This document shows positions 1 through 64,000 of a DNA stretch of 64,000 bases, piece by piece; the stretch's first letter is position 1, and each line of letters starts with the position of its first letter. This DNA is from Camelus dromedarius. Taxonomy: Eukaryota. The notes under the pieces are model-generated. The model searched no databases. It saw only the letters and a program-made list of their open reading frames with translations, and had not been told where the DNA came from. The translations under genes were made by a program, and so were the position numbers. Where the stretch lies: NCBI RefSeq assembly GCF_036321535.1, contig NC_087436.1, positions 79,920,001-79,984,000 of the forward strand. Reading direction: 5' to 3'.

Positions 1-75
1 CTTTTATAAACGGAGATGAGGAGTTCTCTAGTTCTTAGTTTTATGAGAAGGAACTTGGTATGACAGAGAACTTAC

Positions 76-123
76 GATCTACGTTTTCATTTTCCTTCTC
101 TGGGTCTAATGCTGGGATATTAT
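76..123 (-). other. Candidate 48-nt internal exon (minus strand), phase 1-1, reads (D)NIPALDPEKENENVD
   Basis: Acceptor tctctccatctag and consensus donor gtaagt on the minus strand; only the phase-1 frame is open. Confidence 0.35.
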
Positions 124-190
124 CTAGATGGAGAGATTTTCAGTTTTTCTTTTGATGAATCCATATTTGTTTTCCTTTGTTGCTAAACAG

Positions 191-293
191 TACCTTTTGA
201 AAGTATTGCCAGCTTGCCATCTTGGAAGAAGTTAACATTCAGGAAAATATCGAACCGGGTCCCAGGCATCTGTGGATTCATTCTGGATTCCAG
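191..293 (+). CDS. Candidate coding exon of an unidentified gene (xPFESIASLPSWKKLTFRKISNRVPGICGFILDS)
   Basis: Pyrimidine tract ttttcctttgttgctaaacag, donor CAG|gtgggt, one open frame; phase-compatible with 1845-1882. Confidence 0.4.
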
Positions 294-1559
294 GTGGGTA
301 TTCGAGACACAACAAATGAAAAGCCCCATTTTAATACATTTGCCTGCTCTTGTTTTCTCACTTGACTTCCCAATCTAATTTCTTTGCTGCCAAGGGTTCT
401 CACTCATAACACCATTTAAAATTTAAAAGCAATATATATTTAAATGCAAAACAATGTGCTTATATGGAGACCTGGCTACAGTGGAAAGTATGACAGTGGA
501 TTTCATCTCAGAGAGTTCTGGATGATCTACCGAGTGGTAGAGCCAGGAGTAAGAAATGTTAGATTATTCCAAATGACTGGAAAGAAAACAAATACTACTC
601 TCTGTTTGATCATGGTCTTTCTACGTTAGGGAATTTTTGTTTTTATTCATTTGCTCTTTCTCATCTTCCTTTTGAGTGACCATGGTTGCTGTGAATAGCA
701 GAGAGAGCAACTTCCAAATTCATTTTAACAGCAAGAGTGGCACTCATTCGCATACTTTGAGAAAACTAAGAAATTCTATGTGCAGGCAATGCAGGATGCC
801 CTCAAAAGTCTCCCTATTGACTCAAAACACCCTGTCAGATCTATTTGTTCTCTGGGACGATAATGTAATTCAGATGGGGAATTTTCTACTCAACACCCCA
901 TCTTACCAATCCACTCAGGAACACCCCAGTAGAGGGATCAATTACGTGGAACTGCTGCTTTCACAACCTTCTGCCACAAAGGCTAACAATGAAGCAAAAC
1001 TGTGGCAGGCTCAATAAAAATGGAAAATATTTTAAATCAAGCAGTATGAATATTTACCAAGAATGTTTGTATGTTTTGTGATAGTAGTTTTTAAAATGCA
1101 TAAGTAAGTTTACATCTGGGGTCAAGAGTCCAAAGTGTGCTCCCAGAGCAAATACCAAATTATTCTGGTAGTGAGATAAGTGAGTGGACTGCAAAATGTG
1201 TATATTTGAATGTATTTATTTCAACTGCTTTGGTCTTTGTTCTGCTTAATATGTCTTCAAAAAATTAACATTTTACTTTGTCCTGTAAAAGCAACACCAG
1301 TAGTTAAATGAAATAAATCCACTTGTCTGGCATATATTTTTTTTCCCTTCTTAGAAATTTCAAAACTGAGGTGTGCCTATGAGAATGGGGTATATGTGCA
1401 TGTACAAACACACACAGTGCAATTTACATTCTTGGGAAATTATGTATATGTGAATAAATAGACATGAAATCATATTTTAAATGATCCATGGAAATTCAGT
1501 GCAACGTAGCTCCTCTGGGAATTCCTTTTGAGTGAAACCTACTTTAATAATGTAGTTAC

Positions 1560-1610
1560 CCCACAGATATACTGGATTTATAGGTGGAGTTTTTTTGAAC
1601 ACCATATTTT
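1560..1610 (-). other. Candidate 51-nt phase 1-1 exon (NMVFKKTPPINPVYLW); alternative acceptor at 1655
   Basis: Donor GGG|gtaact; joins in frame to 76-123; acceptor aactaactacag is weak. Confidence 0.25.
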
Positions 1611-1844
1611 CTGTAGTTAGTTACGGCCATGTAGAAATACTGATAAACGTTGAAACTAGAAAACTGAGAAGTGATATAGAATGTTTGACATAGCCTTCTA
1701 GAATTCGCATATCTCTGCAGCTTTCTGGGGCAGGCCTTATGAATGAGGAAAGCGGACATGAAGCCTTGTGAGAGAGCAACGATGGGCCCCCCCTCACCTC
1801 CTTCTCTGGCTCGTGGCTTCTGTCTTTGTATCCTTTTGGTAAAG

Positions 1845-1882
1845 AGGCACACAGGCTTTGATATTAGTGAATTTTTATGTGG
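1845..1882 (+). CDS. Candidate 38-nt coding exon (RGTQALILVNFYV)
   Basis: Long upstream pyrimidine tract ending ggtaaag, consensus donor TGG|gtaagt; phase 2 to 1. Confidence 0.4.
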
Positions 1883-2224
1883 GTAAGTGGCCTCTTCGGA
1901 AAGCTGGGCAATCTAATGGAGGCAAGTAGGAAGACAGCAGCCTGCCCTTGACCTGTGGCTGAAGTTGTCTATGTGAGTGCTGGAATTTCCTGGGGATCTT
2001 GTCTTTATGATCTGGAGGCCTGTTCTATAGGAATTAGACATCAGCACGAATCAGTCATAATATGGTGATGGCTGGTTCTGGATATCTAGCTTCTCTGTAC
2101 CACCCCCAAACATGAGCCAAAAGGCCCAAATATCATTGTCTATACCTTTATTCCCACCCAAGACACTTTTAAAGCTGTTGTTTTATGTTAAAAGTCAAAT
2201 GCATTTAAGTAACTATATGAAAAA

Positions 2225-3610
2225 TTACAGAAAAGAATCTTGACCCTTACCTCACACCATATAAAAAATTAACTCAAGATGGAACATATGCCCAAATGTA
2301 AAAATTTTAGAAGAAAACCTAAGAGGAAATCTCCGTGACATTAGAGTTAGCAAAGATTTCTTAAACATGACACAAAAAGCATAAGAAAAATTGTACTTCA
2401 TCAAAATAAAAACGAGATTAAGTTAAAAGTAAGGCATTGATGAGGCTCAATAAGGAGGTAGACAAGATGACCTGGTTCTGAAAATGTCAACCTGTTTATC
2501 AAACCACCCAGGGCTTGCTGAAAGGGTGCATTAATACAGTAGCTATGAGGGAAATGCTGGAAAATATGCAGGGGCTCAACAAAACAGATTTTCTCTCACC
2601 AGAGCAGACCTGGCTACTCTATACTTCCTAAGGATAATTCCCCAACAGCACAGACCAATAATGAACCATATGTACTGTACCTGAGGGGACCAGCCAAGGC
2701 AGGTTGATTATAGTAGATCCCTTTCTTCATGGAAGAGGCAGTCCTCACTGGAATAGATACGTTTTCTGGATATGGATTTGCCTTCTGTGCCTACAGTGCT
2801 TCTATCAGTACCATCATCCACAAACTTACTAAATGCCCTATTCACTATCATGATATCTCACACTTTATCTTCCCATCCAAAGTTTTTTTTTAATGTATTA
2901 AAACCATTTCATGCTCTTCTAAAAACCTTTCTGGGAAAATAAAAGGTGAGCCACAGCTTGGGTGGAAATATTTTTTGCAAATCACATATTCAACACAGTA
3001 CTTCTATGCAAAATATATAAGTAACACAACTCATAATAAGACAAGACAACCCATTAAAAAAAAAATGAGTAAAAGATTTGAAGAGACACTTCACCAGAAA
3101 AGATATACAGATGGCAAGTAAGCACATGAAAGGACATTCAGCAACATAAATCCTTTCTAATCAAGAGGGACTCTCAGACAAACCCAAATGGAGGGGCATT
3201 TTACAAAATAACTTGCCGGTAACCAGCAAGTGTTAAAGTCAGGGAAGTCAAGGAAAGAATAGAGAACTCTTCCAGATTGAAGGACGTGAAAGAGATATGA
3301 CAACTAAGTGATAAACTGTAAAGGACATTATTGGGACAGTTGGTGAAACTTGAATGGGGTCTGAGGATTAGACAGTATTAATACATCAGTGGTAATTTTC
3401 TCATTTTTATGCCTGCTTTGTGGTTATGTGGTGAAATGTCCTTATTTATAGGAAATATGCACTAAATATTTAGGGGCAATGATGAAGTATTGCATCGGGC
3501 AAGAACTTACTCCCAAATAGGTCAGATAAAAAAATTTCACTTACACTGTATTCTGGACTTGGAACTTTTCTGTAAGTTTGAGGTGGTTTCAGATTTTTAT
3601 AAAAATTTCA
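2225..3610 (+). mobile_element. Old L1 (L1MC-like) ORF2 3' part and 3' UTR, interrupted by an ERV-L fragment
   Basis: L1 motifs cttgacccttacctcacaccatat, aaagatttgaagagacacttcacc and L1MC-type 3' UTR aaggacattattgggacagttggtgaaacttgaat. Confidence 0.85.
2440..2863 (+). mobile_element. ERV-L internal fragment (RNase H/integrase junction), degenerate
   Basis: Reads QVDYSRSLSSWKRQ / VLTGIDTFSGYGFAFCAYSASISTIIHKLTKCPIHYHDISH, matching ERV-L integrase WQVDYIGPLPSWKGQRFVLTGIDTYSGYGFAFP...LTECLIHRHGIPH. Confidence 0.85.
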
Positions 3611-4039
3611 AGTCATACCCCTGGGGAAAAATAAAAAGCATATATTTATACACACACAAAAACATATATTATGTATACATATTTAGTATAATATATGCAA
3701 TATAAATAGTAATATTACATAAACAAATTCTCAGGTCTCACCTTCAGAAGGTTCTAATTCACTAAGTTTTATATATTTTAGTAATCTATTGTTATTTGTA
3801 CAAAGCTGATGCAGATACACAATCTGAGAACCATCTAGAAATCATTTAATCTATCCCTACTCCTCCATTTCCTGAAGAAAAAAGCAAATCCTAAAGAGGT
3901 GAACCATTTGTTCCAGATTATTCATGTACGTACTGATAGAGCCAGGATATTGCTCTCGACACCTGAATCTCATCAATACTGCCTCGTGTTATCTAAAGAA
4001 ACAAACAAATGAGCAAATAAACATATTAAAATTAAAATA

Positions 4040-4184
4040 TTATCACTTTACAGAAAAGGAAACTGAGGCTTGTAATGGGTAAAAGTTGCCAAAAGCCATA
4101 CAGCTAGTGAGGGACAGAGCAGGACTTAAGTCCAGCGCTGTTTGATTCCAAAGCATGAGCTCTTAACCACACTGTGACACGCCT
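4040..4184 (-). mobile_element. MIR SINE
   Basis: tttacagaaaaggaaactgaggct...gagctcttaaccac is the reverse complement of the MIR core. Confidence 0.85.
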
Positions 4185-4440
4185 AGTAGTGGGTGGCCAT
4201 AACTATTTTTGAATTAATAAAATTGAATGATGCCTTGCAAGTCATAAGGAAAGAGTGACAATTTGATTTAAACATTCCAAATAATGGTCTAATTATTACC
4301 ACCTTTTTCTCGTGGTATCAGAATGTAAGTAGGGGTGGGGCACACCTTCCGTACAATTCACTTAATCAAGCAAATATTTAGCATCATGGTATTAGATGCT
4401 AAAAAGTGCAAATGACTTTATCTGTCTTTAATTCTATCAG

Positions 4441-4569
4441 CGATAAAGAGTATTATACTGATTTTCAAAAGTCTTGATTCAACTGTAGAAAAATTGGCAG
4501 AGATACATAGAAAAGGAAGTACAAAGGCTACTAAAAGGAAACTGAGATGGGACTTTCCACAACTTAAGG
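4441..4569 (+). CDS. Candidate 129-nt coding exon (AIKSIILIFKSLDSTVEKLAEIHRKGSTKATKRKLRWDFPQLK)
   Basis: Acceptor tctgtctttaattctatcag, donor AGG|gtaagg, phase 1-1 frame open. Confidence 0.45.
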
Positions 4570-5844
4570 GTAAGGAACTAGAGGTGGATGAAGATGATAA
4601 CACAAGTCATAGAGAAATGCTTCATATCTCTTTAATCATTCTGTGTAAGAATGGCATCATACAAAAAAATTTATAATTATGAACACAAGACTATGCTGTC
4701 AGATTTAGCTATGGAAACGAATCATATATTTGTATGTATATATGAATGAAGCAATAAGCATTAAAAAATACTAATTAAAATTCATTAAAAGAAAATAGAT
4801 GTAAATATTATTAAAATCAGAGAGGTCACATTATAATTAAATTCATATCATAAATTAAGGTCAATGATTATTATTAAGAAGTAATTATACAAATACTAAA
4901 TAAAATAAAAAGCATTCATCTTCAAGTAAAACCTATACACCAAAAATCACACTAAAAACACACTTCAACATTAACTTCAATTTAATTTCCTGAAACAAAG
5001 TGAGTGACATCTTTGCTGTCTACAATTCTTTCACCTTTTCCATCTTGATTTCTAGTATTCTGTTTGACTACCAGCAGAAAATAAAGGAGTGTCATGATTT
5101 ACAGTGTTTCAGCCTCACTGGAAGATGTATCAGACATTTAATATTAAAGGCTAAATAATGTACATTATCTAATATATAATATACAAAATAGGAGAGATCT
5201 AATGTTGCAGAAGAAGCTTAGATGGCAAATAACACTCATTAAAAGAGCTCTGTAGTCCACTATTCGTGACTGGATGCAGCTGGAACTTAATTGGCAGTTA
5301 AGTGTGTGGGGTTCCACCTATATATAACAAAAGATTTGCTGGGTTCCTTGCAGTAAACTCTAAAAAGCAAGCACAATTGAAGCCGTATGAAAAATGCAGC
5401 CCAGCTAGTACTGTGTAGATCAATAAGACTAATTAGTCAAATGTAACTAGACTGTTACATTGAATTTAGTCAAGTCTATTGTATGCCTACCTATAATCTA
5501 GGTTTGAACCCCACCTCTGTCTGCTGGGCCCCAGATCCTTTAATAGATCCTTTGGGTTTATGTTGACCTAAACTCTCCTATATTTTTCTAAAATCCGGAT
5601 GAAGGGTCAGATAACTGGGTGGGTGCTGATCAGTACAGGGTTATAGACAGCTATTAAGGGTTGATACAAGAAAAAACCAATTGAAGATCGTTTCTGCATT
5701 TGTTATCACTAAAGATATTACTCATAATATTTCTTGATGGTCCGTATACCAAATATCTTTTGGTATAAGGCTCATTATACAATTCTACTTAAGGACCAGC
5801 AGAGCTTCCAGTCAGATATCAAAAAACTATTGACCCTTAAAATA

Positions 5845-6215
5845 TGGGATATTCATACAGTGGAATACTACTCAGGAATATAAAGGAACAAACTACTGAT
5901 AAACATAACACTATAGGTTAATCTCCAACACTTTACATTGAAAGAAAGAAGTAAAAAGAAGTCTGTATAAGAGTATATAGATCCCATTTATATGAGGCTC
6001 TAGAACAAGCAAATCCATGTTGAAGGAAATCAGAGCAGCAGTGAGGAATTGACCGGAAAGGGGCAAAGGAACCTTGTTTGAGGTGATGGTTACGTTCTCT
6101 ATCTTGACAGGGATGTTGAGTTCCGTCAAAATGTGCATTTGTCGAATCTTCTGGAATTGTAACACTTCAGATCAGTGCCATTCACTGTATCTATGTTATG
6201 CCTTAATATAAAATG
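5845..6215 (+). mobile_element. L1ME-like 3' end
   Basis: atattcatacagtggaatactactcag...gaggtgatggttacgttctctatcttga, typical of an old L1M 3' UTR. Confidence 0.8.
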
Positions 6216-6575
6216 TATTAAAACAAAAAATGCAATGTTATTTTCCTTTTAGCCTTTGCTGCCAGCAAGGCTAATTTTAATAGTCAATTACAGATGACTA
6301 ACAGCACCATGATGTTAGCATGCTCTCTACCTCCTATTTTATTCTAATTATTACTAATTTAACAACCTTATTATACATTTGTCATGTTATAACGTCCCTC
6401 AAAGTCCTTTTTCGAAGAGGCAGATATAAATGCATACATATGCAATCACACTTGCCAACACACTTGCAAAGATGAATAGAACTCTAAAGGTATATTTAAC
6501 AATTGAGAAAAAAAGAAAAAAACCTTAAAAATCCTGACTTCTCATCACTCTCAGTCTTGATTTTTTCATTTACAG

Positions 6576-6616
6576 AAGTCTATCTGCATAGTGCAAAAGA
6601 TGAATCCCTCTCTTGA
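6576..6616 (+). CDS. Candidate terminal coding exon (EVYLHSAKDESLS*), with AATAAA at 7138
   Basis: Strong acceptor ttgattttttcatttacag, upstream ctgac branch-like motif, in-frame TGA at 6614-6616. Confidence 0.35.
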
Positions 6617-7217
6617 TTTAGTCATTGCATCAAAAATTTATTCTCTTTTGAAAAATGTAGCATTGCTCAAGTGGAATATTTGCTTGAGAATGATACTAGA
6701 TGAATATAAAGTGTAGTTACAAAGGTTATTTGAAATTATCTGAGTACAGCTACTCTGCAGAATTCCAAATTCTCTCAGCTTACATAACATTAAAGTTGTT
6801 TGAGGATTCATGATTAATATAAAAGGAGAAAATACAGAATTGTTGAAGTTATCACTGGTCATACGTAAAATGCAGATAAAGGGCATGGTTGGAAGAACAG
6901 AGACTTTCATTTTGAACAGTGCTTAGAACTATTCTGACCTATGTGGTGAACATGAACTGAGAGGGAATTTGTGTAATTGTGTCTCCAACTCAGATTTGCC
7001 TACAAGCTTTATCTTAGTCTTTAGGATTTTCCCAATTGATATGAAAATTCTTAGTAGCTGTAGCACCAAAAAATGTTGACAGCTGATTTAATGTGACCCC
7101 CACTTTGCTCAAGATGAACAATGTGGACAATATCTAGAATAAAATGGATTTCAGAAGTTCTTAGTTCATAAGAACTGCATGGAAGTTGATATTTCATTAA
7201 GAATGCTCTTCAGTTGT

Positions 7218-7715
7218 GGGGAAAAAGGAAACCACGCCATTTGTGACAACATGAATGGCTCTTGAGGGCATCATACTAAGTGAGATAAGTCAGACAGAGA
7301 AAGATAAATACTGTATGATCTCACTTATATGTGGAGTCTAAAAAAGCTGAACTTTAGAATCAGAGAGTACAGAGGTGGTTACAAGGGGTTGGCATGTGGG
7401 GAAATTGAGAAGATATTTTTTAATGGTACAAACTTGCAACCAGTAGATTAAAAGAAAATCCTGGGGATCTAGTGCACAGCATCGTGATTATATTCAACAA
7501 TACTGCTTTATAAACCTCAAAGTTGGTAAGAGACTAGATCTTAATTGTTCTCCCCTCAGAAAAGAAATAATAATTATGGAAGGTGATAGAGATGTTAGCT
7601 ACCACTATGTGGTAATCATGTTGCAATATGTAAGTGTATCAAATCAACCTTAAACTTAACACAATATACTATGTTGATCATATCTCAGTTAAACAAAATA
7701 GAAAAAGGAAAAAAG
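7218..7715 (+). mobile_element. L1MA-like 3' end with A-rich tail
   Basis: gccatttgtgacaacatgaatgg...ctaagtgagataagtcagacagagaaagataaatactgtatgatctcacttatatgtgga; possible TSD a(a/g)gaatgct. Confidence 0.85.
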
Positions 7716-8169
7716 GAATGCTTACAAAACCATTGATGCCTCCACTTCTAGATCTTTTCCTATCGTTTTTCTGACCATTTCTATCACCTTACAGAAAATG
7801 GCTTCAGAATCTCTTGCATAACCAACCCCCCACAATAGCTCTTTAAGTAAGACTGTGGCAAGCTATATATCTATCTCCAAACTATTTTCACCTCCACAAT
7901 TTTTCAAAGAGAAAAAAGATTGTCTTTAACATGCAAATTGATTGTTGAGCTTCTTCTGTTTTTTTTTCTCTAGATGCTGAGAAAGAATAGTGTATATTTT
8001 TCGCTTGATATGTTTTTTGCCCAAGGCAAGTGCTGCTATAGTGTCATGAAAACTGCTCAGCTGTGCTGTTTCATAACGCAAATGTGCAGCACGGCCAGTG
8101 GCTAAGGGAATCAGGGTTGATTCCTACTGTGTAAGTTTATATGTTCAGCCTCCTCATGAAAAGAGAATT

Positions 8170-9000
8170 TCATGGAAATAAGATTTATCACCTATCAGAT
8201 TGGAAAAAATAAAGTTTGACACTAGATTCTGTTGATGAGGCTGCTGAGAAAATGGCACGTCAGACATTGATGGAGGTTTAAAACTTTGTACAAGTTCCGT
8301 AAAGGGAATCTGGCAACATCAACCAAAATCACAGTGGCATTTACCTTTCATTTACTCAAGCATTTAATGCTGCAAATGAGTATAACGTTAATAAATGTAT
8401 ATATGGTTGACCTTGAACAACATGGGGCTTAGGGATGCCAACCCCCTGCCCCCGAACCTGTAAAGAGAAAAATCCATGCATAACTCTGTAATTCACCCTC
8501 CATATCCCCGGTTCCACATTGAAGGATTCATCCATTTATGGATCCTGTATTACTGTAGAAAAAGCTCAGTATGAGTGGACCAGCTCCGTTCCAGCCTATG
8601 TTGTTTAAGGGTCAACTATATTTGCATTTACTCTAGTAACCCTTCTTTTGTGAATCAATCCTACATATATACATGTGCTACATAATGGGTATACAAGATC
8701 ATTTGCTATGACATCCTTTATAATGGCAGAAGATTGGAAACAACTGAAGTGTTCATTTATAAGGAACTGGTTAGTAAACTGGTACAACCACACGCAACAC
8801 TATAAAGCTATAAGTAACCTCTCTCTAAATCCAAGAAAGATCACCAAGACATATTAGGTGGAAACAGCAAGATACAGAACGCTGTGTAGAGAATTCTACC
8901 ATTTGTGAAAGAAAGTAGATACAATAAGAATATATATTTGCATTTGTTAATGTTTGGAGGAAGAAACACTGCGAAGTACATAAACAACAACAAAAATGAA
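8170..9000 (+). mobile_element. Old L1ME fragment interrupted by a Tigger MITE
   Basis: Degenerate ORF2 C-terminus/3' UTR motifs (tataatggcagaagattggaaacaactgaagtgttcattt). Confidence 0.65.
8404..8618. mobile_element. Tigger2-derived MITE (MER8-like)
   Basis: Terminal inverted repeats ggttgaccttgaacaacatggg / cctatgttgtttaagggtcaact, flanked by TA dinucleotides. Confidence 0.85.
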
Positions 9001-9149
9001 TACTTTAAGGAGCGGGTAGAGAAGTCAGGGCTAGGATAGATGGGTGCGGAGGTGGGTGTACACCTGATAGGAATTACAAAACGAGCGTTTCTCTAGTTAT
9101 AAGTGATGGTTGTTATAAAATGAATTCAGCAGGAAAAAGCCTGTATGTA

Positions 9150-10620
9150 TTCTTTTCCCATTTTTCTACTGGGTTCTCAGTCTTTTAAAAATTGACTTGT
9201 AGTTTTCTGTATTTTTTTCCCCGAAAGAATTATCCCTTCGCATATACCCAGAGGGAATCTTAATTCAAAAAGACACCTGCACCCCAATGTTCATAGCAGC
9301 ACTATTTACAATAGCCAACATGGAAAAAACCTAAATGTCCATCTACAGTTGACTATAAAGAAGTTGTGGTATATTTATACAATGGAATACTTCTCATCCA
9401 TAAAAATAATAAAATAATGCCATTTGCAGCAACATGGATGGCCCTGGAGAATGTCATTCTAAGTGAAGTAAGCCAGAAAGAGAAAGAAAAAATACCATAT
9501 GATATCACTCATATGTGGAATCTAAAAAAAAAAAAAACAAAAAAGATGAATTAACTTATTTATAAAACAGAAACAGACTCACAGACATAGAAAACAAACT
9601 CATGGTTACCGGGGTGAAGGAGTGGGAAGGGATAAATTGGGAGTCTGAGACTTGCAGATAGTGACTGGTATGTATAAAATAGATAAACAAGTTTACACTG
9701 TATTTCACAGGGAACTATATTTGATATCTTGTAGTAGCTTACAGTGAAAAAGAATATGAAAACGAATATATGTATATTCATGTATGACTGAAGCATTGTG
9801 CTGTACACTAGAAATTGACAAAACATTGTAAACTAACTATACTTCAGTAAAAAAAAAAAAAAAAAAGAATTAGCCTTTTGTCTGTAATAGTTGATGTTAA
9901 CATTTTTTTCTCAGGGTCTCATTTGTCTTTTGACTTTGTTTTTGGTATTAGTTGCCAAATAGAAGATTCTGAGTTTGATGCAGGTAAATTCATTGCCTCT
10001 TTTTTTGTGTGTGACTTTGAGGATTTGTGTCATTCTTAGATAGGCCTTTCTCATTCTGACAACAGCAAAACAAAACAAAACAAAACAAAACTTGTTTTCT
10101 TCTAGTACTTTTAATTGTTTAATTTTTAATATTTAAATATTTTGTCTATCTGATTTAATTTTGATGCAAAGTATTAGGTAGGATTTAAAAATTTTTTTTT
10201 CCTGGTAGAATTCTCCTTATATTTTGTTTCATCTGCTAATTTAAAATGACATCTTCAAAATATACCAAATTTCTGTACATACTTGTGTCACTAATAAGCT
10301 TTTTAATTTTTATACCTTCAGAATATATATTTAATGTCTATAAAAGTTCCTTCTCATTGATACTATTTCTCAGAGGTTTTTGGAATGCCCTTGGTTTTTT
10401 AATTTTTCCATATGACATATGATACCAACTTTTCCTTTCCCAAATAAATCCCATTGATATTTTAATTGGAGTTACATTTAATGTAACCCTTAAAAAACAT
10501 AAGAAGCTTTCCATTTTGTCTTCTTTCATCATCTAAATTTTTTTCATATGAATTTTGCACATACCTTGTTAAGATTATTTTTTTCATCTTTTTTTGTTGC
10601 TAATGTAGCTGTCAATCTAT
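9150..10620 (-). mobile_element. Old antisense L1 ORF2 remnant (host of the young L1); includes (CAAAA)n at 10066-10091
   Basis: T-rich degenerate L1 motifs such as catttgtcttttgactttgttt and ccattgatatttttaattggagttacattta. Confidence 0.65.
9241..9866 (+). mobile_element. Young lineage-specific (camelid-type) 5'-truncated L1 with poly(A) and 17-bp TSD
   Basis: TSD aaagaattatcccttcg (9224-9240) / aaagaattagccttttg (9864-9880); A-tail; inserted into an older antisense L1. Confidence 0.9.
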
Positions 10621-11057
10621 TCCTTTTGATGAAAAATTCAATAATATTATTTACACTGGGTTAATCCAGTCTATGTAATTCTTTTGATAAATCTATATAG
10701 ATATTGTCTGAAAGGTTTGTCAATCTAAATAGTCTATGACTTTTATTTCTTTCCCCATGACTTATGGATAGAGTATTTCATATGAAATACCTCTGTTTCC
10801 ATGATTTCACAGCATCTTTTTTTAAACAGCCATTTTAACTCTATTATTTATTAATGTATTTAAGCTATACACCAACTATCTATGGGGCTTATACGTTTTT
10901 TTCTCTTAATCTAGCCATCAATAAATTCTTTAAAAATCATTTTCTTCTTTGAATTGATCAAACAGATTTCTCAGTGTAGAAACATAAAATGAGTCTAAAA
11001 TGTTAAAAAATTGAGGCAGCCAAAAACAAAACAAAATTGTCTATGCTTGATACTTAC

Positions 11058-11161
11058 ACTTGAACATGAATGGAAACAGCATGCAGGGAAAGGAAGGCGA
11101 GAACCGCGGCAGGTCGTAGAACTGCTGTCATGGGCTGCAACGTGAGGAATCCCCGTAACAA
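11058..11161 (-). other. Candidate exon containing an ATG (11131) and a signal-peptide-like stretch MTAVLRPAAVLAFLSLHAVSIHVQ
   Basis: Acceptor aaattgccgtccag, donor AGT|gtaagt, local CpG enrichment. Confidence 0.3.
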
Positions 11162-11490
11162 CTGGACGGCAATTTGAACAGAATGGTGCTGGATTACCTT
11201 CCCATTCATGAAAAATCACATGATTATAAACATCAGACATAGTACATATTCACTTGGCATATGGGGACACTGAAAGGACCGAGGAAATACTATAACCCTA
11301 ATTAGCTGCTTTTGGTAGTATAGAGATGAATGTCCTTTCATTTTCCTGCTAAGGCCCCGGACTTTTATTTGACATCCTCTTTCTTATTTAGTCTTGATTT
11401 AATTTTACTGCACTTTTCTTTTTTCCATATTCTTAATACCCTTATGCCAGTACATCTCATGTGAAACAATTTTTAACATAATATGCTTAC

Positions 11491-11529
11491 CGGATACAAT
11501 ACGATGCAAAGACTTCGGTTGCCCATAGA
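11491..11529 (-). other. Candidate 39-nt exon
   Basis: Long pyrimidine tract ctctctttcatttctagtctgtcctttacag and donor CCG|gtaagc; all three frames open. Confidence 0.4.
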
Positions 11530-12299
11530 CTGTAAAGGACAGACTAGAAATGAAAGAGAGGAATGGGGAGAGTTGTTCAGAGGAGTCAGAAGAAAAATAT
11601 AAGATTTTATCTTGGAAGGAAGGTAGAAATGAGGAGTATGTAAAGTGTTAAAGTGCTTCACTGATGCTAAAATAACAGTTTTTTAGAGAGAGGACAGATA
11701 AAGGTGAGATCTCTTAACCTTTTTGGTATTTGAGGTCTTGTGTCTATGTAACGGAATTTTAAACCTAATGTAGGGTTTTGGTAAAGACTGATTAGATAAT
11801 AGGTTAATCCTACAAGGTGATTAAGTTGTTCCCCTGAGAAAGGTAGGCAGTTTGGGGAGATGAGTTATTTCTTTCAGACCCTTAGAGTGCCATTTAGTCC
11901 AGCTATTCAAACCCAAAGCCATTTAAAGTGCTTTCTACCACTCAGAAGAAAATTCTAGATAATATCGATAATCAGCACTAATGTCATATCTAGTGTGACA
12001 GGGGATCTAGATGGAAGCAGAGATTGTAAAGGGTCAGAAGTAGGCACACACGGGCAAGGAGCAAGTTCTATCACGGGCCTGGGAAGCAGATTCCTCCATA
12101 AACAATGAGTCCTAAGAACCATTCCCCAGATAGACCCCACATCACCAATTAACGGGCACACCTAGAAACAGGGGAAAATGGGTATTTGCTTGCTTGCACG
12201 ATGATTCATTGATTTCTGTCATCAAAATTTTGCTCAGAGATGGTGGATTTCACCCTGCATTATTTCAAATGGGTGATTTAGCATTTACTATTGTTTTAT

Positions 12300-13370
12300 C
12301 GTTAGGCTCTTCTACATTCTTTGGTTTGACAGTGGAATGCAAGCATCATATTGAGGTTGGGTAGGTGTGTGACTGGGTCCTTTGGGGGCCACAATTCTTC
12401 CAGACCTTCAGACATTAACACATTGGAATGATCAGGACCAGGTGGCATATTCAGTGTCTTCATCAAACCAGTGGAGGTAGGTGTAAGAAGCATGCATGGT
12501 TCTTGCCAAGCCCTACATTAGGTGAACTTAAGTTCAGTATGTCCTTTGTGTCCAGAAGCATCGGCAGGGAGAGAGCTATACAGTCCACAATGGCGATGGC
12601 TGGTCAGAGTCCCAGCACGCAGCTCTAGTGGGTTATATCTAGTATTGGAGCTCAGACAGGAAGAGATAGCCTTGACACCCTATGTAAAGAGCCTGGTCTG
12701 CAAAGCTGCGTACTAGATTTTCACACTACTGAGCTTGGCCTGCAGATTCTGAAGTTTACCAAGTTCTGCTAAGTCCATGTTTCTCAAACGTATTAAAATG
12801 AGAATAAACAGGGGTACTAGTTAAACATGTGTATCTCTGAGCCCCACTCCTAGAGATACTGATTCAGTCAATCTGGGGTAGAGTCTCAGAATCTGGATTT
12901 TTAATAAGTACCCCTACTGATTCGGATGTGGGTGGACTACAAAACACAGTTTGAGAACGTTTGTGCTGGGCAGCCACTGGCAAATGTCATTCAGGTGGTG
13001 GATGAGAGCAGAGAAAGGTACTGAGGTTGAAAAGTGGTGATTTTTATAGGACTGAATGTTCTGGAGTGTGGCTAAGGCTGAATCCAATAATGGGAGAGAA
13101 GGCAAGCTAGTTGATCTGCTGAGACAAGGAATAGAGCCCAGGGTTCTGGTCCAGCTTCTGTTGTTGGTATTTTATCTGGCCATCAGAATTGGAGATGGTG
13201 TGTCAAGGACTGGAGGGCAGGAACACGTTAACTCCTGGAGCATCATGGACAGTGCTTCAGAAATAGGAGATAAACCGAAGATTGCCCAACATGAGGGAAT
13301 GCATCATCTGAATATTTCTGGAAAGTAGAGGATCCCTCGGAATTGGGGCTTGTTCTCAGTTTCTTCCATG
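12300..13370 (-). pseudogene. Fossil Ty3/Gypsy chromovirus integrase (core, GPY/F, chromodomain), degenerate
   Basis: Minus-strand translation: ILYFPEIFR*CIP, RFISYF*STVHDAPGVNVFLPSSP*HTISNSDGQIKYQQQKLDQNPGLYSLSQQIN*LAFSPIIGFSLSHTPEHSVL*KSPLF, TRYNPLEL...HRHCGLY, PPLV/FDEDTEY...VWKNCGP...PVTHLPNLNMMLAFH; colinear with chromovirus integrase motifs. Confidence 0.75.
12775..12963. mobile_element. MER5A (hAT-Charlie MITE), 189 bp, inserted into the Gypsy integrase
   Basis: Termini ccatgtttctcaaac / gtttgagaacgtttg, internal ccccactcctagagatactgattcagt; degenerate 8-bp TSD tgctaagt / tgctgggc. Confidence 0.85.
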
Positions 13371-13419
13371 ATCCCCTCCCAGAGTTGTCCAAAGGCCTAA
13401 AGTTTGGTTGATAAAACTA

Positions 13420-13860
13420 CTGCCATTTTTACTAACTTTGAAAATTAGGTGAAGCTAAAGTTGTCTCTTTGAGCCTTCATATGCTCATCTGTAAAATGAG
13501 TATCATTATAACACACTGGATTGTTGGGAGGCATGGGGAAAATAGCTATAAAACATTCTGTCTACATATGCAGAGGCTCAATAAGAGACAATTCTTGTAC
13601 TTTTTTTTGCCTTCATGAGCATCATGGTGTGGGGGGAAGAACGTGGATTCCATAGTGAGATCTGGCTTGGAGTCTCACCTCTATTACTTTCTAGATCTAT
13701 ATGACCTTGAACTGTTTACTTATCTCTGCATCTAAGTTACTCACTAAAAAAAAAAAAAAAAAGGAAGAATACCTGTCTTGAGTGACTGCTTTGAATATTA
13801 GCAATAATAGAGGAAAAACAAACGCCTGGCATCTTATAGAAATTGATCAATAAATCACTG
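13420..13860 (+). mobile_element. Two tandem MIR SINEs
   Basis: ctctttgagccttcatatgctcatctgtaaaatgag, and atgaccttgaactgtttacttatctctgca...gcctggca...atcaataaat. Confidence 0.75.
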
Positions 13861-13959
13861 CTTCCCTCCCTCTTTCCTTTCTCCTCCTTCTCTCTTTCTC
13901 TTCTTTTCCTGCAACTCCTCTTGCTATTCTTATATTTTAAGGCTCTGAGCTCATGAAAC

Positions 13960-14560
13960 CTGTGGAAAAGGAGCTGGTCTCCCATCCTCATTTCAACTAT
14001 CAGCTTCAAAAAATTGCACAGGGAAGCTGAAAAGAATGTGGATTCTTAAGTAAACATGCCAGGGTCTCCCTGAATTGCTTTCCTAGACAATCTTCTATGA
14101 AATGACTGGCTGGCCTGATTTAATCGTTAGGCTCTCTCCCAATCAGGTCACAAGGTCTGTGCAAGGAAGCTGTACCAGCTCGCTATCAGGTAATGGTCTT
14201 GCAGTCCAAGAATTTTCTGGGTTGATGTCCAAAAGTGCCTGTTTGACGTTCTGGATTCTCCCTGGGTGAGTACATGCAAAGTGCCATCCTCCTTAGTTCT
14301 TCTCATCAATCCTTCTCTACTACACAGGATCAAAGATGGTCAGTTTCTGGGCCAGGAAGTAGGTGTTAAAGTGCTGGAGAATGAACTCATGCCCTTTATG
14401 CTGCAAGGAAACATTTGCCACCTTCCTGAGAAGCCCACACCTTTGGACCTCACAACCTCACAAAAACCCTTCCATTTGATAAGTATTGAACTCTGGTTCT
14501 GTACCTGTGAAGCTAGTCAATCCTTTTTCTATAATTTGGAGGGTGATGGTGGAGATCTGA
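13960..14560 (-). pseudogene. Fossil Ty3/Gypsy (Sushi/RTL-like) gag capsid region, degenerate
   Basis: Minus-strand translation SPPSPSKL*...QNQSSILI...RSKGVGF, ILQHFNTYFLAQKLTIFDPV**RR, EELRRM, LTQG, RKAIQGD, EMRMG follows the Sushi-type Gag motif order P-P-KF..NQC..SKVGF..FDDP..LRQG..AI-ID..PMQLG. Confidence 0.65.
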
Positions 14561-14829
14561 GAACTAGCAATGAGGACTGTTAGCCACCACCAGTTAAAGA
14601 AATCTATAATTACATACCAGAGCTGAGGAAGTAGTTGCCAAATGTCAAACTGAAGAGTGTTATTAGGAGCTAGAATTAAGGGCTATGGTTGGGTCATTGG
14701 AGAACTCCAACAGATTCTGTAGGAGAGCATCCTCCATGCTTGTAGACATTCAGATTGGTCACTTTCATGAGTTGCATGTACTGTGCTGTGACAAGTAATA
14801 TATCAGAACCATGAACAAGTCACCATTCA

Positions 14830-15440
14830 AAGTCAAATTCAAGACATTTCCTTGGAAATGCCAAGCCCTGAGCCAGATGCTGAAGAACATCGGTCAGACG
14901 CAACCATATTCCATACCCTGTGGTGACTCATGGTCAATTGAGAAATGTGTTCATTTAGCCAGTACTTCTAGCAGGCCACTGATCCAGGAGCAGAGGATAT
15001 AAATATGTAAGATGCCTTGTCCCCTCTCAGGCTTAGAGGGGCCACATTAGGCAGAGATTGGCAAGTGAGGTGAAGAAGCTAGACAGTAGAGAACTGCATG
15101 TAATAGAGGGGAAAAAACTACGCTTTAAAACCTTGCCTTTGTAGAAGGAGGTCTGGTTGGAGAAAAACACAAGGTCACTGCCAGCACTTTGTACTCCTAA
15201 GAAGTACAGAGCCCTGTTGTTTAGCTGAGCACCCGACATATTTCTGATATGGAAAGGTGGTAGGAGATCTGGAAAGAACTGAAATTCTCTTCGTGATCGG
15301 CGACCAGAATGTGGAATTCAATGGGAATTTAGGAAGTAGGATGTGAAAAGACAGCAGGCAGAAGAGGCAGGAACCCCGATGCCTTTCAGAAGAGCCTGCC
15401 TGGGGTTGGACAGCCAGAAGACAGGACACAATGCCTATTA
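14830..15440 (-). mobile_element. L2 fragment(s), heavily diverged
   Basis: Purine-rich antisense L2 pattern (ccctgagccagatgctgaagaaca...ccctgtggtgactcatggtc). Confidence 0.55.
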
Positions 15441-15473
15441 GTTTATTTTATTTGCATTTGTAGCTATATATCT

Positions 15474-15497
15474 GTATGTATGTATGTATGTATGTAT
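15474..15497. repeat. (TATG)n microsatellite
   Basis: Directly visible. Confidence 0.9.
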
Positions 15498-17032
15498 CAT
15501 TTACATAGTGAAGAGAGGTATTTTATGAAATCACAGAAAAGCACTGCGTTCCAGGTTTGGGATGATGGTTTGTGCAGCAGAGTTCATAGATGGGATGGAA
15601 AAAAAATTATCAACTAGTTAATGGAAGCAGAATCTCAAAGCCAGAAGGGATTCTGTTCTGTGAGAACAAAAGCCTTTTCAGTCCCCCTTTCTTCTTTCTT
15701 CACACTCTGCATGTGAAGAGGATGATGGTAACCTTTCTGAAAGATGTGGAATGGGTTTTGAGCCAGTCTTATCAAGATTTTAAAGTATAGAGTGACTCCT
15801 GTTGATATTAGGGTTATATTTAAATTCAAAGCTAAGAAGACATTCTATTTTATCCAGAGTCAAACTACTGAAAGATTTTGAATCCAAGTAGTAATTTATT
15901 TGAACACTGAGAATAATTATCTTATGATTTTGGCTAAAATATTTTAAGAAGAGTTTTGTTTTTATACAGTAGGTGCTTTTCACTTTGACTCCTTTTAAAT
16001 TAGGCCAGAGTTTGGGATATATATATGGTGAATATATGATTTTTTTTTAAATGACAGGACAGACTGGGGAAAGCATTCTTTCACAGAGTTTGGTTTTTTA
16101 AAGGAATATTTTGTTCAGATACCGGCTCTGTAGATTTTTTTTTCTTTCTCACAATAATCATGTGTGTGTATATAGATGTTTTAATGTATGGTCAGTAGTA
16201 GAAGTCTGAGCAAGAAAAACCACTTAATTTTTGTTGCTGAATGTAAAACATCTGACAGTATTTGCCGAGAAAACCCAAATTGCCTTGCTTTGTTTGCATA
16301 AGCAAAAGGAAAAGTCCAGGGTATCCATCTGCAAATCAACATCAAAGGCTTTCCACAAAATGCAGGGAGGGTGACATGTATTTGGAGAAGCAGTATGAGA
16401 TCCTTGGCTGTTACTAGGGCACTGCTGGCTGCTGCTTTCTGCCCCAGCCATGGCCAAGGGCAACTGACGTTTCTGTGTCTGTATTGCTGAGGTAGCTGGT
16501 CTTCTAGAGCTGAAGTGCACAGCTCTGTCCTTTGCCCACTCCCTTCCCACTCTTTAACATCTGTTAATGATGGAGAATCACAGCACATTTCCTATGAAAC
16601 GAAGCCATTCTAAAAACTTTCATAAAGTCAAAGGTTTTGGAAAGAAGGAGAAAAAGTCATTAAGTAAACACATCTTTTCTGAGACCGACGCTAAACATGC
16701 CATCACCTCGTATGAGTTATTCAGTACATGTAAAATTCACTCCACTGAATTACGGCCCTGACCCTTGACCAAAAAGTCCCTCTTTCTTTCCCATTATTAA
16801 TTGGATCAGGTTTTCTTTTCTCATAACAAGGTGGCTGCAATCATACATTTTAGAGGTAGGGGTATAGTTTACATCACTCGTGAGTTGCACATTTCTAAGA
16901 GTCTACAATTATGTATTCTAAGCAAGGAATACGTCTTTGCAGGCACAGCTAGTCTGAAATTATCTAATATTTCAGGAGACAGATGATTCACACTGCCCCA
17001 AAGCTACGATGCTAATATAAACTGTGAACTTG

Positions 17033-17178
17033 CTTCCCCGCCTTCCTTCCTTCCCTCCTTCCTTTCCCTTTCCTTCTTTTCTCTCCCTCCCTCTTTCTCT
17101 TTCTCCCCTCTTTACCCCTTTTCCTTTCTTTTCTTTCCTTTTCTCCCTCCTCCCCTCCCCCTCTTCCTCCTTTTTTTT
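17033..17178. repeat. Polypyrimidine (C/T) low-complexity tract
   Basis: ~145 nt almost entirely C/T on the plus strand. Confidence 0.9.
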
Positions 17179-17179
17179 G

Positions 17180-18001
17180 TGTGAAATATCTATTAATACC
17201 AAAGAAAAAAACCTAAGAAGAAAAATGTTTTTTACTCACAACACTTCTGACACGAAATGTTTGGATTTTTTTACACATTGCAATCCTCCAGTTCTCTGCA
17301 GACACCAACTGAGTGTCCTAAATTTAATTTAATTCTGGCACTATCTCCCTGGAGTTAGTGCCACATCCCACATGTTACAGAGCCCAGTCCTACAAGACTG
17401 CTCCCACTTCAGCTGTCAGTAGCCAGTCCAAGGTTGTCACCTGCACTGCTGACTGACTGGCTATAAATTGGGGGTTCCCATAAACTCCTTGTCAGGTTCA
17501 ATAATTTGCTGTAACAACTCACAGAACTCAGGAGAATACTTTAGTTACTATTACCGATTCACTATAAAGGATACAACTCAGGAACAGCAGAAAGGAAGAG
17601 ATACACAGGGAAAGGATATATAAGAAGGGACACTTAACATGAGTTCACCAACCCAGAAGCTCTCTGAACCCCATCATTTAGGATTTTTATGGAGGGCCCA
17701 CTACATAGACATGCTTGATGAAGTCACTGGCCATTGGCGACGGAACAAACACTGGGCCCTTTTCCATCCCTGGAGGTTGAGGGTGAGACTGAATGTTCCA
17801 AGTGGTTGGTTTCTTTGGTAACCAATCCAATCCTCCAAGAGTCACCTCATTAGCAAAAAGGTAGGATGGAAAGGGGTTATTATGAAAAACAAAAGCTACT
17901 TTTCTCACCCCTATCAAGGATTTTTAAGGGTTTTAGGAGCTTTGTGCCAGGAACCAGGGACAAAAACCAAAAGTATTTTTCTTATTATATCACAATGTCA
18001 C
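17180..18001 (-). mobile_element. MER21-family ERVL solo LTR
   Basis: Ends taggagctttgtgccaggaaccagggacaaaaaccaaaagtatttttcttattatatcacaat, the reverse complement of the MER21 5' end; internal cagacaccaactgagtgtcct. Confidence 0.85.
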
Positions 18002-18004
18002 CAG

Positions 18005-18790
18005 ACTTTTGCTCATTTTTAAATTAGTTTCTCCATCAGTTCTTATTGGTTTGCAGGGATTCTAACTTTATTTTGCATATGAGTCATTTGACAGAAATGT
18101 GTGTCGCAAATATCTTCTGCCATTCTGTGGTTTATCTTTTCACTGCATCTTTTAATAAAGTTCAATGTATCGATACTTTGTTTCTATGATTAGCTCTTTT
18201 TTGTCCTGTTTGAGAAATCATTCCTTACTCAGAGGTCATGAAAGCAGTCTCTTTTATTAACTTCTAGAAATTTTATTGTTTTACACTTAACATTTAGGTC
18301 TTCATTTCAATTTGGAGTGGAATTTTGGATACGGTGTAAGGTATGGATCAAGATTTGTTTGTTCACGTGTAGATAACCAACTGATCCAGCACTACTTATT
18401 GAAAAGAGCATCTTTACCCTCTGCAGTGTTGTTTGACTCTATCATAAATCATGCATTCGTGTGTGGGGGGGTCTATTTCTGAACCCTGTAGTCTGTCTTA
18501 CTGGTCTGTTTGTCTGTCCTTGCACTAGAACCACACTGTCTCAATCACTATGGCTTTAAAATAATTCTAGAAAACTCATAGCGTAAGCCTTCCAAATTGG
18601 GTTTTCCTCGACATTGCCATAGCTTTTCATGGCCTAAGCATTTCCATGTAAACTTTAGAACAGTCTTGCCAATCCACCACCTCCCACACACATTTTTCTG
18701 GAGTATCAGTTGAGATTAAATTGGATCCACAGATCAGTTTGGGAGGATTTTACTATAGTATAAAACTGGGTATTTAATATCTCTGATTCC
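18005..18790 (-). mobile_element. Old L1 ORF2 fragment, antisense
   Basis: gcaaatatcttctgccattctgtgg, ccagcactacttattgaaaaga, ccacactgtctcaatcacta. Confidence 0.8.
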
Positions 18791-19064
18791 TTTCCTCAGC
18801 TTGAGATATAAAGTTATTGGTACAAATATGAATGTTTATAGAAATACGAGGTTGAGAGCAGAGTTGTAATGTTGGCCCTTCAATGAAATACCTTACGTAT
18901 GGTATTTTGTTCCATACTTGAAATAAGAAAATTTTTTCTAGAATGACTTTTCCGTCAGTATGTCACTCATCCTCCTTTCTTCCCCCAAATTTCATCATAT
19001 AAGTGATTTGCAGTAGAATTTGGGAGGGAGGGTAGAGGGAGGAGACACAGTGTTCACTGGGGGC

Positions 19065-19514
19065 TGTTCTGGTTACTGTGGCTGCATAACAACTCACCCC
19101 AACACTTAGTAGCTTAAAGCAGCAACAATTATGCCATCACTCATGATTGTGTGGATTAGCTGGGCTCAGCTAAGCTGTCCTTCTGTCCTTTTTTTCAGGT
19201 GGGGGGCCACTTAGATAGATTGTGACAGGGTTGCAATTAGATTATGACAGAGGCTGAAGTTTCTCTGTCTAGGATCAGCTAGGGCACCAGGACAGCTGGC
19301 ATTCACCCATCTATATTGCCTCGAGAGCTCTCCTCTCCATGTGGCTTTACAAGCAAGACAGCGGGACCTCTTACATGACAGTTTCAGGCTTCCAAAACCA
19401 AATGTTCATGAATTACCTGCTTGCCCAGACACAGTGTGGGAGGAGACTCTATAAGGCTGTGAATACTTGAAAGCATGCCTCGTTAGAGACCATCTTTGGA
19501 GATTAACTGCCACA
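19065..19514 (-). mobile_element. MLT1-family MaLR LTR
   Basis: gctgcataacaactcaccccaacacttagtagcttaaagca...gaccatctttggagattaactgccaca. Confidence 0.8.
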
Positions 19515-19763
19515 AGGGGTATATCAGAAGCCTGGGAAAGTGTGTTACTTAATAAAAAAAAAGAGAATTTTAGATATTATAATAAAATATATAGGAAATG
19601 AGTAAAGTCATTACCTTTATAATTAAAAAGAAAAAAAAATAAAGTTTGACCAAATTTTTTTGGCCAGTAGAAATATACAAATTACAGCCCACAATTATCC
19701 ATTGAGAGCTGTAATCACCTAATGAATCATATCAAATCTTGGGAAAGGGTGTCATGAACTTCG

Positions 19764-19791
19764 GTTTGTTTGTTTGTTTGTTTGTTTGTTT
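19764..19791. repeat. (GTTT)n microsatellite
   Basis: Directly visible. Confidence 0.9.
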
Positions 19792-21029
19792 GAGGGGAAG
19801 CAGCAACTCAGAGGATGATGACATGTTTACCTCTCAGCAATTAGGCTATCAAAGCAAAACGCTGATAAGCTGACTTTCTCAGCTTCAACTGAGGTTTGCA
19901 TTCAATTTGGCTTTCTGCTAAGGTAGAGTCTTTTACGATGTATTTTTATTAGATTAAAATAACAGAGCAATCTCAGGACTAAGCATATTTGCTTTCAGAA
20001 GTCCTTTCTCCAACACCTCCCCTTCAGCCTCACAAACATGTTCAAAGTTGAAATTTTTGCATTACTTTACAGAAGAACACACAATTTTTATTCAGATTTG
20101 ATCCTACTTTCTCTTTATGACCATCCAACTTATTCCCTGGACACAGAATTAAAACAATGAAATTCCCATTAGTGCTCACATTCATTAGTGAAAACATCTA
20201 AAGTTTCAGACTTTTCTTTAACTGAGAAATTTTCAAGACTGCTCCCCAGAGAAACTGCACAAGGTCACTGAGCGCCTCATTAAAGGGCCTGACCCTCGGG
20301 AAGGTGTGAAGAGGCTTTCTTCCAAAGATGATATTTTCACTACCCCACATGGAGTTCTACTTCCATAAATAAAACAGCCTAACTTGAGTAAGTCAGGTCA
20401 TTTAAAGCCAATGTCCCGACACTGCAGGCTATGCTGAACAGTGTAGGGAGATGTATGGATGATGCAGCCAATATTTCGAATGAAAGAAAGGTACTGAAAG
20501 GGACTTTTCAATAGCACCTTAATAAGCCCAAGAGTGGCTGAGCAAAACATTTATTTGAAAATGGCTGTCTTTTTTGAACAATAAATACTGGGTCAGTTGA
20601 TTCAGATTCTAGTCAAAGTTGGGACATAAATATTATTCATTTCCAAATCTCAAAAGCCAAACTCATTGCCTGGCATTCAAAAATCATTTAATCAACATTC
20701 GATGAATGAACGAATCAATCAATCAATGAGAGAATATATTATACGCTCTCTAACCTTCCTTCTTATTCCTCAGCTGGCATGCTGGATGCTACATGTCAGC
20801 CAGTCCTTAACCAAGTCTTGATTTGCTACAGCATGATGTTGAAAATTAGAATTGTGACTCGACTCAGTGACTGAGTTTTGAAAAGCACATGTTTCCTTTT
20901 GCCCCTTGCTTCCAAACTGTTACAGCCTGGATACTGTTAAATGTTAAGTGAATCGTGTTCTTGAAGGCTAAACGGAAAGACACGCCATTCTGTAATCATG
21001 ATTTGGCTCCTACTATGTTTTTCCATATT

Positions 21030-24000
21030 CAGAATGATAATGGCAGAGAATGCTCATGAATTGATGGAAGATATGAACTCCTAGATTGTAAAAGCACAAT
21101 AAGTTCAGAGAAATACAAATAAAAATAAGTTCAAAAAGCAGAGAATTTGTAAACCATTAAAGCCAAGTAGAAAAAATATACAAACTCTATTAAAAAAAAG
21201 ACAGATTACTTTAAAAAAATAATAAACTTCTCATCAGCAACACTAGAGGCCAAAGAACAATGGAATACTATTTTCCTAGTGTTAAACTATCAATTAGATG
21301 GGAGGGGAAAATAAAGATATTTAGACACATACTGAGAGAACTGACCACACAGATATTCACTCTAAAGAGTACTAAAGGATATACTTTAATAAGAAGGAAT
21401 TAAAATTAAGAGGAAAGAGTGGATTATGTGAAGTAATGTAATTGAATTGGTTAAGTATGAAAAAAATTTAATAAGCATTGAGTTTTAAAAATGATAAAGA
21501 CAAAAATAGATGGATATTTAAAATGAGAAAAGATAAAAATGTTAGAAAACAATGACATGGATATAGGAGTTGGTGTCTAAAGTTAAAGTAATATGAGTCT
21601 TCAAAACTGTTTGAAACAAGTATAGAGATGTTAACTTTAGACTTTGTTTTAGCAAATACTTATGTTAAAATTTTAGGGAAAGCCATGAAAATTACAGGAA
21701 TATGAGATATAATTTCCAAATTAGTAGAGAATAGGAAAAGAAGATTTAAAAAATAAATAAATCTAATGAATAATGGAAATTATAAATAAAATGCATATCT
21801 AGAAAACACAAAATAAACTAACAGCAATCAGGCTTGTTAGGCCAGTAATCATAATATATGCAAGTTAAACTTCATGGTTAAAGAAAGGGACTCAGACTGG
21901 ATTTTTAAAATCTAGTAATATGCCATTTATAAGTGACAATGGATTTTTAAAAGAAATCCAAGTGTGTGCTATTTATAATAGGAAATATGTTGATACTGAA
22001 AATTTGAAAATTAATGAAAATTGAAGTATCTCAGAAAAATAATTAAAAGAAAAATGTTGCCATATAAACACTAGAAAAATATAACTTAAAGTAAAACCAT
22101 TATTAGAAATGAAAAGAGTCTTAATTTCATGATAAAAGAGAAAGTTACCAGAGAGACCTAAAAATCCCAAGCCTGCCTGCACTAAACACTAGTAGACTTG
22201 GACTAGTCAAACAAAAAATTAGCATAATTACAAGTAGAAACAGAAATATACATAATGACATCAGAAGATTTGAACATATCTCTCTTGGAAATTAAAGCTG
22301 CAGCAGCAGCCAAAACATAGTAAAAATACAGAAGATTCAAATAACACACAAGGAAAAATTCATTTATCAAGAAGGATTGTATCTAAAGACATATAAACCT
22401 ACATTTGGAAAACTTTTCTAAGAAATCTTTGTAAGCCATTCAGGAAATCTCAAAAATGCCAAATAATTAATATAAGTCTGAACAATATTCTTTCAGTACA
22501 ATACAGTAAAACTAAAAATTAATAAAAAGAAAATACCAAATCATGAGTCAAGAAGTAAATCAAACTAGAAATGATATTAACAATAGAAGCACAATAAAAA
22601 CGCTGTGAATCAAAATTTGTGTGATACAGCTAATATGACATTTAAAGGATACATTCATAACTGTTTCTAAATGTACATTAAAAAAGAAGGAAAGCTGAAA
22701 ACTACTGAGCAAAGTACAACTTGAAGAAGTAAAAATATTCACAGCAAAATAAGCCTAAAGAATGTATATAAGAGGAGATGGTTAAAATAAGAGCAAAAAT
22801 TAATATAGTTGAAGATAAGAATCATTAAAAAAATCAACCAAATCAAAAGCCAGTTATTTGGAAAGACAGAGTAGCCAAACTCTGCCAAATGTGCCCAAGG
22901 TGAGGGTGGCAGGGAAGGACAGTATATCAGGGAAAGAAATCAATATTGGGAAAAGAAAAGAGAACATACCTACTGATTTTAAAAAAGATCACATAAGAGA
23001 GACTTAGGAATAATTTTATGCTAATAAATTTGAAAATGTATACAATATGGATAAATTTGTGGAAAGAAGCATAAATGACAAATTTTATTCAATAAGAAAT
23101 TAAAACCCTGAACAGAATTATAGTCATTAAAGAAATTAGATTAGTCATCAAAACTTGATCCCAAACAGAAGCAAAGGGCCCATATAATTTTACAGGTGAG
23201 TTTTACCAAACTTCCAAGGGAAAAAACCCTCTACTTATATAAACTGTCATGTAAACTAGAGAAACAAGAAAAGCTCTCCAGCTTAATTTGTGAATGCTAA
23301 TATGTACTTCATAAATAAACTGGGTTAGGAAAGAATAAGAAAGAAAACGTATAAACTATTCTCAATTATAGAAGCAAAAGTCCTAAATAATGTACCAGTT
23401 AACTATTTCAGTAACATATTTTTAAATTAATTATGACCAAAGATGACTCACCCTAGAATTTAAAGAATGATTTAGCATTAAGAAATCTACTAAGTAATTT
23501 AATACATTAACCCACTAAAGGTGAATTTATCATCTCAATTAGTGCAGAAAGAATTATTACACAAAATTTAACAATCATTAATTGTTAAAAAAAAACTTAT
23601 ACCTACAAGAAATTGGAGGGAGCTTCCCAAACCTGTGAAAGATATTTAACAAAAGCCTCTAATACAGATGCCCTTCAGTAGTGAAATGTAAAGCTCAAAT
23701 TCTTTAAAGTCAAGGTAAAAGGAAATATGCTCATTATCATTACTTCTATTTAACCTTGTATTAAATGTCCTAGCCAGTGTGATAAAGCAAGAAAAAGAAA
23801 TAAAACATATATAAGAACTTTATGAAGAATATTAACTATTGTGAAAGGAGATAAAGGGAAGCCTAAATAATAAAAGATATATCATGGAATATATAAAATA
23901 TGCAGTATGTTCATATATCAAAGATATATCGTGGAGTGGAAAAGTCAATATCATAAATAAGTCAATAGTCCCCAAAGAAATAGAAATCCACTGCATTTTC

Positions 24001-24250
24001 AAAAACCTTCAGTATTTTTTTCAAATACTTGATGAGTTGAAATTAGAACTAAAATAGAGCAATAAATGGCCAAAAATTGCAAAAAAAAAAAAAGATAAAG
24101 CAAGAGGATCATCCTACCAGACAGCTAAAAATACTGATAATATTTAATAGTAAACAATTAAAACAGTGTGATAAGCATAAGGACAGACAAGTAATCTAAT
24201 GGAACAGAATATAGCACCTATAAGAATGCATAACTGATGCTCCAAAAATG
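21030..24250 (+). mobile_element. ~3.2 kb old L1 (ORF1 end, ORF2 endonuclease and RT), degenerate
   Basis: A-rich; RT motif remnant atcatctcaattagtgcagaaa (IISIDAEK-like), tacaggtgagttttaccaaac, gtcctagccagtgtgataaagcaagaaaaagaaataaaa. Confidence 0.85.
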
Positions 24251-25329
24251 TAAGTTCTGCAAAGCAGGTAAGTAGAAGCTGCCAATTCGTGTGGGCAGGG
24301 TGGTAGCAACAGGCCAGCTTTCTGTTTAGCATGGATGGTACTTGTCCTGCCACTCTCATCCCCAACACTCATGGACAATTCTAGAACTTGTATTCAACTG
24401 AAGGAAATCACACTGTCTCTGCCTCAGGACAGGATATAGTGACATCTGAGTAAAACCCAAAGGTGAGTGTTCATTCGGGAGCTGCTCCAGGCCTACCATC
24501 ACAAGGCTCAGTCATTAAAGCCATCCTAGGGTCCAATACTCTTCTGCTCCCAGAATAGCCCCGCAAGGCAGAAGCCACTGGCATGTGGCAGCTCAGATCA
24601 GTAACCCATCTTCAGGGGCAGGGGCGAGTCTCACTCAGAAATGTAAAGCCGACAAAGCTGGTTTTGACACCTGTCATGGTTCATCACTCTGTCTTTCCTT
24701 CTTTCTGTCCAGATCGCCTCTTCACTCCATAAATATCTGCTACAGGAAAAGAATATGGTATTGCTAAGTCTCATTCCCTTTAAGTCAATAAGGAAATTAA
24801 AGGCTTTTTAACATTTTAAAATCATTAAGGTATTAGCATGATAGAATTTTTTTTGATGGGAAAAATGGTTTCCTCCTCTGTCTATAATGTGTTCAGGATG
24901 GGTTGGGCCTCCTAGATCCACTCTGTACATGATACAGAATGGGCATTTCCCCCATTATATTCATTAACTTAGCACAGTCTTCTGAAATGTGACAATCCTC
25001 TCACAGAGTCCATTTCACCATTTGTCATTAATTTAGTACTGGAGCTGTTCGGGGTGGGGGGGATATTCAGTTTTTCATTCATTAATTAACCCATACAATC
25101 GATTTAGATTGCAAATCTACAACATTTGAGGTCCTGTGCTAGGTGCTAGACTAAAGATGAGAAATAAACAGTCTCTGCCTAGTTATCACAGGAAGATAAG
25201 TAATGATTATAGTCAAGTACTCTACAGAGGAATAATTTCAGTGAGGAGTGTTGGAATTATTATTTATAAATGAGAGTTTCACTATTCAACATATTTAGAT
25301 CATCTGATAGGAGGATGTTAGTTAAAAAG

Positions 25330-27660
25330 ACATTATTACAGTCTTTCTCTGAAGCCCTCAAAACCTCATAAATGTAGAAAGCTGGAATAAGCGTTACTCC
25401 AGCCCTTAAAATAAGAAAAAAGCCAGACAAGTGGCAAATTAACAGCTTTCTTGAAGCCATCTGAGAACTGAGGATTCAACAACTAAAGCTGCAATCTAGA
25501 GAGAAACAGGTACCTGTGGGTAGGAACAGGGCCTGAATATTTGCTCACCTGGGCAGATACCACTGGATTCATATAAGCTCTCTCTGGTGAAAAAAGTCTT
25601 AACCTTTAGAGGAGAGAGCAACAAAACTGTCACTACAGTAAAGTGGTTGAAACCCACTGCATCTGGAGTAAGCGAACAGGAGAAATAACAATGTTCCCAC
25701 TCTTTGGGAAAAGCAGGTACATGCTAAGCCTAGCACTAGAGGAGGAGCACTTAGAAAGACCCCAGATTCTGAGTATCTGCCTTGGACCCAAGTTTAATCA
25801 TGACATCAGAGAACAAGCACTTCCTGTCCCATACTTCCTACCATGACGCTAACAAATGCTGAGCAAAAATAGCAGTGAAATATTCCTGAAAGAGCTGCAA
25901 GAGGCAGGTTCTCTCCATTTTACAGATTTAGACAAATCAAACCCAAACAATCAGAATGAAGGAAACAATCAAATAACCGATTACGACGTTAAAGGCTCTA
26001 ATGGAAAAGTTAGACAACAGGTACTGAAAGAGAGGCAATCTCATCAGAGAGATGAAACTATAAGAAAGGATCAAATGGAAATATTAGAAATCAAAGGCAC
26101 AGGAACAGGGATGAAGAGTGCCTTCAACAGGCTTGTTGGGAGACTCAACATGGCTTAGAAAATAACCTGTAAACTTGAAGCTAGGTCAGTAAGATTACCC
26201 AAAGTGAAATGAAAACTGAAAAACCAAGCAGAGTATTCAAGAGATGTGGGACAATATCAAATAGTCTAACATACACATCATTGGTCTTCCAGGAGGAGAA
26301 GTGAAAGAGAGGATGAGGTGGAAGTAACATCTGAAAAAATAATGTATGAGAATTTTCCAAAATTGATGAGAGACTCACACAAAACAGATCCAAGCAGCAC
26401 AGAGAACAAGCAAGATAAATACCTAAACACACCAAGACATATATTCAGACAAAAATGCAAAAATATTTAAATTATAAATAAGAGAAGTCCAAACCAATAT
26501 TCCTCATGAACATAGATAAAAAATCCTCAACAAAATATTAGAAAATTGAATCAAGGGATATATTAAAAAGATAATACATCATAACTAAGTAGGGTTTATC
26601 CCAAGAATGCAAGGCTGGTTCAACATTTAAAAATCAAACAATACAATCCACTATATTAGTAGACTAATTAAGACAACCCTTATGATCATGACAATCCATG
26701 CATAAAAAGAATTTGACAAAATTCAAAATTCATTCTTGACCGAAAAAAAAATCCTTCTTAGTAAAGTAGGAATAAAAAAGGAACTTCCTTAACCTAATAA
26801 GAGACATCTAAAAAAAACCTTACAGCTAACATCATACCCAGTGATGAGAGGCTGAATATTTTCTCTCTAAGATGGGGAACAAGGCAAGATGTCCTCTCTC
26901 ACCACCCTGCTCAGCATTGTGCTGGAAGCCTTACCCGGTGCAATAAGGAAAAATAGGATTGGAAAGGATAGGAAGAAATGAACTGTTTCTATTTGCAGAC
27001 AACATAATTGTCTACTGTGAAAATCCCAAAGAATCTATAAAAACGCTTCTAGAAATACTAAGTGAGTTTAGCAAGAACATTGGCTACAAGGTCATTATTA
27101 AAAAGTCAACTGCATTCTTGTATACTAGCAATGACAAATTGAAATTTGAAATTGAAAATCAATACTATTTACAATAGAATCAAAACAATAAAGTAGCTAG
27201 GTATAAAGGAAATGAATGTGTGCAGTTTGTAGTTTCCATACGTTGAAACATACAAAACATAATGAAAGAAATAAAAGAAGAAATAACTAGAGAAATAAAA
27301 TGTGTCCATGGATTTTAAGACTCAATATTGTTTAGGCTGTAGACCTACAGATTCAATGCATTTCTAATCAAAATCTCAGCAAGCTCTTTCGTAGATATTG
27401 ACAAGCTGATTCTAGGATCTACCTGGAAAGGCAAAGGAACTAAAAGTGGCAAAATGACTCTGGAGAAGAAGAGCAAGTTGTTGAATTAATAGTATTATAC
27501 TTGTGTTACTTTCTTAGTTTTGATAAATGCATCATGGCTATGTAAAATGTAAACATCAGAAGAAAATGAGCGAAAAGGATAGGGGAACTCTATACCATCT
27601 TTGCAATTCTTCTAAAATCATAAAGCTAAAATCATTTGAAAATAAAAGTTTAAAAAAAAT
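25330..27660 (+). mobile_element. L1MD/MC-like element with 5' region, ORF1 part, internally deleted ORF2 and 3' end
   Basis: ORF1-like QMEILEIKGTGTGMKSAFNRLVGRL; RT ccaatattcctcatgaacataga, gggtttatcccaagaatgcaaggctggttcaaca and LFADNIIVY..NPKES. Confidence 0.9.
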
Positions 27661-29669
27661 TCAAGTCGATTTCCACTGCCCAAATTGGTGAATTCTTGGA
27701 AACCGAAATTGGTAATCCCAAACCTGATCTTCTGGTTAAGCCACAAAACTGCATTTTGCAGATGGGCATTTGCAGAGGGGCTGAGGCAACATCCTGTGTC
27801 TTGTCGACCGGTTTTCTCCGCTCTCCACCTCCGCATCAGCCCTGCGATGGCTCTGCTGAGGACACTGGCAGTCAGAAGAAGACAGCGCTTGTGCCATTGC
27901 TCATGCTTTCCATGTAAACAATTTTTCCCTCATCCTGTTTTCCTTAAAACTTTGACCTAATTTCTTTCACATGTTGAGCTAATTCTCATGACTGTTTAAA
28001 GGCAGCTAAAAATACCAGTAAGGTCTGCTGAATTCAGAAATGAAGACGCCATTCATTTAAGTGCTGCACACTTGAGTCATTATTTCTTTAAATGCATGAC
28101 ACAAAAATGTTCCTTTCTCTCTCCTACTGATAGTTTTACATTAAGACGTCATTAGAAAGCAGCATCTGGGCTACTCGTCAAACCACACAAGCTGAATTCA
28201 TTTTTTTTCCCCTTCACTAAATGGATTTTCGATTAGCAATAATAATAAGGAGCAATGTGTGGTGTTCAGGAGACGTAACTGGCTGCTTTCAAAGTAAATC
28301 TTGAAGTCCAAATGATCCAGTTGTTTCCGATACTTCACAAAGGCAACATATTTATTCCTCCAGAAAGTTAATGCATTTTCCGGTCCATTTCTCCATAATC
28401 TTGACCCTTGGGCATTTCTTCCTACACAGGAGCATTTGTTCCTGGAGAGGCTCCTCCCAGGCAGGCCCAGAGACACAGGAGGTAAGGAAGAAAATAAGAC
28501 AATATAGGTTTACTAAGTTGGAGATGCACCCTTGGTTTCTTCCTCCATGTTTTCTTCTACAGTCATCTTACCCATTCCATTTCTACTAACAGAGAAGCAA
28601 CAAGGCTGATGCTTTGGGCAGAAAGATTAAATGCATAGGAAAAGATCTTTATTTGCTAACAGAACCCATCAAAATAAATATGACTTCCAAATAATCTGAA
28701 GATCAAATAAGTTAGCTTTTGCCAAGTGCAAAGCAGGCAATTTCCTTGCTCAAAGTCTCTGGTCTCCCCTCTTTAATGATTTTTTTCTCATCTCCGTTTA
28801 GCATCCTTCTTGATTCCAGAGACAGCACTTTCTAGCTCTGTGCTCCCCATCAAAACGTACTTTCAGGCAAAATCTGCTATCATTCACTCACACTTTAGTA
28901 TGAATTGAAGTCAATAGGTCACCACCTTCAGAAATACCTGCATTTTGAAACTGAGTCCTAACTGAGGAATAAGTGATATTTTCCCAAGATTAAGAGAATT
29001 TTAGATATTGATGATCCTAAGAGAGAACTGAACAGGGGCTAGACAAAGAGGAACCATACTGCAGTCCCAGAAATCTGTCTGCCCCAAGGTTGGCATAAAT
29101 GAAAACACTTGAAGGTGTTTTTTAATACTTACTGTAGTTTCAGGTTAAATCATCAGGGCAAGTATTATTTTTCCTTCTCTCATTACTCACCTTGTTGTTA
29201 CTTTAATCTTGGTTCAGTTTGACAAATGAGGATTTTGCCAGGGGGTTAAAGAAGGAATGAGCTGAATTCCACCCATCTGATGTCCTCCCAGGTCTAACGT
29301 GCCATATGGTTTGGCGCAGTGGCACTTCCCTCCCTTCTAAAACACCCCTTTGCTTGTGTGGCATCCATCATTTTGCTTGTTGACTTAGTTTCATTTTCTG
29401 TTTTTCTGGCCTGCTCAACTGCCTGTAACAGCATTAAATTATTCTTGTGATCTCTCTGTTTCCCTGAGTTTGCAAACTGGAATTTATGGAAGTCTTTAAA
29501 CCTAAAGAGTTTTCTGATAATGGTAGATGCCAAGAAAGTGATAAAGGTCAATGGAAAATTGTACACCTTTAGGAGGCAACACCCTTCAGACATGCTATAC
29601 TCTCCTTTTTCACGTGAGAAGGAAATATTACTATCTGTAGAGACGTCCATACAGAAATTTAGAAATAAA

Positions 29670-29825
29670 GTGGACCTTACAGATTGTCTGCCCAATCTCA
29701 TTTTACAGCTATGGACACTGGAGCTGTGAAAGGGTAAATTACAGGGTTATTCAGGGCCAGAACTGAAACTTGTACTTGGCACCCCCAGCTCAATTCACTG
29801 TGTGTCCACTACATTGTGCTGACTC
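29670..29825 (-). mobile_element. MIR SINE
   Basis: cccaatctcattttacagctatggacactggagct. Confidence 0.65.
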
Positions 29826-29844
29826 TTTTCATGATATATTCTTT

Positions 29845-30039
29845 TTTATTATTATTATTATTGAAGTATAGTCAGTTTACAATGTTGTGTACAGCTGGTG
29901 TATAACTAGTGTTTCCATCACACATATATATACGTATTTGTTTTCATATTCTTTTTCATTATAGGTTGCTATAAGATATTGAATATAGTTCCCTGTGCTA
30001 TATAGCAGAAACTTGTTGTTTACCTATTTTATATATTTA
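29845..30039 (-). mobile_element. Short camelid-type L1 3' end with TSD
   Basis: ttgaagtatagtcagtttacaatgttgtg...gaatatagttccctgtgctata; TSD-like atgata(t/c)att on both sides. Confidence 0.85.
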
Positions 30040-32639
30040 ATGATACATTTTTAATGATGAAAAAATGTGGAGAAAATGGAATAGCCACCAAGTCAGGAAA
30101 AAATACACAGAATATTTTCTCACTTCCTTTTTAAAACCAAAGTCTTTGGAGAATTTGTCTAGCACTAAAATGACCACCTGATCATGACAATCACGATGTG
30201 ATTGTGGAGGAGGCATTTTATTTCTCCATCTCTCCCACACCTGTGTACAAACAGTCCCCAAGCCCTATCACCAGTCCCTTTGTGGTATCCCCGTCACCGT
30301 CCCTCTCACTCATACTGCCACTCTTGTAGCTCTGAATGTTATAAAGTCACACCAAGACTTTTGGAGTAGATTTTTTAACTGTTAGTCTTTGGTTAGAGTT
30401 CCTCCCTCCTTCTCCTTGCACAATGATGAAAAGAGCCTCTAAGTTAATCTTCCTGAAATATCACCTTTTACGTAACGTTATCATCAATATCATCAATGGA
30501 ATCTCTGACTTCTACTTCTTCTGACTTGTTATTCTGCGATGACAAGGCTATGATTCCTCACTGTTTTCCTGTTTGGGGTTGTTTGTTTGTTTTGCCTGTG
30601 CTTAGCCAGCCCAGCTAACTTTGCTCTAGGGCAGTGTAACTTTAGGAGTTGGGTGGTACAGAAGAATGACTAAGGACTTCAGGGACTTTAACAAACTAAA
30701 GGAACCCCCATTTTACTTCTGTTTAAACTACTTTCTCTTATATTCACGTTTCCCCAGTGAAAAAGGTCAGACAGCGCCACGTCGCTCACTAGTGTTTTCA
30801 TTCCATCCCTTCCGTCTTGACGTTGTCGTGAGAATGAATGACCTGAACTTGCCATGCAAGTGGCCATGTGGTCCTGCTGTGCAGCTGCCCAGCAAGGCTC
30901 CTGGGGGTTTCCATGCATTGGCCTAGGTTATGACTGTGTCCTTTCAGGAAAAAAAAAAAATCCTTATATCTAGTAGTGAGGTAACATTAAGGATCTGCCT
31001 TTCAATTTAGTGAACATCATTGACATCTTGGCAAACACTACATTCCAGCCTTTATCATGTTGATCCACATCAGAGAAAGTGAGGCCAGGAAGCTTTACAT
31101 AGTTCTAAACACCAATGTTTGTCACTCACACTGTGAGCTATTCCTCCATATTCAATCTGTATGTCTTATCCTTATTTCATAAATCATGTTCTCTGAGAAA
31201 AAAACCTTGATTGTTACCACAAAAAGATCCTGCCCTGCTTTAGTCTTAAGTTGAAAATTATCTTCAAAGACCAGTCACTTAGGTATTTTGAGGGAGCCTT
31301 TTTTCTCCTGAAATTAGTAGAATACATAAGCAAATGAAACAACGTGTATAAAGACAGTTTTCAAATATGCAAATTTCTAAGTAAATATATAAAATGGTTT
31401 CCATATGTATTAGCAGCATTATTCAATTCAGCGCCTTTGAATGAGTTTGATGTACCACAGGGCCCTAGGTAAGACGTCCCAGATACAAAGAAGAAGTCTC
31501 AACCCTCATCATCCAGGGTCTCATTACCCAGTAGAAGAGACTGCTGTGTAAAGAACCCACTATAATTAGATGTGACGAGTGCTATGTGGGTATATGAATA
31601 AATTGTCACATACATTCTCTCACACCAGTTATAGGCTCCCAACCTACATATTTTTTGAAACTTTGTAAACATGCCCCCTCATAAAGTGCACTTTGTCCAC
31701 TTGATCTGTTGATAGTAGCTCTTGAAGAGTTGGTTGAGAGAGGATTCAAAACTATTTCCAAGCTCAGCAGAAAAAAAAAAGTTTTTGATTAATTACTGAT
31801 GGCAGCCATCAGCCTAGGAATAGGAACAGGGTGCTAGCCACCTCCAGTCTATAACATGCAACTACCATGTCAAACTTTCCCCACCCTATCATAGATTCCA
31901 AGATGTCATGATCACTTTTGCCCCGATTCTCATCATTTAAACTTCACTAAATGCCCTTTACTGGGAGCAATTAAGTAGAGAATAGTAGACCCTTCATCAC
32001 GTCTTTTACTAACTGAGGGATGAAACTGTTAGCAAGGTAAGTCAAGAATTGCCTGATACTCTGCTTTCAGGAAATGAGACTTCCAGCTGAGACTTGGTCC
32101 TGTCCCTGCTGCATTTGCCTCTCTGCCAGTACTATGACCTGCATCGGAATGTCCTGACCAGCAAATAAAGGGAACAGTTTCTCTAATCTTAAAATAGTTA
32201 GAATTGTCAAACAGTGGTCAAAGAAATCACAAAAGAAAACTTCAAAAGATTCAGATCAATAAATATTTTAAATGCATTTAAATATGTCAAAATCCAACAA
32301 AAGGCAAACAACTTGATGGACAAGGAAGAATATTTTCTAACATACGACAAAGAATTGATGCATGTAACTGGTATGAACTCATCTACCAGGTTGGAGGATA
32401 ATTTAGAAATGGTTTAAAGCTACAGAGCTAAACTGGCTAAAGTCCAATATCATTTGTAGTCATGCCCTCTTCCCCAAATTATCTGTGAACAAAAGAGGTT
32501 CCTTTAGTTTAAAGGGCTAGACCTCTCTGCTAGCGACTTACAGGCGAAAATAATGGAGAAGCCCATCATTGTGGCAGCACTGTTGACAACAGGTCCTTTG
32601 CATTCTGGTGTATCTGCTGCTACGATCCCAGCACCATAC

Positions 32640-32900
32640 TGAGTGTTTTATTATTTATAAGCAATTCTAAAGCAACTAGCATGTGCCAAGAAGCCTTCTA
32701 AGCACTTTACAAATATTAATTTATTTGTAACAACTCTCTGTGGTAGCTATTATTACAAGCTCCCTTTTACATGTGAGAAAACAGAGGCAAAGAGAGGTTA
32801 AGTACCTTGTCCCAAGTCACACAGCTAGTTAAGTGGGAGATCTGCACGTGAATTCAGGCAGCTTGGTTCCAAAGTCTATGCTCTTAACCTTGCTATGAAA
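32640..32900 (-). mobile_element. MIR SINE
   Basis: ttttacatgtgagaaaacagaggcaaagagaggttaagtaccttgtcccaagtcacacagctagt. Confidence 0.9.
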
Positions 32901-33173
32901 GGGACTAACTCACTCCTCAGAATCGCCCTTTGCCAAAGAAGCACATGCTGGACTCCCAGAGAGCTTACTCTTCCATCTTTGTGTAAAGTCCCATCCACTT
33001 GCTCTTGGTTTTATTTGACTTTACTGAGTAGTATCTAAGAATCCACGCAGGAACACACAACAGATAGAAAGGACGCTTGGCGCTCTGGGACCAAAGAGCT
33101 CATTCTTCGGGAGAATAAAAAAGGGAGAAAGTACCGATAATTCTGAAAGAGGGAAAAAATAGATAACCAATAG

Positions 33174-33553
33174 CGTTGTTCCAGAATGAACTGCATCCTC
33201 CCAAAATTCATATGTTAAAGTCCTAACCCCCGATATGACTGTATTTGGAGACAGGGACTTTAAAGAGGCAATTAGATTAACTGAGGCATAATAGTGAGGC
33301 CCTAATTTGATGGGACTAGTGTCCTTTATAAGAAGAGGAAGAGACACCGGGGATGCACATGCACCGAGAAAAGTCACGTGAGGACACAGCAAGAAGATGA
33401 CCACAGACAAGCCAAGGAGAGAAGACCCAGGAGAAACCCACGCTGCCAGCATCTTGTTCCTGGACTGCCAGCCTCCAGAACTGTGGGAAATACATTTCTG
33501 TTGTTCAAGCCCCCCAGTCTGGGGTATTTTGGCAGCCCTAGCAGACAACTACA
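33174..33553 (+). mobile_element. MLT1A/B MaLR solo LTR
   Basis: cccaaaattcatatgttaaagtcctaacccc...cagcctccagaactgtgggaaatacatttctgttgttcaagcc...gcagccctagcagac. Confidence 0.9.
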
Positions 33554-33599
33554 ACATCAATGAGAAGATCCAATTAACTTTACAGACGGCGTACTGAAA

Positions 33600-35200
33600 T
33601 CAAGAACAAAACAAGAAAATACAGATAATCTGAAGCTAATAAATTTTAAAATTTCAATAAAAGCACAATTTTTTGGGAGTAGGAAAAGTTGTGTAAATCA
33701 TCTCAATAGTGATACAGTATTCAGGAAAGAGATCAGGAAAGCATTCATCCCTGATACAATTTCTTAGTAAAGAATAAATTAGAATATACTTCCTCAACAT
33801 GGAAAAAAATGATCCAGAACCAACCACCAATATTATGCTCATTAGCATAACTGCAGCCCAGGGGACAGGTCCAAGCTTTGCTGCCCAAGGGCCAGAAACA
33901 ACCTACAAATAAGTTTGTCAGGCTGCTTCATTGTTTTGTTTTTAACTTGCCCATGTTGCCAGCATTTAAAAGTCATATTTTAAATAAACTTCCAGATATT
34001 TGGCTTCTGGCAAATTAGGCTGACATGACAACAATTAACTGCAGCTAAATAGTAGGTTCCCACTGCAAACCAGCTATGTGCGCTCAGGTTTGCCAGCTCC
34101 CAGTGCTCTCTACTGCTTCCTCAGCACTGAGAACAGGTGACGTTGACTGTTTCCCACCGCTGTGCGCTGTTGTCTTCTTACCTTGGCCGGTGTCACCTGT
34201 TTGTTTCCTGCCAGGCTTTTGTAGGCATTTGAGTTCACATCACTTCTCTAAAGGCAGTCCCACCAAAGTCAGGAAATTCAGATGTCCATGATCACCAGTA
34301 TATTCAACGTTATTCTGAAAGTTTAACCAAGACATGAAAACAAAACCAAAGGCATAAATATTTGAAAGAAGAAGACACATTTGTAACCATTTGGAAATTA
34401 TATAATCATTTGTCTGGCCAACCTAACTTGAGTACTATTAGAAATAAAAATGTTCAACAAGATGGTATATTGCAAAAGAAATATACATATAGCAATAGCT
34501 TTCCCAGTTAATACTAACAATCAGAGAATACCATGAATTTTAAAAATTGCATTCACAATGATAAAACACTAGCTATATAAGAATTAATCCAATGGGAAAT
34601 ATTTTGTACGTGTATGAATAAAACTATAAAATTTAAAGTCTAAGCATATGTAAGAATTTAGGACATAACAATAATGACATTTTAAGCCAAGGGAAAAAAG
34701 TTTGGATTATTCCATAAATCATGATAGGCTAATGAACTAAGTCTAACTACAGAAAAAAAAAAGTTCTAGCTACAACGTAAGCACATGTAAATAAAAAACC
34801 ATAACAATCAAGGGAGAAAATAAAAGTTAATGTTATATTTATTTTCAGAGAATAAACTTCTGAGCAATGTGAAAATAGGGAAATAATAAACAAAATATAT
34901 TGATAATGTAGATATGGAAAGAAAATTCAAATCTTCTATACATTAGAAAGACAACATAAGTAAAATACCAATGTGAAGAACAAACTAAAAACAAAATTTG
35001 CATCATACCATAACCAAAGGTGCATATTTTTATTATATAAAGAGTATTTGCAAAATGATAATAAAAGGTAAACACACTAATAAAAATAGCTAAGGCATAA
35101 ATAATAATGTGTAATAAAAGAAAAAGAAATGGTAAACAATATATCTTTAATATTTAACTTCACTGGAATACAACAAAAATCCATTAGTCACAATTTTTGT
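33600..35200 (+). mobile_element. Old L1 ORF2 remnants interrupted by MER102
   Basis: atcatctcaatagtgatacag, agaatatacttcctcaacatg; A-rich degenerate ORF2. Confidence 0.65.
33858..34248. mobile_element. MER102-family hAT-Charlie element
   Basis: gttgccagcatttaaaa...ccagatatttggcttct and terminal tgtaggcatttgagtt match the MER102 layout. Confidence 0.75.
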
Positions 35201-35339
35201 TGTGAATATTGTTATATATAATATCAACATTATTTTATTATGGCTATATAAGTATCATTCATTCTAGAGCCATCTAGTGTTTTCTGATTACATTTCCTTT
35301 CTTACATATATTTCTATTTTCCTGAAGTTAATAATTGCT

Positions 35340-36490
35340 TACTAATTAGATGTTTGCTCTCTTGAATGGTTCCTAATTTTATCTATTCTCTTCTACTTTT
35401 CTATTTTTATCTATCTGGTTTTTTTTTTCTCCTTTTTTGAGTCTTAATTCTAACTTTCAATCCTTTCCCAAATGTGTTGTTTTGGCCATACCCAGTATTA
35501 TTTCTTGGAGCTATTCCTTATTCTATGAATGTTTATTTTTACCTCTCTTGTTGGCTCATATAATATATTCTCTCATCTCTTGGAAAATAATATCAATACT
35601 TTTCTTTTATGTTTTCTTCTACTTTCTGTATTGTTTTCAAATCTCCTGACTCCCTTTTTCTGTTTGCCGGTTTCCGTCTCTGGCTTTTGTGTTGGAGCCT
35701 TTTCTCACATGTCCCGAGATCCCTGTCTATTTGTTCATACTGTTTAAAGAAGAACTAAAAAGCTGATCGGACACCCTGGGGCATGATGAAGTCTGTCAAA
35801 TGGTGGTTAGGGAGGTAGAAACTTGGCTCTTTTGCTAGGGCACTCGAAATGGTCAGTGTAGGTCTTTTTTTGAGTCATTAAATTTCTTCAGATACTAACC
35901 CTTCAATCTCCTGCATGGTTGCCAATGTTCTGGGAGTCGAGGAAAAAGGATCTGAGTCAGAAGTATTTTCCCAGCAGATCTCCTTGGTTTCAGCACTGTG
36001 CCTCACCCCTGCCTGCTCAGGGTCTGGGTCCAGGGCCTCTTGAATTCAATTTTCCAGAGTTAAACCCCTGGCTATCTGGTCCCCTGGGAGTGAGTGTTGA
36101 GTGTCTACCATAGATATGATGGGGTGACCTGAGCTTCTCATAGCTCCTTGTAAAAACTTGCAACCGGCACTCATGTTTTCAGTCTTCCCATGCACCCCCT
36201 TCAGAAATCACTAGTGTCTCTAAATCCTGAGACTTTCAGGAGTTCTGTGGATAGATGGATTGAGATTTTGTCTTCCTCTGCTCTGCCAGGTCAATTATCA
36301 TTTGTCCATTAGCTGTTCCACTGCTTGAGTTTTGTTGGCATCTCTTACTTGCTGTCCTTTCCAAGTCTGTTGTTTTTTAGTTCTTTTGAGTTTGTGCCTC
36401 TTCTGTTCTTCATTATTATTGTAGTAGGAGTTCAGAGGACATGGAGACAAACTCTTGGATTCAGTTTGACATGTTTAACTGGAAGTTAAA
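35340..36490 (-). mobile_element. Old L1/HAL1 5' region and ORF1, antisense
   Basis: T-rich degenerate ORF1 pattern followed by an L1ME-type 5' region. Confidence 0.55.
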
Positions 36491-37397
36491 GTTATAACTG
36501 AAAAAAGAGCAGTTAAATCATAGGACATATTCATAGCATTTTACAGTTGAAAGTAGAGCTTAAATATCATCTATGTCAAAGTATTGCTTTAAATATGGGT
36601 GGGGGAAGGTACAGAGAATATAAATGAATTACGGGGGAATATAGGTTATTAGAAGCAAAGTCAGAACTCCCTTAAGGTACACCTGTGGCAAATGTCTTTC
36701 GGTTGTGTCTTAAAGAACCACCAAGGAACTGCTACTGACTGAGAACTGCCTTCATCCACAATGTGCAGGACTAGGCTCTTGATATCTCTGTTTCCTGTCC
36801 ATGGGCCCGATCCCTTGGTCATAACTATTGAAACAAAGAAGGTTATCAGATCCAGTCTTCACCCAAAATTCTCTCCCAAATGAATTTGGATTTAAGACCC
36901 AGAGATACTACCTACTCCCCACTCCGAGATGGTCTTTTAGGTGAGGAGCAGGAAGCTCAGATGTGAAGGGTCAGCCACCTTCTGGACACCATGTTTGTAA
37001 GTGGCATTATTTTATTAACCCTGCATATCCTAAGTAGGAAAGACAATAAAGGAGGGTGTGTGTGTGAATCATCTCCTACCATTCACCCTTTAGACTTGGC
37101 TCATTTGTCATTAAGTAGTAAGTTTGCCACTCTCACTTCTATTTACTTCAAGAAAGTCTTATGACAAATGGCTTCAACACTGATAGAGACAACAGATAAG
37201 ATCTATGTTTCTCAGGTGGACTCAGCTTCGAGTTGCATCCTAAGATGACTCCAACACCTGAAGATGACAACTCTTCCACTTTTATGCTGGTGTGGCTTTG
37301 AGTAATTGCTGAAGGACACGAAGGGTTACAAGGGAAGTTGACATGGCTAAGGACAGAGAGAGAAAATGAGAGAGAGGGAGAGAGGAAGTGGGGGGGG

Positions 37398-37442
37398 GTG
37401 CGCGCACGCGCGCGTGTGTGTGCGCGCGTGCGCACGCATACA
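37398..37442. repeat. Alternating purine-pyrimidine (CG/TG/CA) tract, Z-DNA-prone
   Basis: gtgcgcgcacgcgcgcgtgtgtgtgcgcgcgtgcgcacgcataca. Confidence 0.9.
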
Positions 37443-37539
37443 GGAACGTATGTGAAAATAAGGAAATAAGCTACAAACATGCCTATATAGTTGTGTTTGG
37501 AGGATGATTGATGAAGATATGTCTATGACATGTACTTTT

Positions 37540-38030
37540 TTAAGGGAAGGAACAACAAAAACAAAAAATACCCAGTGCAGCCAGCCCCCTACTGCTGTCC
37601 TTTCCCCAACTCTTTCTGGAGTGGATATATGGCTTCAGTTCCTTTAAAGTGTCAGCTGGTGACTGCTGGGGCTCTCTGTAACTCTCCAGGACTCTTTGGT
37701 TTCTATGAGCATTAAAAACTTTCCCAGTGACTTAAAGAAACCACACACATACACGCACTGGAAGCTCATCGCAAGAGCGGTTCCTCCGCATTGGTTCTTT
37801 CTCTTGTTTTGGAAGCTGGTTGTTTTCTTCTCCCAAGACTTTCATCCTTTCACTTTGTGAATCTGGTTGAAGAGGAGGTCATGACAGAAGTGAGAAAGGC
37901 TGCGAATGAAGGAAACAAGAGAGGAGGAAAGGAGAGTTTTCCAATCCTGACTTAATGGTTTACTCTGGATAGGACGGTTATCCCTGTGTCCTCTGTACCT
38001 TTTTCCTAAGCAGGTAGAAGCAGGTAAACT
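37540..38030 (+). promoter_or_regulatory. Putative promoter / non-coding first exon
   Basis: Repeat-free unique sequence next to a CpG-retaining tract, inverted CCAAT (attgg) at ~37790, donor-like CAG|gtaaac at 38023. Confidence 0.3.
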
Positions 38031-38424
38031 TGCCCTTTTGAAAGATCTAGGTCACATTTCTATGACTTCAAGTCATTATGGACCAAGAAAAAATGGAGTG
38101 GAATTCATAAAAATTAAGCAGAACAAAATAAATGTAACACACTCATTTTAGTACTTTCTGATTCTCAAAACAGAAATGATGAATCTGTGTGGCCATGTAT
38201 GGGCTAGGCACTGTGAAGTTATTTCCAAATCCATGTTCTCATTTCCATGTACTTCTGTGAAAGCCATCCTTGTACTTACTCTAGCTCCCAAGAACTGACC
38301 ACTCCCTCCCTTGTCCACCCATGGTCCTGTGCATTTATCTTGGAGTCACAGAACACTGCATTTATTTGCATACGTGCCCATGTCACTGCCACTCCCAGCA
38401 GACCATAAGCCTCTTTTCTGGTCC

Positions 38425-39297
38425 AGTTTTATTGATATATAATTGACATACAACATTGTGTAAATTTAAGGTGTACAACATAATGAGTTGACTTACATGT
38501 ATTATGCAATGATTACTACAATAAATATAGATATCAAAAAGAAGAAAAAAAAGTTTGTTTTTCCTTGTGATGAGAACTCTTAGGATTTACTCTCTTAACT
38601 TGCATATATACCACACAACGGTGTTAACTACAGTCACCATGCTATACATTACACCCCTAGTACTTATTATTTTTTTGAATCTTGAGGCCATTAAGCTTTT
38701 AAGAAATTTTTTTTAATTGAAGTACAGTCAGTTACAATGTGTCAACTTCTGGTGTACAGCACAATGTCCCAGTCATGCATATACATACATATATTCATTT
38801 TCATATTCTTTTTCATTAAAGGTTATTATAAGATATTGAATATAGTTCCTTGTGCTATACAGAAGAGACTTTTTAAAAATCTATTTTATATATAGTGGCT
38901 AACATTTGCAAATCTCAAACTCCCAAATTTCCCAGCACTTATTTATCTTGCAGTTGGAAGTCTGTACCTTTTGACCACTTTCCTCCACTGCTCCTTTCTC
39001 ACATTCCCTCACTCTCTGTCTCTGGTATCTATAAATGTGATCTCTTTTTCTATGAGTTTGGCTTTTTGTTTGTTTGTTTTAAATTCCACATATAAGTGAG
39101 ATGATACAGCATTTGTCTTTCTCTCTCTGGCTTAATGCTCTCAAGGTCCACCCATATGTCGCAAATGGCAGGATTTCCTTGTTTTTTATGGCTGAATAAT
39201 ATTCTGTTACATATTCCATATTCTGCAACTTCTTTATCCATTCATCTGTTGATGGGCACTTAGGTTGTTTTTATGTCTTAGCTATTATAAATAATCA
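38425..39297 (-). mobile_element. L1MA-like 3' end (antisense) hosting a younger L1
   Basis: tttattgatatataattgacatacaacattgtgtaaatttaaggtgtacaaca...tttatccattcatctgttgatgggcacttaggttg. Confidence 0.9.
38669..38930 (-). mobile_element. Young camelid-type L1 3' end with an extra 3' segment, inside TSDs
   Basis: TSD ccctagtacttatt / cccagcacttatt; L1 terminus aattgaagtacagtcagttacaatg. Confidence 0.85.
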
Positions 39298-39544
39298 TGA
39301 GCCTCATAAGAGAAAGAGTAATTTCTTTTTTGTCCTTGAATTAACACATAATACAGGACTGGTACAATTGAAGTATTTAATATTGAACAAATAATATTGA
39401 AGCATTTTCATGTAAAGAGATCATTTTATTTTAGGAAAATTTTCCACCTCAATCTCCACAAATATTCCCAGACTAGAATCTAGAAGAGACATCATCCCAA
39501 CTCATGGAGTCATCAGATCACAAGTCAGCCTTGGTTACCCTGAG

Positions 39545-39790
39545 ACCTGGTGCTGGACGAGAGCAAGTTAGGGCTCATCAGAAGTCTAACTTCTATCTGA
39601 ATTTTGACTCTGTCACTTTAAATTACTGGCCATGAGAAAGTTACTCAATTCTTTGAGCTTCCATATACTTATCTGTAAAATGGGTAGAGTATTTTGAAGG
39701 ATGATAAGAGCAATTAAATGAAATAATAAAGTTCTTCACATATTACCTAGCTCATAGTAGGAGCTCAGCAAATATTAAATCCTCTTTCAT
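39545..39790 (+). mobile_element. MIR SINE
   Basis: gttactcaattctttgagcttccatatacttatctgtaaaatggg...gctcagcaaatatta. Confidence 0.8.
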
Positions 39791-40532
39791 AAGCAACAAC
39801 CTTCACTACTAAGAAATTCTGTGGTGGGGAGCAGATTGCTAACTAATTCCCTCATCTTTTAAAAAACCAATTGATACAGTTTTGTGGGTCAGGCTATTTG
39901 AAATGAAGAGTACATGTTATATGCCGACTACTTTAACTTTATAATTGGGGGTACTGAACTGGATTTTAATTGTTTGAGAATATGTCTTATATTGGGACTA
40001 TGACTTTCCGATAGAAGGGGCCTCCGAAAAACAGGAACTTGAACAAAACCAGGATTCCATAAATACATAATGGATGACTGAGTAAAAGAATCAATCAATT
40101 AATCAATCATTGTGGCTAATAATGTTAGTAGGAGCACAGAGAAGGAAAATATGAAAGCTCCCTTTCCAATGTCCCAGCTAGAGATACTGTTGGAAAGTAT
40201 AGAAAGTTGAGGAAGATGTTGAAAACAGTTCTTTTCAGTTCATATTTATAATTCTGGTATTATGATCCTGGTCTAGATCCTAGCCAAGGAACTTGGATTG
40301 CATTTGGAATCTTCATGAGCTAATTTGCTCATTTGGGAGTTACCCGCTTATGACTCCATCTACCTCCTAGAAGCTTGCATCCATTAGTGTGGCTCGAACA
40401 GCTAAACTGCCCTGGCTTGAGAGTTAAGAGAGCAGCCTCTGCCACTAGTCAGCTTTGCAAAATTGTGCATTTTATGAACGTTAGATTCTTTGAATTCTTA
40501 CCTTTAAGAAGAGATTGTTAACAATAACTATT

Positions 40533-41426
40533 GCCTCACGCCTGTTAGAATGACCATCATAAAAAAGACAAGAGGCAAGAAATGCTGGCAAGGATGTGGA
40601 GAAAAGGGAATCTTTTCCACTGTCGATGGGATTGTAAACTGGTGTAGCCACTACGGAAAACAGTATGGAAGGTCCTCAAAAAATTAAAAATAGAACTACC
40701 ATATGACCCAGCAATTCCACTCCAGGGAATATAACCAAAAGAAATGATAACACTAACTCGAAAAGATATTTGCACCCACATGTTCATAACAGCAGTAGTT
40801 ACAATAACCAAGACATGAAAACAACCTAAGTGTTCATTGGCAGATGAATGGATAAAGAAGTTGTGGTGTATATACATACAATGCAATATTATTCAGCCAT
40901 AAAAAATGACGAGTTCTTGCCTTTTGTGACAACATGGATGAATCTTGAAGGCATTATGTTAAATGAACTAAGTCAGACAGAGAAAGACAAATACCACATG
41001 ACCTCCCTAATAAGTGTAATCTAAAAAAGCCCAAACTCATTGAAAAAGAGGTCAGATTTGTGGTTACCAGAGGTGAGGAGGGTTGGGGGTGGGGAAGGGG
41101 AGAGAGGAATTGAAAGAAGGTGGTCAAACTTCCAGTTAGAAGATAAATAAACACTAAGGATGTAATGTACAACATACTGACTATAGTTAATACTGTTGTG
41201 TGCTGTACATGAAAGTTGTTAAGAGAGTAAATCCTAAGAGTTCTCATCACAAGGAAAATTGTTTTTCTTTTTTTGCTTTTTCTTTTTATTGTATCTATAT
41301 GAGATGATGATGCTAACTAAACTTACTGCAATAATCATTTCACAAAATATGTCAAGCCATCACACTGTACACTTTATCATGCTGTACAGTGTTGCATGTC
41401 AATTACATCTCAGTAAAACTGGGGAA
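40533..41426 (+). mobile_element. L1MA9-like 3' end
   Basis: ctcacgcctgttagaatgaccatcat...gagagtaaatcctaagagttctcatcacaaggaaaa...tcaattacatctcagtaaaactgg. Confidence 0.9.
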
Positions 41427-41792
41427 GTAATTTTCCAAAGAGATGGTCAGAGTTGACAATTATTAACATCCTTTCTGATTCTAAATTTGGAAGATTATTC
41501 CATAATGATGTTTATTTTTAGGGAGGCTAAAATATTAGGAAACTCAGAAGAGCTGAGCGGAGCTCCCTGGACCTCCACCCCATAGGAAGCCTGGGTCTGT
41601 CGGCGCGGGAGCCGCCAGATCACCATGACACATCCCTTCCCTGCACTGGTCATGGGGTCCCCGCATCCTGGTTGCTGTTTTTAACCCCCAAAGCTCTTTT
41701 GTTTGGTGTCTCACCCTCCTGTTCACCCTGCCTCTTCTTTTTCTCTCCCCTTCCAATTTTTTTCTTTCCCCTGTACCAGTCTTTATTCACAG

Positions 41793-41856
41793 GTCTGTGG
41801 ATAAAACTGCTTCACAATTCTCTTTGCTCCTCTGGGTCAGGATCTCCAGCCTGAAG
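41793..41856 (+). other. Candidate non-coding exon (alternative acceptor at 41780)
   Basis: ~70-nt pyrimidine tract, ttcacag acceptor, AAG|gtgaga donor. Confidence 0.3.
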
Positions 41857-41965
41857 GTGAGATTTAGACTGTCCCCTGGATCTGTCTTTCTTTTCCAAGC
41901 TGCTAACAGAAACAAAAACAGGCAAGAGCTGGAGCCAGGGCTGTGTAATGAAGGTGGGATACCAA

Positions 41966-42199
41966 GGCGGGAAGTGATAAATTGGGATTTTGGGATTTGC
42001 AGATATTAACTACTATATATAAAACAAATTAACATCAAGGTCCCACTGTACAGCACAGGAAACTATGTTTAATACCTTGTAATGGCCTATAATGAGAAAG
42101 AATATGAAAAGTAATATATATGTATGTATAACTGAGTCACTATGCTGTATACCAGAAATTAACACATTATAAACCAACTATACTTCAATTAAAAAAAAA
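41966..42199 (+). mobile_element. Cetartiodactyl/camelid L1 3' end
   Basis: gataaattgggattttgggatttgcagata...tgtacagcacaggaaactat...tatacttcaattaaaa; TSD ataccaa. Confidence 0.9.
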
Positions 42200-44094
42200 T
42201 ACCAATTTCCTTACCTCCAAAAAATAATAATAAACCCACAACAATTAGCCCTGAATATAGATGTATTCTGGAGTGTTCTCGGAAGCTGAATGCCATACTG
42301 TCTGTGTGTTGGGAAATATTCTGAACTCTCAGCGGGGAGGCAGCCCTGCAGCTCCAGTGCTAAAGAAGGGGACTGCCAATGATAAAAAACAAATCTTCAA
42401 AACGTAGAGCAGTGAGAAAAAGTCTCTAGCTGTCCTGTGCCGGGAAGCACAGATGTCTAAATATACAAACATCCTACTCTTAGGGGATAAATATTAGTCA
42501 AAAGGATCTCTCCTTGTCTCAAAAACTGATCCACGTTGCTAGAATATTGTGGAGAGCTGGTTGAGAAGACAAGAATGCTCTTAGAGATGAAAACAGATGT
42601 TAATTTTTCCTCTTTTTTCTGGAATTCAGTCAAGCAATCTCTTAGGTGCATGCTTTCTAGAATTTCTCCGTATTTTAAGAATTCAGTCTCCCATTCATCT
42701 CTTTATTTTAGCTTCTTCCTGAGAGAAAAGAACAAGTTGGAAGGGACTCAGCCCCTAATACAATGTCTGGCAAGTAGCAAGTGCTTCATAAATGCCCATT
42801 GAATTAGGTGTTTGATGAAGTCAGGAAAGTTAACTTGTTTATTTTACCAGAAAAGAAAAAGAAAAAAAAAATCCAAGAGAAGCTCTTTACCTATGAAACA
42901 GTACTGTCAGGAAGCCCAAAGTGGGAATAAAAGCTTGATAAGTCTGTAGAAAAGCCCTCTGACTCAAAGGGGACCTTTCCTTGAAAAAGAATGAAATAAT
43001 AATTTGAGTAGAGGCTGGAGGAGGCAAAAGGGCAGCTCTGTTTCTCACAGTCACTTGAGAGGCAGGGTCCGTCCAGCTTGGGCAATGCCCCGGCCACCAC
43101 CACAGTGCTGGGCTGGTGCGACAAGTACCAGGGACACTGCCTGTCATTTTCACTGATAATTATAAGTCATAGCCTTTATTCCACCATAAACTCCACCCCG
43201 TGGAAGCAAGTCTTCGCCCACCCTGTGCAGCAAGGATGTCGAAGGCTCATTATTTCTGCTCAGTCAGCTTCAGCCAATGTGTAAATATTGAAGCAAGTCT
43301 AAGGAGCCAAGGAAAGGAATGATGATTACTCCATTAATACTAATGAGTGGAGTGGAGCTGGGAATGTGTTTAGCTAACGTTGCCACTGAAGCAGATGACT
43401 TAAAAAGGAGAGAAAAGCCACAGGATGATTATTGATTTAAAAAAAAATGACCAAGACATAAAATCCACATGAGGTAAGAATTAAAGAGAGAAAGAAAGAT
43501 TATGGTCGTAGGAAATCTGTGTGTGTGTTTTATGCTCAGTTCACTCAAAAGACTCTGTGTGGACTCCGGTAGGCTAATACTACATACCAATGTGAACGAT
43601 CCACAAGCAACTTTTTGTTTTCCTCCCCCTCATTTACAGCTTTTCTTGGTACATAAAACAGCTGTATACAGATCAATAGCAAATGCAGACTTATCAGTAC
43701 ATCCCCTGACTTCTACTGAATGGATGCCGAAGGATCCAGAAGGGAGTCTGGAAGGGTGGAGTTGGAGGAAAGGGAACCTAGGAGAGAATATAATGACAGC
43801 CATGTGAACTTATGAAAGTCATTTTTCCCTTGCACCTCATTCAACGTTGTAACACCATCCTTATCAAACCCACCCCACACTCAAACAAAAAGCCATTTAT
43901 TTGGGAGTGGACATGGTGCTTATTTACTTTGAGGGGTCCGCTCCGTATTCAGTGGTTGCAATACCCCTTCACATCCCGCAGTTTGGAATGCTGGCACTTC
44001 AAAAGAAACTAAATTTCTTGCGACAGTATTTAAGACTATACCCTAAGTTTTGGGGTTTTTTTTAAGTAAATATAACCCCCAGATTCTGCCTGAG

Positions 44095-44445
44095 CTTTAG
44101 AGAGGTTTTGCCGGCGGGATTTCCTTTTCCTCTATGGAGCATTGCGGGCTTTCTGAGCCTGGCCTGAGCTCTGCTGCGGGCGTTCCAAGCCCGTCAGCTG
44201 TCGGCGTCCCCAAGGTCCAGGCGCTTGAAGCAGACACACAGCGCTCTACCAGCGGGAGGCGGCAGCCGCGCTTCTCTCTGCGGACACAGGGAGGCAGTGC
44301 GGGAAAGCCCGGCTCCCGCAAGCCGGAGGCCTTCAGAACGCCGCTGCCAGCTGAACTACCTTTCCCACTGTTCAAGTCCTAAGGGCTCCTCGGTTGCTTG
44401 TTTAACTTTTATAAAATTAAGAATTTTCAACGAAAAAGGTCAGGC
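44095..44445 (+). promoter_or_regulatory. Small CpG island / putative promoter or enhancer with Rel/NF-kB-like sites
   Basis: Abrupt GC/CpG enrichment in non-repeat sequence; CGGGATTTCC (44115), GGAAAGCCCG (44302); donor-like AAG|gtcagg at 44438. Confidence 0.5.
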
Positions 44446-44639
44446 AGCCTGACCAATGAGACAAAAAAAATTTTTTTTTCTTAATGATTGTGTGTTCGGG
44501 GATCATGACACTGTAAAAGACAGCAAAAGTGGCAATTATTTAAAGCAGTTTTATAATTGATAATAGAGCCTGTATCCAACATCCAACACCCAGCAGTCAC
44601 ATACCTAGAGTTTCCCGGCGAATCCTGTCCTCCCGAGAG

Positions 44640-44870
44640 GATGTACGAAGCACTTGAAAATACACAATCTCACTGAATCCTTCCACTGGTACTTGAGATT
44701 ACAATGATGATGGACTTGTTTCCATTTCATGGGGAAGGAAACTGAGGTTAGAGACTTTGAGAAGCTCACATGGTGACTAGTCAGCAGTAGGCTGTTGAGC
44801 AGTAAGTCAGGACTTCAACCTCCGTCATCTGAGTCCATGCCAACCGTCATTCACTTTACCTCACTCGCTC
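44640..44870 (-). mobile_element. MIR SINE
   Basis: ccatttcatggggaaggaaactgaggttagaga. Confidence 0.75.
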
Positions 44871-45019
44871 AGATTTACACAGACATCAGTGATCTCCAAG
44901 GCTGCAGCTCACAACATCCTTAAAAGATAGTACACTAGGCAATACTGTCTTTTTTTTAAAAAATTTTTTAGTCCAATGTAAGAAAGAGGACATCAAGTTA
45001 AAGCCTCATCACCATCATC

Positions 45020-45930
45020 TTTCCTAAAGTGTAATCCCCATCTCGCACTCAAGGACTCAAACTGAACCTTCCTCCTCAGTTTTCCTTCCCTAACTCTTGT
45101 AAGAAACCAGACTTTTGCTCTCATTCTGCGTTCTGTCCTCTCATTCCCACGGTTCAAGCGAGCTTTCAGAACAGGTGAACTTCTCCTCTGTGGGAACTCC
45201 CCAATCTGCCCCTTCTCTTTTTTCCCACTCTGATTGCCAGAGATCTCGGTTCCTTTCCTAGAGCCAGAAGTTTCTAAACACCGCCCTTACTTCTGCTTCT
45301 TCCCTGTTGTAATCCCTCCTAAGTGGCACTTTGAGACAAACCAACCTCAGCCACACTCGAATTAAATCACTGCCCAGCTTGAAAAGTTTTAAGGGCTCCC
45401 CTTTGCTTCTTCAAACAATAGACAAATTCTTTCTCCCGGCGGTTACAAACCCCACACAATCTGACTTGACCTCACTTTCTAAACGCAGCCCTTTCAGTCA
45501 TGACAGCCTTGCCCCTTCCAGCTGCTCCCCACGTGAGCTGTGCACCGTCTGCAATATTGGCTTGTTTATAGCAATGGCCCTTTCTCACCACACTTGCACC
45601 TCCAAATTCTACATTCATCAGAAGCGAAGTCACACACTGGGTCCATTAAGAACCCTTCCCAGATTCACCCAGAGACAAGTCATTTTTCTCCTTGAAACGC
45701 CTATATAGTTCAATGCAAATTCTTTAAAAAAATAGATTAATTATAAATTGTACATAAATGAAAAAACTTCCAGAGCACTTCTCTTTCAGTCATCTCTGAA
45801 TTAACAGTTACTGGTATAGGCATTAATCTTCTCTCCTAGGATATAAGTATACAAGGGCAGGGACTAGAAGTCACAACAGCCTCAGAACAGCTTTCACATA
45901 TTTGATGCTTAGTAAGTAAGTGGATTGATG
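45020..45930 (+). mobile_element. L2 fragment
   Basis: Pyrimidine-rich L2 body; 3' end ctaggatataagtatacaagggcagggact...tgcttagtaagtaagtggattgatgg. Confidence 0.7.
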
Positions 45931-46054
45931 GAGAAAGGGTTGTGGTTAAGTCAAAACAGAACTTTCCCATTTACCTCCCTATGCAATGTATATATATATT
46001 ATATATACATATTTTATATATATATATATAATTTAGTTGGATATTCTATCAGTA

Positions 46055-46920
46055 AATAAATTAATTTTCCATATTTACTGATCACATAATATATGTCAGG
46101 CATTATACCAGGTGGTGCAGTAAATGAAACAGACATGTTCCAAAGTACTACGGGAGAAAAGTAATAAACAAATTATTAATTTTTGCAAACAGTGATGGAA
46201 CTATAAAAACCCACAAAGGGGGTGAAGCGCTTGAGGAGGAGAGGCTGTGAAGGAAACCTATTCAGGTGGGGGTCCAAGGAAGGTTTCTCAAAGAACAAAT
46301 GAGACTAGAAGGGTGAGAAGCCAATCATTCAAAGACCAGGAGGAAGTTCATTCCAAGCAGAGGAAATCGCAGGAATAAAAGCTGAGAATTAGGGGAAAGC
46401 ATGGTGTTTTCTTAGGAACTGAAGGAAGACCGACACAGCTGGATTATAAGGAATGAATGGGAGGGTTGACGGAGACTGGGTTGGAGAGGGAGGCCAGAAC
46501 CAGACCCGATGGATCTTGTAGACCCTGGTAAGGAAGGGGATTTTCTGTGAAGTCTCTGGGAATCCATTGCAAGGTTTAAGCAGTAGCATATTATGATCCA
46601 TTTGTGCTTTTAGATCACTCTGGCTGTTGTGAAGAGAACAGATTAAAGCAAGGCAAGAGTAAAAGCAGAGATGCTGGTAGGGGGGACTCTGCAGCGGTCC
46701 CCACAGGATGTGATGTGACTTAAGCCTCCACAGCCCTGGTGCTGATGTGGAACGGAGGACAGATCCAAGACAACGGCCATCTGCTTGTTAAATACGGAGT
46801 ATGAGGGAAAGAAAATCAAGGGCAGTGCCCAGGTCCTAGCTTAGCAATTGGGTAATTACCGTTACCATTTACTAAGATAAGAAAGAAAGGAATAGGTTTG
46901 AAGGAAAAGAAATCCATTAG
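46055..46920 (-). mobile_element. L2 fragment, antisense
   Basis: catatttactgatcacataatatatgtcaggcatt...ttccaagcagaggaaa...ttttagatcactctggctgttgtg. Confidence 0.85.
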
Positions 46921-49432
46921 CTGAACCTTTAAAGCTATCTTAAGTTACAATCACTCATGTGATGAATATTTGCTACATGTTTTTGAACAGACATTGTGCA
47001 CCTGACACTGCATTAGATGCTACAGTAATAGAAGAGTCAGAATCGCAGTCCGTATAGCTCCTACCATCTGGAGAAGAACACGAATATCATTTAAAATTTT
47101 TTTGAAGTCAAATGGTTCATAGGATGGTGTGCAGGCATGCAGACTTTGTTGTTGGAGATTTCATATAACCAATGTCATATTACCTTTAAAGACTCTTTTT
47201 CTTGGATGCTTTGTTCAGATTTGAAATACAAAATTGACTTACCATTTTGCAAATGAGCCCTAGGAATTCATGAAAGTAGAAGTCCAAACCAAACACATAG
47301 TAACTTTGGGAACAGCTGCTCACAGTTTGCTTTCACTATGACTTCTAGCATCCCCTGACCCAAACCCACAGCATCCTGCATAGACAAGCATGGTTGGAGC
47401 ATGGTCTGACATCACTGTACCCGGTCGCTGCTTCCTTGACTAAGCTTCTCACAACGGGTGCTTTGTGTTTCTGAAGTGACCGCTTTAAAGGAAAGAATGA
47501 GATTACACAAAGTCATCCAACAACCTTATCAAGAAATGTGTCACACACACAAAAATTTCAAATTGGGGAACTACTTACAGTTAAATCCTGCTTTTCAGTC
47601 TGAATGGAATGCAGGTCCTGAAAATTTTCTCCATATGTCCCATAGTTTATAATCAAATCATTCAAGAGAATTACCCATATAAGCTTAAAATGTTGCTTCT
47701 CATATTGCCTCTTTTTAATGTTTTATCTAAATCTTCTCCAGCATATTTACAATAAATTATACAACCAGATACATTGCACATTCATTAACTGACCATGTGT
47801 GGAAAACTCAGACACTGAGCCCAAGTTAATAAAATACTCATAAATTAAAATTTGGCCACAGGATTTTTTTTTCAGAATTGACTGACAATTTATTGATAGC
47901 TCCCTTAAAATTCCTGACTATGCCAGCTTAAAGTATCATATCGTTAATGTGATCATATTTTGCTGATTTTCTGCAGACGCTTGTGCTGGCTTAGTCTCCA
48001 ACTGCTTTTACTGCTCACTGAGGCCAGCCAAGAAGCACTGAGCATACGCATGGACTAAATCACCGTACTTCTCCTCTGGTAACATCAAATATATACAGCA
48101 GTCATCTGTCTCCTTTGATCTTCAGCTAGCACAAACCCTTTCTCACTGAGTTGTCCTCCATGGTTTGTTTTTGATGTTTAAACAGTTTGGACATCTCAAA
48201 AATGGAGTGACATTGACATCGAGATAAGGTGCCAATCAATTTATTAAGTGATTTTGTACAAAAATGGCAAACTCCACATGACCCTGGAGCATGACTGATT
48301 CACCCAGCAGGAAGCGTGAAGAAAGCCATCCATCTGTTCTTGTCCCTCTTCGCTGAGGACACGAACCTAAAGCTCTTCTCTGGGGTTGGAGCTATCAAAA
48401 CTCAATAGAAATGATAAGTTTTTTAATGTTTAAAATTTTAATTAATAGGCGTTAGTAATATTTCTTATTTCTACATTTCTTTTTTTAGTTGAATTATGGA
48501 TATAGTGTCCCCTCATGAGGACATGTTCCCTGTCATTACAAGGGACAATCTGTTCTTCTAAGATGAGATTTCAATTTTTTTTTTTAAGTGTGGAAAATTT
48601 TATTAACATTAAGTTTAAAAAGCTTTACACCCGTGGTACACCAAGAGAAAGGGGCTCTTAACAAGTGCCTCCTTAGGGTCTAGTCTCTGGTTTAGAAGTT
48701 TCAGTTAGAAGTTGGCAAACCAAACTTATCACAATTACACTAAATAATTTCCAAAAAGGGAGAAATGAGGTATAAAATGCAAATATGTTTCATTTATCTC
48801 AACACAATGCATCCTGGGTAGCCTAGCGATAAACCCAGCCTAAGACTGCTGAATGTTTTCAAAGCAAAGTACATAATGTCTATGTAAATAAGAACTATGG
48901 TTCCCTTTATTTCTTATTCTATGTGAATGCCAAAACAATAGATTATTTTGAAATAATGTAACAAAAAATTAATATGACCTTTAGAAATCATTGTTTCTAA
49001 TAAAATAGCTAACTCTCAGAATGAATTGGCCTGTCTCCCAAGACCAATTTTACACAAGGTAGACTCAATCATCCGTGTGTAGTAGGACCAAGGAGCAAGT
49101 ACAATTTAAAGCAGTTGCCTACTGGCCAAACACAGCAAAAAACACTATGGACCCACTGACAGTTTAGTTAGACTGCCACGTTTAAGGGATAGATCAGAAA
49201 GAGAAATTACTAAACACAAAGAATGATCAGGGAAATAGTTGGAGAATATTATATAATAAAAGTCAATTAAGGTAGGAACTACAAGATGGCAGAGTCCAAG
49301 AAATGATAAGAATAATTCAATTATTATTGACCTCTATGCCCAGACAATATAGATTATTCCAGTTCCCAAGAAGGGAGGTTTCTGGACCTGAAAACATCCC
49401 TTTACCGTCTTCCAGGCTGCACACAACCCTCT

Positions 49433-49883
49433 TTTATGGGTTATATTGTTTATTTAATATATCTGTTTAAGTCCTAACCCCTAGTACCTCAAATGTGACC
49501 TTATTTGGAAACAGGGCCTTTATAGGGGTAATCAAGTTAAAATGAGGTCATTTGGGTAAGTCCTAATTGAATATGACTGGTGTCTTTATAAAAAGGGGAA
49601 ATGTGGATACAAAGGCAGCCGATGTGAAGACGCACAGGGAGAAGATGGCCGTGCGACTGGAGGGACGCGTCTGCAAGCCGAGGAGCGAGGACTGCTGCGA
49701 GACACGGGAAGCTGGAAGAGGCAAGGAAGCCAAGTTCCCTGCAGCCGCCGGGGCGAGCAGGGCCCTCTGCCACCTTGGCTTTGGACTTCGGGCCTCCAGC
49801 ACTGTGAGACAATAGGGTTCTGCTATTTTAAGCCACTTGGTTTTTGATACTTTGTTATGGAAGCTTTAGAAAACTAATTAACA
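49433..49883 (+). mobile_element. MLT1C-like MaLR solo LTR with CpG-rich core
   Basis: gtcctaacccctagtacctcaaatgtgaccttatttggaaacaggg...gaagctggaagaggcaaggaag...ttttaagccac...aaactaattaaca. Confidence 0.9.
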
Positions 49884-52726
49884 CCCCGTCCTCCTGAAGT
49901 TGCACCATAATGACAACCGTTTGACATCCACCACTGCTGATCTCCAGGCAGGATGATTCACCAGCCAAAATGACAGCTTTGAATCAAGCTGCCCTTGGTC
50001 TCTTGCAGTACTTACAGGCTGTCTCCTAAACTGACCTTTCTCCGCACCCCTGCCTGGTCCACCCCCTGGTGAACGGCCTAGAAACAAGGAGGGTGTGGGC
50101 AGTGGGTGCGTGTATGACCCACCTAGCAAGGGAGGTGATGTCAGGGGCTCGGGGTGGGCATCTCAAGTTTGAACTGTCCATCACTTATATCATACAATCA
50201 GCACTTCAACAAATATCTACTGAGAGCGTGTTATGTGTTAGTCTTTGTGATAGACACAAAAGGGTACAGCTGTGAACAAGACAGACAAAGGAACTACTGC
50301 CACGGAGTTTATGTTCTAACCTGATTTCACTCAACTGCATGCAAATAAATCTTTACTAAATGAGTCAGTCAAGAGAGTTTCATCTTGCTTACACTGAACT
50401 TTGAAAGAGCTGGATTCCACACGTGATTGGGAATGATTCGAACAGCCTTTTAGTTAATATTCATCTTCTGTAGACACTTTAGTCCAAATAAGTTGATTTA
50501 CAGTTTCTCCAAGGCTGACCTGAGAGGATAAGTTACCATACCTCCTCCGATAAGTGTGCTAGTAAGCGTGTGTGTGAGACAGAGTGGGTAGGACCAGGAC
50601 CAGAAACGTAAATTATGCTGCTAAGACTTACATGTGCAGCTGGTATTTCTATTGTCTTGTCTCTTATGACAGTGCCCTCCTCTGGAAGCCGTTAGGATAA
50701 GAGCTAATGTCGGCTGTGCCACACAAAGGTGATGGCGAATTGATGAGCCTGTAAAGAGATTCGAAGGCGAATAGGGAAATGCATTGTTAATGCTATTAAA
50801 TATTACTTAGCCTACAGCAAGCTGCATGTTCAACAGTTTAAACTTTAATTGCTAGCTGATGCAGAAACAAGCCTGGGTAGATGTAAATCCTATTGAAAGC
50901 TAATATCATTTTGGCTGCTCAGATGGATTAGCAGCCACTACAATTAGCAGCATGTGCAGCTAATGATATTAGGGGAAAATCCATCATGCAGCAGTCTGGG
51001 CCTTTAAATCTGAAAAGAAGTTAAGGCTCTTCGCCCCAGAAACCCCCTACTGGGAAGTCTTGCCAGTTGATGCAGCAGATTCCAGGGGTGAGCCAAGAGG
51101 CTTAGAGAATGCAGGAGAGTGACTCCACCATCACCTTGAGTCGGTCCTCTTTATGCCCTTGACCAGTTGTCCCCGCTAAGCACACTGTGGCCAGTGCTGC
51201 CACCTCCCTGTTCTCCAGGGAGGGGCACTGGATTGCAGAGTAGAGGCAAAAAGATGAATCCACAGTTACGGAACACATGGTTCACTCTGGCTACTGTGGT
51301 TATGATAGGAGGAGAAAGAGTGGGGGTTCTTCTCCAATGTGGCACCACCCGAAGCAGATGGCTGTACAGGGCACTAACTAAGATGTTTATGACTCTGTAA
51401 GACAGCCCCAGTGAAGAGTTCTCACTTAAAACCTGACTCTTTTAGGGTAATCGTGGAAACTGACTTCTTTTTAGTTCTGTACCAGTTCTATAAAAATAAA
51501 CACTTATGATGCCCTTTGAGGTCACCGACTCTAAGGTGCAATGGAGCGTCTATGGTGAGATGTGATTCCGTCTCCTTGATTAGATGGTAACCCTTCCATT
51601 CCTAAAGATTTACATTCTGACCCTGATAAATATTAAAATCAAAGTACTTGAAGGAAGGACTGGCCTTTCTTAGTGAAATTTCTAAAATATGAAAGGTTGT
51701 GGATTCATTAACCTAATTGTAAAAATCTACTATAGTTATAATAGCACAGCACACATAATTAAGCTAAAAGGCCATTTACAAATAATTTTAAATAATCTAA
51801 TTTTTAAAAGAGAACTGTTTCATAATTGAAATTCTAAATGCTTGTATACAGAACCATTAATATCTGGCTCTTAATACTACTTATTTTAGACAGATTCATC
51901 ACAATTATAAACCTGAATTTTTAACTAACAAAAACCAAGTATACACACAAATTCTGAGTTTTTAGCAGCAATTAGTTATGTCTTTCCTTATTACTATCCC
52001 GGGAGCGGTAATTATTAGTTTGCTTTTTGGAAGTTACAGGAAACTGAGCTGTTTAGGAAGACAGAGGCTTATGAGTTGTGTATCTAATTGGTTTTGTAAA
52101 AGTATTTTTGTGGCTGGCTTTTCTGCCCTTGTTATCAAGACTGTAGGATGGGACCCACCTTAAATATATTTCATACAAGGAACTTATGCTACAAGAAAAT
52201 GATGAATAAAGGTCTAATGAAATAAAGGTTAGGCTCTTCTTTTCTTTCCCATCATTTAAAAGAAACTTTTGCCAATTTTGCTCATCTTGAATTTCTTCTA
52301 TAGGGATCTCATCTCAGCATGGACAGCAGGCCTAAATGAATAACTGTTATTACAGAGTGAAGATGATTGGCTGTCATAAGCAATCCCTTCATGTTACTTT
52401 GAGAAAGCTATACTCAATAGAGGTTCAAACATGTCCACTCTAATGGAAGCTTCGATCCCATTACATGCACTGCTCGATTTTTCATACTGAGATGACTTTA
52501 GAGTTTTGTTGGGCTAAAGAAAATAGATGGCGTTTTCCATTAATACAGTCTTTTTCACAATAAATTAGTTGATATCAAAACTTTCCTCTCACCAGCCCTT
52601 CTCTTTACACTTCCGTTAAAGAGAGTGGGATCTGAGACACATGAGATATCAAGTCAGAGGAATGATCTAGTGACAATCTTTGCATATATCAGGAGCCATA
52701 ACAGCAATTAAAAGGGGCTACATTCA

Positions 52727-52885
52727 AACAACAAGCGCCTACCGTATAGCACAGGGAACTACATTCAATACCTTGTAATAGCCTATAATGAAAACAATAT
52801 GAAAAGGTATATATATGTATAAATAAATCACTATGCTATACACCAGAAATTAACAAAACTACTAAACTGACTATACATTAATAAA
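52727..52885 (+). mobile_element. Short camelid-type L1 3' end with 17-bp TSD
   Basis: TSD aaaagggg(g)ctacattca at 52710-52726 and 52884-52901; gtatagcacagggaactacattcaataccttgtaata. Confidence 0.9.
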
Positions 52886-53789
52886 AAGGGGGCTACATTC
52901 ATTTCTTCTTAAATTCAATGGACATTTATTGAGGATGAACTGAGTGCCAAACACGATGATATAAACATACCTAAGGTACTGCCTTTGCCCTGAAAAAGCT
53001 TATAGCTTAGTGAGGGAGAGACAGAGGATAAGTTTAACCAAGACAGACATATTCACAGGCTTTGTGGGTATGTATAAATTAGACTGGAAACAGTCTAACA
53101 AATAAGGTTAGATTCAAAGATGAACTTCTTTCTGGTGAGGATTATAACAGAGCTGTGCGGATTATCAAGAGGGGTGGCAAATGTGTGGGTTTTTTAAGAA
53201 TAAATCTTTAGGCTGTATATGGCTTGAATTATATATATCAAACTCATCTGAAGCTTCCAAGAGCATCAGGTCTAGGAACACCATGCCAACTAGGTAGCTC
53301 TGACCTTTCACTGTGACCTTTTGCTCTCTGGCACAGAAGACGTGCTCCCTATAGCCCACTGCTCAGCCCATCTAGTTTCTGCAAACACCAACACCCTTCC
53401 TTGTCTTTGCAGAGGTGCCTTAGCATTAGAGACCCACATTTATCTTCACACCTTGTGCTTATCACCGATCAGTTCATTTCTCATGACTATAAATGATTTG
53501 GCTCAGGAATGTGGTAAAATAACCAGAGAATGGATTCACTCCTTTTCATCTCCCTCCTCTGTCAAAAACTTAAATGCAAAATATCTTGAATCCTGTCACT
53601 GGCCTTGCACTGTAAGCAGAGGCCAAAAAAAAAATGCTTATTTTAACCTACTATGATAACATGCCCATCTATGGGTGGTACACAGGTAGAGGATGTTTAA
53701 AAATGAAGGTAATGAAAGACCATTGCAGAAGGCTCATGCTTGCTGCACACTAGGAGGGATCACTCCAGGCAAAGCCTTGGAAGTGAAAC

Positions 53790-54480
53790 CTCCAAGATGT
53801 CAAACCCACGTGTCCAAGACTCATTATCTTCGTGCAAACTTGTTTCTCGTCCTTGTCTCTCCAGCTTGGCAGCACATCCCACTGGGTCATAGAAGCAAGA
53901 GCACTAGAGTTTTCCTTTGACTCCTTTCTTCATCTTTTGTGTAGAATTGGTCAACAAAACCTATCAATTCTCTCCCTTCAATGTCTCTAAAAGCCTTTCC
54001 CTCCCTTTTTTCCCCGCTGCCACTTCATTAGCTGTACTAGGCATCAGCTCTCTCCTGGGCCACTGGCCACAGTCTTCTAAATGATCCCTCACCTCCAGCT
54101 TTCTCTTATATCACCCTCACCTTCCACACTAGCAGCAGAATTCCCTTCCCAAAATATCCTATTGCTTACAAACCTTATGATCTAAAAGACAGAGTATAAA
54201 ATCCTTTAGGGTGGTATTCAAGACACTTTCTGATTTAGAACCACAAAACATGTAAGGCTTATCCTTCCCCCTGCTCACTGCATATGGGAGTCTAAGCTCT
54301 AGCCGAGCTGGACTGTTCCACTTATGCTGAGAACATTCACACTCCCATGTCTTTGTTGATGCTGGAGAGACGCTGCCTTCCTGTCACCCCACACACCTCA
54401 ACTTGGTGAAATGTGCTCTGTCAGAGCTTGCTCAATGTCGCCTCCTCTCTATTGTCTCTCCTACTTCCTTAGACCCGTTA
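53790..54480 (+). mobile_element. L2 fragment
   Basis: cctttgactcctttctt...aacctatcaattctctcccttc...gtataaaatcctttagggtggtattcaagac. Confidence 0.7.
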
Positions 54481-54549
54481 CTCACTGAACAGCCCTTAGG
54501 AGAAAGTTAGACCCCAAGATGTCTAACAGGCAAGCTGCAAATACTTTGT

Positions 54550-54840
54550 AACTTTTCTCCTTCACAATCATTTTGTGAGGGCTAACTATGTACCAGGCAC
54601 TGTAATAAATGCCAGGAATACAGAGGTAAGAAGGACAGGTTAGATTAGTTTCATGGAACTTCAATTTTAGTGGAAAAAGTAAACAAGTAGGTAAAATATA
54701 TATATCCCTTCAGACACATGAACAGAGTACCGGGCTAGAGAAGCAAGGGGGACAAGGGGCAATTGTACATTAGTCGTCAAGAGAAGGCTTCTCTCCAGAG
54801 GTAATATTTGAGTTGAGACCCAAATAACAAGACAACGTCT
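54550..54840 (-). mobile_element. L2 3' end, antisense
   Basis: gagggctaactatgtaccaggcactgt...gaaggcttctctccagaggtaatatttgagttgagacc. Confidence 0.75.
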
Positions 54841-54929
54841 CTCAAGGTGAGTTTTGGTTTTTCACTTTAGCTGAGTGTTAGTGTAGAACCTTTTAGAGAA
54901 AAAAAATATGAGTCCCCATCATCTAAAGC

Positions 54930-55150
54930 TCTCACCCTCTGCTTTCCATGGAAATGGCAGAGGTACAAGAGCAAGCAAGCACCATGCCACAAAGGCTTTT
55001 CACAGCTCTGCTTACCACACACTTGCTAATATCTCATTAGCCAAAGTCAGTCACACGGCCGAGCCCAGGGACGGGTGGAAGGGTAAAGTTGCATGCCCTA
55101 ACGCACGGACACAGGGGTGGGAGGAGCATTTTGCTAGAGTAGTAAATAAC
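54930..55150 (-). mobile_element. MLT1-family LTR fragment
   Basis: cttgctaatatctcattagccaaagtcagtcacacggccgagccca. Confidence 0.7.
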
Positions 55151-55599
55151 ATACCTGGATTCCAGCACTGTATTTGCCACCAAATGTGTCATATAACGCA
55201 TGTCACTTTCTCTCTCTGGATCTTAATATTCTGGTGGGTAAGATGAGGTCACTAGATTAAATAATTCCTAGATTCTTTCCAAGTTCTGAATTTCCCAAGA
55301 TCCTTTCATTTCATTTCATTTCATTTTTGATTGAAGATCCTTTAATTTTGGAAGGCCAGAGGGCAAAGCAACTGGGTGAATAAACACTCAAATCTGTTAT
55401 GAAAAGAACAAAAATCTACAACCAGCTCTTATAAATGCTTCAAAACCCTGTGTCTTCCTTAGCAATGCTGCTGAGCAGTTAAGGTAACCATGAAAAAAAA
55501 AATCACACCGGGAAGGAGCGGCAAGAGGATCACGGTTCATTTATGGACTCCTGTGTGGGCAATTTTTCAACCCATAAAAGAGGATAGTTGAACACTCAG

Positions 55600-55850
55600 A
55601 AAAGTGTTATGATTAAGAACTTGGGCCCCTGGTGTGAGCTCTCAGATGCCTGGGTGGGATTCCTGCCTGTCCCATTCACCAGCTGAGTGACTTATCTTTC
55701 TTTCCATGGCTCAGTTTTCTCATTTTTAAAAAGAGAGTAATGAGAGCATATACTTAATATCACTGATGTGGGTATTAAATGAGATACTACACATAAAGTT
55801 TAGGAAGAGTGGGTGGAACAATGTGACCAATAATATCTGCTATACATACT
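55600..55850 (+). mobile_element. MIR SINE
   Basis: gattaagaacttgggc...tgcctgggt...ggctcagttttctcatttttaaaa...gtattaaatgagata. Confidence 0.75.
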
Positions 55851-57019
55851 ACTTGTTTAAGTTACCTGAAAGCCAGGTGTACGAATGTTCATATAAATAT
55901 GCATGTATATATGTGTGTACAATACGTGTATGTAGATATAGCATGTGTGTATGTATATATATAGCACATGCATATATATTTAAATACAACATTCTACATG
56001 AGTCCCTGTTGTCTTATCTCCTGCCCACTTCACTCTTCCTGGCTTCTGTAGACAGCCACATTTTCAGCCTCCACTTCAGAAAATTCTAAGGGCTCCTCCA
56101 GTTTCTCCAAATGAGCACTGGGCTCTGGATGGATGTGAAATCACTATGGATTGTCTGGTCATCGTCTGATGGTTCTTCAAGCAAGTGAAGGAAAACTCAG
56201 AAGAAATATATTCCAAAAAATTTTTAATGCCTAGAAAAAGAAGCAGCAGCTCTTTTTTCCCCTTACTGGAGGCTTTTAGGCATCATGGTCATGAAATACG
56301 GCTGCAACATTCTTTTAAATCCTTTTAAGTAGCAGCCACCCTCGTCTTCTCCTCCTTAACACCCCCCCCCCCCATACTATTAAGCCCTTCACAGGTATCA
56401 ATCGTCGGGAAGTAGGAAGAACTGCACTTTAAAAGGATTTTAAATAATGTCTCCAAGAAATATAGCAGCAGATTGTTCAATGGGGATTATCAGCCAAGAG
56501 TGTGCTGGGGGGGAGGGTTCTCTTTTAAAAGGTCTTTAAATAATGTGAGTGTATTCCTTGGCAGCGTTACTCAGAGCCATTTAAAGACCGACCCACCAGG
56601 AAAGTGCACCCACAAAAGAGAGGTGAGGGAGACACACCGCAATAATGTTCCCGTAGCTTGACACTGTCATCACACAAAGACTGAAAGTTTTTTCCAAAAT
56701 GTGAGGGTACCAAAGCCTACTTTGGTAAAGGGATCCTTGCGCCTTCCAGGAGTCAAGGGCAAATAACCCCAGAGAACATCTGAATGTTTGCTCAGGGACC
56801 TTTGAGGGGAAAAATACATCTTCCATGCTTCCAAAAGGGTCTTGAGAAAGGGGTTTCATTTTCTCTTCTCCTTCATTTCTTCATAAAACCAAATTTGAGG
56901 TTGAAAATCATCAAAATCTATTCAGCCTACTCTGTCTTCTTTCAACCACTCCAGCACCAACTCCCTCGCTGGCCCAGCCTTGCTGGTATCTGCAGGACAA
57001 GGAGGAGACGAGGTCTCTG

Positions 57020-57260
57020 CAGCATGGGATAGAAGTTAAGGGATTTGGCTTTGCAGCTAGAAAATCTGAGTTAAAAATCTGGTTGTGACACTACTGATGA
57101 CCTTAGGTAAGCATCACTGAGTCTCAGTCTTCTCAGCTGTAAAATGGGGTTAAACCACTCCTGCTCCTAGAGTTGTTCCTAGGGTTCAACAGACTTAAAG
57201 TGTGTAGAGCAATCAGCTCCAGGCCTAGTACAACCTAAATGCACAATACATGGTACTCAG
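57020..57260 (+). mobile_element. MIR SINE
   Basis: tgaccttaggtaagcatcactgagtctcagtcttctcagctgtaaaatgggg. Confidence 0.85.
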
Positions 57261-59899
57261 GGTGCTGTGATTTGGGGGCCATGATTTTGTGAGTGTAATT
57301 TTAGTTGTTGAGGGTACAGGAGGTGACTGTCTTGATGTACCTGATTAGGTGAGCCCAAGAGTTGAGCCTGATACACCACTTGCACCAAGGACATCGTAAG
57401 GATGGTGTTAAGGATGGTTGTGCGCTGCCTGAGAACTGGGTCAGTGGAGCTTTCCTCTTGAGATGGAAAAATGAACAACTAACTCAAATATCAATGTGGG
57501 CATGGGGTCCCTTCAGCCATTTTACAGATAGACCTTGCACACATTGCACTGGAAGGAAATTGTAGGAGAATGATGTTTCTTCCTTGTCTCAGTGATTAAA
57601 CATAAAGCAGAAAAGACAGCTCAAAGATTCCCTGTTCTCCTTTACAGCCTAGAAGAGTTGCAGAAATGAAAAGTACCTTTATCCAATGGCCCCCATGTAC
57701 ATTACATTCTTGGGAAACTGTGACATGTTAGGGCCAAGATTAAAGAACACCCCCCCCCCAAAAAAAGGACATTGAGCTGACAGGTGAGTGAAAATAATGC
57801 AGCTCAAATGATGTGAGGGAAAATGATGTTCCTTTAGCATTCAGACAGTGGAGCAGGTCCTGTGTCATTGACCACAATGACAGAAAATCAAACTGAACCC
57901 CATTAAAGGAAAAAAAGCCATCTATTTTAGTTAGCCCAGCAGGCACCTGAAAGCCCCTCTCAGTATGAAAAAATGGAAGGGCACTTGAGAAGATGGAGGT
58001 CTCGGTTCTAATGACTATGTTTGCACCTCCTGGAGAGGATGGAGCTCTCTTTTAAATATGAAGGATTGATTTTGAAAATAGTCTTCTCTGCGGGGCTAGT
58101 TCCTTTCCTGCCTTTCAATGACAAGAGGACATGATCAGGTGAGGACCTTTTCAGTTAACGGAGATGAACCAAAACAAGGAAACCATTTTTTAACAGCAAA
58201 AAGCTGGCAGGACCTTATTTGTTCTAATACTTTAATTCCAGTGAGTTAAACAACAGTGCCACTGGAGGAGAAATGTAAGACAAAAGCATCAGAGAAACAG
58301 GAAGGAAAATCTTTGGAGATTGTATTAAAGCACTTCAAAGAACTTTTTACAAAATTCCTGCTACCTGGGAGGGAAAAGTAGAAATGATCTCTTAACTTTT
58401 TTTTCTTGGTATCTTGGTCTTCATGCCCATTGCCTGTTGTAGAAACACAAATTGACTCTTTGACCTTTTATCAAATAAAGCTAAAATCTGAAGCAACTAC
58501 CCAGATAATTGAAGCTCCCAAAACACTTTGGCTTCAACTATGCGATGTGAGATTTATAGAGAACTTTCAAAATTTTGGTATCAATTTCCATGAATATTGC
58601 CCATGGCTTCACCATGATAGATGGAAGTTGTTTCCAGCCGTAGGTTCCAGTCATCATCATCATCACTTTACAAATGAAAAAGGAAAGGTTGTACTTATAT
58701 ATGCCTTCAATGTAACATACAAAAGTATTTTTTCCTAGACATCTCTTGATTTCAGCTTAATTCGTAACTTCTTAAGGAGTGTTGATAGCTCACAAGCCAA
58801 CTTTGGACCTTTAGCATCCTAATAGATCTTTCTAAACTTTGGGAAAAAACCGCGTTCCATGCAACATTTACCTGCCTATTCATGCCTTATATTTGCCTTT
58901 ACAGCTCAACGTAAACATGTAATAAGTCTATAATAACTACTGCTATCTGGTGACAAAGATATACATTTGTCTGCTAGAAACAAGGTAAGGAATTATTCTT
59001 TTAAGCATCAGACTCAAAGCCTAGCTTCATCTGGAATCACAAGGAGCAGATGGGAGGTAACTTTTTTTGGTCATGCAGTGTTATTGGCTTTAGAGCACTT
59101 GGGTAGGTGTTACAAAGGAGGGAGGGAGTTGTGGGCACAGAGAATGTCTTCAGAAGGTTCTAACACAACTCAGGAATGGCAAGGTGAAATCCAGATTCTG
59201 AACCCCAGTACTTGGAAAAAGAGTGAAATTACACAACAAGATAAAAGGGAAGAGGCATGTACCCATGTTAGGTAAGAGTCTTTTGGGGCCAGTGCTGAGT
59301 TGAAGCCAATGACTCACTGAAACACTGGCAAGTTCCTGTCCTTGGCATTGATGTTTTAAACAAAGAGAGGAAATTTGAAAGGCAGCAAATCTGATTGCCC
59401 CGCATCAGACAAGCTAGAGTGCTTGCCTTACTCTGCCCAGTGGTGGTGTTGATTCCAAGTCAGACGAGGTGGGTAGGCCCACAGCTTAACACATCCCCAT
59501 GGCGTCTTGATGATTAACTCCACAGCTTGAGCTATTCCAAATGTTGCTCTCTTGTCGGAGAAAAAGAATAAATACATTGGGTGTGAGTGATGGCCAGCGA
59601 GGGAAAGCTGGAATGTTTGCTCAGCCTCGGTGTTCTGGGAGCTGAACAGCTTTCCAAAGCCACTTTTTTCCCCCTCTCCAGATGTTCCTGAGGAAGATGC
59701 AAATAAGCATATTTTAATATTGCAAAACCATCAAAGCCTGTCCAAGGAACCTGACAGAATGTCATCAAGTCCAGCAAGTCTCCTCTCTGATGGGGAATGT
59801 CCATATTGTGATCAATCATATAATCAGAGGGTTCATGACAAAATAGATGCTGTTTCCTTACTTCAGAAAAACAGATCTTTCTCAAATATTCTCGTGCGT

Positions 59900-60285
59900 A
59901 TCATTATTTCCTCACAGTTCTGGAAGCTGGAGAGTCCAAGATCAAAGCTCCTGCAGGGTTCAGATTCTGGTGAAGCTCTCTTCTGTCTTGCAAATGGACA
60001 TCGTCTCAGTGTGTCCTCACATGGCCTCTCCTCAATGTGTGCACACAGGGAGAGAGGCAGACAGAGACAGAGACTGAGAGGGAGGAAGGAGGGAGGAAGA
60101 AGGGAAGAGGGAGGAGAAAGAGAGAGAGCACTTCCTCTTCTTATAAGGCCACCAATCCTATTAGATTATGGCCACGCCCTTCTGATCTCATTTTACTTTA
60201 ATTATCTCCTGGAGGCTCCTATCTCTATATAGTTACGCTGGTGGCTTGGGTCTCAGCATATGAACACAGTTCAGTCCATAGCAGC
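59900..60285 (-). mobile_element. MLT1A/MST-type MaLR LTR with internal GA-rich expansion
   Basis: ctcacagttctggaagctggagagtccaagatcaa...tcttataaggccaccaatcctatt...cacagttcagtccatagca. Confidence 0.85.
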
Positions 60286-60289
60286 ATAC

Positions 60290-60492
60290 ATTAAGGTTCA
60301 GTCTTTGTGTTGCACACGTCTACAGATTTTGACAAATGCATTATGTTTTGTATCCACCATTACAGTGTCATACAGAGTAATTTCACTGACTGTACTTCAA
60401 TAAAAAAATCCTATGTGCTTCACCTATTTATCCTTCATTCCTCCCCCTGAACCCCTGACAATTACCAATCATTTTACTTTTTCTATAGTTTT
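60290..60492 (-). mobile_element. L1MC 3' fragment, antisense
   Basis: ttttgacaaatgcattatg...tatccaccattacagtgtcatacaga...aacccctgacaattacca. Confidence 0.8.
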
Positions 60493-61203
60493 ATTTTATT
60501 TGGCTATTTTAATTATTGTAGACAGCAAACTAAGCAAAATTTCTGAACCTAAATTATGTATTTAAAAATCTACATACATAATCTCTCAAGACTTCCTCTG
60601 AAAAAGAGTGGAGAGTTGGAACTAAAAGAACTTTTAGGTCTCATTTCAGATCAGATACTATATGATATTATGATTTATCCTTTTATTTTCCTATCAAGAG
60701 AGGAAGCAATTTTCTAAGCTCCTGTTAACATGAACTTAGTACTGTTAAATACACATAGACCTCTTCATGTTATCTTTTATCCTTCACAAAATAATGCCCG
60801 GTATTTCCTTCTTTTGCTTTCTCTGCCTAATTTAAACTTAGAATTCAAGATCAGATGCGTATTTATTAAAGTACCAAATTACAACTGATGTTCAAAAACG
60901 CAATTACATGTATGATCAGCTTCATGAAAATCCTATATAAGTAAATTCACTCTATTATTCTCATCAAAAAATAATTTCCAGTGCATTTTAAATTAGATTA
61001 AATTAAAAAGGAATCTGACGTATCAGTTCTTGGCTGACTTACAGCTGCACCTGTGCTAATGGAAATGATCAACCTGGTAGAATAATAGAATAACAAAGGT
61101 TGCTAACATAGTTTTCCGTATTTACTTACTAAAGCTTTTTCAGGGAGACTGCTTTCATTAGGAACCAAATCCTCCTCCTTGTGCAATAACTCTGTCTTAA
61201 TTT

Positions 61204-61734
61204 GTGTGGAAGTTTTTAAGTATATATGAAAATTCTCTGATACACTTTCCATCAACCTGGGCCAACTTAGTGATGAGTTTGTAATCAAAAGAATGTAGCA
61301 AAGGTGATGCTGTACAAGTTCAAAGGCTAGATCCAAAAGGGCCACAGAGCTTCTACCTGGTTCTCTTGGGAAACTCACCTGGGGGAAAGCTAGCCACCAT
61401 GTAAGAAGAGTGACCACCTTGATACTTCCATGCTGGAGAAGCTGCCTGTAAGTTCTCAGGTTTTTGCCTCTCTGAGCTGAGCTCAGGCATTGAGTCACCC
61501 CAGCTCAGCCCTCAGATATGTGCGGGAGGAGCCTTCAGGTGATTCCAGACCTCACCTGTTGTCCCCAGCCTTTGCGTATTCCCACCTGAGGACATCATCA
61601 AGTGGAGACAAACCATCCCTGCTGTGCCCTACTTGAATTCCTAACCCAGAGAATAAAGGGGCATAATAAAATAATAAGTTCTTGTTTTATGCTGCTAAGG
61701 GTGATTTATTATAATGGCACTGACAACTGGAAGA
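61204..61734 (+). mobile_element. MLT1G/H-like MaLR LTR
   Basis: aagaatgtagcaaaggtgatgctg...gccaccatgtaagaag...gagacaaaccatccctgctgtgccctacttgaattcctaacccagaga. Confidence 0.85.
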
Positions 61735-61739
61735 GTTTA

Positions 61740-62152
61740 GTTTCCACAAGAGAAGACTGTGATTAAGATTCATTACAAGTAGGTTATTTAAAAGCTGATA
61801 TAGGAAAGCATCCATCGGAGAGGAGGCGAGTGGGACACGGAAGGGAAGAAAGCCAGTATCAGCATGTTAGTGAGCAGGTTACCACAGTGGTCAAAAGGGG
61901 TCCCTTGCTGCTGAGGACCCTTGGAAGATGGTGTAGAAAATGCCTCCAAGCTGTCCTGCCTGATGGGTGATGAAACTGCGGTATTTATCCATCACTGGTT
62001 GAGAGGTGTTCTAGGGTGTTAACATCCAGGCACCTGACCTGTCCTCCACATGGGCGAGCACTCCCCTGTAGAGTCACGGGAACGTGTAGTAAGAAGCTGT
62101 GGGTTGGGAATTTTGAGTGTGGCCGGGATACAGGTGGAACCTCAAGCACACC
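61740..62152 (-). mobile_element. LTR33-like ERVL LTR
   Basis: ggaagggaagaaagccagt...gagcaggttaccacagtgg...ggtatttatcca...ggttgagagg. Confidence 0.7.
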
Positions 62153-62155
62153 AAG

Positions 62156-62335
62156 CAGGGGTTCTTAAACTGGAGTCCATTGAGCCATGGTTGGGTTTCA
62201 ATGAACCACAAACCCCTGGAAACTATATTTGAAGTTCTGCATACATGAGCACACATGTACTTTTCTGGAGAGGTAATTCAGGATTTCATCAGCTTCTCCA
62301 AGTGGTTTGTGAGACAAAAATGGTTAAGAATAAGG
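62156..62335. mobile_element. MER103-like hAT-Charlie MITE
   Basis: caggggttcttaaactggagtccat...ttttctggaga...tttcatcagcttctc...aaaaatggttaagaa. Confidence 0.75.
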
Positions 62336-64000
62336 AGCCCAAATAATAAATAAGGTTATATACTTTAGGCCCACTTTCTTATGTCAAATAATTGGAATTA
62401 ATAATAACTTCAGTTGCTCTTAAATAATAGACAGGTGTACAGTAATTAAGCAGGAAGTTTTATACAATCATATTAAATTATAACAACCAAATCAAAAACT
62501 ACTACTAAAAAGATTGATTGTCACACAGAAGAAGAATTCTCGCAGATGAAGAATCTATGGAATATCCAAGAAAAAGTAGTTATACTTTAACCACTACCAA
62601 GATGCACGATTTCACAAACAATAATAGACATCTGGTGGACCAGGAGATAAATTATACCTTCACGTATAGTCTAAGAGTGACACATGTGAACATTTCTTTC
62701 TCAACAATAGTGAACACTTTGTATTAATATAAAATAAAATAATACTCCAATGACATCTATAATAAGAATGAAAATCAATAAAATGCATTGATGCCAAGAA
62801 AATCACAAAGCATCAGGCATGTTCTCAGGATCAAACTTAAGCAAAGTTTCCTTCTCTTTGTCAAGTCCTTCCAAAATCAGAAGACCAGCCCCACAGACAA
62901 ACTGTGAAAGTATACCTGCTTGATGGAATTTGGTCATGTTATCCCATCTGTTTAGTTAATTGGTACTTCCCTACCCTACCACTTTTTATCCAAAATCATA
63001 GCCCTTGAAGGGTACTCAATGAATTTTGATGAAAGTTTCTACTTTTTTAATTAATTGTATTGGCTTTCACATACTATTTAAATTTATAGCTGTCAGACTA
63101 GTCCATCATTAATCATACCCATAAATACTTCCCAAGAATGCTATATGAATTCAAAGATAGTAAAGATAGAATGAATTCAAGTGAGTATAGTTTGTAAGTT
63201 CCTAAGCCAAGACGTAAAAGGATAGTACTCTTAACTTTCATATTGCAGATGATAATCATTTGATTTCCTTTGATAAAAGATATTGGCCACCTATGTCTGA
63301 ACCAGCCATTTCAAGCTATTTTTCCTAGTCATTGGAGCTATATCTCCTTTCCCCTACCCTCCATCTACCCCTTCATAGATAGATCAAGGCACTCATCCAA
63401 ATACTGCTTTGTTAATGTTTTCCTGAGAGTGTCGTTCAGTGATAGTTTGTTACTGTGAAGACCATAATGACTTTCAATTGCAGCACCTACTGTCACATGC
63501 TATCCTTTAAAGCTCATGGATGTCACTTTCTTCCTCTCACTCAGAAAAGATACAACATTTCCCCCTCCAAACATCTGCATTAGCACATAGTTTATGTTTT
63601 CCTGGGGTAGAGCAAGTGACTTATAAAATGCTAGTTTCTGAAATTACTATTTGATGAGAATTAGCTCAGGGAGGGAAAAAATACTGTATCTATCCTTCTA
63701 TCTGTAATCTCTGTATAAAAGACACAATGATACTTTAATATGTACCCCCTAAAAAAGATTATGATCTAACGTTATTGGAAAAAAATCTTAGCATGTATTT
63801 TCATAGCCCCTCAACTATTTTTTCCAATTAAATATTATTTAAGAAAATTCTGCCATTATATTTGAACTGCTTATCACTCTGCATTGTACAATAAATTCCA
63901 TAGAAATATTAAGCCCTCCTCTATCAAAATTCAATACAAATGAAAAACACATAAATACTACACTGATTTCAAAATTTAGGTCTATCAGCTATTGGGAAGA

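Follow-up and report, generated by a model that had tools for sequence, protein, structure and literature searches.

Layout of the locus

The locus lies within a window of 64,000 bases (G000:C1:79920001-79984000), the whole stretch of DNA analyzed here. The genome searched is the assembly to which it belongs, with a total of 2.3 Gb over 171 contigs. Read along the minus strand, it begins with a candidate Gag capsid region (13980..14580), passes through two dispersed repeats, and reaches the C-terminal two thirds of a chromovirus integrase catalytic core (13029..13277). The integrase match continues over 12963..13028, is interrupted by a nested DNA transposon of 189 bases (12774..12962), and appears to resume in a degraded C-terminal tail with a GPY/F region and a chromodomain remnant (12307..12773). 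Direct inspection finds every motif named in an earlier sequence-only reading in its place on the minus strand, spread over three frames. On the Gag side these are PPSPSKL (~14552), RSKGVGF (14450), ILQHFNTYF (14382), LTQG (14270), KAIQGD (14081) and EMRMG (13994); on the integrase side they are LYFPEIFR (13330), SDGQ (13187) and KSPLF (~13043). The plus strand holds the antisense shadow ORFs that the same reading described, at 13056-13328 and, stop to stop, at 14194-14583.

Standard searches return little at this locus. Twelve frame translations with stops written as X gave nothing relevant in Pfam, only two weak unrelated matches, and a PDB search produced five matches, all irrelevant. Rfam recorded no match over the window. 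A set of 150 Gypsy polyproteins, collected using RTL1 of the same genome, reached a best tblastn E-value of 0.066 in the window, away from the locus, compared with 0.048 in the reversed window. Home-built integrase, Gag and POL profiles were run with hmmsearch: the top window hit of the integrase profile, built from 62 sequences, was 13277-13014 at an E-value of only 1.7, and Gag stayed at background. Single-protein profiles were discarded as evidence, with scores inside the decoy range. A genome search with the polyprotein P0177, a stricter first look, gave 54 matches, chiefly to integrases of ERV type (23-30% identity) and to RTL genes, with none at the locus.

The surroundings were searched for host genes through 150 of the 156 stop-free frames of at least 66 aa. 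The sole match, below the cut-off, is a reverse transcriptase (RT) fragment at 26947-27174 on the plus strand (PF00078, E 7.8e-6), within an A-rich stretch at ~20500-28000, and is probably an old L1. No CpG-rich stretch adjoining the locus was found; the highest CpG o/e of the window, 0.79 at a GC content of 0.50, falls at 44001-44500.

Chromovirus integrase core, with a putative tail and chromodomain

The integrase core emerges under a scoring model of our own construction, which treats codons under neutral decay and allows frameshifts, stops and local composition. With an unweighted profile of 55 of 88 motif-filtered chromovirus integrases, near-duplicates removed, the core scores 34.2 bits, against 13.4-19.9 in 40 shuffled windows. 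Adding CpG decay afterwards raises it to 39.8 bits, against 13.8-19.8. None of 358 real tiles reaches the score, and the genome-wide expectation is ~3e-5, a rough extrapolation from a Gumbel fit to 40 points. This strong score depends on the unweighted decay-aware model, which was picked after weaker variants had been tried: entropy-weighted profiles give the core 17.5-23.3 bits, little different from an artefact of a purine tract at 37400, which the reversed window shows too. HHalign, which is independent of the decay modelling, aligns 83 columns of the core with a score of 34 and a probability of 44%, equalled by none of 90 decoys.

Comparison of profiles defines the type of the enzyme. Three non-overlapping training sets all detect the core, at 28.7 bits for tetrapods, 26.5 for fish and 34.2 for other eukaryotes, each equalled by none of 178 tiles. 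In these comparisons, which rest on local-mode scores, chromovirus profiles reach 25.7-34.2 bits against 7.7 for five non-chromoviral Gypsy integrases and 5.8 for six ERV integrases, both at background. The sequence-only reading had proposed a Sushi-like Ty3/Gypsy chromovirus integrase, and this assignment is both supported and specific: the core is real, of chromovirus type, and exceeds chance. Over 13277-12963, 25-31 of 97 aligned codons are identical to P0177, P0178 and P0022, and the traceback reaches profile column 255 of 415.

The core is thoroughly broken. Stops lie at about 13259, 13205, 13109 and 13046, and one or more small indels occur near 13200. The catalytic triad is no longer intact, with the first Asp region absent, the second Asp unalignable and the Glu position substituted. 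LYFPEIFR, also read earlier as integrase, marks the probable upstream edge of the core (13278..13340): it is colinear in a low-penalty traceback, but the stretch above 13280 adds no significant score (132-148 of 512 tiles equal or better). An N-terminal-half match at 13438-13313 was rejected as not significant and partly within a MIR-like repeat, and a zinc-finger candidate at 13665-13600 was dropped because 166 of 178 tiles equalled it.

Behind the core, the nested insert has inverted ends at 12958 and 12789 and five other copies in the genome (E 8e-8 to 7e-6); it is presumably MER5A-like. A tail-plus-chromodomain profile of 52 sequences, anchored behind this insert and scored with the CpG model, is matched as well by 0-18 of 680 overlapping tiles over 24 settings, and every one of the 24 alignments stops at 12307, staying in register beyond the insert. 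When the CpG term is dropped, 9-36 of 340 tiles do as well, and 73-97 of 338 when the insert is bridged. HHalign places four of 90 decoys at the level of the tail. Scored alone, the chromodomain is not significant (17-20 of 294 tiles), and PF00385 has no match on this contig. Its best register is 12417-12326, which superseded an earlier one at 12539-12438 once the model spanned the whole domain. From the core motif to the chromodomain Trp there are ~198 codons, against 218-223 in 11 relatives. By these alignments, a putative integrase tail and chromodomain extending down to 12307 are moderately supported.

Other integrase fragments occur in the same genome. A second chromovirus-type fragment, about 150 bases of the GPY/F region with two stops, lies at L037:1492-1644 (G000:C18:28199826-28199957, plus strand) and scores 48.7-51.5 bits (Pfam PF24626, E 0.93). 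The fragment is isolated: neither core, Gag nor chromodomain signal appears within 1.5 kb of it, and its DNA does not significantly match the window locus. At L019:1504-1674 (G000:C4:84016567-84016719, minus strand), a stop-bearing fragment of an integrase zinc finger (Pfam PF17921, E 1.6e-9) matches no further than the finger; it could represent one more Gypsy relic instead of an ERV.

Candidate Gag region, gap and possible termini

Evidence for the Gag region comes from order and spacing. Columns 6-185 of 200 in a vertebrate Gag profile can be aligned to 14580-14110, with most of the path in a single frame, at ~22% identity and with LTQG at the L.QG position. From LTQG to EMRMG there are 92 codons, against the 100-116 that precede the matching motif in relatives. 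Among Gag peaks on the minus strand between 11.8 and 17.5 kb, the best ends at 14039-14088 in seven of eight settings. The three segments are also alike in composition, with GC of 0.44-0.47 and CpG o/e of 0.10-0.19, compared with 0.34-0.38 and 0.21-0.35 in the flanks.

The proposal that a Gag lies upstream of the integrase thus agrees with colinearity by eye and with spacing, but it passed no statistical test. In glocal mode, 8 to 89 of 256 tiles score equally or better over 11 settings; in local mode, 175-224 of 256 do; and HHalign ranks it behind 5 and 17 of 90 decoys. The profile peak at the locus ranks 4-44 among peaks of the window. The top background peaks, at 47900-48500 (minus) and 50400-50980 (plus), translate into sequences with no recognizable Gag motifs and were treated as noise. 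Individual motifs also shift in meaning. KAIQGD probably does not belong to Gag, since the sole L.QG position falls to LTQG in profile alignments, and the N-terminal Gag motifs first proposed lie in a different frame from the path of the Gag profile. With its scores within background the Gag region is unproven, and it is rated somewhat more likely genuine than not.

Between the two parts lies a gap of ~550-640 bp, near the ~550 bp estimated earlier, and it shows no signal for protease, RT, RNase H, the integrase zinc finger or the region of the first catalytic Asp. The absence of PR/RT/RNase H noted before is thereby borne out. The gap had been described as almost entirely MIRs and low-complexity sequence; two pieces do match dispersed repeats. 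The first, presumably MIR-like, probably occupies 13385..13590, where 13426-13556 matches other copies (E 5e-4 and 5e-6). The second, also taken to be MIR-like, spans 13615..13906 and includes a poly-T run next to a purine tract. Its stretch at 13708-13898 resembles a further copy elsewhere in the window (E 0.005), TRF reports tandem repeats at 13746-13762 and 13877-13906, and a MIR profile misses it.

In 11 relatives that carry RT, 850-1033 residues separate L.QG from FRLHG, against 955 bases at the locus, about half of them repeats. The locus falls so far short of its relatives that at least 2 kb would be missing, if the Gag is real, and a single copy gives no date for this loss. DNA searches with four adjoining stretches matched only the locus itself in the genome. 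Such searches are insensitive at this age, and they tell little about copy number because even the MIR-like repeats were missed in one of them.

Possible LTR remnants on the minus strand enclose these segments, a 5' candidate at 15068..15448 and a 3' candidate at 11815..12195 that align with each other. The pair is equalled by one of 100 shuffles. Against real tiles its standing is unstable: it ranks 3 and 4 of 416 in two scoring schemes and falls outside the top five in a third scheme and in all reciprocal tests. DNA searches found no other copy of the 3' candidate. The sequence at 14945-15130, which separates the candidate 5' LTR from the candidate Gag, is presumably an L2 3' end.

Origin of the remnant and its place among mammalian Gypsy relics

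The pattern of damage points to long neutral decay. The best-fit distance is ~0.3 substitutions per site plus CpG loss, a rough figure from segments chosen by alignment, and three stops are seen over 72 codons where neutral decay predicts 2.9. The best Gag frames contain five stops over ~157 codons and the integrase frame five over 105, and no sign of constraint on either as a reading frame emerged. The active period of MER5A and MIR fell before the eutherian radiation or close to it. Because inserts taken to be of these families sit inside it, the insertion is probably more than about 100 My old. From this one sequence, neutral decay, silence and lack of function are most likely.

The preferred explanation, given a probability of about one half, is a single chromovirus insertion that decayed and later lost ~2 kb, leaving the Gag remnant, two MIRs, integrase core, tail and chromodomain. 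Under this account, a chromovirus-clade Ty3/Gypsy LTR retrotransposon would have integrated in minus-strand orientation in the genome of a placental-mammal ancestor and then died. Neutral decay by about 0.2-0.4 substitutions per site, together with CpG loss, would have followed, while a MER5A-like element entered the integrase tail and MIR-like inserts were gained. An ordinary deletion after insertion would have removed ~2 kb with the protease, RT, RNase H and integrase N-terminus. The remnant would make no protein and have no function.

A first rival concerns the Gag region. Possibly, only the 3' fragment with integrase and chromodomain is real, and the upstream "Gag" is unrelated old sequence with chance motifs, so that no junction exists. 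Gag scores at background throughout, a peak rank of 4-44, and the disagreement over N-terminal frames all fit this doubtful alternative, as does L037, which shows that isolated chromovirus fragments consisting of a GPY/F part exist in the genome. It sits poorly with the recurrent end point of the best Gag peak, with the 92-codon motif spacing, and with a Gag-region composition that matches the integrase segments. The lack of a POL signal in the gap would fit a different history, in which the element was already internally deleted and non-autonomous (LTR-Gag-integrase-chromodomain-LTR, ~3.6 kb) and was mobilized by the RT of intact partners. The weak LTR-pair signal at plausible positions is compatible with this, and the database proteins P0177 and P0182-P0184 carry Gag and integrase without an RT domain. 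Yet these proteins have the look of spliced gene models, repeats that arrived later occupy the junction, no N-terminus is left on the integrase, and DNA search, insensitive at such age, found no paralogue with the same junction. A non-autonomous origin is considered unlikely.

Less likely again is that the locus once served as an RTL/SIRH-like gene after domestication, or as a non-coding exaptation, and either died late or still survives in mammals other than this one. That it is still recognizable after so long a time, its Gag-first layout typical of RTL genes, and the fate of RTL3, described in PMC11011659 as a pseudogene in Bovidae and Carnivora, speak for such a past. The open reading frame expected of an RTL/SIRH gene is absent, with all frames broken. 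The stop count equals the neutral expectation, old eutherian repeats lie inside the coding region, and no CpG-rich stretch lies alongside. The locus is not among the 11 DUF4939 matches in the genome, none of which is on C1, and the 12 frame translations gave no DUF4939 match. No protein relative was found among 141 candidates or 327 stretches of metagenome contigs, both weak tests. DNA similarity to eight RTL/SIRH loci of this genome does not rise above background; PEG10, one of the eight, scores 78.6 where shuffles reach at most 63, although its match lies antisense to the PEG10 ORF. The earlier suggestion of a dead RTL-like gene is thus disfavoured by stop density and by this lack of similarity. 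Scarcely credible, finally, is that chance, or the tuning of the model, accounts for the entire resemblance. Standard tools gave no significant match and several model variants were tried, but the integrase score is unmatched by 358 real tiles and 40 shuffled windows, has a rough genome-wide expectation of ~3e-5, holds with three non-overlapping training sets, and agrees with the independent HHalign result. For the integrase core, a chance origin is largely refuted.

Genes presumed to be domesticated relatives are present elsewhere in this genome, where the names RTL1, PEG10, RTL3, RTL5, LDOC1 and RTL8 are assumed from resemblance. RTL-like genes cluster on C37, and a pair of identical matches on C37 and C38 looks pseudoautosomal, in keeping with the karyotype of camelids. 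Four RTL8-like copies with equal scores and alternating orientation lie within 35 kb (L003-L006, G000:C37:14.63-14.67 Mb). An open 503-aa frame at L015:1090-2601 (G000:C37:55.4 Mb) is presumably an RTL3/ZCCHC5-like gene, intact here although PMC11011659 lists RTL3 as pseudogenized in Bovidae and Carnivora. L007 (G000:C32:19305332-19305640, plus strand) lies on a contig of autosome size, matches DUF4939 with a single stop, and is likely an LDOC1/RTL8-type pseudogene copy.

Among known systems, the closest counterparts are the Sushi-like chromoviruses of fish, amphibians and lizards, for example P0178 of Anolis, P0169 of Podarcis, and P0165 and P0170 of Xenopus. They share the integrase core motifs and their order with the locus, carry their chromodomain at the terminal position where the locus has its putative one, and have a tail length within about 10%. 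Unlike a working chromovirus, the locus has all frames broken and lacks PR/RT/RNase H and the integrase zinc finger, while its LTRs and Gag are candidates. The missing POL signal is consistent with deletion, and clade placement therefore derives from the integrase, whose alignment indicates descent from a chromovirus. The profiles do not single out a sub-lineage, with 33-34 bits from a fungal/algal-rich profile beside the tetrapod and fish values given above.

RTL/SIRH genes come from the same retrotransposon lineage (PMC3670739), yet they keep open frames, whereas the locus is broken, lies on C1, and retains integrase core and chromodomain signal; the RTL1 locus reaches only 21.9 bits with the same integrase profile, at its acidic tail. 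Kokosar and Kordis 2013 (PMC3670739) describe rare, highly fragmented Metaviridae fossils as all that mammals keep; with no intact Metaviridae there, the transposon source of the RTL/SIRH genes of placenta and brain is inferred from fish, frog and reptile elements. For human, a six-frame HMM search recovered metaviral capsid genes of which 24 are intact and two are pseudogenes; other mammals yielded a few degenerate matches (PMC11011659). Table 4 of Kojima 2018 (PMC5753468) lists MamGyp-int with MamGypLTR1-2, X1_LR-X4_LR, LTR85, LTR88 and LTR104_Mam as mammalian Gypsy relics. Like them, the locus is old Gypsy internal sequence in a placental genome. Literature searches showed no description of the locus itself, and the supplements of PMC3670739 (table S2, file S2) and PMC11011659 may list mammalian remains. 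A more ambitious and rather improbable view holds that the footprint of a whole element (LTR-Gag-integrase-chromodomain-LTR) at ~15450-11815 records an uncatalogued chromovirus family, possibly moving RT-less and still active in stem therians or eutherians, with L037 as a second trace. If true, the genome would bear direct testimony to the lineage that gave PEG10, RTL1 and other RTL/SIRH genes, and would date both its activity and chromodomain-guided targeting.

Undomesticated chromovirus fossils with integrase and chromodomain would show when the lineage was last active, and they escape Pfam, tblastn and six-frame HMM searches of the kind used in PMC11011659. Two chromovirus fragments came to light in this genome without a systematic search, and a decay-aware scan may therefore find more. 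The locus most likely does nothing in itself. As a fossil, it belongs to an already described class, the fragmented mammalian Metaviridae remains reported in PMC3670739 and PMC5753468.
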